The notes beneath the pieces were generated by a model. That model did no database searches. It was not told where the DNA came from and saw only the letters and a program-made list of their open reading frames with translations. Below, piece by piece: positions 1 through 64,000 of a stretch of 64,000 nucleotides of DNA; position 1 is the first letter of the stretch; each line of letters starts with the position of its first letter. Location: positions 128,001 to 192,000 of the IMG/VR virus record IMGVR_UViG_3300011560_000001, one strand, 5' to 3'. The DNA comes from a virus (lineage: Duplodnaviria; Caudoviricetes). The position numbers were made by a program, and so were the translations under genes.

Positions 1-1
1 T

Positions 2-1597
2 TACGTTCCCAACGTGGATGATAAAGTTGAAGACTGGGATACGAATGCGGTATACCGTGTTATCGCTGTAGATGATCGTACGAAGCTAAGTACTCTTAAA
101 CTTATCGGTCAGCTATCTGCTCCGTTCGACGGTCAGGGCGATGGGGCGACAACCTTTGAAGGTATCGACCCGACGTGGTCGTATGACACATGGCGTGTAT
201 TGATTAATACGAACACGATCCCAGCTACGATGAATATCGATCGTCGTTTCCATCTACATGGTTCGGATATTCGACGTATCGCGGTGTTCCGTGGTTCTGA
301 TATTAGCGCCAAAGGCGAAATCATCAGTGCGATGTATGACAACAGCGGAAATAAGATCAGTGACTTCATTCCGTGTCAGCTTATCGCTTACAAAGACGGA
401 ACGAATAAAGCCATCTGGGCACCCCGCGAAGGTTACTGCATTAAGCCCGTCGAAGATTTTGAGCAGGTGATGGTAGTAGGTTATGGTGACGGTCCGCAAC
501 CGTTATCCATGAAGCGCATGATCGTTCGTATCACTGACTACGTACGCACTCCAGACCAGGGTATTAAATATATTCTGGAAGACGGGGTACGACTGAAGTC
601 AACATGGCTGAGCAGCAGCGATACCAAACTGCTTGAGTTACCGATCAACGTCAACCTGGACTCCGTTGACCTTCAGGCTGAAGTCACCTACAGTGATGGT
701 TCCATTAAACATTGGCCGGTTACCGGTAACAAGGTTGTGTTGGATGGCCTTAACGTCTTCACGTCCCAGGTCATCAACAGCAAACATCCGCTAGCGTTAC
801 ACTACTACCTGGACGACGATGAGGACACATCCTACGCGTTACCTGGCGCAGTGAAACATATCAGTGTCCCTTATACCGTTGTTTCTAAAGAAGCGAAAGG
901 GGCATACAGTGTTAAACTGTTCTGCTATCCGCAATGGGTATCTGATGCGGTGGGATACGAGTTGGTATTCTGGTTGTATAACGTTGACCGTGAACGATAC
1001 TACAACGTAACCGATAAAGTACAATTGGCGCTGAACAGCCCTGAGTTTAATCCGAAGAAATACGGACAACCTCAGGAATTTGCGTACAACATCTGGTTAG
1101 ATGAAGTCGATCCTACCGTTTACAAGCGCGTACGTCATACGCAGACTATTCGAATGACGTTACTGCAAGCAGGTTCGGCAACATCCGGTGATTACTGGAC
1201 AGTAACGTTCAGCTCGCAAACAACACCGACGACAACGGACGTGTATGGTCGTAATACGAAAGCGCTGTTTACTTACGATGTTGCTGGTAACGCGTATGTT
1301 GACTTGACGAACAAACACTCAGATCTGGGTGAATGGTTGAACCAGCTTTACTACGCGACACATCCACTCTATCTTGAGAAGACGGAATCGAAAGCGCCAG
1401 AACCAACCCATTTTGAAATCATGGTTGGTCCTAACGTACAGAAACGTTTCGAAATCTCACAATGGAATAAGAACAATAACGTCCCAGGTGGTACGGGACA
1501 GGATAACGCTAACCTGTATATCCGCTGGATTAAAGTACAGAATGGCGTTGACCTACATCTTGGTATCACCGCAGTCGTTATTAGTAAAGTCGCATAA
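2..1597 (+). CDS. Virion structural protein (phiKZ gp26-like), 5'-truncated by window edge
   Basis: The frame is open from position 2. The beta-rich 527+ aa ORF lies immediately upstream of the terminase, as in phiKZ-like phages. Function is assigned from synteny. Confidence 0.6.
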   Translation, partial: YVPNVDDKVEDWDTNAVYRVIAVDDRTKLSTLKLIGQLSAPFDGQGDGATTFEGIDPTWSYDTWRVLINTNTIPATMNIDRRFHLHGSDIRRIAVFRGSDISAKGEIISAMYDNSGNKISDFIPCQLIAYKDGTNKAIWAPREGYCIKPVEDFEQVMVVGYGDGPQPLSMKRMIVRITDYVRTPDQGIKYILEDGVRLKSTWLSSSDTKLLELPINVNLDSVDLQAEVTYSDGSIKHWPVTGNKVVLDGLNVFTSQVINSKHPLALHYYLDDDEDTSYALPGAVKHISVPYTVVSKEAKGAYSVKLFCYPQWVSDAVGYELVFWLYNVDRERYYNVTDKVQLALNSPEFNPKKYGQPQEFAYNIWLDEVDPTVYKRVRHTQTIRMTLLQAGSATSGDYWTVTFSSQTTPTTTDVYGRNTKALFTYDVAGNAYVDLTNKHSDLGEWLNQLYYATHPLYLEKTESKAPEPTHFEIMVGPNVQKRFEISQWNKNNNVPGGTGQDNANLYIRWIKVQNGVDLHLGITAVVISKVA

Positions 1598-1607
1598 GGT
1601 AATACAA

Positions 1608-1636
1608 CGATGGAGGGTGCTCGGCACCCTCCATCG
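1608..1636 (+). terminator. Perfect 13-bp hairpin between the structural gene and the terminase RBS
   Basis: CGATGGAGGGTGC-TCG-GCACCCTCCATCG, directly followed by GAGGAG and the terminase ATG. Confidence 0.55.
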
Positions 1637-1647
1637 GAGGAGTTTAT

Positions 1648-3879
1648 ATGTCGATTGTCGATCCGAAGAAAATCATCTTGTTTGAGGAAGATTGGGATTA
1701 TTTTCCTCAAGCTGTTCCACACTGGGAAACAACAAACACAAGTTGGCGTGATTTAGCGATCTTGTATCGTCGTGAATTCGGTGTCCGAAACTCTGCGTTT
1801 TTCATGGCGTTATTAAACCCAAGATTGATTGGTGTCGATCCCCACGCACCGAATTTGACGTCAGAACAGATTCAGATGATCGGTGCGGAATGCTATCTTA
1901 ATCCATGGTACTTCTTCCGTGAAGTAATGCGTGTTCCGGCTAAAGCGGGTGATAACAAAATTTCATTCCGTGCTAACCGTGGTAACATTCCGATGCTCTG
2001 GGGGATATTTACCCGAACGAACTGGTATCAGATACAGATACGTCAGACGGGTAAATCCATGACCATGTTAGGGTTGTTCTGTTATCTAACCTATGTTCGT
2101 AGTCGAAACACCGAGGTTATTCAGTTAACAAAAGACGGTGATGCCCGTACGAAAACGGTAGAAGACGTGCGTAGTATACGCGATCTGTTGCCTGCATATC
2201 TCTGGACGCTGGATAGCCGTGATTCATCGAACAAAGAGAACGTAACCTACACGCGTTTCAAGAACAAGTTATCGGTAAAGATTCCACGTTCGGATAAGAA
2301 ACAAGCAACAAACATCGGTCGTGGTCTAACAACCCCGATATTCCATAGCGACGAAACCGCGTTTACGAAATACATCGAAATTATTGTTCCTGCTGGTATC
2401 GGTGCGATGGGTGCGGCACGCGATGAAGCATTAAGCAACGGCGACCTGACAAGTATCATCTATACAACAACAGCAGGTGAATTGGATAAACGCGAGGGTA
2501 AATGGGCTTATGAAGTTTTCATGCGTTCCGCACCGTTTTCTGAAAGTTTCTTTGACTGTCGTAACGAAAAGCATCTGCATCAGACGGTATTGAACAACGT
2601 ACCATGCGAGCTCAGCAAAGCGACCGTCAGGATCGGGGCACAATGGAACCATGCTCAATTGGGATTCAGTGACGAATGGTTAGCAAAAACCATGAACGAA
2701 ACGGAAGGTGATAAGCTTCAGAAAGACCGTGACTACATGAACATTTGGACCAACGGTTCAGCAGAAAGCCCGTTAACCGCTGAGATGGTTGAGATGATCA
2801 TGGCAGGACAACGTGAAATCGACCATATCGAGATCTCACCTGAAGGCTACTGCATTAACTGGTATATACCTCGAGGTCAAATCGAGACATACATGCAGAA
2901 CAATAAGGTGGTTGCTGGTTTAGATACCAGTGACGCGATAGGTCGTGATGCCATCGGTTTGGTGATGGTGGATGTGGAAACAGCAGAAGTTGTTGCGACA
3001 GGACGTTTTAATAAACTGAGTCTGCTTTCTTTTGCTCGTTGGATGGCCAACTTCATGATGCGTTATAAGAACGTTACGTTGATTCCTGAACGTAAAAGCA
3101 GCGCAATCATGTTGTTAGACGCAATTGAAGAGTTCCTGAGACAAGCAGGTATCGACGTGTTCAAACGCGTGTACAACACCATTGTGGACCGACACGCCGA
3201 TAATCCAGCGATGTTTGAAGACCTGAAGTTACCATTGAGCATGCGTGATGAAAGTTGGTACGCTCAGCGTAAACGGCATTTGGGCTTCACGACGGATGCA
3301 CGCAAACGCATGGAGTTGTATTCCGACATCTTGATGGAAGGTATCGTAGAAACCCGCGGGCAGTTACGCGATAAGATGTTGTGTTCCGAGATTCTTGGGT
3401 TGGTTATCAAAGATGGGCGTGTCGACCACCAGGATGGAATGCACGATGACATGACGTTCGCATGGATGTTAGCGATGTGGTTTATCAAGCGCGCTAAGAA
3501 ACAGATTCACTACGGTATCGATCCGCTTAAAGTCATGAGTCGTTTACCGGCATCTGTGACGGGTGAAATAGATCCGTATGAAGCTTATCTTAACCAACAG
3601 CAGGCGAAGCTACGTCAACGCGTTGCTGAAATCTATGAGCTGCTTAAGACCGAAACCAACGGCCTTATCTTGGATCGGTTGGAGGCGGAGCTTCTTACCT
3701 ATAAAGGAAAAATACGCGGGGAGGATTCAGCGTCTGTCTCTATCGACGCAATGATTACGAAAGCAAGGGAGGAACGAGCGAATACGTATCGTCAAATAAG
3801 TCGCTCTTCGAACGAACGGAATATTTCTCGTAACGCGTGGATGACGATGGGCCAATACCGACCAGGGGGTTTTTTCTAA
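1648..3879 (+). CDS. terL: Terminase large subunit (phiKZ gp25-like)
   Basis: Walker A RQTGKS, Walker B FHSDE, coupling motif YTTT, RNase H-like nuclease motifs AGLDTSD and HDDM; 743 aa. Confidence 0.92.
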   Translation: MSIVDPKKIILFEEDWDYFPQAVPHWETTNTSWRDLAILYRREFGVRNSAFFMALLNPRLIGVDPHAPNLTSEQIQMIGAECYLNPWYFFREVMRVPAKAGDNKISFRANRGNIPMLWGIFTRTNWYQIQIRQTGKSMTMLGLFCYLTYVRSRNTEVIQLTKDGDARTKTVEDVRSIRDLLPAYLWTLDSRDSSNKENVTYTRFKNKLSVKIPRSDKKQATNIGRGLTTPIFHSDETAFTKYIEIIVPAGIGAMGAARDEALSNGDLTSIIYTTTAGELDKREGKWAYEVFMRSAPFSESFFDCRNEKHLHQTVLNNVPCELSKATVRIGAQWNHAQLGFSDEWLAKTMNETEGDKLQKDRDYMNIWTNGSAESPLTAEMVEMIMAGQREIDHIEISPEGYCINWYIPRGQIETYMQNNKVVAGLDTSDAIGRDAIGLVMVDVETAEVVATGRFNKLSLLSFARWMANFMMRYKNVTLIPERKSSAIMLLDAIEEFLRQAGIDVFKRVYNTIVDRHADNPAMFEDLKLPLSMRDESWYAQRKRHLGFTTDARKRMELYSDILMEGIVETRGQLRDKMLCSEILGLVIKDGRVDHQDGMHDDMTFAWMLAMWFIKRAKKQIHYGIDPLKVMSRLPASVTGEIDPYEAYLNQQQAKLRQRVAEIYELLKTETNGLILDRLEAELLTYKGKIRGEDSASVSIDAMITKAREERANTYRQISRSSNERNISRNAWMTMGQYRPGGFF

Positions 3880-3963
3880 GAGTAGTCCGCAGACTCCCCG
3901 TTAATACCGGCGGGGAGACTATACGTATTATAATACTAACGACGTATAACGTTGAGGTACGCC

Positions 3964-4272
3964 ATGGGCGATTCACTTGATCATGACACACTTGAGCAAT
4001 TACGTATTTTAATCAAACTTGTCGGGCAGCTGGAAACCGACGACAACTTAACAGATAACGCGCATTTTATTTTAAGCGATAAGAACATCCTTGTCGAACG
4101 TATTCAAAATAAATGCCAACGTCTTCTGTTGTATGTGGAAGATCCAGATTGTTTAAGCGCCAGAACAAAACATCTATTCGATGCGGGTATTCGTGTTTGC
4201 GCTCAATCGGAGGATCTTTTCTGTTGGCAAAGAGGCGTATTGTTTACAACTAAGGGTCGCATTGAATTTTAA
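3964..4272 (+). CDS. Hypothetical protein
   Basis: GAGG RBS before ATG 3964; 102 aa. Confidence 0.6.
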   Translation: MGDSLDHDTLEQLRILIKLVGQLETDDNLTDNAHFILSDKNILVERIQNKCQRLLLYVEDPDCLSARTKHLFDAGIRVCAQSEDLFCWQRGVLFTTKGRIEF

Positions 4273-4278
4273 AGCAAA

Positions 4279-4318
4279 CATAGTCCTCCTCTGGGTTCCA
4301 TTCCCAGAGGAGGCTATG
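4279..4318. terminator. Bidirectional hairpin between convergent genes, flanked by CATA/TATG
   Basis: CATAGTCCTCCTCTGGG-TTCCATT-CCCAGAGGAGGCTATG. Confidence 0.7.
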
Positions 4319-4465
4319 AGGCTTGAGCATTTTTGGTCTGTCGAGCACTGTGAGAGAACGACAGTTAACCAGGAGAGGACAAACGACTTACAGGGATGGT
4401 ACTCCTGGGTGAAGCCCTATGCTTCAAATAATAACCAACATCAGTAAAGTTTTACTGTTACGCTG

Positions 4466-5710
4466 TTAGCGAGACATCACACGTCGAACGTAATAGTTGC
4501 GGCTAAACACCCGAAGCAGGATATACAGAAAGACACCGGTGCGTGTCGCCGCAGCTTCAGCGTCGTTTCTCGCGTTGGTTGCTTTCTTAATGACTTCAGA
4601 GCCGAGTTTACGCAGCTCTAACAGTTTCGGGTTGCTGGTGCGGTTAGACGTATACACGTTACGCATGTAGAATAAGAACGTAAGATCGCGCATATCGACC
4701 TTGTTCAAGATGATATACTCGATAGCATGTTCCATTACAAGCCGCAACATCTGAGAGACCTGCTTTCCGTCTTTTGTTGGCCGCTCTACGTTAGCGCTGA
4801 TGTAGCTTAACGCTCGCTCAAGGGATAGGAGATTGGTAGTATGATGCACGTCGAGGATGACGACCATGAGTTCACGTTTAACGAAACTTGTTCGGTCATA
4901 AGCGATTTCGAACAGATATTGACGATAAGTGGTTTCGTTGCGTTTAATATCGCGGACAGCGAGACCATCGTCTAACTCTACAGTTTGAGAAGACGTGCCT
5001 ATCTTCTTACCTTCTTCGTACATCGCGTAGTACGTATCGGTGATACGGTTGATAACCTTACGGATTCCGGTATTCACATCACGCACAAAACGTTCGGCGA
5101 CGCTATCAGGTTCCAGGGTTGACCAGCGGCTGAAATGTGTACTATTACGCGCGATGATGGCGTTACAGCGTTCGTCGATGTATTCATTCCAGCTATTCAT
5201 GCGCTTGATGCCTGATTTGAGGGTTAACTCATCGTACGCTTTAATAGCGATAGCCGGATCAGCGTTATAAGGATAACGTCGTGCTACCAGACCGCAAATG
5301 AATTTATAATGGAGGACTTGCATTGCTGCAAGCATCCCGGCTTCACGAACCTTTTCTTTTTTGATTTGTTTGCTGTGGAAGATCGCATAAAGCAACCAGC
5401 AGCAACTTAGGTTAAATGCGTTTGAGGCAACACGGTTGGTCTGCGTATTGTAAAAGGGCAGTTTACTCAAGTCGCGTCGTAAGCTTTCTTCATCCATCAT
5501 CAAGACGTCTGAAAACCATGTATCGTTATGTCTTGTTGTGAATCGGATTTTCTGCACGCCTAACAGAACCCCACCGAAAAAACGCATGTGTTCTTGGTCT
5601 TGCGTGCGGAAGCGTGTCGCGTAACGGATAACCTGATTAACAAAATACTCGTCGATGTCAATGCCTTCCGCATGCGCATTAAACACCTGTAAAATAGAAG
5701 ACATGAGCAT
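4466..5710 (-). CDS. Conserved chimallivirus protein, probable virion component (phiKZ gp32-like)
   Basis: 414-aa ORF with a good RBS (GGGAG). The FFGGVLLGVQKIRF segment and the position next to the terminase block resemble phiKZ-like core genes (from memory). Confidence 0.55.
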   Translation of the reverse strand: MLMSSILQVFNAHAEGIDIDEYFVNQVIRYATRFRTQDQEHMRFFGGVLLGVQKIRFTTRHNDTWFSDVLMMDEESLRRDLSKLPFYNTQTNRVASNAFNLSCCWLLYAIFHSKQIKKEKVREAGMLAAMQVLHYKFICGLVARRYPYNADPAIAIKAYDELTLKSGIKRMNSWNEYIDERCNAIIARNSTHFSRWSTLEPDSVAERFVRDVNTGIRKVINRITDTYYAMYEEGKKIGTSSQTVELDDGLAVRDIKRNETTYRQYLFEIAYDRTSFVKRELMVVILDVHHTTNLLSLERALSYISANVERPTKDGKQVSQMLRLVMEHAIEYIILNKVDMRDLTFLFYMRNVYTSNRTSNPKLLELRKLGSEVIKKATNARNDAEAAATRTGVFLYILLRVFSRNYYVRRVMSR

Positions 5711-5769
5711 GCTCCCTCAGATGGTAAACGTAATAAAGACTGTCATATCATCGCGAAATGGAGATTAAA

Positions 5770-5790
5770 ATAAACCTACATTACCTTCCT
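5770..5790 (+). promoter_or_regulatory. Probable early (virion RNAP) promoter, variant TACATTAC
   Basis: TACATTACC at 5777 upstream of ORF 5816; one mismatch to the TATATTAC motif. Confidence 0.45.
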
Positions 5791-5815
5791 GATTACACTC
5801 GCGGAAGGCAATGCA

Positions 5816-6367
5816 ATGCCGTCCATACCACATAGGTCAGACATGAATATAGGATTAGAGTATATCGAATATGCATTAACGTTTAACCTTTTCGAATTGC
5901 ATCGACCCCTTCAATTGGGGTATTTGGTTAACGCCTCGGCAAACGAGGATAACTTCCAACTTCGGTTCACGCCGCCGGGATTACCCGACACGATCGTTAT
6001 CGAGGGCACACTAGACAAACTTCGTGTTTATCTACGTGACCCAGATGACCCTCAGCTTTTTTATCCGGGGTTCGCTTATCTGGTTAAAAACCACGTGTTT
6101 CTCTTTACGGATACCGATATTGACGAGTGGTTTACTGAACAGTTTGCTGAATTCGGTTGTGTTACGGATTGGCGACACAAGGGCATGACGCCCTGCTGGA
6201 TTCCCATTGAACGGTTTTGGGGACACCAACATCAACTCGGTTGTTATACGGTTGTTTTGGAAACCGCTGACTTCTTTGGGCATCGCGTATTACGCAACGC
6301 GAAATACGGTCGCGTCGTGGACCCATCAACGATAATTCATTCAGGTAAATTAAGGATTACAAGATGA
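5816..6367 (+). CDS. Hypothetical protein
   Basis: 183-aa ORF with RBS GGAAGG; coupled to the next gene by an ATGA overlap. Confidence 0.7.
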   Translation: MPSIPHRSDMNIGLEYIEYALTFNLFELHRPLQLGYLVNASANEDNFQLRFTPPGLPDTIVIEGTLDKLRVYLRDPDDPQLFYPGFAYLVKNHVFLFTDTDIDEWFTEQFAEFGCVTDWRHKGMTPCWIPIERFWGHQHQLGCYTVVLETADFFGHRVLRNAKYGRVVDPSTIIHSGKLRITR

Positions 6368-6963
6368 GCTTTGTTCCAACCTTTTCTAACGGCGTTGCGA
6401 GTGCTACGCTTGACGACAACAATGTTACCGTGGAAATCCATCGTGGGTATCTTTCGGTGTATGATAACTCAACCGGTTCGGATGCTTGTATATTCCGCTA
6501 CCGTCTCGATGAAGATCGTTTCCAGATGGGCGCAATCTTCCAGAAGTTTGGTTTGGATTTCGAGACCCGCGTCGTCAGTGCGTTACAACACAACCCGCTA
6601 TGGATGATGTCGGCTGGTTTTACGCGTTGGCTTCACTACGGTGGCGATCCTCAAGCGGGCGTCATTCACTTCTTTCTGGACAACGCCACCTACAACAACT
6701 GCATGGTTGTAGGTATTTCAATTAAACCGGAACAGTTACACCGACTGCTTTGTGTTGATGCGTACATCGATGAAGACACATTGCAAGACGATGCTGATCT
6801 CCTGCAGATGCTTATCAACGGGGATCCGCTAGACTTACGTCAACAAGCACCAACCGAACAAGTATGTTACACACCAACCTTTGCACCTAACCAAGTCCTG
6901 CATGGGCTTGGTGCGCTTTATGCGATGTTGATGGAGGTTTATGTCCCATGCTTCAAAAATTAA
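6364..6963 (+). CDS. Hypothetical protein
   Basis: 199-aa ORF with an ATGA overlap. Confidence 0.7.
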   Translation: MSFVPTFSNGVASATLDDNNVTVEIHRGYLSVYDNSTGSDACIFRYRLDEDRFQMGAIFQKFGLDFETRVVSALQHNPLWMMSAGFTRWLHYGGDPQAGVIHFFLDNATYNNCMVVGISIKPEQLHRLLCVDAYIDEDTLQDDADLLQMLINGDPLDLRQQAPTEQVCYTPTFAPNQVLHGLGALYAMLMEVYVPCFKN

Positions 6964-7301
6964 TGATTCCCAGCGTAAACGCGGTCATTGACGATGAGAC
7001 AAAAGCCGTTCACGAATTCGTTGTTTCAGGAAACCATTACTACACCGTAAGCTGGTATCCACCAGACAATCATGTCTTCCTCAAACCGCATATCGAAATC
7101 CGTCGAGGAGACCATGAAGGATTGCTCTTAGGGTATATCCGACTCGACGGAGATAATACCCCACCCCGTTTTGAAAATGTGAATTTACACGATCCGCAAC
7201 AATGGATAAAGATCATTGCTCAATCACGTTTATACAAGACGATGACAAAGAAGGAAGATGTATTCGAATCGTTAAAGGTTCATGCAGAAATAGGCTGTTA
7301 G
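6948..7301 (+). CDS. Hypothetical protein
   Basis: 117-aa ORF with GGAGG RBS. Confidence 0.7.
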   Translation: MLQKLMIPSVNAVIDDETKAVHEFVVSGNHYYTVSWYPPDNHVFLKPHIEIRRGDHEGLLLGYIRLDGDNTPPRFENVNLHDPQQWIKIIAQSRLYKTMTKKEDVFESLKVHAEIGC

Positions 7302-7304
7302 CAT

Positions 7305-7609
7305 AAAAGAGATAAACAGATACTACTACGCCGTCTCGAGTTGTCTCGAGACGGTAAGTTTATACTGTTTTGCTTATTCATTTGAGCAATACTGAATGCT
7401 TACTCTCTCCCTTAAAAAGGAGAGGGCCGGTAGGCCAGTATTACTTGGGAGAATGGGGAGGTGGGGAGCATTATATCTGTTTACTATCTTTAGATAGAAC
7501 ATAACCTAATAGAGATAAGAATACGTTATTAACAATACGTAAAACATAACCTCTTTTAGACTTAATATGTCAATTAAACAACATATCAAATATACTAAGG
7601 ATTTCTATC
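7305..7609. other. Structured non-coding element (nested inverted repeats, G-runs, then AT-rich tract)
   Basis: TAAACAGATA 7313-7322 pairs with TATCTGTTTA 7474-7483. Internal stems are CCGTCTCGAG/CTCGAGACGG, AATACTG/CAGTATT and CTCTCC/GGAGAG. The stretch 7484-7609 is AT-rich. Confidence 0.5.
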
Positions 7610-8647
7610 ATGGATCAATTACCAGGATTAGATAACATCACCTATTCAGCTTCTCTTGTTCTTAATCGTCACGTCATCGCTGCCACATCAGGTATTGTTC
7701 CACCTCTAGAGAAAACATTACCATCGTTATGCAATCTGTTATTACGGGTTCAGCACACCAGTGTTCCTGTGCATAAGCCTTTTGTTTATCCCGAACGTGA
7801 AGATAAATGGCTTAAGGTTGTTGAAGGACCACTACATTGGACAACAATGCCTGATGAAGCTGATCTCAGCGACACGGAAAAAGATGATGTTTTTGTTAGC
7901 GTACGCAATCTTGTTGCTTTTGTGATCGGTAGCCGTGAGAAAGAACACGATAATCGCGTTAATGAAATCGACACAAAACTCCGTAAGCTGCTTAACGATC
8001 CTGCACGTACTCCTTACGCTACCGAAGAAGTCGATGGTGTTCTGTTCGAGTATTATCAGATTCCTGTTGATGAGACTTTAGGATCAACGATGGTACCAAC
8101 CACACGTTTAGGTCAGGTTACCGATCTGATTCGTAGTGACTGGTTGTATCGTACCCATCCTTTTTTCTTTAAGAAAGGCGATCATCCGCTAATTACTGCA
8201 GCATTCATTGCCGGGTACAATAAAGAAACCGATAAAGGTGAAATTTATCTCGCGGTCTATCGTGGTCATACCCCTATCGGTACGGGCGGTAAGTTACAAT
8301 TTTGGGGTATCGATTTCACCATCTTGGATTGTGGGTTACTGTTACGCAAGAATCGTGCATTAACGCTCCTGGATTATAACTTCCAGGATCTTACCGTCTT
8401 GAACCCGCAGCAGGCTGTTCCTATCATGGAGTATCCTACCAAAACCGGCGTTAAGAATTTCATCGCTGCTGCAGAGGAAAGCCCGTTAGGGACATGGCAT
8501 GTTAGCCTGCAATACAACGGGACCGAATGGTATCGCGATAAACATGCTCCGGAAGTTGATCCTGCTTTAAAAGAGCGTTTATTACGTGAACTTGAACGAT
8601 TTGTAGCAATGGAGAAAATGAACAATGACGTTAACGACGAACAATGA
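7610..8647 (+). CDS. Hypothetical protein
   Basis: 345-aa ORF with AAGGA RBS. Confidence 0.75.
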   Translation: MDQLPGLDNITYSASLVLNRHVIAATSGIVPPLEKTLPSLCNLLLRVQHTSVPVHKPFVYPEREDKWLKVVEGPLHWTTMPDEADLSDTEKDDVFVSVRNLVAFVIGSREKEHDNRVNEIDTKLRKLLNDPARTPYATEEVDGVLFEYYQIPVDETLGSTMVPTTRLGQVTDLIRSDWLYRTHPFFFKKGDHPLITAAFIAGYNKETDKGEIYLAVYRGHTPIGTGGKLQFWGIDFTILDCGLLLRKNRALTLLDYNFQDLTVLNPQQAVPIMEYPTKTGVKNFIAAAEESPLGTWHVSLQYNGTEWYRDKHAPEVDPALKERLLRELERFVAMEKMNNDVNDEQ

Positions 8648-9449
8648 AGACATCAAAGATGCATTCGTGAGCGTTGAACTTGCGGATGTCTCTCTTATTG
8701 TCCGTGGCTATAAACCCGAACCTTATAAACAGGCGAGCGGTTTCAGACTTGCCCGGTCAGCGAGCCATTTAATGCCAGATGAGATGGCGTTAATTACCGG
8801 TAAGATACGTCTGGTTTTTGAACCGAACAATGATGGAAGAATACCCATTAGCACAACGTGCGTGGTCTTCATCGATGATTATCCGTTGGTGCCTGTCGAA
8901 TTGTCTACGGAACATCAATGGAACACCTTACCGATCACTCGTGGTTCATGCCAGAACTTTTCGTCTAAGACACCAATACTCCAAGAGATCTCTTCGTATA
9001 GTGATGGCGAACCGATACACACGTACGCACCGAAGTATTTCGACGACATCATTTTGTTCTTGTTGGATACGGATGATGTTGAAAAATACCTTCCTGAACG
9101 TACGACGTTCGTCAGCCCACGTAAACTGGAGATTGTTCGTGGTCGACCGCTGATGCTGGATCCAACCACCGAACGTCAACTCTTCACGTTGCGTAAGGAA
9201 ACCGATAACGACGGTCGAGAAGTGTGGGAGTTCCGTACGGATTATCTACTGTTAAGTTTTATATTTCCGCAGGATCCGCACGAACCCATTCAGGTTAAGC
9301 CTGGTAAATGGGGAGACGACGCATCGGATGAAGAACGTACATCGATCGCGATGCAGTTGAAGATGATCATTCTTAGCGCATTGCCTCGTTACGAGTGTTT
9401 ACGGGATCGTATTTTCAACTACGTCGATACATCAGAAAGCGATAGTTAA
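8625..9449 (+). CDS. Hypothetical protein
   Basis: 274-aa ORF overlapping the end of the previous gene. Confidence 0.72.
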   Translation: MTLTTNNEDIKDAFVSVELADVSLIVRGYKPEPYKQASGFRLARSASHLMPDEMALITGKIRLVFEPNNDGRIPISTTCVVFIDDYPLVPVELSTEHQWNTLPITRGSCQNFSSKTPILQEISSYSDGEPIHTYAPKYFDDIILFLLDTDDVEKYLPERTTFVSPRKLEIVRGRPLMLDPTTERQLFTLRKETDNDGREVWEFRTDYLLLSFIFPQDPHEPIQVKPGKWGDDASDEERTSIAMQLKMIILSALPRYECLRDRIFNYVDTSESDS

Positions 9450-9462
9450 TGAATAGGCTACC

Positions 9463-9837
9463 ATGGATAACATCAGCGTTATTCGTGAGTACCGCGCCGC
9501 CATTTATGTCGGTCCAATCGTCGATGTGTTAGATCTTGCTTTACGTTCGCCATTCCCTGAGCCCGATGCACGGCACCTGATGGTTGAATATGTTATTTTA
9601 CAGGCCATCTTTGATTGTGGCCTGTTTTACTCTGACCAGTTAGGTTTGGCGTATTACTTCAGGCCAGAGATAACGCAACTATTACAGGGATTGTCGAGGA
9701 AGGTGCAGACAGACGTTCGTAAATGTGTTGTAGGTCAATTAGAGCCGAATTTCTGGTATCGATATGAATTCGAATTAGAAAGCGCTACATTGGAATACAA
9801 CATGCTCCGGTTGGTGATGATCCGACAAGGAGTTTAA
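9463..9837 (+). CDS. Hypothetical protein
   Basis: 124-aa ORF in operon context. Confidence 0.68.
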   Translation: MDNISVIREYRAAIYVGPIVDVLDLALRSPFPEPDARHLMVEYVILQAIFDCGLFYSDQLGLAYYFRPEITQLLQGLSRKVQTDVRKCVVGQLEPNFWYRYEFELESATLEYNMLRLVMIRQGV

Positions 9838-9849
9838 GGAGGATCTTCC

Positions 9850-10149
9850 ATGACGACGAAGAAGAAAGTAATGCCGAAGGCTGCGCACGGTATCTACGAA
9901 TTGTGGTTATTGGATAAACACGGCTATAAGGTCTTAACTAAAGAAGAAGGACGGCATGTTAAAGCAGGACTCATGGTATTACAAGGTGAGTTGTTGCTGG
10001 ATAATGGTACGCTGTTTTTGAACGGAAGGAAAATTGCTGTAAAACAAGGACGTCGATATGAGATTTGTTATCCGTTGCGTCCAGGTGCGATGAAGAATGC
10101 GCTTTACGCAAGTATGCGTGCCGCGATGAAACGGGAAGGGTTGTTATGA
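9850..10149 (+). CDS. Small basic hypothetical protein
   Basis: 99 aa with a strong AAGGAGG RBS. Confidence 0.72.
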   Translation: MTTKKKVMPKAAHGIYELWLLDKHGYKVLTKEEGRHVKAGLMVLQGELLLDNGTLFLNGRKIAVKQGRRYEICYPLRPGAMKNALYASMRAAMKREGLL

Positions 10150-10682
10150 TGAACGAGAAACCGCAAGTAAAGCTATATAAATCAGGCTACACGACAATAG
10201 AATACATTGAAGGGATTCACAGAAAGAAAGATGCGGCGTATGTGCTGCATTATTCCAAACATCACGATACGCTATTTGCTTTTACCGTAGTAAATATGCA
10301 AAATGTGGGTAGCAGTGATATCGAACGTTGGTTACAAATCCACCCGACCGACGATCGTGTTCAATTTATCGTTACGCCGTATGCTGCGTTTTCTGGTAAC
10401 GCTTATCGTTTTATTGATAGCGAAGACGGTGAATTATTTTTACGTTTGTACATCACCGATATTGCGAAGACAGGATCGACACCGTCACTGATCGTTGATG
10501 AGACAAAGACGCAATACGGTATTCAGTTCGATTGTTTACCGGACGATCTCATTTTCAGTAATAAGCTATCAACCTCGGCCTGTATTATTGCTGCTGATTT
10601 TGCGAACGTGCTGAAAGTGTTCAAACGGCAAATACCTCCCTCGAAAACTCCGAGGGAGGAAGCTGTCGTTAATCAGAAGTAA
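10146..10682 (+). CDS. Hypothetical protein
   Basis: The likely start is ATG 10146 (ATGA overlap with the previous stop); 178 aa. Confidence 0.65.
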   Translation: MMNEKPQVKLYKSGYTTIEYIEGIHRKKDAAYVLHYSKHHDTLFAFTVVNMQNVGSSDIERWLQIHPTDDRVQFIVTPYAAFSGNAYRFIDSEDGELFLRLYITDIAKTGSTPSLIVDETKTQYGIQFDCLPDDLIFSNKLSTSACIIAADFANVLKVFKRQIPPSKTPREEAVVNQK

Positions 10683-11515
10683 CCGGTTTGTAGTCGAATG
10701 GCGCGACGTTTAGTTTGCGGATCGTTCCAGGCAGCAACGCCAGCCCACGTTTCGTTCAGGAATTCCTGATATGTGTTTTCAGCATCGGCAAAGCGATCGA
10801 TGTATTCCTTGAATGCACCGACTTCTTGCCCTTGTGCTGTAACACCTCTATCGAGACGGATAACGGTTCTGTTGTAGATGTCGCTTTGCGTGGCGTATAA
10901 ACAGAGTTTGTAAAAGTCGTTCCAAACCTCCATGCTGAGGTTAGTAAGTTCCGGATCGTGGGCAAGGAAACAACGTAGACTCAGTGGAAATTGTACAGGC
11001 GTGACGTTGTTCACCATGATGGTGTTAGGGGCGATGATATCAACGTTGGCCGTACTAAGAACGTTCATGGGACCGAAAGCGTTCATCCCTTGCTGTAACG
11101 TGTTGCTTGCGGGGTTCCACCCACAAAGCTGACGTTGAAACTGGGTTTGGTTGAAAGCACCCCATTGCCCGTTATAGTTTATTCCGTAGTTGTTCACGCT
11201 CCCTGAGATAATGGATAATGCGGACGTGATATAACGTCCCTGCGTGGCTTCCAACGGAATGTGGAAAACATAACAGTTAATGGTGACTTCTTCGACTGTG
11301 ACACCCGCATCATCAAGAGGGATAACGGTTTGTAGCCCCCCGTAGATATCGATGTCGCCGATAACCCGTTTACGGATTACCCAATCGGTAATGATGTCTT
11401 CTACGGAACGAGGATAGCGATTACGCCAGTCGTAGCGATCGATATAGCAATACTGTAGGATATCTGCCGGTATTGTACGACAGATACGATCTACACTGTG
11501 GTCAATAGCACCCAT
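10673..11515 (-). CDS. Conserved chimallivirus protein, probably structural
   Basis: 280-aa ORF divergent from phuZ, a position typical of phiKZ-like phages; RBS AAGGGG. Confidence 0.6.
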   Translation of the reverse strand: MGAIDHSVDRICRTIPADILQYCYIDRYDWRNRYPRSVEDIITDWVIRKRVIGDIDIYGGLQTVIPLDDAGVTVEEVTINCYVFHIPLEATQGRYITSALSIISGSVNNYGINYNGQWGAFNQTQFQRQLCGWNPASNTLQQGMNAFGPMNVLSTANVDIIAPNTIMVNNVTPVQFPLSLRCFLAHDPELTNLSMEVWNDFYKLCLYATQSDIYNRTVIRLDRGVTAQGQEVGAFKEYIDRFADAENTYQEFLNETWAGVAAWNDPQTKRRAIRLQTGYF

Positions 11516-11579
11516 GGGTCACCCCTTTAGCAAAGAAAGATTCATTGTACGTTAAATACATAGTAAATTAGGAGTTCAC

Positions 11580-12560
11580 ATGCAAGAGAACCAAGTACAT
11601 ATTTGGGCTGTTGGTGGTTGTGGTGGCGAAATCGGCTCAGCATTTGAAGGCGAAGTCGCGAAAGGATTACACAGCATGACGTATGTTGATACCAGCCGGG
11701 CTAATCTACGCGATAGCGCACTGGACGACGATCATATCTACATCTTTAAAGATGCGGCGGGTCGTGAGTTAGACGGTTCTGGTAAGAAGCGTGATGAGAA
11801 CGCTGAACTGATCTGCTCGCAAATCCCAGGTATTCTCAATAAGCATACGCCAGGTAAATTTAATATCGTGGTCTTTAGTCTGAGCGGTGGTTCAGGCTCT
11901 GTTGCCGGTCCTGCGTTGGTTGCTAACCTGCTGGAACGCGGTGAACGTGTGGTGTGTTGCATCGTTGCCTCGTTCGATGATGAGCGTCAAACGATCAACG
12001 CCGATCGTACCTTTAAAGGACTGATGGCGGCTGCAGAAGGATTGAAACGTCCGGTGATTGTTAGCTATCACATGAATGGCGAAAATGGGAAATCGGAGCA
12101 GGATGTCAACCTGGACGTGCAGGTTGTTATTAGCCAGCTTTGTGTTCTGTTTTCTGGCGAGAACCGTCGTCTTGACAGCGCCGACCTGGAAAACTTCTTA
12201 AACCATCCGCGTGTTACCGGTTTGGAACCAACGATCACCGAACTTAATACGTTCATGGGATACGATTGGACGAAAGAGAACGATAGTCCTATTGCTTTCT
12301 GTACGCTTTACCCGAAAGACGCGACTAAAGTCATGGGTGTTAACGCTATTTACAGCTGTGATGGTTTTGTGCCTGAAAGCAGCCCGATTCGTGAAGCGAC
12401 GTCGTTTGTTTTAAGTACCGATCGTTTAGGGGGTATTATCAAACAAATCGCTGACGAAGCGAAACGTTACATTGAACATCGTAACGCGCGTCAACAGGCA
12501 CCGAAAGTTGGTGACGAAACTGTAGCGGAAGCGAAGAACAGCGGTTTCTTGCTTTTCTAA
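11580..12560 (+). CDS. phuZ: Phage tubulin PhuZ
   Basis: N-terminal VGGCGG, YVDTS, DGSGK, tubulin signature SLSGGSGS, LDSADL T7-like loop and a hydrophobic C-terminal tail (GFLLF); 326 aa. Confidence 0.95.
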   Translation: MQENQVHIWAVGGCGGEIGSAFEGEVAKGLHSMTYVDTSRANLRDSALDDDHIYIFKDAAGRELDGSGKKRDENAELICSQIPGILNKHTPGKFNIVVFSLSGGSGSVAGPALVANLLERGERVVCCIVASFDDERQTINADRTFKGLMAAAEGLKRPVIVSYHMNGENGKSEQDVNLDVQVVISQLCVLFSGENRRLDSADLENFLNHPRVTGLEPTITELNTFMGYDWTKENDSPIAFCTLYPKDATKVMGVNAIYSCDGFVPESSPIREATSFVLSTDRLGGIIKQIADEAKRYIEHRNARQQAPKVGDETVAEAKNSGFLLF

Positions 12561-12597
12561 CACCGAACCAAAAAGTTCAAGTGAATGGAGATGCGCT

Positions 12598-12798
12598 ATG
12601 TCGCTGTTTATCTGCGAACGTTGCGGTCATGTTGATAGTACTGAACTCGCTTACGAGAATCAGCGAGGCGATGGTCAGTTCGTGTGTACGAAATGCCAAG
12701 GTCGTCAATGGCATGGTTATTTTCCATATCAGCCATACGACCCAGCAAAACACGCACATATCGTCAACCATCCTTCATTGAAATTGGATGGTTATTAA
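12598..12798 (+). CDS. Small zinc-finger protein
   Basis: CERC...CTKC followed by WHGYF; GGAG RBS; followed by a terminator. Confidence 0.7.
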   Translation: MSLFICERCGHVDSTELAYENQRGDGQFVCTKCQGRQWHGYFPYQPYDPAKHAHIVNHPSLKLDGY

Positions 12799-12806
12799 GT
12801 TCTATC

Positions 12807-12838
12807 GAGCCTGTCCTTCGGGGCAGGCTTTTATGCCG
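12807..12838 (+). terminator. Hairpin (UUCG loop) + TTTTATGCCG
   Basis: GAGCCTGTCC-TTCG-GGGCAGGCTT-TTATGCCG. Confidence 0.8.
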
Positions 12839-12851
12839 TGTAGGAGAAAGC

Positions 12852-13049
12852 ATGGGAGAGTGGTGGGATAAAATAAGAAAACGATTTAACGATTGGAATC
12901 AGGAACGGGAGGAAGAAATAAAGCGTGCTTGGGACGTCTTGGATCGAAGAGGTACGGTGGTATTCGAAGAGGGGGAAAATGATGCCAGAAACTCTCCTAT
13001 TTCGTTTTACGCCGTATATTTTAACTATTCCCAGATATCGTGTGTATAA
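12852..13049 (+). CDS. Small hypothetical protein
   Basis: AGGAG RBS before ATG 12852 (MGEWWDKIRK...); 65 aa. Confidence 0.5.
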   Translation: MGEWWDKIRKRFNDWNQEREEEIKRAWDVLDRRGTVVFEEGENDARNSPISFYAVYFNYSQISCV

Positions 13050-13073
13050 ACAATGGGGACTTAGGAAAAGAGT

Positions 13074-14051
13074 ATGACCAAGAGACTAGCCAGGATCGAT
13101 TTGTACACATTAGCGTCGTGGGTTTCATTACCGCTTATCGATTGCCTGAGTTTGCATCATCAACGCCAACTTTCTCCGAAGGAAAAACTGCAATTAACGG
13201 AATTGTTGGTGGATTTCGATCTTAATCAGAGAATGCCCTGGACTCGACATGATCCTCGATATCGTCATGAATCGTTCGCAGATATTCTCGGTCCGATTTG
13301 GTATCAACCTGACTTTCGAGAAGACTTCGATGTTGTTCAGGGTATGGTAACCGAATATTTGTCTTATCATCACAACAAGCTGTTTGGTAAGAATTGGTCG
13401 GATAACCGTATTTACGGAATAGAGCGTGTGTGCGACTATGTCTATATCGTTGATCTTGGTCGTGTTAAGAAACATCAAACAAAACCAACGCCGTTAAAAG
13501 CATTTGAGTTCCAAGAAACAGAGTATTGCGTTGATCGTAAGTCAGCAACCGAACATGTTGTCCGCGTACGTAATAGTAACCCTCAAGTGATGGCGATGCC
13601 GTCAATTAATATCACGATCAATGTCTGCCCATCTGGCGCGATTGTTGAACGTCCCCAGGAGCTAACAGATGAACAATTTGAATGGCTTGGGCAATTGGAA
13701 GAACTTCGATTGGCTCACGCGAAACGAAAAGCGAAACAACTCGCCAATGAACCCATTTACATTAAACAGGGCATTGCCATTAAGGAACGATTTAAACAAC
13801 GTCGCTCCGTCTTCGGTCCCGTGCAACCCGTACTATATGAGTTTGGGGTTCCCGAGTACCGGATGGACGCTGAGTCGGTGGCGACCGCTTTCTTGGATAA
13901 CGGTGAAATACATCGACAAGGTGCATGTTCTTCGGGTCCTTTTAGACCGGTTCGAGTCCAGCGTCCACGCAGACATCGGCATACTAAGTCGAGAACAGGA
14001 AATGATGACGTGCCACGAAACATGGACAGATCTCATTACCGAACTTATTGA
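13074..14051 (+). CDS. Hypothetical protein
   Basis: 325-aa ORF; the last ~50 codons overlap the next gene. Confidence 0.65.
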   Translation: MTKRLARIDLYTLASWVSLPLIDCLSLHHQRQLSPKEKLQLTELLVDFDLNQRMPWTRHDPRYRHESFADILGPIWYQPDFREDFDVVQGMVTEYLSYHHNKLFGKNWSDNRIYGIERVCDYVYIVDLGRVKKHQTKPTPLKAFEFQETEYCVDRKSATEHVVRVRNSNPQVMAMPSINITINVCPSGAIVERPQELTDEQFEWLGQLEELRLAHAKRKAKQLANEPIYIKQGIAIKERFKQRRSVFGPVQPVLYEFGVPEYRMDAESVATAFLDNGEIHRQGACSSGPFRPVRVQRPRRHRHTKSRTGNDDVPRNMDRSHYRTY

Positions 14052-14298
14052 ACGGGCTGGCGACACAGAACGTATTTTCAATGAAGACGATCCGTCGATG
14101 GAAAGACATGTTGATGCTTACCACGCGGCAGCGTCAGAACTTACGAATCTCACCATGGCACTCGAGCCTGTCTTCGGTAGTGAGTTTATTCACGTATGGG
14201 AACACATGTTGGAAGGGCCTTACAACTGGGCGTTGGAGAGTTACAATGCGGCCACCTTTGTTGCGATCTTTAGAGCAATTTCAGAGAGACGATTCTAA
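13903..14298 (+). CDS. Hypothetical protein
   Basis: Protein-like acidic sequence from GTG 13903 (VKYIDKVHVL...) with GGA upstream, inside track ORF 13669..14298. Confidence 0.55.
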   Translation: MKYIDKVHVLRVLLDRFESSVHADIGILSREQEMMTCHETWTDLITELIERAGDTERIFNEDDPSMERHVDAYHAAASELTNLTMALEPVFGSEFIHVWEHMLEGPYNWALESYNAATFVAIFRAISERRF

Positions 14299-14731
14299 GC
14301 CGTCGGCTATTCCGCGTCCAAGTCAGGTTTCGATACACATTCGCACACCACAGACCGGACGTCGGTACATCATCCCGTTATTAAACTACAGTGAATATCT
14401 GTTTTCGATGCTCGATGAGCGATTACCTTATTTCTCACCGAACGGAAATTATGATATTCACACGTTGCTTTACGACACGATTGAACTGTATCTGTACAAA
14501 CGAAATATCTCCGGCCGTGATGTAGACACGCAACTCGAGTTCGTTTTGGATGAAGTTTTCATGCATGAAGACTATGGTCATGATGAGAAGTTCGATTTTC
14601 GTTGTCGTTTATCGGTGATGCGAAGCGAAGTTAACCAGATCCTTCGTACGTGGATCCCACGTGTAGAAGATTGGTGGCATTTCAATTTTACGTTAGATAC
14701 GAGTATGACGTTATGGTTGGTGGTGGAATAA
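14246..14731 (+). CDS. Hypothetical protein (SKPSA family)
   Basis: GGAG RBS before ATG 14246, in frame with track ORF 14048..14731. Confidence 0.6.
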   Translation: MRPPLLRSLEQFQRDDSKPSAIPRPSQVSIHIRTPQTGRRYIIPLLNYSEYLFSMLDERLPYFSPNGNYDIHTLLYDTIELYLYKRNISGRDVDTQLEFVLDEVFMHEDYGHDEKFDFRCRLSVMRSEVNQILRTWIPRVEDWWHFNFTLDTSMTLWLVVE

Positions 14732-15225
14732 TACAATCAAAGCCGTCGGCATTTGTGCGTTATCGGCAGAAACCTAATTTTCTTAACGGGAAAGATGATG
14801 GCGTGCGGATATCGGTGTGCTTGGAAACCGTACTGGCGATGTTGTATCAGCATATGGACAAGTATGCTTTCTTCGACCGCATTAACGTATCGGCTTATGA
14901 CGTGCTTCAGTATACGACGTACGAGTACTGGTCGTTACGTATGCAGCGACCATTTCAATCGTGGTATCCGCCGGTATATGAAATGATAAGCGAAGAACTG
15001 TGCCAGGAACTGGTTAGCGTAGATCATGACGGTGAGTATTATGAAGCCATTTATAGTTATGTTGACGCGATCCAGGAAACCGTTAACCTTATATTTCCGT
15101 GCTTTGATTACTCGATGACACAGATGTTAACGGCCAGTGGGTTATTACCGAAGACCGTCGAGAACAACCTCGAACTAGAAGGAATTCATGGATATGTTGC
15201 CTTTTTCAACGTTGAATGTGGTTGA
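14713..15225 (+). CDS. Hypothetical protein (SKPSA family)
   Basis: ATG 14713 in frame with track ORF 14650..15225. Confidence 0.6.
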   Translation: MVGGGIIQSKPSAFVRYRQKPNFLNGKDDGVRISVCLETVLAMLYQHMDKYAFFDRINVSAYDVLQYTTYEYWSLRMQRPFQSWYPPVYEMISEELCQELVSVDHDGEYYEAIYSYVDAIQETVNLIFPCFDYSMTQMLTASGLLPKTVENNLELEGIHGYVAFFNVECG

Positions 15226-15676
15226 TCGTGGAACAGATACCTATCGTCTGACGGTTACTATCCCCGACTGGTTACAAGCAGAGCTGAACACCATGAATGA
15301 CCCAGAAGATCCGTTGCGTATAACAACGTTGCTGGTATTAGCGTTGCGGTATCTTAATCGTCCTGTCTTGTCACGCGAGGCGTTCGAGAACGCGTATATC
15401 CTCGGATACGTTAAACGTGAAGATACGATATTATTTACGAAGATACAGCTCTGTTTCTTAAATCAATTATGTCTGTTCAATGTCGGTCGTACGACTAACA
15501 CGCATCGTTACGGGTGGGAGGTCGTACAAATCTATCCTACCGTTATGGTAGTATCCAGTTTTCGTCGCGCATTGTGGGACGATCCAGAAAAGACTGTGGC
15601 GTCGTTAATACATACGCCGAACAAGAGAAACACAGGATGGAAAAATACGCCACTGAGCGCCGTCGCCACGTTATAA
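15188..15676 (+). CDS. Hypothetical protein
   Basis: 162 aa with AAGGA RBS. Confidence 0.62.
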   Translation: MDMLPFSTLNVVDRGTDTYRLTVTIPDWLQAELNTMNDPEDPLRITTLLVLALRYLNRPVLSREAFENAYILGYVKREDTILFTKIQLCFLNQLCLFNVGRTTNTHRYGWEVVQIYPTVMVVSSFRRALWDDPEKTVASLIHTPNKRNTGWKNTPLSAVATL

Positions 15677-16035
15677 AACGCGATGACTACTATCTTGAGC
15701 AACTGCTCGAACAGGCGGTTAACGACATCTATAGTCAGGCAGAAGACGATTACTGTTTGTCTGGGTGGGGTACCGAAGGAAGGCAGATGCTGATGAGGAA
15801 TCTACTGCAAGAAATTGCAGATGTTGTCTTATCGGATATCGACGATGACTTTATCGATGAGTACTGCGAGGAGAGATCGTTATCACGATATCTTATCGTG
15901 CGTATTATCGGACGTGTTTATTATCGTGTTGTCCAGGATATGGAGTTCACAAAAACGTTTTATCGTGGCGGAACACTATCATCTATCCGAGTCTGGTCGG
16001 CGTCGACTTTCGGGTATGAATACATTTTTAAATAA
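15637..16035 (+). CDS. Hypothetical acidic protein
   Basis: Likely start ATG 15637 within track ORF 15514..16035. Confidence 0.55.
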   Translation: MEKYATERRRHVIKRDDYYLEQLLEQAVNDIYSQAEDDYCLSGWGTEGRQMLMRNLLQEIADVVLSDIDDDFIDEYCEERSLSRYLIVRIIGRVYYRVVQDMEFTKTFYRGGTLSSIRVWSASTFGYEYIFK

Positions 16036-16046
16036 AGGATGCTATT

Positions 16047-16460
16047 ATGCCAGCTTCTGATTTAGAAAAGATTGGCTCTGTTGTGAGTTTTGATGTATAC
16101 GCCCCAGAACTTGGGGTTAACTTCAACGGAGTAGAAATTAGCGCGGTGTACAATTATCGTACCGCCGTACGTAACGGTCGCGATGTTGACGCCATTCACC
16201 AACAGATTTATTCCCGGCTCCCGTCTAGTGTACCGAACGATCCGACGAAGTACAATTACGTCGAGGTCATCACAGCTGATGGGGAGTATGTAATTTTAGG
16301 GATTCCTTGGATTAAGGAGAGCACGATCGTCGTTACCAAGACGCTGATCTATAAACCTAGCATCGTTATCGAGGATGCGACCGACATGACAAAAATTAAT
16401 CAAATTCTTAATCAGGCAGGTTACACCAAGATTGTTGCTAACGACTTGATTAATCAGTAA
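16047..16460 (+). CDS. Conserved chimallivirus protein upstream of the DNA polymerase (phiKZ gp49-like)
   Basis: 137 aa with AAGGA RBS; contains HQQIYSRLPSSVPNDP and LGIPWI; assignment supported by synteny. Confidence 0.65.
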   Translation: MPASDLEKIGSVVSFDVYAPELGVNFNGVEISAVYNYRTAVRNGRDVDAIHQQIYSRLPSSVPNDPTKYNYVEVITADGEYVILGIPWIKESTIVVTKTLIYKPSIVIEDATDMTKINQILNQAGYTKIVANDLINQ

Positions 16461-16499
16461 ACTTTTACATAAAGTACTATATATTTTGAGTGGTTAGTG

Positions 16500-16695
16500 C
16501 CATCAGTGAAATAAGATAGGTTCGTGTTTTTATTCCTTCTTTGGCGAACCATCTTTCGTGTTACAACCTCCCTCTGATCTGGCATCATTGTAACACGAGA
16601 GAAGATCTTGTTTCACGAACATCATCGATATCTTTCAGTCAGTTATTATCCTTTAAACCGATCTGGCTTCGGCTGGATCGGTTCTTTTTATGCCG
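16500..16695 (+). ncRNA. Candidate structured small RNA (three-way junction) ending in an intrinsic terminator
   Basis: Closing stem 16506-16517/16605-16616; inner stems GGTTCG/CGAACC and 16552-16566/16588-16602; terminator AACCGATCTGGC-TTCG-GCTGGATCGGTT-CTTTTTATGCCG. Confidence 0.45.
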
Positions 16696-16757
16696 TCCTT
16701 CTTTTTTAACAGATATACGAGATGATGTAGACAGACTAAATAACTTTTGGAGGATTT

Positions 16758-18911
16758 ATGGAAAATCCGTTCTTTTACGATGAAAACGGATATGGTCGTA
16801 CGTTGGATATGACCAAAGAAGCGGTACAGGATTATACCCTGTTCTTAATGCGCATGCGTGGGATTTCTCAGCAGGAAGCGTTGCAGTTTGTTCTTGATAC
16901 GGTTAGTCCTGGTGGAAAATACGGGATGGTTGATCCCGACTGCCTTGTACTAACACAGCGTACTGAAGGAAACCGAGAAAAAGAAGTCATTAAGTTCAGT
17001 CAGTATTTCAATGATATCAAAGAAAATAATTTAATTATCACACCGGTATGGGCTAACTGTTATCCGCGTGAAACACGTTCCAGCGTGCTAAGCGACTTCG
17101 CGGTTGAAAACGGTAAGTTGCGTAAGAAACAAAAGAAACAAATGTCGATAGCACAAGCACACGGACGTAAAGATGAAGCTGAGTTACACGATAAACGACA
17201 AACCAACACCAAGTTAGATAACAACAGCTTGTCAGGAACCCAGGCGTCCAAGTTTAACCCTTTTTATAATCCGATCGCGCATCCGAGTCTAACGACAACA
17301 TGTCGCTGTGCTTCAGGTTCAGCCAATGCGAACAACGAACGCTTCCTTGCGGGTAATTTCCATTATTACGATTGCGATATCGCTATCGAAAACATCGTAA
17401 GCATCGTCCGTAATAGCGATCGTAAAGCCATTGAGCAGGTAATGGTAAAATACAAACTGCATTACCCTACGCCGGAAGAGGTTTGGGCTAATGTATCGAA
17501 ATGCTTGCATCGATATACTTTCGACCCGGAGAAAGAACTGACCATCCGGGAGCTAATTACCGGTTTAACGCCGTTGGAACGCGCCTGCTATATGTACAGC
17601 AATAACCTGTACTCGTTACGTGAGCTTAATCCTGAATTTGTTCGAGATTTTCTTGACTCGTTATGTGAACTGGCATCCGAACCTGTTGAAACGATGGAAG
17701 AGGCTAAAGCCATTATTGCTTCCATGGATAACAACACGGTCGCTTGGATTACAGCACAATGCACGGAGTTCTTGAACGGGGAAGCGATTTACGTAGCGCT
17801 AGAAAAAGGAAATGAACTTGGCTATCGTCTTACTGCAGCAACGACAAAATTAATGCTGCAACGCATCCAAAGCTACGCTGATTTAATTAAGGCGTTATGG
17901 CGTACCGAGAACCAACCGGCCGGTGTTTATGCTTTTCCGTCAGCAATCCGTGAAGTGGGTGTGTTGTCTGATACCGACTCGACGGTGTTTACCTGCCAGG
18001 AGTGGGTTCAGTGGCGATTTGGAAATATGGAGATCAATCCAATTTCGACGCGCTTAGCAAACACACTTATCTATCTGGTTACGCAGATTACGGTTCATCT
18101 GATGGCGATGTGTTCTGGTAATATCGGTGTAGCGAAAGAGCATATGTACGTAATGGAAATGAAGAACGAATATATGTTCTTAATCCTGTCGTTAACCTCG
18201 ATGGGTAAAAACTATTACGGATACATGACCATGCGTGAAGGGGTTCCTATCAACCCACCGAAGCTGGAATTGAAAGGTCCTGTTATGCGTGATGCGTCAG
18301 CACCAAAAATAATCGTCCAACGTGTTGAACGCATGATGTGTGGTATAATGGATAAGCTGTTACGTAATGAGAAGATCAGCATTCGATTGGTTCTTGACGA
18401 TATTATCTCACTAGAGAATGAAATCGTTGAATCAATGAAACGTGGCGATCCGGATTTCTTAACACGTGTTAAAGTGAAACCACATGTTGCGGTAACGAAA
18501 CAGTCTTACGATATGTGGGAAGAAGTGTTTGCTCAATCGTACGGTCATTGCCCCGAACCACCTTATGTTGGGGTTCGTGTACCGTTGGCGACGAAGAACA
18601 AAACGCTTCTTAACGATTGGATTGATTCCTGGGAGGATAAAGGGTTACAACAACGTTTCCGTGATTGGATTGTACGTAACGATAAGAAAACGATAAGCAA
18701 CTTAACGATACCATTACCGGTGATCGAAGCCTCCGGGCTTCCTGATATCTTTATTCAAGGTATGGATATTCGTCGACTGATCTCTACGCTCGTTCGTTCG
18801 TATTATGCGTTAATGGAAAGTTACGGTATTTTCATCTCGAATAAAAACAATACATTGTTGGCCCAAGACATCGCAGCAAGTTATTTACCGAAGCAAGAAA
18901 CCGCAGAATAA
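16758..18911 (+). CDS. Family B DNA polymerase, catalytic-motif subunit of the split phiKZ-type polymerase (gp50-like)
   Basis: Motif B-like QTNTKLDNNSLSG, motif C LSDTDS, KNYY and LELKG; 717 aa. Confidence 0.88.
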   Translation: MENPFFYDENGYGRTLDMTKEAVQDYTLFLMRMRGISQQEALQFVLDTVSPGGKYGMVDPDCLVLTQRTEGNREKEVIKFSQYFNDIKENNLIITPVWANCYPRETRSSVLSDFAVENGKLRKKQKKQMSIAQAHGRKDEAELHDKRQTNTKLDNNSLSGTQASKFNPFYNPIAHPSLTTTCRCASGSANANNERFLAGNFHYYDCDIAIENIVSIVRNSDRKAIEQVMVKYKLHYPTPEEVWANVSKCLHRYTFDPEKELTIRELITGLTPLERACYMYSNNLYSLRELNPEFVRDFLDSLCELASEPVETMEEAKAIIASMDNNTVAWITAQCTEFLNGEAIYVALEKGNELGYRLTAATTKLMLQRIQSYADLIKALWRTENQPAGVYAFPSAIREVGVLSDTDSTVFTCQEWVQWRFGNMEINPISTRLANTLIYLVTQITVHLMAMCSGNIGVAKEHMYVMEMKNEYMFLILSLTSMGKNYYGYMTMREGVPINPPKLELKGPVMRDASAPKIIVQRVERMMCGIMDKLLRNEKISIRLVLDDIISLENEIVESMKRGDPDFLTRVKVKPHVAVTKQSYDMWEEVFAQSYGHCPEPPYVGVRVPLATKNKTLLNDWIDSWEDKGLQQRFRDWIVRNDKKTISNLTIPLPVIEASGLPDIFIQGMDIRRLISTLVRSYYALMESYGIFISNKNNTLLAQDIAASYLPKQETAE

Positions 18912-18982
18912 CATAACCCACCACCCCATCCTCCCTTCCCTTACGGGTTGGGAGGATGTGTGGAAAGAAGGAGGTGGTTATG
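18912..18982. terminator. Bidirectional hairpin between convergent genes
   Basis: CATA...CATCCTCCC-TTCCCTTACGGGTT-GGGAGGATG...TTATG. Confidence 0.6.
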
Positions 18983-20072
18983 CACCAGCAGGAAGAATTT
19001 TTAAGAGGTCGGCAACCTGTGCAATAACTTCACGTCTTAAATCGCCAGGTAACGGAGAGGATTCCCAGTTACCTTCTTTTAGACTCCGGTCGGCAGCACG
19101 GTACAGGTCGTTATCGATTTGACTGCTAAATCCGACGCTTTCAGATACGTTTTGCAATGTGACGAGTTGCTGCCATAATGACAGACAACCCAGATCCCTT
19201 GCCCATCGTGTTTGTCGAAGATCAACGGTGTAGCCCATTCGGGTTGCTTGGTACTGATCCCCGTATAAACTCGGTATCTGTTTAAGCATGTCGGTGTAGC
19301 TTCGTCTTCTTCGTAATAAATGATGCTGTACGGACAGAACGACTTGGTCGAATACGTTATCAAGGTCGTTAACGTAAATTGGTGATTTGAGTGGATTCTT
19401 AGCCGGAGATACCCACAAACAACGGTTACGTACGACAACATCGTTGTGTGAGTATAATGCGTTAACCAACGGAAAACTCGCAAGGAAGCTTGTAACCGGT
19501 TCTTTAACCACCCATTTACCGTCGACGTTATGACCCATGACCAAAGACCACATTCGATACTGTAGCGCTAATAAAGGCACGTCAACCATAATGACCGCAA
19601 ACCCCCGTCCTTCCTCAACCTGCTTTTGGTGAAGAGGAATGTAACGAAGATTTGCGTATGGGTGCGTCACGATTCTAACTGGTGACCAATTACGCCAGTT
19701 GTCAAGAACATCACGTGAAATAAGACGACTTTCACCGGTTGCGATAATAGCTTCGTGCAATCCTGGATAGAAATCACCGTCGAATAACTTACCCGCGTAT
19801 CTTGATGTTGTCAACTTGACACGATTACCCAATTCTGGCGTAAGATCGAGAATCATGTCGTAGTAAGTTTGTACTGAGATGTCGTATCTCATAGGGAGCT
19901 GTGCGAGCAGCAACGCAAGGATGTGATCGCTCTGAACCGCGAAGGTAAAACCTTGATAGTGGTTCTGGATTGTCTGTAGGTTTCTTTGAACTTCGCGTAT
20001 TAGATAGTCTTTCTGAGGGACGGGCTGCACGCCCGATGATGTTCGCGGGAGGTTATTTAAAACACGAAACAT
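18978..20072 (-). CDS. Conserved virion protein (phiKZ gp52-like)
   Basis: 364-aa minus-strand gene between the DNA polymerase and chimallin, the conserved position in phiKZ-like phages. Confidence 0.6.
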   Translation of the reverse strand: MFRVLNNLPRTSSGVQPVPQKDYLIREVQRNLQTIQNHYQGFTFAVQSDHILALLLAQLPMRYDISVQTYYDMILDLTPELGNRVKLTTSRYAGKLFDGDFYPGLHEAIIATGESRLISRDVLDNWRNWSPVRIVTHPYANLRYIPLHQKQVEEGRGFAVIMVDVPLLALQYRMWSLVMGHNVDGKWVVKEPVTSFLASFPLVNALYSHNDVVVRNRCLWVSPAKNPLKSPIYVNDLDNVFDQVVLSVQHHLLRRRRSYTDMLKQIPSLYGDQYQATRMGYTVDLRQTRWARDLGCLSLWQQLVTLQNVSESVGFSSQIDNDLYRAADRSLKEGNWESSPLPGDLRREVIAQVADLLKILPAGA

Positions 20073-20237
20073 ACGAACTCCGTAAGAAGATGGTAAACGG
20101 ATATGACTTTACTCTCAATAAGAGAAGTAAAAGTTTACAGACATATCCTGATTATATGTAGAAAGAATGTTGCTTCTCGGCAGCGTTCGCCTAGGGGTTT
20201 ATATCGTTCAATGTGGTTACACCAATATTGAAAAAAA

Positions 20238-20262
20238 TTTCAGGGTTATATTACCTAGGTGA
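20238..20262 (+). promoter_or_regulatory. Early promoter for chimallin (TATATTAC motif)
   Basis: TTTCAGGGTTATATTACCTAGGTGA; the core TATATTAC at 20247-20254 matches the phiKZ early promoter consensus. Confidence 0.75.
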
Positions 20263-20326
20263 ATGAGCGAGTAGAAGCTGATTCAATGACGTCATTTAAT
20301 AAAGTTTAAGAAAAGAGGAATCCCAA

Positions 20327-22222
20327 ATGGGCTTAGACGTACGTAATAACGGTAACGATAATGTAGAAATTCGTGCAGCTGAAACCCGCACCGCACAACG
20401 TGCTGATGAGGCGCTGGAAACCGCTGCAGATTTTGCCGACCGTCCTAAAGTAACTCATACGATGCGTACGATCAACCGTACACTGAGCCGTCGTATCAGC
20501 CGTAATACCGGCTCCGAGCAGGTACTGAATCTCCGTCGTCTGATGGAGAAATATCTGGAAGATACCCAGTTCAAAGACGACTTCATCTTTGTTGCGGTTG
20601 ACCCGAACCAGTACAGCGTACCGTATCCGACCCTGGTTGTTATGAGCGGTGCAAAAGTAGGTGATCATAACCACTTCTTCGGTTACGTCCTGCCGCTGGT
20701 TGCTGGTCTGGCTCCGCTGCCGCGTCGTGAAGAACAAGGTCCGCATGGTAACATTCTGGTACCGCGTACCTGGGTTGATAACCTGAACGGTACGTTCATC
20801 AACGAAGTCATGGCGGCAATGTATTCAGCTATTGGTGGTAAGTCTAACGGTACTGTTCGTATCGCTGGTCTGGCTGTGGTGACCAATGAAATCACCGCTG
20901 AATCCGCGCATCTGGCAACCACCCTGCTGTCTGCTGCAGATAACGCAATCCAAACCGCGATCGAAATCCGTCTCGGTGATAAACTGGGTCTGCCGCAGTT
21001 CAACCTGGGCATGATGGCAAGCGATCAGCCAATCAGCAGCGTTCAGTACAACACCAGCGGTATGCAGGACAGCGATATTGTTGGTAACCCTGTGCGTTCT
21101 GACATCACTGTAACTATCTCTAACCGCATCCGTCAAGCGATGAGCGATTACGATAGTCAACAGCGTCTGGTCGCCACCACCGGTTACATTGACCTGACCT
21201 ACAGCCCGCAGAACCCGACCTTCAACCAAGGCCCTGTTCTGGTTAACGGCTATCCGGTACCGCCGACTGTACAATACCAGCCGCGTTACGTGATGACCAG
21301 CGCTTACCCGCTGGAGCTGGATGCGTTCACACCGAACAGCTTCGTGCTGGGTCTGATTGGTACCATCGCTACACTGAACAGCGGTATGGCGTGGGCACAG
21401 TCTTTAATCAGCAACGCTGCTCGTGGCATCGGTCCTCATAACCCGGGTGCTCTGGCGATGGTACTGGATCCGGAAGTTACCGCACCGCTGGATCTGTCTA
21501 CTCAAACCAACGAGCAGATTTACAAGTTCCTGCAACAGGTACTGTATCCGTCTCTGCTGATTTCTATCGATGTACCGGAAGAAGGTGAATATAGCTGGTT
21601 GCTGCGTATGATCCCTGCAGCTGAGAAGATCTTTACGGGCAACGTTGACGGTAAAGTTCAAGAAATCTCCGAAGGCTATAAAGCACTCTATCGTGCATTC
21701 GATGATACTACCCTGGGTTGCTTCAGCAAGAAATATCAATACGGCCAACCGTTAGTGTACGCTACCGGTAACCGTATCCCGCTGGGTCACTACAACCACC
21801 AGGATGGCCACCGTCACGATATTCGTGATATGGACGATCTGTACATGATGAACATCACTAACCCGGATACCGTAGAAGCTTGGGAAGACAGCTTCGACCG
21901 TACCGATATGTCGATGTCTCAGCGTGTTGTCGCTCGTCACGAAATCATCGATCGTGTTCTGTCTGGTAGCTGGGAACAAACCGGCTGGGCAATGCGTTAC
22001 GATTTCGAACCGAATGCGCTTGCGGCATTGATTGAAGCGGCTGCCGAAGCTGGCTTCACCATCCGTCCTGAGAACATCCAGCATCTGGCAGGTACCGCTG
22101 TTCGTGGTAACGCAGCAGCACGTGCTCGTGGTCTGGGTAACATCTCCGGCAACATCTATGCACGTAGCGATCGTCCGAATGTTGGCGGTAACAACATGGG
22201 TGGGGCATTCAACCTGTTCTAA
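20327..22222 (+). CDS. chmA: Chimallin, phage nuclear shell protein
   Basis: 631 aa. The N-terminus MGLDVRNNGNDNVEIRAAETRTAQRADEALE matches Goslar ChmA as recalled. Codon bias is strongly high-expression, and the gene lies directly upstream of nvRNAP beta'. Confidence 0.93.
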   Translation: MGLDVRNNGNDNVEIRAAETRTAQRADEALETAADFADRPKVTHTMRTINRTLSRRISRNTGSEQVLNLRRLMEKYLEDTQFKDDFIFVAVDPNQYSVPYPTLVVMSGAKVGDHNHFFGYVLPLVAGLAPLPRREEQGPHGNILVPRTWVDNLNGTFINEVMAAMYSAIGGKSNGTVRIAGLAVVTNEITAESAHLATTLLSAADNAIQTAIEIRLGDKLGLPQFNLGMMASDQPISSVQYNTSGMQDSDIVGNPVRSDITVTISNRIRQAMSDYDSQQRLVATTGYIDLTYSPQNPTFNQGPVLVNGYPVPPTVQYQPRYVMTSAYPLELDAFTPNSFVLGLIGTIATLNSGMAWAQSLISNAARGIGPHNPGALAMVLDPEVTAPLDLSTQTNEQIYKFLQQVLYPSLLISIDVPEEGEYSWLLRMIPAAEKIFTGNVDGKVQEISEGYKALYRAFDDTTLGCFSKKYQYGQPLVYATGNRIPLGHYNHQDGHRHDIRDMDDLYMMNITNPDTVEAWEDSFDRTDMSMSQRVVARHEIIDRVLSGSWEQTGWAMRYDFEPNALAALIEAAAEAGFTIRPENIQHLAGTAVRGNAAARARGLGNISGNIYARSDRPNVGGNNMGGAFNLF

Positions 22223-22225
22223 TGG

Positions 22226-22296
22226 AAGAACGTTCGATGTAATCTGACGGGAGGGAGGGCAACCTCCCTCCCTTATACGTCCTAACGTTCTTTTTC
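22226..22296 (+). terminator. Intrinsic terminator after chmA
   Basis: GGGAGGGAGG-GCAA-CCTCCCTCCC inside an outer AAGAACGTT/AACGTTCTT stem, followed by a T-run. Confidence 0.75.
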
Positions 22297-22314
22297 ATTT
22301 GTAGGAGATGTCCC

Positions 22315-24515
22315 ATGGCCATCATGCTCGATATCGTGAGTTTCGATAGACAGCTCGCAGAACTTCCCTTTACGCCGATTTTGTTGAACGATTACGATAC
22401 AAAAGTCGTCGAAGAGAAGAAGAAATTAAACAGTTTTATCACCCGTGTTTACTCCAGCGATACGTTGGATATCACGCCACAATGTGGGTGCGGTTTCTAC
22501 AATCGTGGTGAGCTGCTCGGCACGGTGTGTCCAAACTGTAAAACGGTTGTGACCTACCCAGCAGAACAGGAGATTCGTTCGACGGTCTGGGCGCGTGTTC
22601 CTGAAGGAATCGATGCGTTCATTAACCCGTTGGTCCATCTCGTGCTGGCAAGCGAGTTGAATATCAAAAGCTTCGAAACGATGACGTGGCTCATTGATGC
22701 CAGTTACCGTCCAAATGTAAAACGACCCATTGAACTCAAGAACTATCTGGAGCAGCAATTTGATGTATTCGGGATACGGCGTGGCGTAAATAGCTTTATA
22801 CAGAACTTCGATCGCATCATGGAGATCTTGTATAAAGGACCTACGTTACGTGGACCGAAGAACACAGAGAAAGTTGACACGCTACGAGAATTCATCCGTA
22901 TCCATCGTGATAAGTTCTTCAGTCAGTACATCAGCTTTCCTGCAGCCATGATGTTCGTTATCGAGAATACGCCAACCGGTCGTTATGCGGATAGCAAAAT
23001 GGAAGGTGCGATCGATGCTATCGGTACGTTGAATAGTATCTATCACCCAACAACACCTTTGAGCGCCAGAAAGAAAGAAAACTGGATGGCGAAAGTGCAA
23101 TTGAAGCTGCTGCAATACCACGCGGCGATTTTCGATGAGTTCATCGGTAAGAAGAAAGGTATTACACGTAAAAACATATTAGGTACATTACATCCATTCA
23201 CCACGCGTACCGTAATCAGTTCGATAACAGCGAACCATCGTTATTATCATCTGCATTTCCCATACGCACCATTTACTTTAACCAATAAAGAACATATCCA
23301 ATCCAAGTTATTCCATCGCGGTTATTCACCGAGAGCAGCACGTGCGTTCGTTGCGGAACATGTCCGTAATTATCATCCGATGATGAGCGAGCTGCACGAT
23401 GAGCTTATTGCTGATACACCGTTCGATGGGATTGTGTGTGGCTTTGTTCGAAACCCATCACTTGACCGAAGCAGTAACCAATGTCTTGAAATCACCAAGG
23501 TTAAACGCGATCCGCAGGATAACACCATCGGGTTAAGCGTGATGATCCTTAAGGGATACAACGCTTCAAATGAGGCCCTGCCTTCCGAAAGGAAGAGCTT
23601 GAATTCCGTGAATTGCTGAGACGGGCTAAAGCCACTCTGCCCTTGTGGGAGCCGATAAGGCGGAAATAAGTGAGTGGATGTTGGGAGGCTTCAACGACAG
23701 TCCTGAACCAGGATGCCACCCCAACGTACAATGTTCAATCAGCAGCCTAGCCGCCGATTATCGGTGGAAGGTTCAACGATCATGTCCCTCGAATTCGCTG
23801 AGGGTAGCGCGGAACACCCTTCGTGGGTGATGAGATGATCTCTCCGTCCTGGTAACACCAGGAGCTGCAGGTAATGCTGCGGGTATGGAGTAGCGAACCA
23901 TACTGAAGATACGTGGACTTTGACGGTGATGCCAGAGCCATGGCCTTATCTCCTGAAAAGGAGAATATGCATTCCGTGAATTGCTGGAATAGGCTAAAGC
24001 CGTTACGCCTCGTAAGAGGAACCGATAAGGTAGAAACAAGGTAACGGATGTACGCGGCTTCAATGAAAATCCCTTTAATGGGACGCCTACCGTACGTAAC
24101 AATGTCCAATCAGCAGCGAAGCTCCGTTTAGGAGAACGTTCAACGAGTAAGCGGTCTCAAGCGAGATCCAGCGCGGAAGTCCTACGTTCCATTTGGAATA
24201 TGGACATGATATACTCTCAACATCCTGGTAACACCAGGAGCTGCAGGTAATGCTGCGGATACGAAGTAGCGATTCGTATTGAAGATATTGATGAACAACC
24301 ATATCGTCCCAGACATTTGGACTGCGAAACATTTCGGGAGATTCCGACCCGAACTCGGTATGATGGATAATAACGTACCTTTTAAGGTATCTAAGAAATG
24401 TGAACATCAGTCACCGGTTATTTCTACCATTGACTGTTGGTTCAACGAATTCGTGGAGGGCGATGACGTAGAACCTTATCTTGACGAAATAGAAGCAACT
24501 AACAACCATTGCTAA
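22315..24515 (+). CDS. nvRNAP beta' N-terminal subunit (phiKZ gp55-56.1-like), spliced: join(22315..23565,23916..23933,24291..24515), 497 aa
   Basis: Zn-binding CGCG...CPNC, KKGITRKNILG and RNPSL. Exon 1 ends ...KGYNA, exon 2 is DFDGDA and exon 3 begins MNNHIVP. Together they rebuild the universal NADFDGDxMxxH active site. Confidence 0.9.
23566..23915 (+). mobile_element. Group I intron 1 (350 nt, no homing endonuclease ORF)
   Basis: The exon ends in U with P1 GCU/GGC giving a U-G wobble. P element GAATTGCTG, Q AATCAGCAG, R GTTCAACGATCA, S GATGATCT; P3 TTCCGTG/CGCGGAA; terminal G. Confidence 0.88.
23934..24290 (+). mobile_element. Group I intron 2 (357 nt, no homing endonuclease ORF)
   Basis: Has the same P/Q/R/S elements (GAATTGCTGGA, AATCAGCAG, GTTCAACGAGTA, GATATACTCT), P3 TTCCGTG/CGCGGAA and a terminal G before ATG AAC. 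The 5' boundary was inferred by alignment to intron 1. Confidence 0.85.
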
Positions 24516-24530
24516 AGGAGGACGCCTGTA

Positions 24531-25169
24531 ATGGCGCAAATATTTACAGGTGGACGAGACAGTTATCGTGCACTGAGGTTCGGAGAAATGTCCTCCGGTC
24601 TCGATAAAAGCTTCATGGAGTATGGTCACAAGTTGATGAATAGCCTCGGCGGCGCGAGCGAACACGTAAAGCATTTTTACGCTGAATCGTTAGCAACGTT
24701 CGATGCATTCAATCAGATAAACTATGCTGAACTCCGTAAGACTTTGCTGAGACAATCGGAGAACATCTTCCATGACGATGTGGTTATGCCATGTAACACC
24801 GTGGAAGACTTCCGTGCTGCAAACGGCATATCTCGACAACTGATCATGGCGTGCCCTGAATTACGTACGAAGGCCCAGCGTCAGCAGATCGAGGGGTATG
24901 CTGAGTGTTACACCGATCCGTTCAGTACATTCAGTAATGAACTGCATCCGGACTACATGCGTGTAACAGACGGTGTGTTGATGACCGATCCTAAAACAGA
25001 TGAAACGTGGAGTATTTCCTACGAGTTTGACGATCATGAACTCGACCTACCAGAACTGAGTATCGATGATAAAGCAATCACATTAACCAACTGGGACATG
25101 GCGCGTATTCTACTGCAAGTTCCTGATGGCGAAGACTTCACCAACATCGCCGGTGGTAAATTAGGTTAA
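24531..25169 (+). CDS. Conserved chimallivirus protein (phiKZ gp59-like)
   Basis: 212 aa with AAGGAGG RBS; contains IMACPELR, EGY and DYMRVTDG; assignment supported by synteny. Confidence 0.65.
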   Translation: MAQIFTGGRDSYRALRFGEMSSGLDKSFMEYGHKLMNSLGGASEHVKHFYAESLATFDAFNQINYAELRKTLLRQSENIFHDDVVMPCNTVEDFRAANGISRQLIMACPELRTKAQRQQIEGYAECYTDPFSTFSNELHPDYMRVTDGVLMTDPKTDETWSISYEFDDHELDLPELSIDDKAITLTNWDMARILLQVPDGEDFTNIAGGKLG

Positions 25170-25184
25170 TCCATTTAATGGCTA

Positions 25185-25218
25185 CCCTCCCTGCATAAGG
25201 CGGGGAGGGTCTATGCCG
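25185..25218 (+). terminator. Hairpin + TATGCCG
   Basis: CCCTCCCTGC-ATAAG-GCGGGGAGGG-TCTATGCCG. Confidence 0.65.
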
Positions 25219-25250
25219 CACGCAATCTTAAATTGAAAACGAGGACAATC

Positions 25251-26048
25251 ATGGGTGTAAAACGCACTTCTCCGGGTTATCGTCGCATTGCGAGCTTAGC
25301 AACCCAAGAGGATATTATTTACCGTATCGAACACGATAAGTTAGAATTTACCATGAACGACGCAGCCAATATCTGCGGGCGTTTAAACATTGAACGAGAT
25401 AGCAGTAATGCGATGTATGTTGCCGCATTGTACTTTAATGGGCAGCTGATCGAAACGAGTTTCAGTGTTGATCGCTTTGAGGATACCAGTAGTAGCGCGA
25501 AATCACTGATGACAAACATGTTCATCCGTACGTATTTACGTACGCGTATCTCACGTTACGTTGGAAACGGTTTATCGGAAACAGAAGAGCATGGCTTACG
25601 TCGCGGACTTTATAAATTGCTTTTAGAACTGCTGCCTACGCGGTATGGTATCACGGTTCCTGATGTGGATGATGCGTACTGGCGTGATACATTGGATTGG
25701 ATGTTGTATCAGATTTCCGAGACGACCTCCGACCTTCGTTATACCCGAAGCCTAAAAGGAGGGAGCTATGCGGTATATCGTAGCCTTCGCTATAATGAAC
25801 AGCAGCATAAAGCGATGATAATTACCCGTCTCGTCTTCACGGTGAAAAGCGGGTTAGGGGACACCGCTAACATAGAACCTTTCTCCGAGAAAAGCCAGTA
25901 TACGACTCACCTCATCGAACCCGTCGATTGTGTTACTGACGATCATACGCTCGATCGCTATGCACGACAGATCTGGCAGACGCTGACGTTACCGCATATG
26001 GACATCGGTCTTCAGTCGTATACGCATCGTGATAGGAGAACACGTTAA
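25251..26048 (+). CDS. Hypothetical protein
   Basis: GAGGA RBS before ATG 25251; 265 aa. Confidence 0.7.
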   Translation: MGVKRTSPGYRRIASLATQEDIIYRIEHDKLEFTMNDAANICGRLNIERDSSNAMYVAALYFNGQLIETSFSVDRFEDTSSSAKSLMTNMFIRTYLRTRISRYVGNGLSETEEHGLRRGLYKLLLELLPTRYGITVPDVDDAYWRDTLDWMLYQISETTSDLRYTRSLKGGSYAVYRSLRYNEQQHKAMIITRLVFTVKSGLGDTANIEPFSEKSQYTTHLIEPVDCVTDDHTLDRYARQIWQTLTLPHMDIGLQSYTHRDRRTR

Positions 26049-26057
26049 TCCAACATT

Positions 26058-26082
26058 TTTCACGGCTATATTACCTAGGTGA
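26058..26082 (+). promoter_or_regulatory. Early promoter (TATATTAC motif)
   Basis: TTTCACGGCTATATTACCTAGGTGA, near-identical to the chmA promoter. Confidence 0.75.
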
Positions 26083-26167
26083 TGTACAACATCAATCGAC
26101 TGTATAAGGCATATCACATTGTCCTTATATTGGAAATCAAATCCTAACAAAATCCGAGGATAGTAAA

Positions 26168-26632
26168 ATGACTTTAGCACAAGAAACCCAAATTCTGTTT
26201 ATCCTGTCTCTCATCCTGGGCGCAGGTCTTATCATTTATTTAGCAGTAGCGGGTATGCGGTTACGTGAAGATGATAAACTCTATCAGATGACCGCCAACT
26301 GGTTATTACGTCGTATCAACAAAGACTACGACAGCAGCTACCGTGAATTACTCGACAATCTGTCCAAAGATTGGACTCGCGCTTACGCTTACCCTGTTCG
26401 CCGTATGGCACAGCTGAGCAAGAAGTGGTTCAAAGCCAATCCGCGCACGACAATCAAACTCAACGGTGTGGAACAAGCAAAGGTAATGACTTGGTTACTT
26501 AACTTCGAACAGTATCCTGAAAATTGGAAAGTAGCTAAGATTCGTACAACCCGTTCCCTGGATGAAGTTATTCGTTTGGCGGCAGAGTTGCGCGGTCGTA
26601 ATGTTAACGACGTTATCGCAGCATTGGTTTAA
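26168..26632 (+). CDS. Membrane-anchored early protein
   Basis: N-terminal TM helix ILFILSLILGAGLIIYLAVAGM; has its own promoter and terminator. Confidence 0.75.
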   Translation: MTLAQETQILFILSLILGAGLIIYLAVAGMRLREDDKLYQMTANWLLRRINKDYDSSYRELLDNLSKDWTRAYAYPVRRMAQLSKKWFKANPRTTIKLNGVEQAKVMTWLLNFEQYPENWKVAKIRTTRSLDEVIRLAAELRGRNVNDVIAALV

Positions 26633-26641
26633 ATACATCTG

Positions 26642-26693
26642 TGGTCTCTCCCTACCTTCGGGTGGGGAGGGACTACCCATTCTTTTTATTTTT
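26642..26693 (+). terminator. Intrinsic terminator
   Basis: CTCCCTACC-TTCG-GGTGGGGAG followed by a T-rich tract. Confidence 0.75.
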
Positions 26694-26749
26694 GTAACTT
26701 TCTACGAATTTCCACCACTCTATGAAATGAAAAGCTTGGGGAGAACAGA

Positions 26750-27199
26750 ATGATTCATTTTGATGGTAATAGCAGCCAGCATTTTTCCTTTGAGGTCGAA
26801 CGCACAAACAATACCTTGGTCGGACGTTTCGGTGATGGTAACACGCCCTTGTTTACCTACACGTACATGCTCAATAATGAACAACCGATGCGAATTAACG
26901 CAACCAACTTCATGGCGGCGTTATGGGTGGTCTACGGACTTAAAGTTGCCAACAGTAAATCGTACGCTTACAATAACTTTTTTCATGCTTGGTGGCAGCT
27001 TGAGTGTTATAATCGATTAAAGATTCCCACACCTAAACATCCGGTGGAGTTGTCCGATATTGTTTATTTGGACTGTGGGTATATCGATATGCATACGCGA
27101 ACATTTTACGCACCACGCACCAATGTATCCACGCCTGTCGAACTGAAGTTAGGGCATATGCCTAACTACGATAGATTGGTTGGAATGAATTACGCTTAA
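26750..27199 (+). CDS. Hypothetical protein
   Basis: 149 aa with GGGAG RBS. Confidence 0.68.
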   Translation: MIHFDGNSSQHFSFEVERTNNTLVGRFGDGNTPLFTYTYMLNNEQPMRINATNFMAALWVVYGLKVANSKSYAYNNFFHAWWQLECYNRLKIPTPKHPVELSDIVYLDCGYIDMHTRTFYAPRTNVSTPVELKLGHMPNYDRLVGMNYA

Positions 27200-27212
27200 A
27201 GAGGAGTTCCTC

Positions 27213-27620
27213 ATGGCATCGAATCCGTTACCTGGACTGTCGAGCTTTTTAACCGCGTCAGGAAAAAAGCTGGATGGGTTAATGACCAATTTCGCAATAT
27301 CGAATTATTCCCAGTCGTATTGCTATCAAGGTTCCATCGTTTCACTACCGTACCTCATTGCAACATCGCAGTATAGCGCACCCAAATTGGAAGATGCGAC
27401 ATACCGGATGTTGTATGATTATTTAATGCGTTATTACGATCGTGTGGAATTGAAAGTCCGTGTCAAGTATATCGATCCGACGACGGAACGTGTCGATCTC
27501 CAGATTGGCGGGATTGTCACAGAGAAAGGTATATCGTACGATTTGGGCGGTGTTCTGCGATCCGAGCGTGGTAATTTTGTCAAGTGGCAGGAGGAAGTAA
27601 ATGAAGGCGCACCAAACTAA
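27213..27620 (+). CDS. Conserved chimallivirus protein
   Basis: 135 aa with GAGGAG RBS; contains SNYSQSY...SLPYLIA; lies in the core block before sbcD. Confidence 0.65.
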   Translation: MASNPLPGLSSFLTASGKKLDGLMTNFAISNYSQSYCYQGSIVSLPYLIATSQYSAPKLEDATYRMLYDYLMRYYDRVELKVRVKYIDPTTERVDLQIGGIVTEKGISYDLGGVLRSERGNFVKWQEEVNEGAPN

Positions 27621-28383
27621 CAGTAACGTTAGCGAAGGAACGGATTTATTGGGGTATCCGGCCGGGGTAGTGGTTGTAAATGAAGAAGAACGTATTCGTC
27701 GCGCTCAGGATCCGTCCATCCCGAAAACACGACCGGACATGTGGCAGGAGCTGGTAGACAACAGCGAGCTTCTACGAAAAGGTTTACAGGAGATGACGCG
27801 CCCCAACATCCTGCCTGAATCGCTGTTTGTTAAACATTTCTTGTATCCGTTCGCAGGAATGTTTTCTCAGGATCCTGAATACGCGGAGATGCTGAGTAAC
27901 AGTACCATTGTTCACGATTGGTGTAAGATAGCAGGTCAGCCACATCGTGCCGTTAATATTGTCGCTGACGGGAATAACAACAAGGTTCTGTTTACGGTAC
28001 CGGCTATCTTTATCAGGACGCGTTCATACATCAATCGTGACCCCAACACGTGTTTCCTCGCGATGGTGGATAAAGCACGTCGACAGTATAACTTCAATCC
28101 TGAAAGCGCAAAAGCGTATGTTGACCATCAGCTTGATCGCTTTGCCCCGAATGAAAGCAAAGACCATGTTGTTGCTGATTACGTGCAATGGCTTCGGATT
28201 TTTGACCATTACAACGTACCTCTTTACGATGTTCGTGATGGTTCGCGTCGTACGGTAAAAGAGCGCGGGTTATTAAATGGATTGAATCTAGCCAGAACAT
28301 CCGCAACAACAGCGTCGGCGAGCAGTAGAAACATGTCGTCTACGACGGGGACTATTAGCAGCAGCGATTTAGAGGAATTCTGA
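27601..28383 (+). CDS. Conserved chimallivirus protein
   Basis: 260 aa; contains LPESLFVKHFLYPF, WCKIAG and LFTVPA. Confidence 0.68.
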   Translation: MKAHQTNSNVSEGTDLLGYPAGVVVVNEEERIRRAQDPSIPKTRPDMWQELVDNSELLRKGLQEMTRPNILPESLFVKHFLYPFAGMFSQDPEYAEMLSNSTIVHDWCKIAGQPHRAVNIVADGNNNKVLFTVPAIFIRTRSYINRDPNTCFLAMVDKARRQYNFNPESAKAYVDHQLDRFAPNESKDHVVADYVQWLRIFDHYNVPLYDVRDGSRRTVKERGLLNGLNLARTSATTASASSRNMSSTTGTISSSDLEEF

Positions 28384-29525
28384 TGCGAGACTTCAGTCGA
28401 AATAAAACGCCTGGGGTATTACGTGGAATCAATTTGTCGGATATTCACTTTATCCATCGTCAAACACCGACAGTGAATCTGATTAGCCAGCTACGTTATT
28501 ACATTACAAAAGAAGATCCTGCGCTGCTTGATGTGATTACGTTCAGTGGTGATGTCTTCGATCGTATCACGACGTTTGTGACGAGTGACGTGGTTGCTGT
28601 TCGTGCCTGGGGTACCTGGTTATTACGGTATGCAAGAAAACACGATATTACGTTGATCTTTCTTGAGGGTACCAACTTACACGACCAGAAGCAAAGTCAG
28701 TGGTTCGTTGAACAGAACGAGGTCATGGAGATAGGAGCGAAAGTTCGTTATTACGATGACCTCTGCATGGTTGATGAAGACTTTGGTTTAAAAGTACTTT
28801 ATCTTCCAGATAACTACAGCCACGACCCGGATGTGACGTTGTCGGCTGTGAACCGACTTATTGATGAGAAGGGATCGCCGGACTTCATTCTGATGCACGG
28901 TGCGTTTGAATATCAGCTTCCACCAGAAGCGTTAAAAGCGACATGTGTTCATAGCAGCGATGCGTATAACGCAATGGTGGAGAAGACCCAGGGATGGATC
29001 GTGAGCGGACATATTCACTTACAATCCCAGAAAGGACGTATCATGGTTGGTGGTTCGTTCGGTCGCTTGTCGCATGGCGAAGAAGGTCCAAAGGGGTACC
29101 TCCGTTATACGTTAACAGAATCGTTTAACGACCAATGGGAATTTGTTGAGAACAAGAAAGCAGATGTCTACAAGACGATAAAACTGCACGGTCTTGTTGG
29201 AGATGAAATCATTCGTGTGTTGGAACGGGAATTGGCTCCATTGAAGAAGGGTGATCACATCCGAATACGTTGTGATAAGGAAGACGACGCAGCGAAAACG
29301 TTTCGTTCTATTCCTTCTTTGTATCCAGGTTTTATCTGGACAATTAAAACGGACGCCAAGAACAACCAGTCGTTATTAAAGAACAGTTTTGTCAATAACG
29401 TTATCGAGAAAGGTGGGGACTTGACAAAGGACAACGTTAAGCGTTTGTTGGTCGAACGCATCCGTAATAAATACCCGAACGTTGATGCCTTAAAGGTTTC
29501 TGCTTGGCTTGATACGTTGCCATGA
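28383..29525 (+). CDS. sbcD: SbcD/Mre11-like nuclease
   Basis: Metallophosphoesterase motifs SDIH, GDVFD, EGTNLHD, MHG and GHIH, plus GSFGRL...GEE-PKG. Confidence 0.88.
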   Translation: MRDFSRNKTPGVLRGINLSDIHFIHRQTPTVNLISQLRYYITKEDPALLDVITFSGDVFDRITTFVTSDVVAVRAWGTWLLRYARKHDITLIFLEGTNLHDQKQSQWFVEQNEVMEIGAKVRYYDDLCMVDEDFGLKVLYLPDNYSHDPDVTLSAVNRLIDEKGSPDFILMHGAFEYQLPPEALKATCVHSSDAYNAMVEKTQGWIVSGHIHLQSQKGRIMVGGSFGRLSHGEEGPKGYLRYTLTESFNDQWEFVENKKADVYKTIKLHGLVGDEIIRVLERELAPLKKGDHIRIRCDKEDDAAKTFRSIPSLYPGFIWTIKTDAKNNQSLLKNSFVNNVIEKGGDLTKDNVKRLLVERIRNKYPNVDALKVSAWLDTLP

Positions 29526-29544
29526 TAAGAAGGAGTTGTGGGGT

Positions 29545-30342
29545 ATGAGCGATATGTACGCCCGCACGCTAGGTGATTATCCTTTATCGGTGGGGACGTC
29601 AGCAACATTATCAGCAGTGCAGCACCAGCCAGAAACACCGATGGATTGGTTGTTCAACCTGCGTACTTTAGCGCGCAATTTTGTTGAAAGCTTTGAAGAC
29701 GTCGAGCAACATAAATTACCATTATCGATGATAACGGGGGATTTTCAAAACGAGTTGATGCAGCTGAGACAGTTGGTGAATGAACTCGTTCCCCATATTC
29801 GTTTGCGGATATATGCGCCAACCTATGCGTCAATAAAGCGTGTTTATCCGCACGCTATACACAAGGAGCCACACACCGAAAAACAAAAAGGACTCGCTAC
29901 ACTTTATCGTGGGTTGATGGCGTCTGTAGATCGACTCCCTAATATCGAATCGATGGATTGTAAATTACCCACGATAACCAAAACATCGTATATCACCACG
30001 CACTATGTTTCTGACTTGTTGGCAAGAACCGGTTTTGGTGAACTTATTTTGGTAGAGAGTCATACCGGAACTTTGAAACGAAAACATCAGTGGTCAACCA
30101 AACTTACTGGTGGGGATCGTCCAGAGGTTGCGAACCTCCCATTTACAAAGATGACATTGGGAACGTTCGGTGACCAAGCCGTACAGTTTAACAGCGGACC
30201 GGTGAAAATAAAAAGGATGCTGTTAGATCTTGCGAAACAGAGTCAGTGGAATCCGTTAACAACGGAAGACCGTACACGCTTTGGTGTCAACCAGTTACGC
30301 GACCCCTTCGCAAAACGTTTTCTGTTGGACATGTTCCGCTGA
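29545..30342 (+). CDS. Conserved chimallivirus protein (phiKZ gp66-like)
   Basis: Contains PLSVGTS, NLRTLARN and LVESHTG; lies between sbcD and chmC. Confidence 0.65.
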   Translation: MSDMYARTLGDYPLSVGTSATLSAVQHQPETPMDWLFNLRTLARNFVESFEDVEQHKLPLSMITGDFQNELMQLRQLVNELVPHIRLRIYAPTYASIKRVYPHAIHKEPHTEKQKGLATLYRGLMASVDRLPNIESMDCKLPTITKTSYITTHYVSDLLARTGFGELILVESHTGTLKRKHQWSTKLTGGDRPEVANLPFTKMTLGTFGDQAVQFNSGPVKIKRMLLDLAKQSQWNPLTTEDRTRFGVNQLRDPFAKRFLLDMFR

Positions 30343-30415
30343 GGCTGTAATTTTTAACTAATATTAACTATCATCTGAACCAGAAATTGATTCACACTAC
30401 GTAACGAGGCTGAAA

Positions 30416-31204
30416 ATGAGCAATTGGAATTCGGGCAGTAAACCACAAGGAAACATTATTCCTACGGCTTACGACGACAACAACTGGAAACTGTGGGCGG
30501 ACGAAAAAGTTGAGGGCGGTAATTCAGTCCCCTCACTGAAAATTAGCGTTGCTAAGAATCAACCGCGTATCACGGTTTATACAGGTCGTAAAGACCAGCA
30601 GGGTCGCGCTGAAAGCATTTGGGCGCGCATGAGTTCATACGCGTTCTATAACCTGCTTGCGATCCTCGAGCAGGTTGCTAAGGGTAAACCAGGTCAACGC
30701 TTTGCGATGAAGAACGAAAAGGTTATTGATGATCGCAATAACCCAGGTAAGAAGAAACAGATTACCGAAAGTACAACGTGGGTTGGTAAGAATGATGATG
30801 GTTCGGTATACATCGCTGTAACAGCATACCAGAAACCAAACATCCAGTTCGTATTCAAACCACCACGTTTCCACTCTCTGGTTGATGAGTCTGGGCAACC
30901 TTTGCAGATCGGGGTTGTTTCTCCGCTTTGTGCATTGGAATTCGTACGCATCCATCGTGCGGTGTTGCCAAGCATCCTCGCAACCAATTTCGATGGTGAG
31001 AGCCGTAGCGTAAACAATGGCAACAACAGCTATAATCGCAACAATAATAACGGCGGCGGTAACCGTAATGCTGGTAACGGCCAGCACAACGGTAACTCTA
31101 ACGCATCACGTTCGGCCCCAGCTGCCCCTGATACCCGTTGGGATGCACCAAGCGCAAATGACGACGATGATCCGTCTGTAGCCTTTGATGGCTTAGCGTT
31201 CTAA
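30416..31204 (+). CDS. chmC: Probable ChmC, nucleus-associated RNA-binding protein (phiKZ gp67-like)
   Basis: Folded N-terminal domain, an Asn/Gly-rich disordered tail (NNGNNSYNRNNNNGGGNRN) and an acidic end. It lies immediately upstream of the gp68-like nvRNAP subunit. Confidence 0.72.
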   Translation: MSNWNSGSKPQGNIIPTAYDDNNWKLWADEKVEGGNSVPSLKISVAKNQPRITVYTGRKDQQGRAESIWARMSSYAFYNLLAILEQVAKGKPGQRFAMKNEKVIDDRNNPGKKKQITESTTWVGKNDDGSVYIAVTAYQKPNIQFVFKPPRFHSLVDESGQPLQIGVVSPLCALEFVRIHRAVLPSILATNFDGESRSVNNGNNSYNRNNNNGGGNRNAGNGQHNGNSNASRSAPAAPDTRWDAPSANDDDDPSVAFDGLAF

Positions 31205-31334
31205 TAATGCTTCAGCTTCGCATTCTGAATCGAAGACTCAGAAGGTAACGCGAATACTTTCCGTTAGTGCAAGGTGTCTCGCTTCGGCGGGATGCCTTGC
31301 ATGCTGAGCGATAACTCAGCCGGAATCCAAAATT

Positions 31335-31359
31335 ATTCACGCTTATATTACCTCTATGA
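31335..31359 (+). promoter_or_regulatory. Early promoter (TATATTAC motif)
   Basis: ATTCACGCTTATATTACCTCTATGA; core at 31344-31351. Confidence 0.7.
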
Positions 31360-31446
31360 ACAAAGTCATAGAGGCGACATAAATGTTACCTTTGTGGTAG
31401 ACGTCACAGAAGACGTTTCAACAGGGAACCGCGAAAAGAGGTTGTT

Positions 31447-33033
31447 ATGCACATTGTGCCCGTCATTACGACGCAAGGCAAAGAAAAGCTGGATCACTAT
31501 CTCATCAAACATCGTGACGGACGTGCCGTGGAATTTTCAGGCCAAGGCTACATCAAGATTGATGGGGATATGGCTAGCAATCAGATGCGAGAGATTAATA
31601 AGTATCTCGCTTGGATAGAACAAAAGAACCCACGTCGAATCGACGACATCTTCGAAGGGTTCGTTAAAGCACGTGAAGCGATGGATAACTACATTGCTCC
31701 ACAGCAACAAATGGAGGAGTTGAGCCGCGCCGTTGGTGAAATTTACAAACCGATCGTCTATGAAGAGATTCTGGCGTTGTGTAATACCCCAGGTTGGGTA
31801 AAATTACCGCCAGACATGAAAACAACATTAGGTGAGGATGACATACCTGAGAAAACCTATTTACGAAACGATTACGTTGAGTTAACGGCGTTAGCGATCT
31901 ACGTCCGTCTGATGGTGCCGATTTGGGCGGAGTTTCTGATTGATGCAGGGAAAACGTACGGGACGGTACGTAAAGAAGAAGTGGCTATGTCGTTGATGTA
32001 TAAAACACGCATTCATGATATCGCTGCTTACGACCGACTGGAAGATTATATCCGCGCACAGACGGGTGATAAAAAGATCACGCTGTCGATGACCGTAGAT
32101 TACATGTCGACAGAGAAAGTACCCGGTTGGTTGCGTTCACAAGCCATCGTTCGCCGTCTCGCAGTACGCGATTTGGACCAAGCCGTACAGCCTGTCGTTA
32201 AAGATGGGGTGTTGGTGAGTTGTACGCACCTGGTAACGTTGATCTTTAGCTATGTGAATAACCTTTGTACGGAACGACGTTTCAGCGGACCGATTCGCGA
32301 GAAAACGCCGCGAGGGAATGCGCAAGATGAAGACAGTCAAGGCGTGATTGATGCGTTGATGGTGAAAGATAAACGTTCACCACGCGTACTCATTCTTGAC
32401 ATCGCGTATCTTACCCAGATGGAACGGGTTCTGCATGACGTCGACGAAACAGCACCTTACGGTAAAGTTGAAGACATGTATGCGCGTATCGCAAAACGAT
32501 ACGACGGATACACCTACGCTAAACATGATGACAGCGTTGAGTTAAAACCAATCAACCGCGGATGCCGAGCATTGGCACAATGGTTGCTTGATAGTCATCT
32601 TCCAGCGAGAAGTCTATCACCGATTGAAGCCGTACATCAGGCAAAAGCGTTAGCAATCGCAGCGTGCTTATTAGACCATTGGGGTTTTCCTCAACTGGCT
32701 GCGCTGACCGTAGGTATCCAGGTTAAACGCGACGACGTTTACCAGATTATCCATCAGTTAAAACCACAGGAGGTCATTACCGTCAATAAATTGTATCCGC
32801 ATGCCATGTATGAAGATGAACGTACAACTTTACCGGTTGTCGGTATTAACATGGTGGCTGATGCGTTTTGTGAATGGGATTGGGATGTTTCCGCAGCAGG
32901 TCCGGAAATCCTTGAGAAAGTCCCAGCTGATCGTAAAGGATTGATGCTTTGTCCAGCAGATATCCGTCAGCAGCTTGTGCAATTAGTTGTTCGATTAAAT
33001 GAACACGTAGTAAATTTAAGAGGAAAAAAATAA
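31447..33033 (+). CDS. nvRNAP promoter-specificity subunit (phiKZ gp68-like)
   Basis: 528 aa; contains EKTYLRNDYVEL...LMVPIWAEF; synteny with chmC and picA. Confidence 0.72.
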   Translation: MHIVPVITTQGKEKLDHYLIKHRDGRAVEFSGQGYIKIDGDMASNQMREINKYLAWIEQKNPRRIDDIFEGFVKAREAMDNYIAPQQQMEELSRAVGEIYKPIVYEEILALCNTPGWVKLPPDMKTTLGEDDIPEKTYLRNDYVELTALAIYVRLMVPIWAEFLIDAGKTYGTVRKEEVAMSLMYKTRIHDIAAYDRLEDYIRAQTGDKKITLSMTVDYMSTEKVPGWLRSQAIVRRLAVRDLDQAVQPVVKDGVLVSCTHLVTLIFSYVNNLCTERRFSGPIREKTPRGNAQDEDSQGVIDALMVKDKRSPRVLILDIAYLTQMERVLHDVDETAPYGKVEDMYARIAKRYDGYTYAKHDDSVELKPINRGCRALAQWLLDSHLPARSLSPIEAVHQAKALAIAACLLDHWGFPQLAALTVGIQVKRDDVYQIIHQLKPQEVITVNKLYPHAMYEDERTTLPVVGINMVADAFCEWDWDVSAAGPEILEKVPADRKGLMLCPADIRQQLVQLVVRLNEHVVNLRGKK

Positions 33034-33034
33034 A

Positions 33035-34621
33035 ATGATCCCGATGAATGTTCGTGAAATACTGATGGTTGAAACTGCGCCGTATAACAATGTACAACGT
33101 CGTCCGCTGCGATTCCATGCAGATAGCATGCGTAGCATCGAAGACTTTATTAATACGACGAAGTTCGGTACGGCAACAACCCCATCAGCAATCAATAAGC
33201 TTGCAACCGGTTTGTTACAGCAGTCTGCAGAACCTGAGGGGGTTTCGGAGATTGCGAATGGTTGGGGTACACGTCGTTTCCATTTCATGATGGCTGTGGA
33301 AGAATCCTTGGCTCTTGCACCAGGAACCAAGCGTGTCCATTACATTTCTGGATACACCGACCATTCGGTAAGCCTCGATGCGTTTACAACGCGTGCTATC
33401 GATCTACCGAACGAACTGGTGTTCTTCTTCACGAATGTAATCCAGGTAACCGAAACAACCACAACGGATATGTTCGGTAAGCAAATCGTTCGCGCGACCC
33501 CGATGGACGCAACGAACCTTTTGACTGGCGCATACGACCCTGTTAATCGTGATGTTCAGTTCAGTACTCGTGTTCAGGATACGCTGACTTATGCGTCGAC
33601 TGCACGTTGGGTAGGAAATGGTGGTTTTGATAACCAGTTCATGGACCCAGCCATGCAGAACGTAATGCAACAGTTCGATCCTGCCTACGCTGATGTGGTT
33701 CATCGCACTTCCTATCAATCGCAACCGGAACCGGTTTTTCGTGGTGTGGAAGCAGCAATGTGTTTCGCAACGGAGAAAATCAAACCAGCTAGTGCTGATA
33801 CGAACATCCCAACCATCTATCTAAGAAAAGCCTTCGATAACGTCGGGGCTATTCGTCAGACGTACGAAAGCGGGTCTCATCCAGGTAGCGCAGAGAATGA
33901 GGATATTTACGTAGAAGCAGCTCAAGCTGTTCGTGAAGAACCGTTGGTTGCGCATCCGGTATTCGGTGCGATTATGCGTGATGAGGGATTCGCCTTCAGC
34001 GGTAGCCTGAGTTGGGCTGATATGAAACGGATGTTCGGCGAGCACGTCCGTGACGTCTTAAGACTGTTCCCGTACGTGGAAGCTCGTCGCGGTACATCGG
34101 CAACCACCGAGTTTGGTTGGATGCCGACCGATAGCCAGAGCTGGGACGTTATCGATTATCCAACGCTGTATTGTTCATCACTTGCTGCGATGATGCCCGC
34201 TGCGATGACGTATCGCATGTTGGAGTCGTTCCGTTTCATCGCTGATAACCACGGCCATCCAGAACTAGGCATCATGCCTGGGCAGTGGGCGGTTGCGGTT
34301 ACTGACGCTGTACCGTTCATTAAAGGGTATGATTGTAACCGCGCTGCTGAACAGATGCGTTCCGACATGATTACCAATATCCTGCCCTCCATGTTGAGTA
34401 ACAACCCGAACGCGGTTATGGTGAGTGGTGCAATCAACCTGTTCCTGGACAGCCAGTTCAAGATCAGCGTTGACGGCTCTTCACCGATTCCGTACACCAT
34501 GCCGAACATCAACCCATCTGCATACAGCCCGCTGCTCAACCGTAGCCAGCAGGAGGTTTACAAGCTGAGTGTTGATTTGTTTAACCTGGTGGATGCGGTA
34601 ACTACCAAAGGCAACTTCTAA
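33035..34621 (+). CDS. picA: Probable nuclear protein importer PicA/Imp1 (phiKZ gp69-like)
   Basis: 528 aa; contains ETAPYNNVQRRP, IANGWGTRRFHF and GYTDH; directly follows the gp68-like gene. Confidence 0.68.
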   Translation: MIPMNVREILMVETAPYNNVQRRPLRFHADSMRSIEDFINTTKFGTATTPSAINKLATGLLQQSAEPEGVSEIANGWGTRRFHFMMAVEESLALAPGTKRVHYISGYTDHSVSLDAFTTRAIDLPNELVFFFTNVIQVTETTTTDMFGKQIVRATPMDATNLLTGAYDPVNRDVQFSTRVQDTLTYASTARWVGNGGFDNQFMDPAMQNVMQQFDPAYADVVHRTSYQSQPEPVFRGVEAAMCFATEKIKPASADTNIPTIYLRKAFDNVGAIRQTYESGSHPGSAENEDIYVEAAQAVREEPLVAHPVFGAIMRDEGFAFSGSLSWADMKRMFGEHVRDVLRLFPYVEARRGTSATTEFGWMPTDSQSWDVIDYPTLYCSSLAAMMPAAMTYRMLESFRFIADNHGHPELGIMPGQWAVAVTDAVPFIKGYDCNRAAEQMRSDMITNILPSMLSNNPNAVMVSGAINLFLDSQFKISVDGSSPIPYTMPNINPSAYSPLLNRSQQEVYKLSVDLFNLVDAVTTKGNF

Positions 34622-34676
34622 TCCATAGGTCCCCTGTTGTGGGGGACCGTTGACGTAAAAGAAAAGGAAACGTAAT

Positions 34677-35957
34677 ATGTCGAAGCTTATTGAAGCTTAT
34701 CGCAAAGCGCTGCAAAGCGTTAACTATTTTGAGAATGACGCCCACGAATTAGAATATCGTTTTACAGATGGTGATGGTAAAGTTGTTGCAGTTGCCGCTA
34801 CCGTGGAAAGCATGCCGTTGCTGATGCCGGTTCCCGAAGTTCGTACCGGAAATCAACTTGCCGAACGTGTACTGTTCCATCCGCTAAGTGAAGACGTGAT
34901 GAATGGTGAATCGGAAGTACTTCAGTTCCTGCGTCGTGCAATGGTTGTTCGTTTTAACGCCACGCTGTGCTCCATGCTGATTTGGATGGTTGAAACCGCA
35001 ATCAATCCTAAAGAAGCAAAACGTTTCGGACCGAAGCAAAAAGAGTTCTTCAATATCCTTGCGGATGCCAGCGATAAAACGCTAACGACGTTAGGTAAAC
35101 TGGTCACCGTTTGGTTGAAACGTGACACACCGTATACGTTGTCTAAAATTTATCTTCGTCGTACCGGCGCAACCTACATGGGTAAGAAGATGACCCGCGT
35201 TGCGGTAGTTACTTTCCCGTTCATGGAAGAGGAACACATCAGCACGAAAGATAAGAAAACGTACTGGTGTGGTGTTGAGATTTCCAAGAAAGATCTTAAC
35301 ATGCTGAGAAACCTGGTTGAGTACGTTATCCCACACTCTGGTGAAGTAAGTGAAACGTATAATGCCGGGTCAAGCGATCCTCATGCTCCGTATTTCGATT
35401 GTCTTATCCACAGCTTCGCGAAGCTGATGGAACCGCTGAACAATCTCATCAAACTGTTTGGTGATAAGTACGACGGTAAAGAGAACGGTTATTGCGACGT
35501 TACCTGGGTCGAGGATTTTGAGCCGATTACCCAACATCGTGGTCAGATTCCACCAGCGAAATACAACATGGGTGTAACGCTGAACAGTCGACCACAGCCG
35601 ACGGTTAAGCCAAATCCATCAGCAGCTGCACATGAAGGCATGCAACCGCGTCCGGCTGCAACGAGTAACGTGATCGATAACCTGTTAGGTAAAACCGCAC
35701 CTGTTCAACCTAATCAATGGGAAAGCGGCGGTAATCAACCGGCGGGTAATAGCACGTTCGATGCGTTGATGAACCGTGTTGCAGAACGTAACGGTACGAT
35801 GTTCAATAATTCCGCTTGGCCTGGTATGGGTATGCAGCCTGTTGGGTGGGGGATGCCGCAAGCACCGCAGTCACCAAACGGTTTACGTCGTCGGGCTGAG
35901 ATGGAACGTAACAACATCCTGAGCGCATGGACAGGACGTACCGTAAATCGTTTCTGA
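34677..35957 (+). CDS. Conserved chimallivirus protein (phiKZ gp70-like)
   Basis: Contains FHPLSEDVMNGESEV and APYF, plus a P/Q/N/G-rich disordered C-terminus; assignment supported by synteny. Confidence 0.68.
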   Translation: MSKLIEAYRKALQSVNYFENDAHELEYRFTDGDGKVVAVAATVESMPLLMPVPEVRTGNQLAERVLFHPLSEDVMNGESEVLQFLRRAMVVRFNATLCSMLIWMVETAINPKEAKRFGPKQKEFFNILADASDKTLTTLGKLVTVWLKRDTPYTLSKIYLRRTGATYMGKKMTRVAVVTFPFMEEEHISTKDKKTYWCGVEISKKDLNMLRNLVEYVIPHSGEVSETYNAGSSDPHAPYFDCLIHSFAKLMEPLNNLIKLFGDKYDGKENGYCDVTWVEDFEPITQHRGQIPPAKYNMGVTLNSRPQPTVKPNPSAAAHEGMQPRPAATSNVIDNLLGKTAPVQPNQWESGGNQPAGNSTFDALMNRVAERNGTMFNNSAWPGMGMQPVGWGMPQAPQSPNGLRRRAEMERNNILSAWTGRTVNRF

Positions 35958-35977
35958 TGTGCTAAGCCAACGAACGA

Positions 35978-36022
35978 CGGCATAAATGCCCTCCCTACGC
36001 TTTACGCTGTGGGAGGGTTATC
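35978..36022 (-). terminator. Hairpin between convergent genes + TTTATGCCG on the minus strand
   Basis: CGGCATAAAT-GCCCTCCCTACGC...GCTGTGGGAGGGT. Confidence 0.6.
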
Positions 36023-36376
36023 TTAAGCGCTGTAATGGATTGTGCGGTACTGCTGTTTTAATGTGTTGATTGCGCTTGTATCGACAATCTTCATGGTTAG
36101 AACATCGGCTGTGTATTCCGTAGGGTCGCGATAACCATTGAGTCTCATGGTGATCCAGTGCATTGATTCACTGCCCTCGCCAAGCAGAACACGGCACAAT
36201 CCATAAAAGTTACCATCGAATTCGTAGGCGCGTTCGGGTGGTATGTCTATCGTAGAGACCAGTCCGGCATTTTTGAAATATTCCAGATGCATCTCAACAA
36301 CGTTCCTGAAATCAAGATCGTGGATGAGGTCATCGGGGTTTGTCTTAAGAAAGTCGTTCAGGGGCGTGTTAGACAT
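36023..36376 (-). CDS. Conserved small chimallivirus protein
   Basis: Likely start MSNTPL (GAGG RBS); contains FDGNFYGL...HWITMRLNGY. Confidence 0.65.
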   Translation of the reverse strand: MSNTPLNDFLKTNPDDLIHDLDFRNVVEMHLEYFKNAGLVSTIDIPPERAYEFDGNFYGLCRVLLGEGSESMHWITMRLNGYRDPTEYTADVLTMKIVDTSAINTLKQQYRTIHYSA

Positions 36377-36407
36377 GACGTACCTCAATTCGATAATAGG
36401 AAGTCCT

Positions 36408-38576
36408 ATGCATTATAAAGAAAAACCTCTTTATGAATCTGTGAAGCAGGCAATCGCTGAAGGTAAAATCATTCCCATTAAACAGGAGTATACTGGCGTA
36501 GGGACTGGACTTAACGGGCTATTGCATTATAACTCAGCACAGCGCGCTGCGATGTTTGGTGGACATCTTAGCCAAGCGTTGGTTATCAAAGATGCGAAAC
36601 CGTCCCGACTAACGACGGGGATTGAATACCAGTACGGACAGAACACTTGGTCAGTAGAGTTTCCAGTTGAATCTCGCATCATAGATATCATTCCGCGGTT
36701 TCAACCAGGACATACAGCAAACAGCATCAAAACAAACACGATGCATTACGTGCTGTATGAAAACCAAGAGGATGGTAACCGTCACGAGTTACGCTTGCTT
36801 GAAGTGCCTGAGCATCACATCATGCATCAGCAGTATGGTTTCCGTTTTCGACCAACCAACTTGTTCCATTCCCTTCGTCGCGGTCAGATCGTGCCGCGGT
36901 ATTCTCGTTTGATGGAAAGCCCAGCGATCAATCAAGAAACACGTGAGTGGGGTTACGGTCGTGATTGCAAGGTGTGTTTCGGTAGCTTCTACCAGTGTAT
37001 TGAAGATGGTGGCGTTGCCCGTCGTGGTGTATTGAAGCATTTCACCAGTACCGGTATTGAGAAGCGAACAATTACATCAGGTAAGTCGCGATACCCAATC
37101 AATCTCTACGGTGATGACGAGGTATATCAAGCAATACCCGAGAACGGTGAGCGTATTCGTAAGGATGGGTTACTCGCAGCAACACGCGAAATCGATCCTA
37201 TCCTTAGCGTTGTTGACATGATGACGTGTAATCTTCAGCGTGTGGATTATGTTTACGATGACCTCACTTACGCTGAACCGAATGCGCGTGTAACGGATAT
37301 CGATGTTGTCAGCGACCGGCATCGTCGTTCTGGACGTCAAGCCCGCGAGCGTGCGATTATGATGGAAGAGAAGATGCGTCCTCCGTATCGTCAATTCCTG
37401 AAATATGAGAACGCGATCGGTTTGCTTTACACCCGAATTCAGGATGCTGTTCGTAAGTACGAACGTGAACGCGTTGGTACGCCGATACGTCATCATCAAA
37501 CGGTGATGTGGTGGTTGAACCTGGCCGATGCTGAACACGGTATTGATATCCGCAATCCGAACGGACAGCTACGTCATGTGTTGCCGACCCGCGATTACCG
37601 TAAAGAGAATCTTGATGATTGGCGTGTGACCATCACGTACACGTACGATGTTGTTCCGGGTATCGGGTTTAAATTCACCGGTATGGCAGGCGATAAATTC
37701 GTCGTAACCGACATCATGGAAGACGATGAAATGCCGGTTGACCAATGGGGTAACGTTGCGGACTTTATGTTTGACGATAGCACGGTAATCAAAAGGATGA
37801 GTTTAAGTCGTGTTAATGCGCCATACATCAACGGTGTTGGTGACCAGATCATGCGTGAACTGAAACCGGTGATGGATGCAGGCGATCTGGAGACCGCTTG
37901 GAACACACTGATGCGCTACTACTATATCGTCAGTCCTGAGTTCGTGGAACAGGTTGTTGAAAAATACTGTATCACGAATGAGGATAAATGGGATCATTTA
38001 CGGTACGTACAGCGTCACGGTACGGAAGTTTATATCCCGACGGACAGTATCGCAGCAGGTTCAGAACGTATGGAGAATCTGATTCGTGAGTTCCCGTTGA
38101 AGAAAGGTCCTGTACGGTACCGCGGGCGTTCTGGACAGTGGCGGACAACCAAGAACGATATTGCGATCGGTGACACGTACATCATGATGTTGGAGAAGAC
38201 GGCGAACGATTGGTCGGCTGTGGGTATTCCTAAACTGCAAGCGCACGGATTACCGTCGAAACTCAGTAATAGCGATAAGTACAGTTCTCCTGGTAAAGAG
38301 CAACCAACTCGTTACTGCGGCGAATCCGAACATCGCGAAGTTACCGCCTTTGCTGGCGGATGGTTTGCGAGCGTCTTTATGGATTATGCGAACAATCCAA
38401 AACAGGTGGATAGCATCACTGAAAGCATCTATGCGACCGATAAGCCGTCAGCGATTCCTATCGCAACCAACTTCGAGAAGTATCCCATTGGCGGTAACCG
38501 TGCGTTGAGGATTCTGTATCATCAACTGAATGTTGCTGGTGGACAAATCATCGACGCGGACGACTGCGAAAGCTAA
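36408..38576 (+). CDS. nvRNAP beta C-terminal subunit (phiKZ gp71-73-like), uninterrupted
   Basis: Beta motifs HYNSAQRAAM, IEDG, GFKFTGMAGDK, KRM and RYCGESE. The start was moved to ATG 36408 (AGGAAG RBS). Confidence 0.9.
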   Translation: MHYKEKPLYESVKQAIAEGKIIPIKQEYTGVGTGLNGLLHYNSAQRAAMFGGHLSQALVIKDAKPSRLTTGIEYQYGQNTWSVEFPVESRIIDIIPRFQPGHTANSIKTNTMHYVLYENQEDGNRHELRLLEVPEHHIMHQQYGFRFRPTNLFHSLRRGQIVPRYSRLMESPAINQETREWGYGRDCKVCFGSFYQCIEDGGVARRGVLKHFTSTGIEKRTITSGKSRYPINLYGDDEVYQAIPENGERIRKDGLLAATREIDPILSVVDMMTCNLQRVDYVYDDLTYAEPNARVTDIDVVSDRHRRSGRQARERAIMMEEKMRPPYRQFLKYENAIGLLYTRIQDAVRKYERERVGTPIRHHQTVMWWLNLADAEHGIDIRNPNGQLRHVLPTRDYRKENLDDWRVTITYTYDVVPGIGFKFTGMAGDKFVVTDIMEDDEMPVDQWGNVADFMFDDSTVIKRMSLSRVNAPYINGVGDQIMRELKPVMDAGDLETAWNTLMRYYYIVSPEFVEQVVEKYCITNEDKWDHLRYVQRHGTEVYIPTDSIAAGSERMENLIREFPLKKGPVRYRGRSGQWRTTKNDIAIGDTYIMMLEKTANDWSAVGIPKLQAHGLPSKLSNSDKYSSPGKEQPTRYCGESEHREVTAFAGGWFASVFMDYANNPKQVDSITESIYATDKPSAIPIATNFEKYPIGGNRALRILYHQLNVAGGQIIDADDCES

Positions 38577-38587
38577 CGAGGTAAACG

Positions 38588-39001
38588 ATGGACCATTACG
38601 ACAGCGTGATCGCGATGATAACACCCCATTTAATTCGCCCAACCACCAACAGTGAATCAACAACCTCAGGCGAGGAACAAACGCTTGATGGCACCTATCG
38701 AGAGTGGCGCGAAGCGGAGGGTTTGACGCGTTCTGCGAACATCGATGCGGTCTATGATGCATTCTCCGATGTTCGCGATAGTAAAGGTGAGTTGATGCGT
38801 GTCAGTTCTATCGGCCGAAAGGAACTCGGCAATGACGACATGTACAATTTACAGATTTGTGAAGAAGTGGCAGAGAAAACAGCAAAAGGGATGATGGTGT
38901 TGGATCTGTTCGGAGAACAAGGACGTATCGAATTACAAAACTCGTTAACACGATGTGTCCTTCAGACACTATTTGAATATAAGAACCGTACACCTTTCTG
39001 A
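38588..39001 (+). CDS. Hypothetical protein (paralogue of 39503..39868)
   Basis: 137 aa with GAGG RBS; contains VAEKTAKGMMVLDLFGEQG. Confidence 0.68.
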   Translation: MDHYDSVIAMITPHLIRPTTNSESTTSGEEQTLDGTYREWREAEGLTRSANIDAVYDAFSDVRDSKGELMRVSSIGRKELGNDDMYNLQICEEVAEKTAKGMMVLDLFGEQGRIELQNSLTRCVLQTLFEYKNRTPF

Positions 39002-39121
39002 TGTATATTACGCCTCCTCCTGCCTATGTGGTGGGAGGAGGATGTTTATGCTGATTAAAAGGGACGGTTTATTTTAACTGCTTAACACTAGAATGTGAAG
39101 ACTTAAAAAAGGATCCCTGGT

Positions 39122-39469
39122 ATGAGTGATAAAGAAAATCGTTCCGTAGCGGTGAACTACGTAAATAATTTAATCTTGCAAGAACTTGCCCGTGATGCAG
39201 TAAAAGCAACGAATAAGCTAGGTTTTATCAATCATCATGGACACATCATCGACATTAAAAATCCTGACTGCCAGATCGTCGACATACGCAGCCAGGTCGA
39301 ACAAGTAGCTAACGTTATGGTTAAAGCCGAATACTGGCTAGAAACCATGAAAGAGCATGTTATCCAACCCCAACAATTAGATATCGACGTTGATGAAATT
39401 ATTGAACAAGTTGAAGAATCGTTCAATGAACTCGTCAACCATCGTATCGAAAAAGTTTTAAAGTTTTAA
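39122..39469 (+). CDS. Hypothetical protein
   Basis: 115 aa; LILQELAR is shared with the next gene. Confidence 0.68.
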   Translation: MSDKENRSVAVNYVNNLILQELARDAVKATNKLGFINHHGHIIDIKNPDCQIVDIRSQVEQVANVMVKAEYWLETMKEHVIQPQQLDIDVDEIIEQVEESFNELVNHRIEKVLKF

Positions 39470-39502
39470 ACGATTGCTAACATTCACCTGAGGAAAAACA
39501 TA

Positions 39503-39868
39503 ATGAACTTAATTCGCAAATTAACACTGCAAGAACTGGCCCGTCCAATCGGTATTGAAGCAGCATTGCATGATGATGATAATACCGATGCGTTACAAGT
39601 CGCCGTGCTTACAGCGACCACGAACTATGCTGTTGATGTAGGCACCATTGAACCGGTACGTAGTTTTGAAGAAGATGCAACCGTTATTGATACAGTTGCT
39701 CAAAACGTCGCGCAAGGTTTGGTTGTGCTTGACCTGGCTGGTGATGCCGGTGAAGAAGCGCTGCGCGAAGCGATGGCTGATTACGCTGCCAACTGGGATA
39801 CCACCGCAGTGCAGAAAACGTTCGACGGTTCCGAAGAGGATTGTGTTGAAGAAGACAGCATAGAGTAA
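39503..39868 (+). CDS. Acidic hypothetical protein
   Basis: 121 aa with GAGGA RBS; contains LTLQELAR and VAQNVAQGLVVLDLAGDAG. Confidence 0.72.
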   Translation: MNLIRKLTLQELARPIGIEAALHDDDNTDALQVAVLTATTNYAVDVGTIEPVRSFEEDATVIDTVAQNVAQGLVVLDLAGDAGEEALREAMADYAANWDTTAVQKTFDGSEEDCVEEDSIE

Positions 39869-40025
39869 TAAACACGAATAGCCCTCCCTCTCCCATGTGG
39901 AGGTGGGAGGGAACTATGTCGTTGTTTTTATTTTCCGTTATTTCTGACGGAAATAAAGCAATATATGCAAAGGCAACGTATATCCAACATGTCATCTATC
40001 CTAACGTATAAGAGGAAATGAGATT

Positions 40026-40511
40026 ATGGAGATAGCACACGCCAACATATACGGCGATGGATTAACGGTATATGAAGAAACATGGGCGGATGAACAGATT
40101 GTTTGGCTTAACGGATTCAGTGTCAAAACCATTGAGGACCCAGCGTTAGGCGTCGCATATACGTACCCCGCCGACACGTTAGAGCAGCTATTTCAGGATA
40201 TTCGAAATGATCTCATTGAAGTGGAAGGTGTGGATGGAACGGTTTACGGTAAAGTAGATAAGTTTGGGCGTGACCTTCTAGGCGATCACCCAAACATCAT
40301 TCGTATTGGTATTTATCCGTATCCGACATTCCCGTTCGTTGATGGGGTTTATGTTATTCGACCAAAGTTGGTCGGTGAAGAAAACGTATACCGTAATGAT
40401 AAAGGGCTTCGTGTAACCGAGGTGAGACAGATAAAGGGGTTTATTCTCACCGTTTTTGCGGATATGACGGACGCTATGGATCCATACGCTTTACAACAGC
40501 AAGCTGGATAA
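40026..40511 (+). CDS. Hypothetical protein
   Basis: 161 aa with GAGGA RBS. Confidence 0.68.
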   Translation: MEIAHANIYGDGLTVYEETWADEQIVWLNGFSVKTIEDPALGVAYTYPADTLEQLFQDIRNDLIEVEGVDGTVYGKVDKFGRDLLGDHPNIIRIGIYPYPTFPFVDGVYVIRPKLVGEENVYRNDKGLRVTEVRQIKGFILTVFADMTDAMDPYALQQQAG

Positions 40512-40656
40512 TGCTGCTGGCCTTTACGACAGCAGTGGAGATATATTAACACCTACATAACCTAAGGGAAGGGATTCCCGATGCTATCAAAACGATAGTA
40601 AAGTCCAACGGATTTGGTAAACCGTATGATAAAACCATTTAAATCGGAAAGCAATA

Positions 40657-42663
40657 ATGACTACAACACAGACGACCACCACGAAACGTCGTGTGAGGGC
40701 ACGCGAGCTTATGCACTGGCCGGTTGATGAGGTGTTCGAATGGGCACAGCCTAACGACCGCGTATATATCGAGATGGACGATGGCGTTCATGAATTACGT
40801 GCGCGACGCATTTTCTTTAGTTACATGCACTGGTCTGTGCATCGCATGTATCCTGAGACACCATTGACAAAAGAGAACCTGGTCGATAAACGCAAGTTTA
40901 CTGCTGGTTCGTCGGTTGCGTTGCAAAGCGCCGCGTATCGTCAATGCATGTATGCTTACCCACAAGAGAATCGCGAGGTTCTCTGGAAAGCATTGTTCGA
41001 TATGTTTAACAATGTGTATAACTTCTTTACGTATGCGTTGGAGGAATACGTAACAACGATTTGTGCGGATGATTTTTATCAGATTACTGTACACCCTGAA
41101 GTTAAGAAAATCATCGCTGAAGCGGAACCCACCCGCGAAGGTATCGAAAGCGCATACAAGAAACTGACAAAGGTACTGAGCACCGATAAAACGTTACATG
41201 CAAACCCTATCGCACGTGCGGTAAGAACCGAACACGTTTCGATTGGGCAGGTGCTACAGTGTATTGGGATGCGTGGATTCTTGACCGATATTAACTCCGA
41301 GATATTCCGCGATCCGGTAATGCGGTCGTATGCAGCCGGTTTGATCTCTCTTCCTGACAGCTTGAAAGAAAGCCGTTCTGCGGCAAAATCGTTGCTGTTC
41401 AACAAAGAGCAGATTAAAAAGTCTGAATATTTCGGTCGTGAACTTCAGATAGCGACAGCGGTCGTGCAACGACTACATCCTGGTGATTGTGGTAGTAGAG
41501 AGACCATCCCGATGCCAATCCGTGATGAGACCGACCTACGCGGCTTCCACGGCCGATTCATTATTCGTGATGACGGTTCGTTGGTAGCGATACAACCACA
41601 CATGAAAGAATTGATCGGCACGACGGTACGCATGCGCTCCGTTAACTATTGTCATCATCCCGATCCTGCTGGGGTATGTACGACGTGCTACGGTGAATTA
41701 AGCCATAACTTCGCATTAACCGATAATGTCGGTGATGGTGCAGCACGTACCTGCTCGCAACAGGTAACGCAGAACATTCTTTCTACCAAACACCACGATG
41801 GGTCGTCAACGGTCTCTACAGCACCAATCCCACCGGAATATCAACATATCCTTCGCTACAGCCAGAACATGAACGACATCAAACTCGCACGTGAGCTGAA
41901 AGGTAAACACGTGTTGATTAAGATGAAGTTAGGTCTTGCGAACATGTTGTACGACGTAGCCGAAGCGGAAGAAATTAGTTCGCTGATACCGCAACGTTTG
42001 TTTAACATGACGCTTTGTGATATGGAGATTTACGACAGGAAAGATGAAAGCTATCGTAAGCTCAAAGTCAATTTCGATTTCTGTGGACGTCCCGTTGTAC
42101 CGAGTAAAGCGTTTATCCGTTATCTCAAACGCCATAGCTGGGAAGTGACGTCTGACGGGATTGTGATTTTCGACTTGAAACATTGGGACAATTCACGTAC
42201 GTTATTCCAGATGCCGTTAATCCACAAAAACATGATGGAATACGCAAAAGAAATCGAACGTGAGTTCAAATTCGGGAAAGGTTCTTTCAGTGCTGGATTC
42301 CTCTCGGAAGACGAAGCAACACCGGAAGAAGTTGCAAACGTGTTGTATTATTGGCATCGTCTGTGTGCCCAGCGTCTGCGAATGAACCTTTCGCATCTCG
42401 ATGTTATTCTCTACGCCAGCATGATTCGTTCGCCACACACGAAAGATTATCGCATGCCGAAACAGGGAACAACACGATACTTCAGTACCTTCAAGAAGAA
42501 CATGAACATGCGCTCCTTGAGTATGAAGTTCGCTCACCAAGAGCAACTGGATGCGTTCCAAAACCCGAACAGTTATATCCCAACCATGAAGCCGGATCAT
42601 CCGATCGACTACATGCTTTTACCGCGTAAAGAACCTAAACCGGAGGATGTATTCACGTTATGA
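40657..42663 (+). CDS. nvRNAP beta' C-terminal subunit (phiKZ gp74-like)
   Basis: QCIGMRG, bridge-helix region ESRSAAKSL...SEYFGR, DCGS, Zn site CHHPDPAGVCTTCYG and trigger-loop TQNILSTKH. Confidence 0.9.
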   Translation: MTTTQTTTTKRRVRARELMHWPVDEVFEWAQPNDRVYIEMDDGVHELRARRIFFSYMHWSVHRMYPETPLTKENLVDKRKFTAGSSVALQSAAYRQCMYAYPQENREVLWKALFDMFNNVYNFFTYALEEYVTTICADDFYQITVHPEVKKIIAEAEPTREGIESAYKKLTKVLSTDKTLHANPIARAVRTEHVSIGQVLQCIGMRGFLTDINSEIFRDPVMRSYAAGLISLPDSLKESRSAAKSLLFNKEQIKKSEYFGRELQIATAVVQRLHPGDCGSRETIPMPIRDETDLRGFHGRFIIRDDGSLVAIQPHMKELIGTTVRMRSVNYCHHPDPAGVCTTCYGELSHNFALTDNVGDGAARTCSQQVTQNILSTKHHDGSSTVSTAPIPPEYQHILRYSQNMNDIKLARELKGKHVLIKMKLGLANMLYDVAEAEEISSLIPQRLFNMTLCDMEIYDRKDESYRKLKVNFDFCGRPVVPSKAFIRYLKRHSWEVTSDGIVIFDLKHWDNSRTLFQMPLIHKNMMEYAKEIEREFKFGKGSFSAGFLSEDEATPEEVANVLYYWHRLCAQRLRMNLSHLDVILYASMIRSPHTKDYRMPKQGTTRYFSTFKKNMNMRSLSMKFAHQEQLDAFQNPNSYIPTMKPDHPIDYMLLPRKEPKPEDVFTL

Positions 42664-44921
42664 AGTTAGCTCGTATCGACGTCTTCTCGCACGGCATGAG
42701 GCTGAGCGGATACGGACTTCGATTTGCCCATCTTATCGGCCATTACCTTCGAGACCGCTGTTTGCATCTGAGGAAACGACGCGATCCTCGTACACGGAGA
42801 ATGGTTACCGATACCATAAACACGTATGCCGCGGCAAGAAGCGATTATAGCGAGGTATACTTACTCCGCGAACAGCTGAAATCGTTTTTGGATTTTATCT
42901 TTTCCCGAGGTATACGAAAAGAGTGGTTGGAAATCGTTTATCACGATCCAATGCCGGGTAAAGAAGTGGAGTTCGTAAAGAAATGGAAGTTCCCGTGGCG
43001 TGAAGATCAGCAAGAATGGTTGGAGTACATGAATGGGGGTAAGGATACCCCCTTCAGAATGAGCCTGAACACCGCTCAAACGGGGTCGGGGAAAGCAATT
43101 CCGCTTAATACACCTGTGAAGGTTCCAGGCGGTTGGAAGCCGATTGGCGAGCTTCAGTTAGGGGATCAGGTTATTGGCGCGGATGGGTTACCGACGAACG
43201 TAACCGCTATATTTGATCATGACGATATTCAGCTTTATGCTATCTTCTTTGAGGATGGTAGGATGGTTGAAGCGTGTGGTGATCATCTCTGGCAGTGTAC
43301 TGACCCTGATAAAGTTCTCAGTACGGACGAAATCATGGAATGTATTTACGACAGACCTGCTCGATCTCGTCCAGTAAGAATCCGACTTTACGAACCGAAA
43401 GAACTCGTCGGTCTCGAGGAATTTAAGGCGGTAATCAAAGGTCGTTGTGAACTGAGAATCAAAAACGGGGAAGCTCACCTTGCGGTCAGAACCGTCAATT
43501 CGCAGATAACAGCCAGGGTCTGGGAGTTGGCTTATCAGTTAGGAGGAATTGCGTATAAATACCCCATTGATAGTTACATAATGGTGACATTAATTTACCA
43601 TTCCGATTTGCGTAAGCTTATTCCTGACGACATTGAGATTCCAGACGATCTCCCCGTTAACCGACTTCCTGGTTTAGCGATTGATAGCATCGTGCCGACG
43701 GTGAAATCGAAAGCACGTTGTATCACGGTGGACAATGACGAAAGCCTTTATGTTATTAAAGACCACATCGTCACGCATAACACCGCGATGTCGCAGGAAA
43801 TCGTGTTTAGGCGGGGTGTACGCACAGGTATTATACTTTCTCCGCGGTATATGCCAGGTTGGCGAAGCTCATTGCTGAACTTCTTTGGGATGGAACCAGG
43901 GGACGTTATCGAGATACGCGGGAACGCTAAGGAGGATCCACCGCATCCCGACATTCCTCGTTACAGTATGTTGGAGTTTCAAACCTTGGTTGAACAAGGT
44001 GAACTCGACTTCAAAATCGCATTGTTCTCCTTGAACATGTTCCAACGTTATATTGCGGACTACGAGAAGAATAACTGCGTTGCGCCATATGCCTTCCATC
44101 CCGCTGAGTTTTGGGAAAAGACCGGCATAGGTTTGCTGATTCATGACGAGTGCCATGAAGCATTGCATTTCTTGTTTAAGGTCAAGTGTTACGCTAGTAT
44201 TCCGGAAATCATCTATCTGTCAGCAACGGCGGTGTCCGATGATCCGTTCATCGAGCGGATGTTGTATTTGATGTATCCGAAAGAAGCGCGTTTCGCAAAA
44301 GGCGAATACAAGAAATACATTGCGGTAAATGCCGTGACGTATCGACTACGCAGTACAGATAAAGTCAGATACAAAGGGTTTGGGGGTTCTTATTCTCACA
44401 CGATATTCGAACAGTCTATCATGAAGAACAAGCAACTCAAACTCGCGTATTTCAACTTTATCTATACGGTTATCATCAAAGGTTTCATGAACCAGTATCA
44501 GGAAGGTATGAAGATGCTGGTGTATTGTGCAACCGTTGATATGTGTAAGTCACTGTCGCATTATCTCAGTGAACGTATTCCTGAGTTAGAGATCGGTCCT
44601 TATACCGCTGAAGAAGATTTCATGGTCTTGTTGGATAACGATATTAGCGTTACGACGGTGAAATCGGCAGGTACGGGTATCGACCTTCCTGACTTGGTAA
44701 TGGCGTTCATGACGTTAGCGATGGGGTCACGAACCGGTAACATTCAGGTGTTGGGGCGACTGCGTCAGCTGAAAGGGAAGTTTGAAGGAATGACACCAAC
44801 GTTCTGGTATCTGGTATGTACCTCTATCGAAGCGCACCGTAAATACCATCAGCGCAAGGTGGAGTTCTTCAGCGACAAAGTGCTTACCCAGCGTGTTATC
44901 GATGAAGATTTTGAATTGTAA
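42660..44921 (+). CDS. SF2 DEAD/DEAH-like helicase (phiKZ gp75-like) containing an intein
   Basis: Walker A TGSGK|T split by the intein; DECH, SAT, GTGIDLPDL and QVLGRLR. Confidence 0.88.
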   Translation: MKLARIDVFSHGMRLSGYGLRFAHLIGHYLRDRCLHLRKRRDPRTRRMVTDTINTYAAARSDYSEVYLLREQLKSFLDFIFSRGIRKEWLEIVYHDPMPGKEVEFVKKWKFPWREDQQEWLEYMNGGKDTPFRMSLNTAQTGSGKAIPLNTPVKVPGGWKPIGELQLGDQVIGADGLPTNVTAIFDHDDIQLYAIFFEDGRMVEACGDHLWQCTDPDKVLSTDEIMECIYDRPARSRPVRIRLYEPKELVGLEEFKAVIKGRCELRIKNGEAHLAVRTVNSQITARVWELAYQLGGIAYKYPIDSYIMVTLIYHSDLRKLIPDDIEIPDDLPVNRLPGLAIDSIVPTVKSKARCITVDNDESLYVIKDHIVTHNTAMSQEIVFRRGVRTGIILSPRYMPGWRSSLLNFFGMEPGDVIEIRGNAKEDPPHPDIPRYSMLEFQTLVEQGELDFKIALFSLNMFQRYIADYEKNNCVAPYAFHPAEFWEKTGIGLLIHDECHEALHFLFKVKCYASIPEIIYLSATAVSDDPFIERMLYLMYPKEARFAKGEYKKYIAVNAVTYRLRSTDKVRYKGFGGSYSHTIFEQSIMKNKQLKLAYFNFIYTVIIKGFMNQYQEGMKMLVYCATVDMCKSLSHYLSERIPELEIGPYTAEEDFMVLLDNDISVTTVKSAGTGIDLPDLVMAFMTLAMGSRTGNIQVLGRLRQLKGKFEGMTPTFWYLVCTSIEAHRKYHQRKVEFFSDKVLTQRVIDEDFEL
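43095..43781 (+). mobile_element. Class-3-type intein, 229 aa, degenerate or absent homing endonuclease
   Basis: Starts AIPLNTPV...GWKPIGELQLGDQV; block B ACGDHLW, block F RCITVD; ends HIVTHN followed by Thr. Confidence 0.88.
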
Positions 44922-44962
44922 CGATAGCGTTTGGTGGAATCAAAAATCAATGAAGGGCCTAG

Positions 44963-45883
44963 ATGCAGGCCCTTATAACCGGAGCATGTATGTCACAAGT
45001 AAGAGGCGTGAAACAAATCGCCAATTTAATGATGTTAAGTGGTGAGACACAGCAGGAACGTGAGCTGGTCTTCTTTGGTAAACTGGCTGAAGACGGTGTT
45101 GAACGTCTTCGTCAAGTCGCATCAAAAATCGAACATATGGTGCAACATCAATGGTTGTTTGATAACACGGCCGTTGGTGGTGTGAAAGGTCAGGTGCGCG
45201 CACGTGCGATACAGATCGATAACGAAGAGCCGAAATACATCATGACCACGAAGGTGTATCGTGGTCCAGGTGACGCAACGGAAAGCGAAGTCGAAATCCC
45301 AGTCGAGATGTTTGACGCGATCGAACGTATGGCTCCTGAAGGCCAGGCGAAAACACGTTACACCGTAGAAAGCGCTGATGGCCTGGCATGGGAAGTTGAC
45401 GTCATCTATACGCGAGACCATCAGGTTGTTGAGTGGACGAAGATCGATATTGAAATTCCGGCCGGAACTTATCTTCGTGAAAATCCATCTGTACCTGAAA
45501 CATTGAATGGTGTGTTTGTACAGATGATCGATCGTCCTCACGCAAAACGTACGGATGAAGAGAACGCTATTCTTGACGATTTGTTCAAGAACAAATTCTA
45601 CATCAAAAACGATAAGGTTGTAGTGAGCAAACTTCCTGAAGGGTTCGAACGCTTTGTTGATCCTAAGGTCGTCATTGAAATGCTGATGCCTGCCATCGAA
45701 CCTCTCGTAAATATGATTCCAGCGTTAAGCTACAACGAGAAGTATTTTGATTTCGATGAAGAAGGTCAGCTGAAAAGCGCTCTGCAAGAACTCAAGCATG
45801 CCGCACTCAGTGTCTTACGTTTAAGTAAGAAAGACGTCGAAGAGTGTGATTGCGACCAAGATAAGAATGGAGAAAATGAATGA
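44963..45883 (+). CDS. CYTH-like (triphosphate tunnel) protein; the start may be downstream
   Basis: Motifs QERE, VRAR, MTTK, ESEVEI, KTRY, WEVDV and KIDIE match the CYTH order. Confidence 0.7.
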   Translation: MQALITGACMSQVRGVKQIANLMMLSGETQQERELVFFGKLAEDGVERLRQVASKIEHMVQHQWLFDNTAVGGVKGQVRARAIQIDNEEPKYIMTTKVYRGPGDATESEVEIPVEMFDAIERMAPEGQAKTRYTVESADGLAWEVDVIYTRDHQVVEWTKIDIEIPAGTYLRENPSVPETLNGVFVQMIDRPHAKRTDEENAILDDLFKNKFYIKNDKVVVSKLPEGFERFVDPKVVIEMLMPAIEPLVNMIPALSYNEKYFDFDEEGQLKSALQELKHAALSVLRLSKKDVEECDCDQDKNGENE

Positions 45884-46218
45884 ACGTACAACAAATCTGT
45901 TTAATCGATGATCAGTTCAGTGAAATTAACGGTGAGCGTTACAATGTTGTAAGCTGGACGCTTTCTATGGTTCAGGCTGCTGAACAATTTCCGATGGACA
46001 AACACAGCCCTGAAGCATTCCGCGATGTCTATAAACAAACCCAGCTGGTAGACCGTAAACTACCTGAAGGTTACGACGACGAGAAACTGCTGAACGATAT
46101 TAAGCGTGCGTTCACCCTGCACATGCTGACCTTAACCGAAGACGATCCTTTAGAAATCCCTGACGAGTGGCTTATCTACGATGTGGAAGCCTACTTCATG
46201 AAAGAACTCTGGTTCTAA
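45880..46218 (+). CDS. Acidic hypothetical protein
   Basis: 112 aa with an ATGA overlap. Confidence 0.72.
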   Translation: MNVQQICLIDDQFSEINGERYNVVSWTLSMVQAAEQFPMDKHSPEAFRDVYKQTQLVDRKLPEGYDDEKLLNDIKRAFTLHMLTLTEDDPLEIPDEWLIYDVEAYFMKELWF

Positions 46219-46228
46219 GTCATAACCA

Positions 46229-46290
46229 CATAAACCTTCCTCCCCGCCCGTTATGGGTAGGGAGGAAGATATGCTAACTATTTTTTTTTT
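46229..46290. terminator. Bidirectional terminator
   Basis: CATAAAC-CTTCCTCCC...GGGAGGAAG-ATATG, then a T11 run. Confidence 0.7.
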
Positions 46291-47744
46291 TACTCGGCGA
46301 AGTGTGGTTTGTAATCAGACTGCCATGCGGTGGCGCTGTTGTCGTAGTTGTTGTGTGAAGTGCCTGCCGAGAATGTCCAACCACTCAGATTCTGATTGAA
46401 CGCGGCGCACCCAGACAACATATTGTCTACATTCGTAACAGCCGAAACATTCCACGAACCGATCGGCTGGTTGAACGCACTGCAACCGAAGAAGAGGTTC
46501 TTCATTGAGGTGATGCTACCCGTGTTCCATTTCGTGATATTCACATCATTAATAAGGCTGCAGCCTTCGAACAAACCTTCCAGCGTTGTCCAGTATGGCG
46601 GAATGTAGTCAGGGACTTTAACTAAGGACGTTAATCCGGTCAGCTGTACAGCCTGCGGTAATCCGTTGTTCCAGTCAACGATTTCAGTGATGTTATCGCC
46701 GCTGATGGTTTGTGTTTGGGTTGGAGCTTCTGGGCTGGAGAGGACGCCGGTAGCAACAATCGTGCGTTCTGTTCCATCACTGTATTCGTGGAACCCGCGA
46801 GTCTGTCCACCCGGTAACGTTGCTTTATTCCCATCACCCCAATCGATGGAAATATTTGTCCAACCGTCCAATGCTAATGTAACGGAACCACCGGTCGTTT
46901 TAAGAATGTATTGAATCGGTTTCGGTTTAGCGTTGCGAACAATCGCCATCGCACCTTTAAGGCTGCCGATAACCCAATCTTTCTTTGTGGTTACCAGTAA
47001 TTCGGAGGCACCATACGACCTCATCTCTACTTCACGAACGTCTTCGCTTTGGTTAATCGTCTGCATCGCTTGTTGCATTTGTTCGCTGGTAATATCACCA
47101 TAACGAACCATGACGTTCAGGACATTCTGGAAGTATTCTGCGTCAAGGACACCTTCAGTCGTTTCGGCATTTCCGTTATCGTCGATAATAGAGGTTGTTG
47201 CTAATAGTAACGAACCGGTTGTGTCAGCTTCAACACCATCCAGATAAACCAGATTCGTAAGATCGGTTTTCTTGATGATAGTAATCAAGCTTAACGTATC
47301 GTTAGCAATATTGAACTGAAGATTACCCGCCCAAACATAAGACGTGTTTGCAACCGGAACCGTAATGTCTTTAATACCGGTGTCTGTGAACGTAATTTGT
47401 TTATTCAGCTCGGATTCGAGGAAGTCGACGGTTGTGTCAAATACCAATCCGTAACGTTCAGCAATCGTATTGATGATATCCCTTACGGCGGTATCTTGCT
47501 TAACGATAACCCGTAACGGGATCCCGGTGAAGTTTTTAGCGATGTCTCGACGGATGTAGGTCAGAGACTGTTCGTTAAAGTAACGGCTATCGTCGTTCGG
47601 TTTGATCGTAACGACGACCGTTCCAGGCACTTCGCTTACCGGTGCCGTCAGTTCAAATTTTACATCGTCTAACGTCAGTTGTAAGCTGTTTTTGCTGTTT
47701 ACTAGCGCAAGGAGTTCGTCTTTCCAGCTTTGTTTGAGTTTCAT
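46290..47744 (-). CDS. Probable tail/baseplate-associated protein with PKD-like and DUF285/BspA-type repeats
   Basis: The N-terminus resembles the phiKZ-like baseplate paralogue family (ELLALVNSKN...LTYIRRD...SYVWAG). It also has SIDWGDG and C-terminal repeats WNTGSITSMKNLFFGCSAFNQPIGSWNVSAVTN. Confidence 0.72.
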   Translation of the reverse strand: MKLKQSWKDELLALVNSKNSLQLTLDDVKFELTAPVSEVPGTVVVTIKPNDDSRYFNEQSLTYIRRDIAKNFTGIPLRVIVKQDTAVRDIINTIAERYGLVFDTTVDFLESELNKQITFTDTGIKDITVPVANTSYVWAGNLQFNIANDTLSLITIIKKTDLTNLVYLDGVEADTTGSLLLATTSIIDDNGNAETTEGVLDAEYFQNVLNVMVRYGDITSEQMQQAMQTINQSEDVREVEMRSYGASELLVTTKKDWVIGSLKGAMAIVRNAKPKPIQYILKTTGGSVTLALDGWTNISIDWGDGNKATLPGGQTRGFHEYSDGTERTIVATGVLSSPEAPTQTQTISGDNITEIVDWNNGLPQAVQLTGLTSLVKVPDYIPPYWTTLEGLFEGCSLINDVNITKWNTGSITSMKNLFFGCSAFNQPIGSWNVSAVTNVDNMLSGCAAFNQNLSGWTFSAGTSHNNYDNSATAWQSDYKPHFAE

Positions 47745-47805
47745 GTATTTTGCCCTATTTTAATAATTACGACGCATATACGTCATACGATTTTGCAGCA
47801 AACGC

Positions 47806-47841
47806 AGCATAAAGCTCTGCCTGACATCAGGCAGAGCTTCT
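47806..47841 (-). terminator. Hairpin + TTTATGCTG on the minus strand
   Basis: CAGCATA-AAGCTCTGCCTGA-CA-TCAGGCAGAGCTT. Confidence 0.7.
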
Positions 47842-47844
47842 TAA

Positions 47845-49926
47845 TTACCATTCCAAGAACGCAGGTCGTGGTTTAATATCGTATTCCGTGGCGTTTACGG
47901 TAACGTATTGATCGTATCCTTCCATCGCTAACGTTTCCTGCAAGTTAACATCATCTTGCTTGTTCACCACATATTTGACGCCCGTGATTTCTTCAACAAG
48001 CTGCCGACTTAACTCCATGATTTCGTGGCTACGTGTAGAAACGTTACCCTCGCTTCCTGTATCTAACATGAAACGATAAATCCGAACAGGTTGCGTTTGT
48101 CCTACACGATCGAGACGGCTGATGGCTTGGATTTCATCGGATGAACGCCACGGGTTGTTCAGGAAAAGACCCACATTACACATCAGCATCGGAACCCCTT
48201 CAGCTAAGCTATCAAATGTTGCGATAGCGGGACCGCTGTCAGGATCGTCGCGTAGACGGGCAAGTATTTGGTTGATGTTTTTGTTGGTCTTCCCGTAAAT
48301 GGGTTCCGGTAAGAAGCCCGCATCACGAAGCATGTTGTCGACGCGTTCAACCACCTGAACGTACGACGTGAAGATCAGCACTTTGGCTTCGGCGTTATTG
48401 ATGTACCCTTCGAAGTCGATGTATTCCACCATGTCGACATGACACCGAATGCGCGCTGCGCCCAGAACACGCGCCAACGCTTCACCCTGAATTTTCAACC
48501 CAACGTACTTGATGACGCTCTTGGCGTCTTTGAAAGCAACCCTTAAATCAGAAGGAAGAACCGGCATGATGGAACGTTTTTCAAACGCGTTGCAGAACAT
48601 CGCATCTTCTTTGTCTCTGACGGGATCGTAACCTTTCTGGAAACGAGCAACAATCGATTCGTATCGAGATAGCTCTTTACGTTCTCCGTCGGTACGAATA
48701 GTCTTACGATAGTAGTCCAAGGCGTCATCAAAAATCTTTCTGTAATGCCCCCAGTTATCCTTGTAATACTTCGCCCGATCGCGTACAAATATCGCCATAT
48801 CGTCGCGGATACTCGAGATGGTATAATCGCTGCCGTTAGGGAGCTTCACGTAAACATCCTGAACTTCCGGTCGGGTTTTACGATAAGCTTCTTTAGGTAC
48901 AACATGCATCATGAACCCAAGACGATGTCTGAGGATATCGTTAGCACGACTGCTGGTTAAACCGTAAATTGCTTTGAAGCTATCGACCACCTGTCCTTGG
49001 AACATCGGGTCGATACAACCTAAACATGGGATCATCTCAGAACCCATTTGTTTAACAGGTGTACCCGACATAAACAAGACATGAACATCGGCATTCATGG
49101 TCTGACGCATCGTCTGTACGAGATCAACCAATCGTTGGGAACGTTGGCTGTTCTTGTCGTTGAAGTTATGGCTTTCGTCAACAACAATAAGAACGCGCTT
49201 CGCCGTACGTTTATGCTTGATCATCACATCGTTTAATAAGCCCATCGATTCGTAATGTAGAAAATAGTACTTATCGCTTTTCTGCAGCTGTGATGGTTGC
49301 ATTGTATCCGACCAGAACGCGGTTGCTGTTGCAGAGTCAACGATGGCTTTGTTTACATCGGATTGCCATGCTGAACGCATGGTGTTCTTAGGACAGCAGA
49401 CCACAAATACATCGACGTTCATTGCGGCGCTTAAAGCCAACGCGGTGATTGTTTTACCCGCACCGGCACCCATTGCGCACACGTATCCTTTCAGTCGGTA
49501 TTTAGGTACGTTACGGTTATAGATGTCGATAAACTCATCTTGATAATCGAACAAAGAGAGCGTTAGCATTTTGTTCATGCGTGCTTTATCGAGGATTGCA
49601 GGTTGCTCGATTGTGGTATTTTGCAGCCAGGTTTCCTGTAGCAGTACCTCAATAAGGTGCTTCAGCATGCGTTTGTTGCTACGGGTATTCTTTGCCTCGA
49701 TGATCGTTTCGAGAATATAAACGAAATCGGGGAGGTAAAAGTTGTGGAGACTGAGTCCACTAGAAGAGAAATTACGAAACATATGTTTCATAAATCGGGA
49801 GGTACCCCATATTCGCTGAATGTCATCTGAAAGACGCCAGGCATCGATACCCCCGATATGCACGGTGTTGTTACTCTGATTTTTAACCGTTATTCGGTTC
49901 ATTAAACGATTGATTCTATCCAACAT
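47845..49926 (-). CDS. SNF2-like SF2 helicase
   Basis: Motifs MGAGAGKT, VDESH, MSGTP, SLAEG and QAISRLDRVGQ. Likely start MLDRINRL at 49926. Confidence 0.88.
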   Translation of the reverse strand: MLDRINRLMNRITVKNQSNNTVHIGGIDAWRLSDDIQRIWGTSRFMKHMFRNFSSSGLSLHNFYLPDFVYILETIIEAKNTRSNKRMLKHLIEVLLQETWLQNTTIEQPAILDKARMNKMLTLSLFDYQDEFIDIYNRNVPKYRLKGYVCAMGAGAGKTITALALSAAMNVDVFVVCCPKNTMRSAWQSDVNKAIVDSATATAFWSDTMQPSQLQKSDKYYFLHYESMGLLNDVMIKHKRTAKRVLIVVDESHNFNDKNSQRSQRLVDLVQTMRQTMNADVHVLFMSGTPVKQMGSEMIPCLGCIDPMFQGQVVDSFKAIYGLTSSRANDILRHRLGFMMHVVPKEAYRKTRPEVQDVYVKLPNGSDYTISSIRDDMAIFVRDRAKYYKDNWGHYRKIFDDALDYYRKTIRTDGERKELSRYESIVARFQKGYDPVRDKEDAMFCNAFEKRSIMPVLPSDLRVAFKDAKSVIKYVGLKIQGEALARVLGAARIRCHVDMVEYIDFEGYINNAEAKVLIFTSYVQVVERVDNMLRDAGFLPEPIYGKTNKNINQILARLRDDPDSGPAIATFDSLAEGVPMLMCNVGLFLNNPWRSSDEIQAISRLDRVGQTQPVRIYRFMLDTGSEGNVSTRSHEIMELSRQLVEEITGVKYVVNKQDDVNLQETLAMEGYDQYVTVNATEYDIKPRPAFLEW

Positions 49927-50069
49927 AATCGCGCTCGATTTAATAGAATGTATGATAAAAACTCCTCCCCACACCTTTCCTGGGGAGGAGGCCGGGGATG
50001 TCCCTTAAAATGACGTCATTCGACAATCCATAAAATACGATGGGCATCGAGACGGACCAACACAAATCC

Positions 50070-50094
50070 TTTCACGGCTATATTACTTACGTGA
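50070..50094 (+). promoter_or_regulatory. Early promoter (TATATTAC motif)
   Basis: TTTCACGGCTATATTACTTACGTGA; core at 50079-50086. Confidence 0.75.
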
Positions 50095-50134
50095 GTAAAG
50101 AAAATTTATTAATAGATTCAAAGAGGTACGTGCG

Positions 50135-50821
50135 ATGAAATCTTTATATTCGTTGGATTGTTTAAATTTCTTATCTCAGGAAACACGCGCTGAAGTAATT
50201 GAAAATATTCGGAAGAACGATCTTGCTCATCAAGAAGAACACGTGCTTGCTGTTGTCGAATTGGCAAATGAACTTGCCGATGTGGTTGGCATCATCAGAC
50301 CCACGGAACGTCGTCGTTTATTAACTGCCGCTTTTATGCATGATATCGCATGCCATGAAAACAGAACATACCACCACCTTATCGGAGGTGTTCGTGCGTC
50401 AGTTATCTTGCTTCGTAACGAGCAACATATTTTCACACCGGAGGACATCGAGGAGATACGCGTACTTATTGCTGAACACCGCGCCTCGTATTCCGGTCCA
50501 CGTAGTTCGGTTGCTTCTCAGGTGCTTCGTTTGGCGGATATGGGTCGTCTGGATAGTGAACGTTTTGGTATCCGTGCAGTCGAACATCGTTACGGTCAGA
50601 TGAGTAAAGAGTTCGCATTACAGGAAACCGCCGATTATCTTATTTCTAAATTTGCGCCTGACGGCTATGCTTGGATTACTTATCCGACGTTAGGTCAGCA
50701 GCTTTATATGAAAGAGATTGCGGTGATTAAATCGCTTTGTGCAAATCGGGATAAACTCATTGCTTATTTGGATGATGTTTATACGTATGTTGAAAAGAAA
50801 CATGGTGAAATCATGTGTTAA
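50135..50821 (+). CDS. HD-domain phosphohydrolase
   Basis: Motifs HQEEH, FMHD, HH, EHR and LAD. Confidence 0.85.
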   Translation: MKSLYSLDCLNFLSQETRAEVIENIRKNDLAHQEEHVLAVVELANELADVVGIIRPTERRRLLTAAFMHDIACHENRTYHHLIGGVRASVILLRNEQHIFTPEDIEEIRVLIAEHRASYSGPRSSVASQVLRLADMGRLDSERFGIRAVEHRYGQMSKEFALQETADYLISKFAPDGYAWITYPTLGQQLYMKEIAVIKSLCANRDKLIAYLDDVYTYVEKKHGEIMC

Positions 50822-50843
50822 ACATGAAAGCGGAGAATGATGA

Positions 50844-51326
50844 ATGAGTATCGTTGATTTAACGTTGACAGAAGTTGGTGATGGTATTGAGGTTTCGATG
50901 AAAACCTCCGACGATCGCACCGTTGTTGCTAAACTGGAAGAAACCGTGTACGGCAATTACGTGGTGGGTGTTTCAGGGAAGGTGAGTATGTATCGCCTGG
51001 CTGGTATTTTAAGTGTCTTTGATGGAGGATTACTGCCGTCCGACCAACTCGAGCTCCAGAACAAATTGATCGACAATGACTTCTACACGGAAAACGTGAA
51101 AGTCTTTGGTTACAGCATGATGGGTGGTGTATTTAGCGCCGCAACGAACACGCTTAACTTCGGTACCCAACAACTGATTCAGTTCAGTATCGAAAAGGGT
51201 AAACTGAAAACGGCGTGGAAAGGTAGCGCTGCATTCACACCAACCGATCTTCTGCTTACTTCCGCAGAACAACATTTAAAAGCAAGTAAATCGGGTCGTG
51301 CATTTCTGGAGCAATTAAATCGATGA
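50844..51326 (+). CDS. Hypothetical protein
   Basis: 160 aa in operon context. Confidence 0.7.
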   Translation: MSIVDLTLTEVGDGIEVSMKTSDDRTVVAKLEETVYGNYVVGVSGKVSMYRLAGILSVFDGGLLPSDQLELQNKLIDNDFYTENVKVFGYSMMGGVFSAATNTLNFGTQQLIQFSIEKGKLKTAWKGSAAFTPTDLLLTSAEQHLKASKSGRAFLEQLNR

Positions 51327-51880
51327 CCTCACCCATCTTCTTTATATCGGATACCCATTTTGATAGCGAGCGTACATGGACGTATTCACGCCGTCCGTTC
51401 GCAAGCGTCGCCGATATGAACCAGCATATGCTGAAAGCCATCAACAATCTTCCAAAGAACAGTGTGTTATGGCATTTAGGTGATTGGGGTAAATTCGAGT
51501 TCGTGGAAGCCATTCGTTCTGATATCCAGGTTCAATTGGTAATGGGGAATTGGGACGAAGACGCATACAAAGCGACAGGATTAAGCTTCGAAGCGTGGCG
51601 TGATAAATTGCTCGGTATGGGGTTTGCTGCGGTTTATGAACACCCGCTGGTACTGCCGATTAGCAATGACGAATCCTACTGGCTATGCCATAAGCCCAGC
51701 GAAAGAAACCCAGGCTACTTCAATCTATTCGGGCACATTCATCGCTGTATGTTAGCGAAGGCCAACGGACTTAATGTAGGCGTTGACCAACATTTTTACG
51801 CACCGATTAGTTTAGACACCGTGCGTTTTTGGCGTAATGCAATAGAAAATCATTACGACGAAGAAGTATGGATGGAGTAA
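51323..51880 (+). CDS. Calcineurin-like metallophosphoesterase
   Basis: Motifs SDTHF, HLGD, MGNWD, CH, GHIH and NVGVD. Confidence 0.88.
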   Translation: MTSPIFFISDTHFDSERTWTYSRRPFASVADMNQHMLKAINNLPKNSVLWHLGDWGKFEFVEAIRSDIQVQLVMGNWDEDAYKATGLSFEAWRDKLLGMGFAAVYEHPLVLPISNDESYWLCHKPSERNPGYFNLFGHIHRCMLAKANGLNVGVDQHFYAPISLDTVRFWRNAIENHYDEEVWME

Positions 51881-51889
51881 TCATTAACC

Positions 51890-51918
51890 ACCCTCCCTTC
51901 GGGGAGGGTTTATGCCGC
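51890..51918 (+). terminator. Hairpin (UUCG) + TTTATGCCG
   Basis: ACCCTCCC-TTCG-GGGAGGGT-TTATGCCG. Confidence 0.78.
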
Positions 51919-51934
51919 GTTACCGGTACCCGTT

Positions 51935-52222
51935 ATGGAGATAACGATGTCTCGATCGTCGACACAACCCGAACCCTGGAAACGATTTCTTAAGGAGCTT
52001 CATTATCATGTTGCAGCTCGACCAGGCTTGAGCGCACACCAAATGGAAATCGTCCTACGAGCACTAATCGAACGACACCCTCAAGTCACACGTATTAAAT
52101 CATTCATTGGATCTGGAGAGTTCTATGCTTGCAAAAACTATTTTAGCCATCGTGACCATTACATCTACTTCTATTATCGCACGGTTCCTTCGTCGATGAC
52201 CGGTCGCGGTGTGGAATTTTAA
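51935..52222 (+). CDS. Hypothetical protein
   Basis: 95 aa; the start may be MSRS after GGAG. Confidence 0.55.
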   Translation: MEITMSRSSTQPEPWKRFLKELHYHVAARPGLSAHQMEIVLRALIERHPQVTRIKSFIGSGEFYACKNYFSHRDHYIYFYYRTVPSSMTGRGVEF

Positions 52223-52269
52223 CACGTAGCCATGGTAAAAATTAACGGTTTTTCGTGTTCGTATAGGAC

Positions 52270-52731
52270 ATGAAAACAAACAACAAAGGCGTTAAAATGA
52301 AGAATTCCATTGTTCGTCACGATTCGGATCGCGGGTTTTTTATCGACACAGATATCCTTCACGATATTTATTTCAATGATGATCGTGAATTAGCTGAGCT
52401 TGTAGATCAACGCTCGGAGACAATCGTCGCGGCTGGAGGAATATTTAAACCTCAGAGATGGGAGGGACTTGATGTTAGTATCCGTCCCATCATCAGCCGA
52501 GAAACGCCTTTTGAATTACTCTTTATTTTCTCACCCCGATCGTTACCTGATGAGCAACCGACAACGTTATCCTTAACGGCTGAAGTTGGTTATTGGTCGT
52601 ATCATATCGAACAAAACGGTTTGGTACGTGAGGGTACGCTCGAACCGTCGGAATTAAAAAAGTTTCTTGGTGCAGTCAAAGACCAAGAACGTAAACGTAA
52701 CCGTGCAATACGGAAACAAAACCGGAATTAA
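52270..52731 (+). CDS. Hypothetical protein
   Basis: 153-aa ORF. Confidence 0.65.
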   Translation: MKTNNKGVKMKNSIVRHDSDRGFFIDTDILHDIYFNDDRELAELVDQRSETIVAAGGIFKPQRWEGLDVSIRPIISRETPFELLFIFSPRSLPDEQPTTLSLTAEVGYWSYHIEQNGLVREGTLEPSELKKFLGAVKDQERKRNRAIRKQNRN

Positions 52732-52786
52732 TGTATTAGCAATCCTGACCACAGAAATCGGTCACTTTTAATAGGAATCGAAAAGA

Positions 52787-53308
52787 ATGAAAAAGTTGTT
52801 TCTTGCAGCCCTCTTTATTACGGCATCAGCACACGCTTGGGATTACAGCGAGCTGGAAACCGGACATGCTAAACTAGGCACGATGTATACCTGGTCATCG
52901 GCAGAAGTCAGTGCGCCAACCGCCTTGGAAGTTAACTGCTTGTCTACGGGAGGCGCGTGGGTAAAATTGGATACGGAAGATGAAGGTTATCAGGCACCCC
53001 TTCTTCGTGATTATCCAGGCATCGTTAAAATCACGATTGGAACAGCTGAAGGAATCAGTTATTTCAATGGAGAAACCGATCTTAACTTCTGGTCGACAGG
53101 CGGGCAGCAGCGTTTGGTGAACTTCGTTAATGAATTAAACCAAGCGTTGACCATTTCGGTGTTAACCGACGACGGTAAAACGTATCGCGTTCGTCCGATC
53201 GAGCCAGAGATGCGGATCGATGTCCGTAAATGTCCTGCGGGCGTACCAGCAATGGTCGATCCCAACACGCGCACTGTACGCACACCTGAAGAAATGAACG
53301 CACTTTAA
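52787..53308 (+). CDS. Exported (signal peptide) protein
   Basis: MKKLFLAALFITASAHA|W is a classical SPI signal; two Cys in the mature part. Confidence 0.75.
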   Translation: MKKLFLAALFITASAHAWDYSELETGHAKLGTMYTWSSAEVSAPTALEVNCLSTGGAWVKLDTEDEGYQAPLLRDYPGIVKITIGTAEGISYFNGETDLNFWSTGGQQRLVNFVNELNQALTISVLTDDGKTYRVRPIEPEMRIDVRKCPAGVPAMVDPNTRTVRTPEEMNAL

Positions 53309-53355
53309 CATGGAGGAAGGTGGATGGTACGCCCATCCACCTTCACGAGGCTATT

Positions 53356-53589
53356 ATGGCGAAGAAACCAAAGAAACGTAATAAGAGATATAATCCGAAC
53401 AAACGTTCGAAGTTTAAGTTGGTTTACATGACGGACACTGAGTTCCAAGAAGCCAATCGACTTTATCGTCTTCAACGAGAAGCTTACCTCAACGAACACG
53501 GCCCTGAGGTTCTAACGGCTGCCGACGATGTTCCTAAAGAACAGTTTACCGATATACAGTTATTCTTATCAAAAGGAATTCAACAATGA
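53356..53589 (+). CDS. Small basic protein
   Basis: GAGG RBS; starts MAKKPKKRNKRYNPNKR. Confidence 0.65.
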   Translation: MAKKPKKRNKRYNPNKRSKFKLVYMTDTEFQEANRLYRLQREAYLNEHGPEVLTAADDVPKEQFTDIQLFLSKGIQQ

Positions 53590-54542
53590 GAACACTTATT
53601 GATACCACATGCCCTCACTGCGGACACGATATTTCAATTGCAACAATTCGTTACGATATGTTTTCGGATATGCCGTTGCCGAACACGTGTTATGTTTGTA
53701 CTAGCTGTTTGAAAACAGTAGAAGTATCTGTTGATGATAATAGTGCAGAACGCCATATTTCGTTTGTCCCATCGGATGAAAAACACGAAGCGATCTGGTC
53801 GATTATTTTCTCTAATACGGCTCGCCCAGCCAATCCGTTCATTTCCGGTACATCGATGTCTGTTGACGTTGATCGTTTTATGTCCGAATTAACCTTGGGT
53901 ACCGTCGAACATATTAACGCGATCGCTGATCTTTATATCAGTCAGTCATTGAATCAGGGACATCTGTCGTCAAATGGTATTCTCTGTATCGAAGGAGACA
54001 ACTACGAAGAAGCGATGGCGCATTACCGCACGCATCTGACGATACCTGTGCGCTACATTAGCGATATTCAAGAAGCGGCACTTTTCGCAACCGATCTTGC
54101 CTGGTTATTTAATGCTGTCATCCACCAAGCAAATGACGGTACATTGTTGCAGAGAGTTGACGGTAAGATCGGCTGGTGCCATAGCGTGCGTAGTGCGGTT
54201 GTAATCGATTATTTATTACGTAATCGATGGATCGCCCAACTGTTTAATTACTGGTATCAATACGTTTTGGATTATGATGTTGAGCCTGTTCTTTACAGTG
54301 CTGATGGTAGCGTTTGGTTGTCGCATGAGTTTGTTAAAGGGTTGGATATTGACGAACCCCTGTTCCTATATCCAAAGGGTTATAGGGAATTAGCGTTCGA
54401 TGAAGCAATGGAATTGCTGAAACAGGACAACCCGGTTAACTACCATGAAGAGAACGCTCGTCGATTCAGTCCTGATCGTAAAGCAACGAATCTGTCCGCC
54501 AGCAACGCTTCGACGATTCCAGTAGATCGCGTATTACATTAA
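53586..54542 (+). CDS. Hypothetical protein with N-terminal zinc ribbon
   Basis: CPHC...CYVCTSC. Confidence 0.7.
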   Translation: MRTLIDTTCPHCGHDISIATIRYDMFSDMPLPNTCYVCTSCLKTVEVSVDDNSAERHISFVPSDEKHEAIWSIIFSNTARPANPFISGTSMSVDVDRFMSELTLGTVEHINAIADLYISQSLNQGHLSSNGILCIEGDNYEEAMAHYRTHLTIPVRYISDIQEAALFATDLAWLFNAVIHQANDGTLLQRVDGKIGWCHSVRSAVVIDYLLRNRWIAQLFNYWYQYVLDYDVEPVLYSADGSVWLSHEFVKGLDIDEPLFLYPKGYRELAFDEAMELLKQDNPVNYHEENARRFSPDRKATNLSASNASTIPVDRVLH

Positions 54543-54557
54543 CAAAGGAGCCCTGAT

Positions 54558-55400
54558 GTGAAAATCAGTTATCAGGAACAGGATCATCATTGTAAACACT
54601 GTGATAAAGATCTTAGTAAACCAATGCTTGCGGCATACGGTCAGCACGAACCAACGGTGGTCTGTGATGGTTGCGCAAGCCGCTACTCACTCGTGCGTGA
54701 AGGCGACGATGAGGGTATCCAACTTAAGCTACGCGATACACACGAGTATCGACTTCGTGTTGTTGCGGTACTGGCCCCACCGTACAAGAAAGGGGAACCC
54801 CGTAAAGCAGCATGGACGTTCGCGGAGTTTGATGTGGCGATTGATAAACCGATTACGAAAGGGCTTTCGCCGTTCAACGATATCGTTGAGTATAACAACA
54901 TCAAGAACGCGGTTGCTGATTTGCTTCCATTATCACCCCACAGTTGTGTCTATGGGGTTGGAACGTTACCGCAGGTGTGTTGTGTCTTACCACGAGAAAC
55001 GTATATATCGTTAGGTGCCCGACAACTGATTAAGTTCTTTGGGGTATACGACGATATGCTCAGTAAGATCGGTGAACTTCTGGTCACCATGTCGAAAATC
55101 AAAGACGTTAACCAGAAGAACAAAGATGTGCGTATTAGTCACGCGGTTTGTGCGCATTTGATGGCGGGGTCGATGTGGTTGGGTGATTACGCTAACACGA
55201 TTATCAGTCAGCTACCAATTTCGTACGAGGTTGTGTTTAAAGATGGTGTGTTCTACGGCGTGCGTCGTAAAGATACGACTTTCCAGCTGAAGAAAATCGT
55301 TCTCGACCTACCTATCGATCATCTTATCGCTAATGTTATTTCTGATCCCTCACGCGTTGTTGACATGATACGCGGAAAACTAAAAGGTAACACAGCATGA
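54558..55400 (+). CDS. Hypothetical protein with N-terminal zinc ribbon
   Basis: CKHC...CDGC; AAGGAG RBS, GTG start. Confidence 0.7.
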   Translation: MKISYQEQDHHCKHCDKDLSKPMLAAYGQHEPTVVCDGCASRYSLVREGDDEGIQLKLRDTHEYRLRVVAVLAPPYKKGEPRKAAWTFAEFDVAIDKPITKGLSPFNDIVEYNNIKNAVADLLPLSPHSCVYGVGTLPQVCCVLPRETYISLGARQLIKFFGVYDDMLSKIGELLVTMSKIKDVNQKNKDVRISHAVCAHLMAGSMWLGDYANTIISQLPISYEVVFKDGVFYGVRRKDTTFQLKKIVLDLPIDHLIANVISDPSRVVDMIRGKLKGNTA

Positions 55401-55699
55401 AACGACTGTCGGTAAGACAGGTATCGTTGTGTTACTACGGAATGGAGTACGATGCCTTAGCAGAATTGTTTCGTCAATATCTTGAAGATCATCGCCTCAC
55501 CAACGATGATCTCTTTTCTTATTCTTATTTGAATTACCCGATTAACATGATACGCTATTCGGAAGCTGAAGGCGAATACCTGGTGGTCGCTTCTATCATG
55601 CGTTATCTATTAATTGATCTGTACAAACGTCTGTACTTGCCGAAGAGATTGCGTATAAAAGAAACATTAAGGAGACTTCGTAGTGAGCGTTCTACGTGA
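55397..55699 (+). CDS. Hypothetical protein
   Basis: 100 aa with an ATGA overlap. Confidence 0.62.
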   Translation: MKRLSVRQVSLCYYGMEYDALAELFRQYLEDHRLTNDDLFSYSYLNYPINMIRYSEAEGEYLVVASIMRYLLIDLYKRLYLPKRLRIKETLRRLRSERST

Positions 55700-56279
55700 A
55701 GCGTTTAAGTTCGTTGCTGGAGAACAGACCGATGACGATATCCGTCAATTCATGGCGTATATCGCACCGTTGAGTCATGATGGGGTTCCGGGACATAATT
55801 TGTTCCTGCCGTTGCGAGGTGTTTCGACAACAGCCGCCTATGTCCGTCTGTTAACCGAGATGTTGCGGATTAGTGAGCATCCTGGTGGCACCAACCGTGT
55901 CAGCTTGAAAGGGCTTGCTGAGCAATTATCTTACATGCCTGTTATCCGTGAGAAACCATCATGGGCGGAAGAACGTCGTGCGTTAACCGTAATACGTAAT
56001 CTGGATTCTGATGCTTGGCGTGAGAACCTTGTCACGTATTTGCTGATCATCAAACGTCGTCAGAAACCAGCGAAGAGTCTGCTCATTATTGATGATAACG
56101 ACCCGAACGTCGATTTGGTTGAGATCACAAGGGCAATAAGTGCGTTGACCGGTGAATCAATCAATCCTAAACTTGAACCGTTGGCCGCAATCCGTCAGAT
56201 GGTCAGCATGCTGTCTGATAATACTGCGTTTGTCAATATTTGTAGTAATTACGATAAAGAAAAGGAGGGTATACGATGA
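55683..56279 (+). CDS. Hypothetical protein
   Basis: 198 aa with AAGGAG RBS. Confidence 0.68.
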   Translation: MSVLREAFKFVAGEQTDDDIRQFMAYIAPLSHDGVPGHNLFLPLRGVSTTAAYVRLLTEMLRISEHPGGTNRVSLKGLAEQLSYMPVIREKPSWAEERRALTVIRNLDSDAWRENLVTYLLIIKRRQKPAKSLLIIDDNDPNVDLVEITRAISALTGESINPKLEPLAAIRQMVSMLSDNTAFVNICSNYDKEKEGIR

Positions 56280-56611
56280 TAGACAGTATCGAACTTAATG
56301 AAGAGCAACCATTATCGGCTGTACAACAACTTTTAGCGCAGTATGAGCTTGTTTGGTCGGAAGAGCGCGCGTCATGTGAAGAATGTCGCTATAACCACGT
56401 TGTTGCTGAGACCGTTTTTGGTTCTCTAACTATCGAGTGGAAAGGTTGGAAGGATTACACAAGCTACGACTGTGATTTACCTTTCCCAGTCAACGATGAG
56501 TTTCCGCACATCAATGCAGATAGTTTAGATGAAGCGAAAGCGAAAGTAAAAGCTTGGTACGACTACGTGATATTGACCGGACTCGGCCTGACAACAGATA
56601 AACCAGAATAA
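56276..56611 (+). CDS. Hypothetical phage protein
   Basis: 111 aa; contains YNHVVAET...IEWKGWK...SLDEAK. Confidence 0.7.
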   Translation: MIDSIELNEEQPLSAVQQLLAQYELVWSEERASCEECRYNHVVAETVFGSLTIEWKGWKDYTSYDCDLPFPVNDEFPHINADSLDEAKAKVKAWYDYVILTGLGLTTDKPE

Positions 56612-56623
56612 CGAAAAGGTGTT

Positions 56624-57952
56624 ATGATGAGCAAACTACTGTTTAAAATTAACGGAAAAGAATACACAGCAACCCAGGCGATTATCGGTGCGCTGATACG
56701 TTTTACCGTGCATCGGCGTAATGGGTGGGCCTTTGATGTTGACGGCCCCACATTTCTTACATTACTGCAGTTCAATATCGCTACCCAGAAGAAATCGAAC
56801 GATGAATACGATACCGAATCGTTACGCGGTGTGTTGGATGGAATCTCTAACGCATCATACACGGAAATTTTGACCTACGTAAGTTCGTATGAAACAAGCG
56901 AACGCGGTTCGTACATATACGCACTGGAATACGTAGAAGAATTAGTACGACGACTGAAAAATAATCCGTATGATACGCGTAAAGAAATAATACAATTAAT
57001 AGTGTCCGATACTTTCGCTAGTCATGCGATCATAGCGGAACATCAACCTTATGTAATTGTACGTGCTTTCTTCGGAATCGATGCGGCGTTGGACGATCGC
57101 TCCAGACCGTACCGTTTAGTGATTTATACCGATGAACATCAGTTAAAACAATGGTTGGTAGACTGTGGTGTCAATTTGTGTGGAATGACGGCATCCGATT
57201 TTTTCAAAGACTTCTTTTCGTTATCGGAACATAATAGCGTTTCACTAATACTGAAGTCTATGGATGACGACGTTGATGTCGTCGAAATTAAAGCTGAATC
57301 GGATACCAGCAACCATTCGTTCGAGCCGTTAGCGGTAGAGAAGCCTGCATTTTGTTTAGATGTTGAAAACCTTAGTCTGGAAAAGAATGGAGTATTGCTG
57401 GAAATCGGTATCGTGTTCTTCGATCTGGCTAATCCGGATTCCATTGCTAACGGCCCACGTATAGATATCTTTCCTGACGTTCACGGTCAAATCGCTGACG
57501 GTGGTCGTATCAGTGAATCAACGGTAGAATGGTGGCAAACCAAAGCACCAAAGGAAGCGCGCGACTATTGTTTTCAACATTGTAAGGTAATGGGTTATAA
57601 AGAAGCTATTACTGAAGTAAATACGTTCGTCAACAGTATTCGTGACAAAATGACTGAATACTACGGTAAAGATACCTTCTATTATCTTGCTCGTGGTGAA
57701 ACAGATTGGCCTCAATTGGAGCATTGGTTCCGTAAGGCGGGATTTAAACCAATCTGCCGTTACAACCAGGTTCAGGATATCCGTTCGATGATTGCCGCGT
57801 ATCAGGACAAACCGGTATCCATCTTAGGCACCAAAGAGTATCCAGACATGGGTATTCCGTTGATCCGTCATACCGCTATCGGTGACGCGATCATGGATGC
57901 GTATGACGTTGCGAAGGCACGAAGCATGGCGGTGTCTAAGCTTCTGAAGTAA
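56624..57952 (+). CDS. Two-domain protein with C-terminal DEDD 3'-5' exo(ribo)nuclease
   Basis: Motifs LDVENL, LLEIG, STVEWW, RGETD, DIRS and HTAIGDA; N-terminal ~230 aa unassigned. Confidence 0.78.
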   Translation: MMSKLLFKINGKEYTATQAIIGALIRFTVHRRNGWAFDVDGPTFLTLLQFNIATQKKSNDEYDTESLRGVLDGISNASYTEILTYVSSYETSERGSYIYALEYVEELVRRLKNNPYDTRKEIIQLIVSDTFASHAIIAEHQPYVIVRAFFGIDAALDDRSRPYRLVIYTDEHQLKQWLVDCGVNLCGMTASDFFKDFFSLSEHNSVSLILKSMDDDVDVVEIKAESDTSNHSFEPLAVEKPAFCLDVENLSLEKNGVLLEIGIVFFDLANPDSIANGPRIDIFPDVHGQIADGGRISESTVEWWQTKAPKEARDYCFQHCKVMGYKEAITEVNTFVNSIRDKMTEYYGKDTFYYLARGETDWPQLEHWFRKAGFKPICRYNQVQDIRSMIAAYQDKPVSILGTKEYPDMGIPLIRHTAIGDAIMDAYDVAKARSMAVSKLLK

Positions 57953-58003
57953 TAGCATCCTGCGCAATGAATATGACGATGATCGTTTATTAAAGGAAAG
58001 AAG

Positions 58004-58318
58004 ATGTCTGAAAAGCATATTGAGATTCTTGATGCAGCCATCGCTTCGAAAGATAGCGATAAGTTCATCAAAGCGGTATTTGCAGAACAACGTATTAACC
58101 CAGCAATGCTGAATAAGATTCGCGATGCGATTGCATTCCGTCTTACCAAGTCAGATGTTTCTGATGAGGATAAGACAACGATGCGTAAATTACGCGACGA
58201 TCTTAATGCATACATCGCTCGTGGTTGTACGGATAAAACCGTTCGTGAGGTTCTCGATTCTAACGTGAAATACGAATCCGACTTCAAGAAGAACGGTTCA
58301 ACACCGAAAACAGAATAA
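58004..58318 (+). CDS. Hypothetical protein
   Basis: 104 aa with AAGGA RBS. Confidence 0.7.
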   Translation: MSEKHIEILDAAIASKDSDKFIKAVFAEQRINPAMLNKIRDAIAFRLTKSDVSDEDKTTMRKLRDDLNAYIARGCTDKTVREVLDSNVKYESDFKKNGSTPKTE

Positions 58319-58381
58319 CAGCATATCCCCTCCTCCAACCCAACAGGGAAGGAGGAGGGTTATGTTCGTATTGAGGTTAAC

Positions 58382-58681
58382 ATGCTCGATCGTGAACGAT
58401 TGAAGAAAACGACAAAGCTCCTCGATGCGTTCAGAACTGCGGGTGAATTCGAGAGCTTCACTAAGAACCGAGCTATTGTTCGGTTCCTTCTTTATTTGTG
58501 TTGCGTTGATTCGTCGGAGCGGGTTAGCCATAGTTGCCCTCTGCTCGACGAAAATCGTATTCCGTTATACAAAGCCGAAGAGTTATGTGAGTTCTTGATG
58601 AAATTCGGTGTTTTCTGCAACAGATATCGTGGTGATAGATCCGATGGGTATCTCGTCGAATTTAATGTCTTGTTTCAGTAA
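58382..58681 (+). CDS. Hypothetical protein
   Basis: 99 aa with GAGG RBS. Confidence 0.6.
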   Translation: MLDRERLKKTTKLLDAFRTAGEFESFTKNRAIVRFLLYLCCVDSSERVSHSCPLLDENRIPLYKAEELCEFLMKFGVFCNRYRGDRSDGYLVEFNVLFQ

Positions 58682-58755
58682 AACATTACCAAAATAGACT
58701 ATCTAATGCGGTGAAATTCCTCAATACTACTACTAGGACTACTAAGGAATAAAAC

Positions 58756-59289
58756 ATGAGTGTTATCGTAAAAGTAATGGGCAACTGCGATACTAGCGAT
58801 CGTAACAACGCGAAACCGTTTACGTTGCATGTGGTACCTGACCGTTTGACCACAATTGAATTCAACCGTGATTCGACGGGTAGACCGACACTGGAGTTCG
58901 TCGCTCATGGTGATAAGGATCAACGATTTATCGATTACCCAGGCGGTAACGTTTACGTGATGGACAACGGTAATACCATCGCAACGTACGCCTATTCCTG
59001 TGGTTTTGGGAAGGATGATGTTGACCGTATGTATGCAGACGCCCGTACTACGACGTATGGGAAAGTGCTGGATGCGAGCGGTGAACTTGACGATAACCTT
59101 ATTCGTGCGTTGTTGGAAATCCGTTTAATTGATCGTGATATAAAACAAACGCGTCACATCGAGTTTGTAAAATCAGACAATCCTAACTTTGTTAGTCATG
59201 TAAATCGTCTTTTACAAGAGTTGTTTACTGGTAATTTAACCGCATATTACGCCGGTGCGGCCGGTAAAATCATCGCGATCGTTAAGTAG
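58756..59289 (+). CDS. Hypothetical protein, paralogue of 59381..59929
   Basis: Shares an N-terminal domain with the next gene (NNAKP; GNxY...TIAxYxY). Confidence 0.72.
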   Translation: MSVIVKVMGNCDTSDRNNAKPFTLHVVPDRLTTIEFNRDSTGRPTLEFVAHGDKDQRFIDYPGGNVYVMDNGNTIATYAYSCGFGKDDVDRMYADARTTTYGKVLDASGELDDNLIRALLEIRLIDRDIKQTRHIEFVKSDNPNFVSHVNRLLQELFTGNLTAYYAGAAGKIIAIVK

Positions 59290-59380
59290 TAATCCCTACG
59301 AGGGGGTGGGATAATACCCCCCCCCCTCAATTTGTTGTACTATCTATCATTTCTATTATCTATTATCAAGAGGTTCTATT

Positions 59381-59929
59381 ATGTCTATGTTCTTGAAAAT
59401 GATGAGTGGTTACGATCTCCCTGATGAGAACAATGCAAAGCCTTGTACGGTTCTACCGCTTTCGGATAAATGTAAAATTGATTTCGGTCGCGATGAGTAC
59501 GGCGCACCTGTTGTGACCGTCACCTATGAAGACGGAACAGTCGAGAGTTATCATCCCGAAGGGAATACTTACCTTACTGAAGATCGTCGTACGATCGCAG
59601 CTTATTCTTATTCTGAGTATGTGTCACCTGGTCGTCGTATGACGGTAGAGTCTGCGATGAAAGACCTTAAGTACTACGATGATTACATGCTGTTCGCAAC
59701 CAATAACCGGATCGTACATTTCCTATCCGTGTTAGCTGGCGTTCCTCGCGGATGTAGCATAACCCGTAAATGTCGTCTGTCTGTTGACGATCGTATCGGG
59801 GTATCAGTCATCGATAAACTTAGCGAGTTTATCGTGGATATGGGCTATTGCTTCGTTGGTTATACCACGACAAATCCGATGGACGATGAAGCTATTCATG
59901 TTCTCGAATTCGCTGTTCTTGTGAAATAA
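59381..59929 (+). CDS. Hypothetical protein, paralogue of 58756..59289
   Basis: Shares an N-terminal domain with the previous gene. Confidence 0.72.
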   Translation: MSMFLKMMSGYDLPDENNAKPCTVLPLSDKCKIDFGRDEYGAPVVTVTYEDGTVESYHPEGNTYLTEDRRTIAAYSYSEYVSPGRRMTVESAMKDLKYYDDYMLFATNNRIVHFLSVLAGVPRGCSITRKCRLSVDDRIGVSVIDKLSEFIVDMGYCFVGYTTTNPMDDEAIHVLEFAVLVK

Positions 59930-59940
59930 GCTGATTAATG

Positions 59941-59971
59941 AAGCCTCCCGTAATGGGAGGCTTTTATGCCG
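59941..59971 (+). terminator. Hairpin + TTTTATGCCG
   Basis: AAGCCTCCC-GTAAT-GGGAGGCTT-TTATGCCG. Confidence 0.75.
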
Positions 59972-60036
59972 TCTTACCCTATCTATCAAAACTAACGGAT
60001 TTTAAGAATTCTCTGAAGCCGGGAGAGGAGATTAAA

Positions 60037-60921
60037 ATGTTAACATCAGATCATACACGCTATCGTGTTAAATACCTGAAACGTTTTAAAGGTGCACAAC
60101 CTAAAATCGTGGTTCAAAGAACAATTACTTGCCTGGAATACACAGGTCATCCCCTTACGGAAATATATTTCAAAACGCTGGATGTTATCGATCTAACCCG
60201 GGTGTTCAGGGGACATAAACTCACAGTAAATAACATCACGTTGCAAGAAGCAACCGAGGAATTCCGTAAACTATTCAATTATTTTCTGTGTTCATACGGG
60301 ATTAAATTCAACGAAGTAGAAATACGACTACATAACCACCCAAGAAAATCACCGTATCTTGCGGTTAGACCAAAGAAAGGACGGATGGCTTTAATTGGTT
60401 GTGTCCGTATTCCTATCGTTCAATCTGAACCGGTTCGTCCGATTATCACGGTAAATAAGATCGGAGCGCTTGCCGGACATGTAATCAACAACGTCTTGGT
60501 GATTACCGACGATAAAAGTTTGCATTGTGTGTCTGATGTAACGAGCGAGCAATTACGAAACGGTATCGCCCTTCTTTTCTATCGCGGTGATGGAAACGTT
60601 GTCGAATTCTGTCATCAGCAGGATTGCTGCGAAGAGGTGTATCTTGAAGACATTGACGGCGATATTAATGATATCATCGGTGAAAAGATACTCAGTGCTG
60701 AAGAAAGAACCGAGGAAAGAACCGATGACTACGGCTATTATAGCGAACGTACACAATGGACATTCTACCATATCCGTACTGCAAAGGGTTGTGTTGTTAT
60801 CCGTTGGTATGGTAGTTCTAACGGCTATTACTCAGAGAGTGTTGATATCGACGTCGTACCACTTAAAGATAGCCTTCTGAGAAAACCAAAACGGCTCGAG
60901 GAACGCTACGGTCGTTATTGA
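60037..60921 (+). CDS. Hypothetical protein with a conserved phage C-terminal domain (DCCE/WTFY/SNGYYSE)
   Basis: GAGGAG RBS before ATG 60037; contains HQQDCCEEVYLEDI...WTFYHIRT...RWYGSSNGYYSE. Confidence 0.7.
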   Translation: MLTSDHTRYRVKYLKRFKGAQPKIVVQRTITCLEYTGHPLTEIYFKTLDVIDLTRVFRGHKLTVNNITLQEATEEFRKLFNYFLCSYGIKFNEVEIRLHNHPRKSPYLAVRPKKGRMALIGCVRIPIVQSEPVRPIITVNKIGALAGHVINNVLVITDDKSLHCVSDVTSEQLRNGIALLFYRGDGNVVEFCHQQDCCEEVYLEDIDGDINDIIGEKILSAEERTEERTDDYGYYSERTQWTFYHIRTAKGCVVIRWYGSSNGYYSESVDIDVVPLKDSLLRKPKRLEERYGRY

Positions 60922-60985
60922 GGATAACCTACGTTGTAAGTAATTAGGGCGTCTCGACAAAAACTCTATTTACTTTTACTACGAG

Positions 60986-61198
60986 GTGAAAACGATGTTA
61001 ACGAAGGAATCTAAGAAGAACATTGAAGCGTGGATTTTTGATGACGCGTCATTGAATCTATCATTGGATCCGAAGGTTCGTGGTTTACAAGCTGATTACG
61101 CGTATAACGTGTTACATGGCTGCTGCTACACGTTAAGCGATCCTAAATATCGTTATAAATTTCAGGAACTACTTGAAACACTTAGAGGATTAAAATGA
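60986..61198 (+). CDS. Small hypothetical protein
   Basis: About 67-70 aa; ATGA-coupled to thyA. Confidence 0.6.
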
Positions 61199-62214
61199 AA
61201 CAGTATTTGGACCTTTTGCAAGACATCATGGATAACGGTCGCGATAAAGCTGATCGTACAGGCACCGGGACCCGTTCCGTATTCGGACGTCAGATGCGTT
61301 TTGACTTGAAGAAAGGATTTCCGCTGGTAACCACCAAGAAGATTCACCTTAAGAGCGTTATCCACGAACTGCTCTGGTTTCTTAACGGCGACACAAACGT
61401 TGCTTATCTTCAAGATAACGGTGTTCGTATCTGGAATGAATGGGCTGATAAGGAAGGGAATCTAGGACCGATTTACGGCAAACAATGGCGGGAATGGATC
61501 GACTACAAAGTGGTTGTTCCGCACGATACAGAACGTACTCGTGAGTTGATGCAACGCGGCTATGAGTATTGCGGTGTTGTTGACGCCGGTATGGTCAAAC
61601 ATCTCTTGTATGTTAAACACCACGACCAAATCGCAAACGTGATGCGTCAACTCAAAGAAGATCCTGATTCTCGACGAAACATCGTTAGCGCGTGGAACGT
61701 AGGTGATTTAGACGATATGCATCTCGCTCCGTGCCATTCATTCTATCAGTTCTATACCCACGAGCTCACCATCGATGAACGTGTTGATTATGTTCAACGC
61801 AACGACGTGCTAAGAACCCAGTGGGTTACGGATGATGTACGACACAGTGAAACAGAACTCTGGTTGAATGCGCATAACGTACCAACACGTGCCTTATCTT
61901 GCCAGCTTTATCAGCGTTCGTGCGACACGCTCTTGGGTTGGAGCTTTAACGTCGCATCATACTCGTTGTTAACGCATATGCTTGCCCAACAGCTGAATAT
62001 GGACGTTGGTGAGTTCGTGTGGACAGGTGGGGATTGCCACATCTATCACAACCATTTCGAACAGGTTAAAGAACAACTTAGTCGTGAGCCATATCCATTA
62101 CCGAAGCTAACAATCGTACGTAAACCGGAAAGTATTACGGATTACCGTTACGAAGACTTTGTATTCGTCGGATATCAATCACATCCGGCTATCAAGGCTA
62201 AGGTGGCGGTGTAA
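61195..62214 (+). CDS. thyA: Thymidylate synthase with two insertions
   Basis: Motifs [52 protein letters not shown] and HIYHNH. Confidence 0.96.
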
Positions 62215-62261
62215 ATTAACAACTGAGGGTGGGTACGCCCACCCTAATACGGAGAACTATC

Positions 62262-62555
62262 GTGGATGAAGTAAGTTCTGAACTGCTAGAAGCAATGGAT
62301 GAACGAGTAACCACTATCGGTTTTTATCTCACTGGTGTTACTGAAGCATTACCCACACCGAAAAATAGTTACGAGATGGAGGCTGATAGCATACTTACAC
62401 AAACCCTTCCTATACAGCTTAAAGCGGAAATTAACGAACGTCTACGCGTCGATATGCTTACGAAAGAACAGCGTGAATCCTTGCTGGAAGCATTAGATAC
62501 CATCGACAAGAGAATGACGCTTCTTAAATTAGGTTTTAAGAAGCAACTGCATTAA
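62262..62555 (+). CDS. Hypothetical protein
   Basis: GGAG RBS before GTG 62262, after the post-thyA hairpin. Confidence 0.6.
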   Translation: MDEVSSELLEAMDERVTTIGFYLTGVTEALPTPKNSYEMEADSILTQTLPIQLKAEINERLRVDMLTKEQRESLLEALDTIDKRMTLLKLGFKKQLH

Positions 62556-62585
62556 GAATATCGAGATTTATTTTAGGAGTTTAGA

Positions 62586-62732
62586 ATGGCTTGGTCGTAC
62601 CCCTATCGTATTCTGATAGGTGTTAAAAATAAGAAAGGTCCCCGTAAAGGTAAATGGAGATACACCTGGATATGCGGACAGATAGAACTAAAACCGAGAA
62701 TCTTCTCTGCCTGGAGTAAAAGTGATGATTAA
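62586..62732 (+). CDS. 48-aa basic micro-protein (not in the ORF track)
   Basis: AGGAG RBS; MAWSYPYRILIGVKNKKGPRKGKWRYTWICGQIELKPRIFSAWSKSDD*. Confidence 0.55.
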   Translation: MAWSYPYRILIGVKNKKGPRKGKWRYTWICGQIELKPRIFSAWSKSDD

Positions 62733-62928
62733 TTCTCTACAGCGCCATATACTAAATCATGTTATCAACGACATGATTGGTGTTCGTTTAGTCAAAGGAA
62801 AACACAAGAAAGGTTGCAATAAAGGAAAACGGTTCGTGGCGCATGTGGTACCAACCACTGAACGAAGGATCGCAAGTGCTGCGGTGGATTCTATCGCGAA
62901 AGCGATGCCATGGCTTATGTTGGACTGA
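62722..62928 (+). CDS. Small basic protein
   Basis: GGAG RBS; contains KGKHKKGCNKGK. Confidence 0.55.
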   Translation: MMINSLQRHILNHVINDMIGVRLVKGKHKKGCNKGKRFVAHVVPTTERRIASAAVDSIAKAMPWLMLD

Positions 62929-62953
62929 CTTTTAGAGGAAAGAGGAGTTACGC

Positions 62954-63151
62954 ATGCAATGTCTCGAAGAAACAGAAGCGGGTACTCTGGATTATATCGA
63001 TCCGATGTATTTATACCGATCTATCGTCACTCGATATTTGGGTCGTGTTTATAACAAACGTATTAAACGAGGCCCAGGTAAAGGCAGACAGAAGAAAGTA
63101 GGTATTTATAAATGCCATAAAGCACCTAATCCGATGTATCGTTGGAGGTAG
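62954..63151 (+). CDS. Small basic protein
   Basis: GAGGAG RBS; contains KRGPGKGR. Confidence 0.58.
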   Translation: MQCLEETEAGTLDYIDPMYLYRSIVTRYLGRVYNKRIKRGPGKGRQKKVGIYKCHKAPNPMYRWR

Positions 63152-63489
63152 CGTTGAAAAGGATCTACCCGATGCTAAGCATCGCCTATTTTCGTCGATG
63201 TTGGTATATTCATCAGTACCGCAAAAACAGGAATCAGATTATCGAAATAAAGTTTCACATTAACTATTTACTCAAACTAGAGAAGGTGAAAGAGCAGCCG
63301 CTGGTTGTCGTTCGGTTGAGGTCTTTATTAGAGCGTTTACGTATAGCATCACAGGTGAATGAGCAGCTTCATCAGGCAAATAAAGCGCGGGTTGTACGGG
63401 ATGTACGGAAATGTTATCGTTCCGGATTTAACCGTCGATTGAAAAGCATACGTAACAGTTTAAAGCATATAACGGAGAATATGGCATGA
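63142..63489 (+). CDS. Basic hypothetical protein (start uncertain)
   Basis: ORF of about 105-115 aa, ATGA-coupled to the next gene. Confidence 0.5.
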   Translation: MEVALKRIYPMLSIAYFRRCWYIHQYRKNRNQIIEIKFHINYLLKLEKVKEQPLVVVRLRSLLERLRIASQVNEQLHQANKARVVRDVRKCYRSGFNRRLKSIRNSLKHITENMA

Positions 63490-64000
63490 AAGATATCGCG
63501 GAAACAAAAGAAGAGAAATACACCCAACTGAAGAAGAAACTGGAGAAACAAGGTTTTCTAACGAAACGTTTAATCCGTGTTATGCGTTATAAATACAAAT
63601 GCTATTTCGGTACGGAGCTATCGAACGGTGATGCGTTTGTTAACGAGTGTCGTCGGACGATTTCTCGCATTAATGACTTACAAGCGCGTAATGATTGGTG
63701 GTACAAAGAATCGGAAAACTTCACTGATACCGACCGCAGTACCGTATCCCACTTAGAAAGCCAGTTGAAAGAGTTAATGGAAGACAGAGCCAACTTACAA
63801 CGTCGAATCCATCAACGATTTGATGAATGGGAGAAGGGGGCTTTCATTAACGGTGATGAGATACGTATCGATAACATCATTAGACGTCTTATCGCTAAAG
63901 ATGACGAGGAAGATTTACCGTTACCGGACGATCACGATACCGCGAAACAGGTTCTCGAGCAAGCGGTACGTTGTATGGGTGCTTTGCTCTCCCTGGGTCA
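63486..64000 (+). CDS. Hypothetical coiled-coil protein, 3'-truncated by window edge
   Basis: GGAG RBS; starts MKDIAETKEEKYTQLKKK and appears open to the window end. Confidence 0.62.
   Translation, partial: MKDIAETKEEKYTQLKKKLEKQGFLTKRLIRVMRYKYKCYFGTELSNGDAFVNECRRTISRINDLQARNDWWYKESENFTDTDRSTVSHLESQLKELMEDRANLQRRIHQRFDEWEKGAFINGDEIRIDNIIRRLIAKDDEEDLPLPDDHDTAKQVLEQAVRCMGALLSLG

Follow-up and report, generated by a model that had tools for sequence, protein, structure and literature searches.

[quoted passage not shown] We favor this reading because intron-less natural alleles exist, the joined product aligns without gaps, the inserts have a covarying fold with a P7 pseudoknot, both end in G, and there is no second copy of the gene. 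The anatomy and the boundaries are seen directly in the sequences compared, as is the conserved, covarying fold of the inserts. The window, by which we mean the whole 64,000-nucleotide stretch analyzed, derives from a 237.5-kb relative of the E. coli phage Goslar, a genome that is 99% complete.

Gene model, intron boundaries and joined product

The nvRNAP beta'-N gene consists of three exons and two introns at 22315-24515 on the + strand, with the following features.

20327-22222: nuclear shell protein gene, directly upstream of the nvRNAP beta'-N gene
22315-23565, + strand: exon 1 of nvRNAP beta'-N, an ORF of 417 codons ending ...KGYNA, last base T23565; matches phrog_2987 positions 1-417/478, E 5.5e-115
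23566-23915, + strand: intron 1 (site c), 350 nt, no ORF; predicted group I, taken to be subgroup IA-like; ends in G23915; RF00028 26.4 bits, E 2e-4, full model
23916-23933, + strand: micro-exon, 18 nt, GAC TTT GAC GGT GAT GCC, encoding DFDGDA
23934-24290, + strand: intron 2 (site e), 357 nt, no ORF; predicted group I, paralogous to intron 1; last base G24290; RF00028 28.0 bits, E 6.6e-5
24291-24515, + strand: exon 3, MNNHIVPD..., 74 codons plus stop; matches phrog_2987 positions 426-475

The ORF at 22315-23619 reads ...ILKGYNA until 23565 and continues into unrelated sequence, GACTTTGACGGTGATGCC is located at 23916-23933, and ATGAACAACCAT begins at 24291. The preliminary description of this DNA had placed the DFDGDA codons alone between two inserts, and every coordinate was confirmed. 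The micro-exon encodes the three Mg-binding aspartates of NADFDGD. Removal of 23566-23915 and 23934-24290 leaves 1494 nt encoding 497 amino acids, including ...KGYNADFDGDAMNNH..., and this in-frame product, also proposed earlier, is gap-free across NADFDGDx when aligned with the intron-less proteins of Eowyn, RAY, 201phi2-1 and Noxifer. In the PHROG profile phrog_2987 (RNA polymerase beta subunit, 478 positions), the stretch left unmatched between exon 1 and exon 3 has the size of the micro-exon. Pfam matched no family on the exons or on the other RNAP ORFs. The shell gene also stands directly before the nvRNAP beta'-N gene in Goslar, Eowyn, RAY, Noxifer and phiKZ, and one small ORF lies between the two in 201phi2-1. 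The full-length match with its NADFDGD loop, together with this synteny, identifies the window gene, on sequence grounds, as a chimallivirus nvRNAP beta'-N of the phiKZ gp55 family (phrog_2987).

The splice boundaries are fixed by sister genomes in which, at each site, these codons follow one another directly. Three of them (L012-L014) carry intron 1 only and read GACTTTGACGG(T/C)GACGC(G/A)ATGAAC uninterrupted, and a further genome, L018, contains all of ATAATGCTGATTTCGACGGGGACGCGATGAAC without a break. Goslar, L011 and L018 lack intron 1 and have its flanking codons side by side, and intron 2 is absent from L012-L014 and L018; the micro-exon is thus joined to its neighbor on the 3' side in L012-L014 and on both sides in L018. 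The predicted window junctions are AACGCT^GACTTT and GATGCC^ATGAAC, and a predicted tryptic peptide, GYNADFDGDAMNNHIVPDIWTAK, covers every junction in all alleles. Three other registers for intron 2 were rejected in favor of the one with a terminal G. Moving the boundaries by +1 leaves the mRNA unchanged, with an intron that would end in A; moving them by -1 produces GCG (Ala), with an intron that would end in T; and with the T of GAT at position -1 the Ala codon is lost.

All exons are under purifying selection. The exon 1 protein is 100% identical to that of Goslar, with 29 nucleotide differences that all fall in third codon positions and cause 0 amino acid changes, and exon 3 differs from Goslar by 6 nucleotides and 1 amino acid. 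The genome has no backup copy of nvRNAP beta'-N. The pattern AAYGCNGAYTTYGAYGGNGAY had no match in the 99%-complete genome, and a six-frame scan for D[FYWLIMV]DGD returned five matches: the micro-exon, the phrog_2986 subunit, ADYDGD in a 75-aa ORF, and two instances of DIDGD. The phrog_2986 subunit, which belongs to a different RNAP family, is the only other genuine DFDGD ORF in the genome; ADYDGD was considered as a second catalytic loop and judged a chance occurrence. An intact NADFDGD-containing nvRNAP beta' gene elsewhere in the genome, a possibility the preliminary description had raised, was therefore not found.

These data bear on the idea that the inserts are never spliced, the gene being broken or split into a truncated 434-aa ORF and a 78-aa downstream ORF that are expressed apart, with DFDGDA as a relic. 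GenBank and RefSeq do annotate two products at this place in Goslar, a truncated RNAP subunit and, apart from it, a hypothetical protein, and neither insert matches Rfam at the curated threshold. However, such a phage would be without an nvRNAP catalytic loop, there being no other genomic copy; the micro-exon codons are intact in every allele despite synonymous change; the presence or absence of each insert is exact to the nucleotide across genomes; and the inserts retain a covarying ribozyme fold. We regard this explanation as highly implausible.

Group I fold and the 5' splice site of intron 2

At the gathering threshold Rfam gave no match over the whole window, both inserts falling under the curated RF00028 cut-off of 50 bits. 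In E-value mode RF00028 matched insert 1 at 23555-23862 (26.4 bits, E 2e-4) and insert 2 at 23918-24238 (28.0 bits, E 6.6e-5), each over model positions 1-253. The expected match to an Rfam group I model is therefore borne out over the full model in E-value mode, but not at the curated threshold. The two introns are ~61% identical (223/365 aligned positions) and are most alike in their P9-P9.2 3' domains. RNAalifold on the aligned introns recovered P1-P9.2. With P7 added to the fold, 99.6% of 1034 cells pair over 94 pairs, 36 of which have changed on both sides (compensatory), compared with 1-4 in slid controls and 0/500 shuffles. MFE z-scores were -2.35 for intron 1 and -3.25 for intron 2. 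The main helices are located as follows.

23563-23576, + strand: P1 of intron 1, GCU/UC (splice after U) with GAGGC; splice-site pair T23565.G23574, a canonical U.G wobble
23776-23841, + strand: intron 1 P7 pseudoknot, between 23776-23782 and 23836-23841; A-U, bulged C, GAUCA/UGAUC
Inside intron 1 P7, + strand: P7.1 23786-23804, P3' 23808-23814, P8 23815-23829
23931-23944, + strand: P1 of intron 2, GCC/A (splice after C) with UGGC; splice-site pair C23933-G23942, Watson-Crick
24143-24217, + strand: intron 2 P7 pseudoknot, between 24143-24149 and 24212-24217; A-U, bulged C, GAGUA/UACUC
Inside intron 2 P7, + strand: P7.1 24153-24168, P3' 24172-24178, P8 24179-24205

The group I core P3-P4-P5-P6-P7-P8-P9, with its P3/P7 pseudoknot, is present and supported by covariation. 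P7 takes the forms GAUCA/UGAUC, GAGUA/UACUC and GAAUA/UAUUC in three lineages; its A-U pair, bulged C and following G-C are invariant in 11/11 sequences and the pairs below them covary, which is the architecture of a guanosine-binding site. Pairs 227/297 and 228/296 of intron 1 P7 covary between the paralogues. A single hairpin lies between P7 and P3', with 6/6 pairs covarying, and P9.1 and P9.2 are present in both introns. We take both introns to be IA-like, a label that rests on the general definition of the subgroup and not on subgroup-specific models. The omega-G corresponds to G23915 and G24290, and a terminal G is common to all 23 introns of the locus. The P3, P7 and terminal G that had been reported for both inserts are present in each.

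Neither window intron encodes a homing endonuclease. No + strand ORF longer than 61 aa occurs in either, and Pfam at E up to 1 matched nothing on the four largest intron ORFs of both strands. Antisense ORFs of 106-109 aa that run across the introns were dismissed as spurious; they lack a Pfam match.

Each intron would fold independently into P1-P2, P3-P8, an extended P4-P6 (P5a-c), P7 with its bulge beside the G-C pair, P7.1, and P9/P9.1/P9.2. Exogenous guanosine would direct a cut behind the last base of the upstream exon, the terminal G of the intron would lead to exon ligation, and removal of both introns, in either order, would yield an mRNA from which the 497-aa subunit, complete with its NADFDGDA metal-binding loop, can be made. 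We infer both the splicing chemistry and its efficiency from sequence. The cultured and viable phage Goslar depends on the same kind of predicted double splicing, its predicted spliced read being ...GCCGACTT^CGACGGTGACGCT^ATGAAC....

The 5' exon ends in T for 22 of the 23 introns at the locus, and the sole exception is window intron 2, which has a C. This raises the question of whether intron 2 has been crippled, by a recent mutation or by an error in the metagenome consensus, leaving a defective or declining variant with little or no active beta'-N. The C allele occurs in this single metagenome-derived genome only; a search of IMG/VR for the C-G P1 variant (pattern GAYGCCAGAGCCATGGCC) found no second genome, its one match (L023) being a chance hit to an unrelated high-GC contig. 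In the Tetrahymena ribozyme, replacing U.G with C-G weakens P1 docking and raises undocking ~80-fold (PMC1891724), and by analogy splicing of intron 2 may be slow. However, the lineage-specific changes in P1, P2, P7 and P9.2 are compensatory, unlike those of a decaying ribozyme, the intron 2 guide CAUGGC (23939-23944) can pair without any mismatch to GCC^AUG, the ligated junction, and the downstream exon 3 is still under purifying selection. Moreover, a 5' splice site with either C or U (YNN) is reported to be workable for the Anabaena intron if guide pairing is kept (PMC12355055). Loss of function in intron 2 thus seems unlikely to us, and we retain two spliceable group I introns as the better account.

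Allele diversity at the catalytic loop

Introns occupy five positions (sites a-e) within ~30 nt of this locus, and sister phages carry one, two or three of them. We distinguished five allele types in 12 Goslar-like genomes that show 99-100% identity in the exon 1 protein. Goslar had been put forward as an intron-less comparator, which proved incorrect: it has two introns at the motif, at sites d and e, with a 13-nt micro-exon. Five metagenomic genomes (L011, L015, L016, L017 and L019) have three introns at sites a, d and e, separated by two 13-nt micro-exons, and L018 has the site a intron only. The Goslar-type site d intron scores 46.5-50.2 bits with RF00028, and HNH genes are carried by related introns in Goslar, L018 and phiKZ. 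Such presence/absence polymorphism at fixed sites among close relatives is the pattern that would be expected of mobile introns. Intron 2 occupies the A|M site, which is also occupied in Goslar. Intron 1 is likely the older paralogue, having relocated to another ...ACGCU| site, 18 nt upstream, where the same 3-nt P1 match is available. The locus as a whole is likely a homing hot spot, at which HNH-bearing and ORF-less introns have gathered at five positions in ~30 nt of the most conserved RNAP motif.

The preliminary description had also suggested that skipping of the micro-exon gives a catalytically dead subunit. As a regulatory device, the tandem arrangement would let the 18-nt exon be skipped to give an in-frame subunit without the catalytic aspartates, exerting dominant-negative or timing control of middle/late transcription. 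Since the micro-exon of 18 nt is a whole number of codons, skipping it does give an in-frame product, AACGCT^ATGAAC, for the window allele, and the 3' domains from P9 to P9.2 are where the two introns are most similar. Exon skipping by tandem phage group I introns has also been observed, in Twort orf142 and, as the dominant product, in the terminase of phage SIOphi (PMC11878797). However, the in-frame product is peculiar to the window allele. A conserved regulatory role is argued against because Goslar and five relatives with the same protein have 13-nt micro-exons, whose omission, singly or together (26 nt), causes a frameshift; three relatives with a single intron have no micro-exon at all. 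In addition, the P7 strands of introns 1 and 2 do not cross-pair (GAUCA vs UACUC, two central mismatches), which disfavors a hybrid core. Regulated skipping therefore strikes us as improbable, and removal of both introns remains our preferred reading.

A tentative extension of that reading, which we consider possible although somewhat doubtful, is that the catalytic-loop codons are a battleground of homing elements. HNH introns at sites a, b and d would attack the intron-free alleles of co-infecting relatives, ORF-less introns would persist by breaking the ~30-bp target, and the stacking of two or three introns around 13-18-nt micro-exons would be selected immunity and not neutral clutter. Introns as armor against rival homing endonucleases would be compatible with the allele distribution. 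If the battleground reading is true, folding and splicing of these ribozymes must proceed with no translation coupled to transcription, since ribosomes are kept out of the compartment in which chimalliviruses transcribe.

Relation to known systems

The closest precedent is phiKZ gp55/gp56/gp56.1 (NC_004629), where the same gene is interrupted in the same motif. The split of gp55, cited in the preliminary description as a precedent, is visible in the sequence between AAT and GCT of N|ADFDGD; it is the fifth of the sites above, 3 nt upstream of the first site in the window. The phiKZ intron aligns with the window introns over P9.1, P9.2 and the 3' tail. However, it is a single intron that carries an HNH-NUMOD endonuclease gene (gp56), whereas the window has two ORF-less introns elsewhere in the motif and a micro-exon. 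Even for this precedent, long-read transcriptomics, under the conditions of that study, did not detect that the predicted gp56 intron is spliced (PMC10914365). Goslar (NC_048170) is nearer in arrangement: its spliced protein is identical bar one residue, two splicing events are again needed, and its intron at the A|M site is homologous to window intron 2, with 298/357 positions identical. It differs in its upstream intron, which is of another family (46.9 bits to RF00028), contains an HNH gene and lies 5 nt further downstream (GACTT|C), leaving a micro-exon of 13 nt in place of 18 nt.

Several group I introns in one essential phage gene are known from Twort orf142, which has three introns and exon skipping (Landthaler and Shub 1999, as cited in PMC11878797), and multiple, mostly subgroup IA-like group I introns occur in polymerase, terminase and rNDP reductase genes of Bastillevirinae (PMC11878797). 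A small internal exon and exon skipping are documented for such multi-intron genes in the same source. These are other gene classes, however, and PMC11878797 reports neither a whole catalytic metal-binding loop on a 13-18-nt exon nor a case of five insertion sites in ~30 nt. Fungal and placozoan mitochondrial cox1 also has tiny exons between self-splicing introns, again where the coding sequence is highly conserved (for example PMC12308204, PMC5436844), but these are organellar, non-phage and often maturase-dependent.

Within the chimalliviruses, PhiPA3 gp210 is the endonuclease of a group I intron that interrupts a vRNAP gene (Birkholz et al. 2024, PMC11620839), and in that system homing endonucleases act in competition between co-infecting phages. 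The PhiPA3 case is a single HEG-bearing intron in the virion RNAP, whereas the window introns have no endonuclease; any protection they give would be passive disruption of a target site. With five sites, HEG-bearing and ORF-less versions, and five allele types in near-identical phages, the locus is an unusually dense natural record of the homing cycle, and it offers a ready system for asking whether introns guard against endonucleases of rivals, as the PhiPA3/phiKZ work has suggested they might. It also combines three features of interest for RNA mechanism, namely ribozymes separated by exons of 13-18 nt, a naturally occurring C-G pair at a 5' splice site whose guide is fully complementary, and splicing where transcription and translation are separated.

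Goslar is a main E. coli model for phages that form a nucleus. In its public record only the upstream, HNH-bearing intron is annotated and the second intron is unannotated. Our literature search found no description of introns in the Goslar nvRNAP gene, and, of the introns of this phage, a 2026 preprint notes just that in DNAP-N. The catalytic subunit of the late RNA polymerase of the Goslar group is publicly mis-annotated, as a truncated protein plus a stray small ORF, and expressing, knocking down or modeling Goslar nvRNAP calls for a three-exon (or four-exon) gene model.

Structure and uniqueness of the split gene

The nvRNAP (non-virion RNA polymerase) beta'-N gene lies in an IMG/VR virus record of 237,533 bp (99% complete), of which the window forms bases 128001-192000, and its DNA is 94% identical to that of E. 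coli phage Goslar over window positions 22315-24515. The preliminary description had placed the catalytic codons on an 18-nt micro-exon between two tandem group I introns, and all of its coordinates proved correct when read directly from the window sequence.

Features of the locus
20327-22222: nuclear shell (chimallin) gene, phrog_4795, directly preceding the nvRNAP beta'-N gene
22315-23565: exon 1; the ORF from 22315 ends ...VMILKGYNA at 23565
23566-23915: intron 1 (site c)
23916-23933: micro-exon, reading GACTTTGACGGTGATGCC
23934-24290: intron 2 (site e)
24291-24515: exon 3; ATGAACAACCAT starts at 24291

Joining 22315-23565, 23916-23933 and 24291-24515 yields 1494 nt encoding 497 aa, and the predicted protein could be aligned gap-free across ...NADFDGDx... 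to its uninterrupted counterparts in Eowyn, RAY, 201phi2-1 and Noxifer. Exon 1 covers positions 1-417 of the phrog_2987 profile and exon 3 positions 426-475, leaving a gap in the profile as long as the micro-exon. Between exon 1 and its Goslar counterpart there are 29 nucleotide differences, all in third codon positions and with no amino acid changes; exon 3 has 6 nucleotide differences and 1 amino acid difference, and can be read in its frame only after splicing. The order of shell gene and nvRNAP beta'-N gene is the same in Goslar, Eowyn, RAY, Noxifer and phiKZ, with one small ORF between the two in 201phi2-1.

No intact nvRNAP beta' gene was found elsewhere in the genome by DNA pattern, protein search or six-frame scan. 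A degenerate DNA pattern for NADFDGD had zero matches, the exon 1 protein retrieved this locus alone, and DFDGD occurred at just two places in the six-frame scan: the micro-exon and a 562-aa phrog_2986 ORF. The latter, located outside the window at genome positions 106566-108254 (2567-4255 of L020, another piece of the same genome), has an unbroken GGDFDGDTV loop free of introns and belongs to a different RNAP subunit family, probably the beta' part of the virion enzyme. An ADYDGD match was rejected as a second copy; the ORF around it has 75 aa, and the match appears to be a chance occurrence.

Natural alleles at the active-site codons

Scans of IMG/VR and metagenome contigs yielded ten further loci, nine from new Goslar-like genomes (L011-L019) and one from Goslar's own IMG/VR record, whose exon 1 proteins are 99-100% identical to that of the window. 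The GYNADFDGDAM coding stretch takes five forms among Goslar-like genomes.

Alleles of the GYNADFDGDAM stretch (^ marks the insertion point)
Allele 1, window: introns c (AACGCT^GAC) and e (GCC^ATG); one 18-nt micro-exon
Allele 2, L012, L013, L014: intron c only, with GACTTTGACGG(T/C)GACGC(G/A)ATGAAC contiguous; no micro-exon
Allele 3, Goslar: introns d (GACTT^C; 1440 nt, HNH-NUMOD gene) and e; one 13-nt micro-exon
Allele 4, L011, L015, L016, L017, L019: introns a (GGGT^AT), d (376-380 nt, no ORF) and e; two 13-nt micro-exons, ATAATGCAGATTT and CGACGG(T/G)GA(C/T)GCT
Allele 5, L018: intron a only (1381 nt), all downstream contiguous; no micro-exon

This series supplies sister genomes that lack each window intron, exact to the nucleotide, and so the natural alleles fix the predicted intron boundaries. 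In the five metagenomic genomes with allele 4, three introns lie inside 29 nt of coding sequence (L011 5244-6365), while phiKZ uses a fifth insertion site, AAT^GCT (site b), for an intron containing the HNH gene gp56. An intron-free allele at this motif was found in none of 12 Goslar-like genomes. A terminal G is present in all 23 introns at the locus, and the preceding exon base is T in 22 of them.

Public records of Goslar (NC_048170, our L001) annotate the HNH-bearing intron only, plus a truncated protein; the second intron (L001 4210-4564) is missing from them. That intron also contains the start of gp185 (4550-4789), a CDS labelled 'hypothetical protein', whereas the actual exon 3 starts at 4565, and the true Goslar nvRNAP beta'-N gene is L001 1501-2756 + 4197-4209 + 4565-4789.

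Skipping of the micro-exon, raised earlier as a possible source of regulation, would be in frame in the window allele and has precedent in Twort and Bastillevirinae (PMC11878797). However, a conserved regulatory role appears unlikely, because leaving out a 13-nt micro-exon would shift the frame in Goslar and five relatives, and three relatives lack a micro-exon altogether.

Group I fold and the 5' splice site of intron 2

A default Rfam scan at the gathering threshold returned zero matches for either insert; in E-value mode, RF00028 matched both over the whole model length, at 26.4 bits (E 2e-4) for insert 1 and 28.0 bits (E 6.6e-5) for insert 2, but below the 50-bit cut-off. For comparison, scores were 46.5-50.2 bits for the site-d intron and 28-33 bits for the site-a intron.

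Covariation is stronger evidence than the Rfam score. An alignment was built from 11 introns of the family to which the window introns belong (both window introns, six from site e and three from site c), and its RNAalifold consensus contained P1, P2, P3, P4, P5, P5a-c, P6/P6a, P7.1 (a hairpin between P7 and P3'), P8, P9, P9.1 and P9.2. The P7 pseudoknot, added by hand, begins with A-U and a bulged C; an invariant G-C pair follows, then four further pairs. With P7 included, standard pairs filled 99.6% of 1034 cells and 36 of 94 pairs had both-sided changes, counts that overstate independent events since the introns represent three lineages, but controls with partners slid 1-3 columns have the same relatedness and gave 35-44% pairing and 1-4 both-sided-change pairs. 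None of 500 shuffles matched the observed values. The P7 strands are GAUCA/UGAUC in intron 1, GAGUA/UACUC in intron 2 and GAAUA/UAUUC in Goslar, and all six P7.1 pairs differ between the two window introns with pairing retained. Single-sequence folding gave z = -2.35 for intron 1, whose fold reproduces most helices, and -3.25 for intron 2. The full P1-P9.2 fold with its covarying P7 thus bears out two tandem inserts with a group I core, and the P7.1 hairpin and P9.1/P9.2 extensions point, by the subgroup definition, to subgroup IA.

At its 5' splice site, intron 1 shows the canonical wobble T23565.G23574. Intron 2 instead has C23933-G23942, the sole exception at the locus, and no second genome with this C-G site was found in IMG/VR. 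In Tetrahymena, changing U.G to C-G makes P1 undocking ~80-fold faster (PMC1891724). For an Anabaena intron, C or U here is reported to be workable if guide pairing is kept (PMC12355055), and the intron 2 guide, CAUGGC, can pair at every position with the ligated junction GCC^AUG (3 bp P1 + 3 bp P10). The private substitutions of intron 2 in P1, P2, P7 and P9.2 are all compensatory. Our reading is that intron 2 would be a working ribozyme, maybe a slower one; it is improbable, in our estimate, that it is crippled or that C23933 is an assembly error.

Predicted consequences and possible origin of the introns

We infer the splicing chemistry of both introns. The two ribozymes would fold independently, and production of the catalytic subunit would require excision of both; if the nvRNAP transcribes late genes, by analogy with phiKZ and Goslar (bioRxiv 10.64898/2026.10.01.755736), late expression would depend on two splicing events. 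Chimallivirus RNAP genes are already known to contain group I introns (PMC10914365, PMC11512511, PMC11620839), and phage genes with several introns, small exons and exon skipping have likewise been described (PMC11878797); our literature search found no paper on nvRNAP introns of Goslar-group phages. New here are a catalytic loop on 13-18-nt exons, five intron insertion sites inside about 30 nt, an intron allele series among near-identical phages, and the natural C-G splice site.

The two window introns are ~61% identical (223/365). Sites c and e both follow ...ACGCT or ...ATGCT and share GCU as the 3-nt exon part of P1, a context that fits the movement of one intron copy to a second site. In its core, intron 2 shares 90-97% identity with the site-e intron of Goslar, and its P1-P2 end is unlike both that intron and intron 1. 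Its P9-P9.1-P9.2 segment (24223-24279) is slightly nearer to intron 1 (23847-23903) than is the rest of intron 2, hinting that exchange or gene conversion may have occurred between the tandem copies. The 3' tail of the window introns, from P9.2 to the end, is common to introns at sites a and b.

An endonuclease gene was found inside neither window intron. This 30-nt stretch is a target of three introns with HNH genes, and any intron here must split neighbouring homing sites; site c never occurs together with site a or d in this small, non-independent sample. Protection against rival homing endonucleases, suggested in the preliminary description, might be an effect for which such introns are selected. 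Within the site-a intron of L018 (860-2240) is an ORF of 323 aa, whose HNH_3 and I-HmuI NUMOD-like matches are weak and below threshold. The ribozyme core of this intron is very similar to the site-a intron of L011, where there is no ORF, a pattern suggestive of ORF loss.
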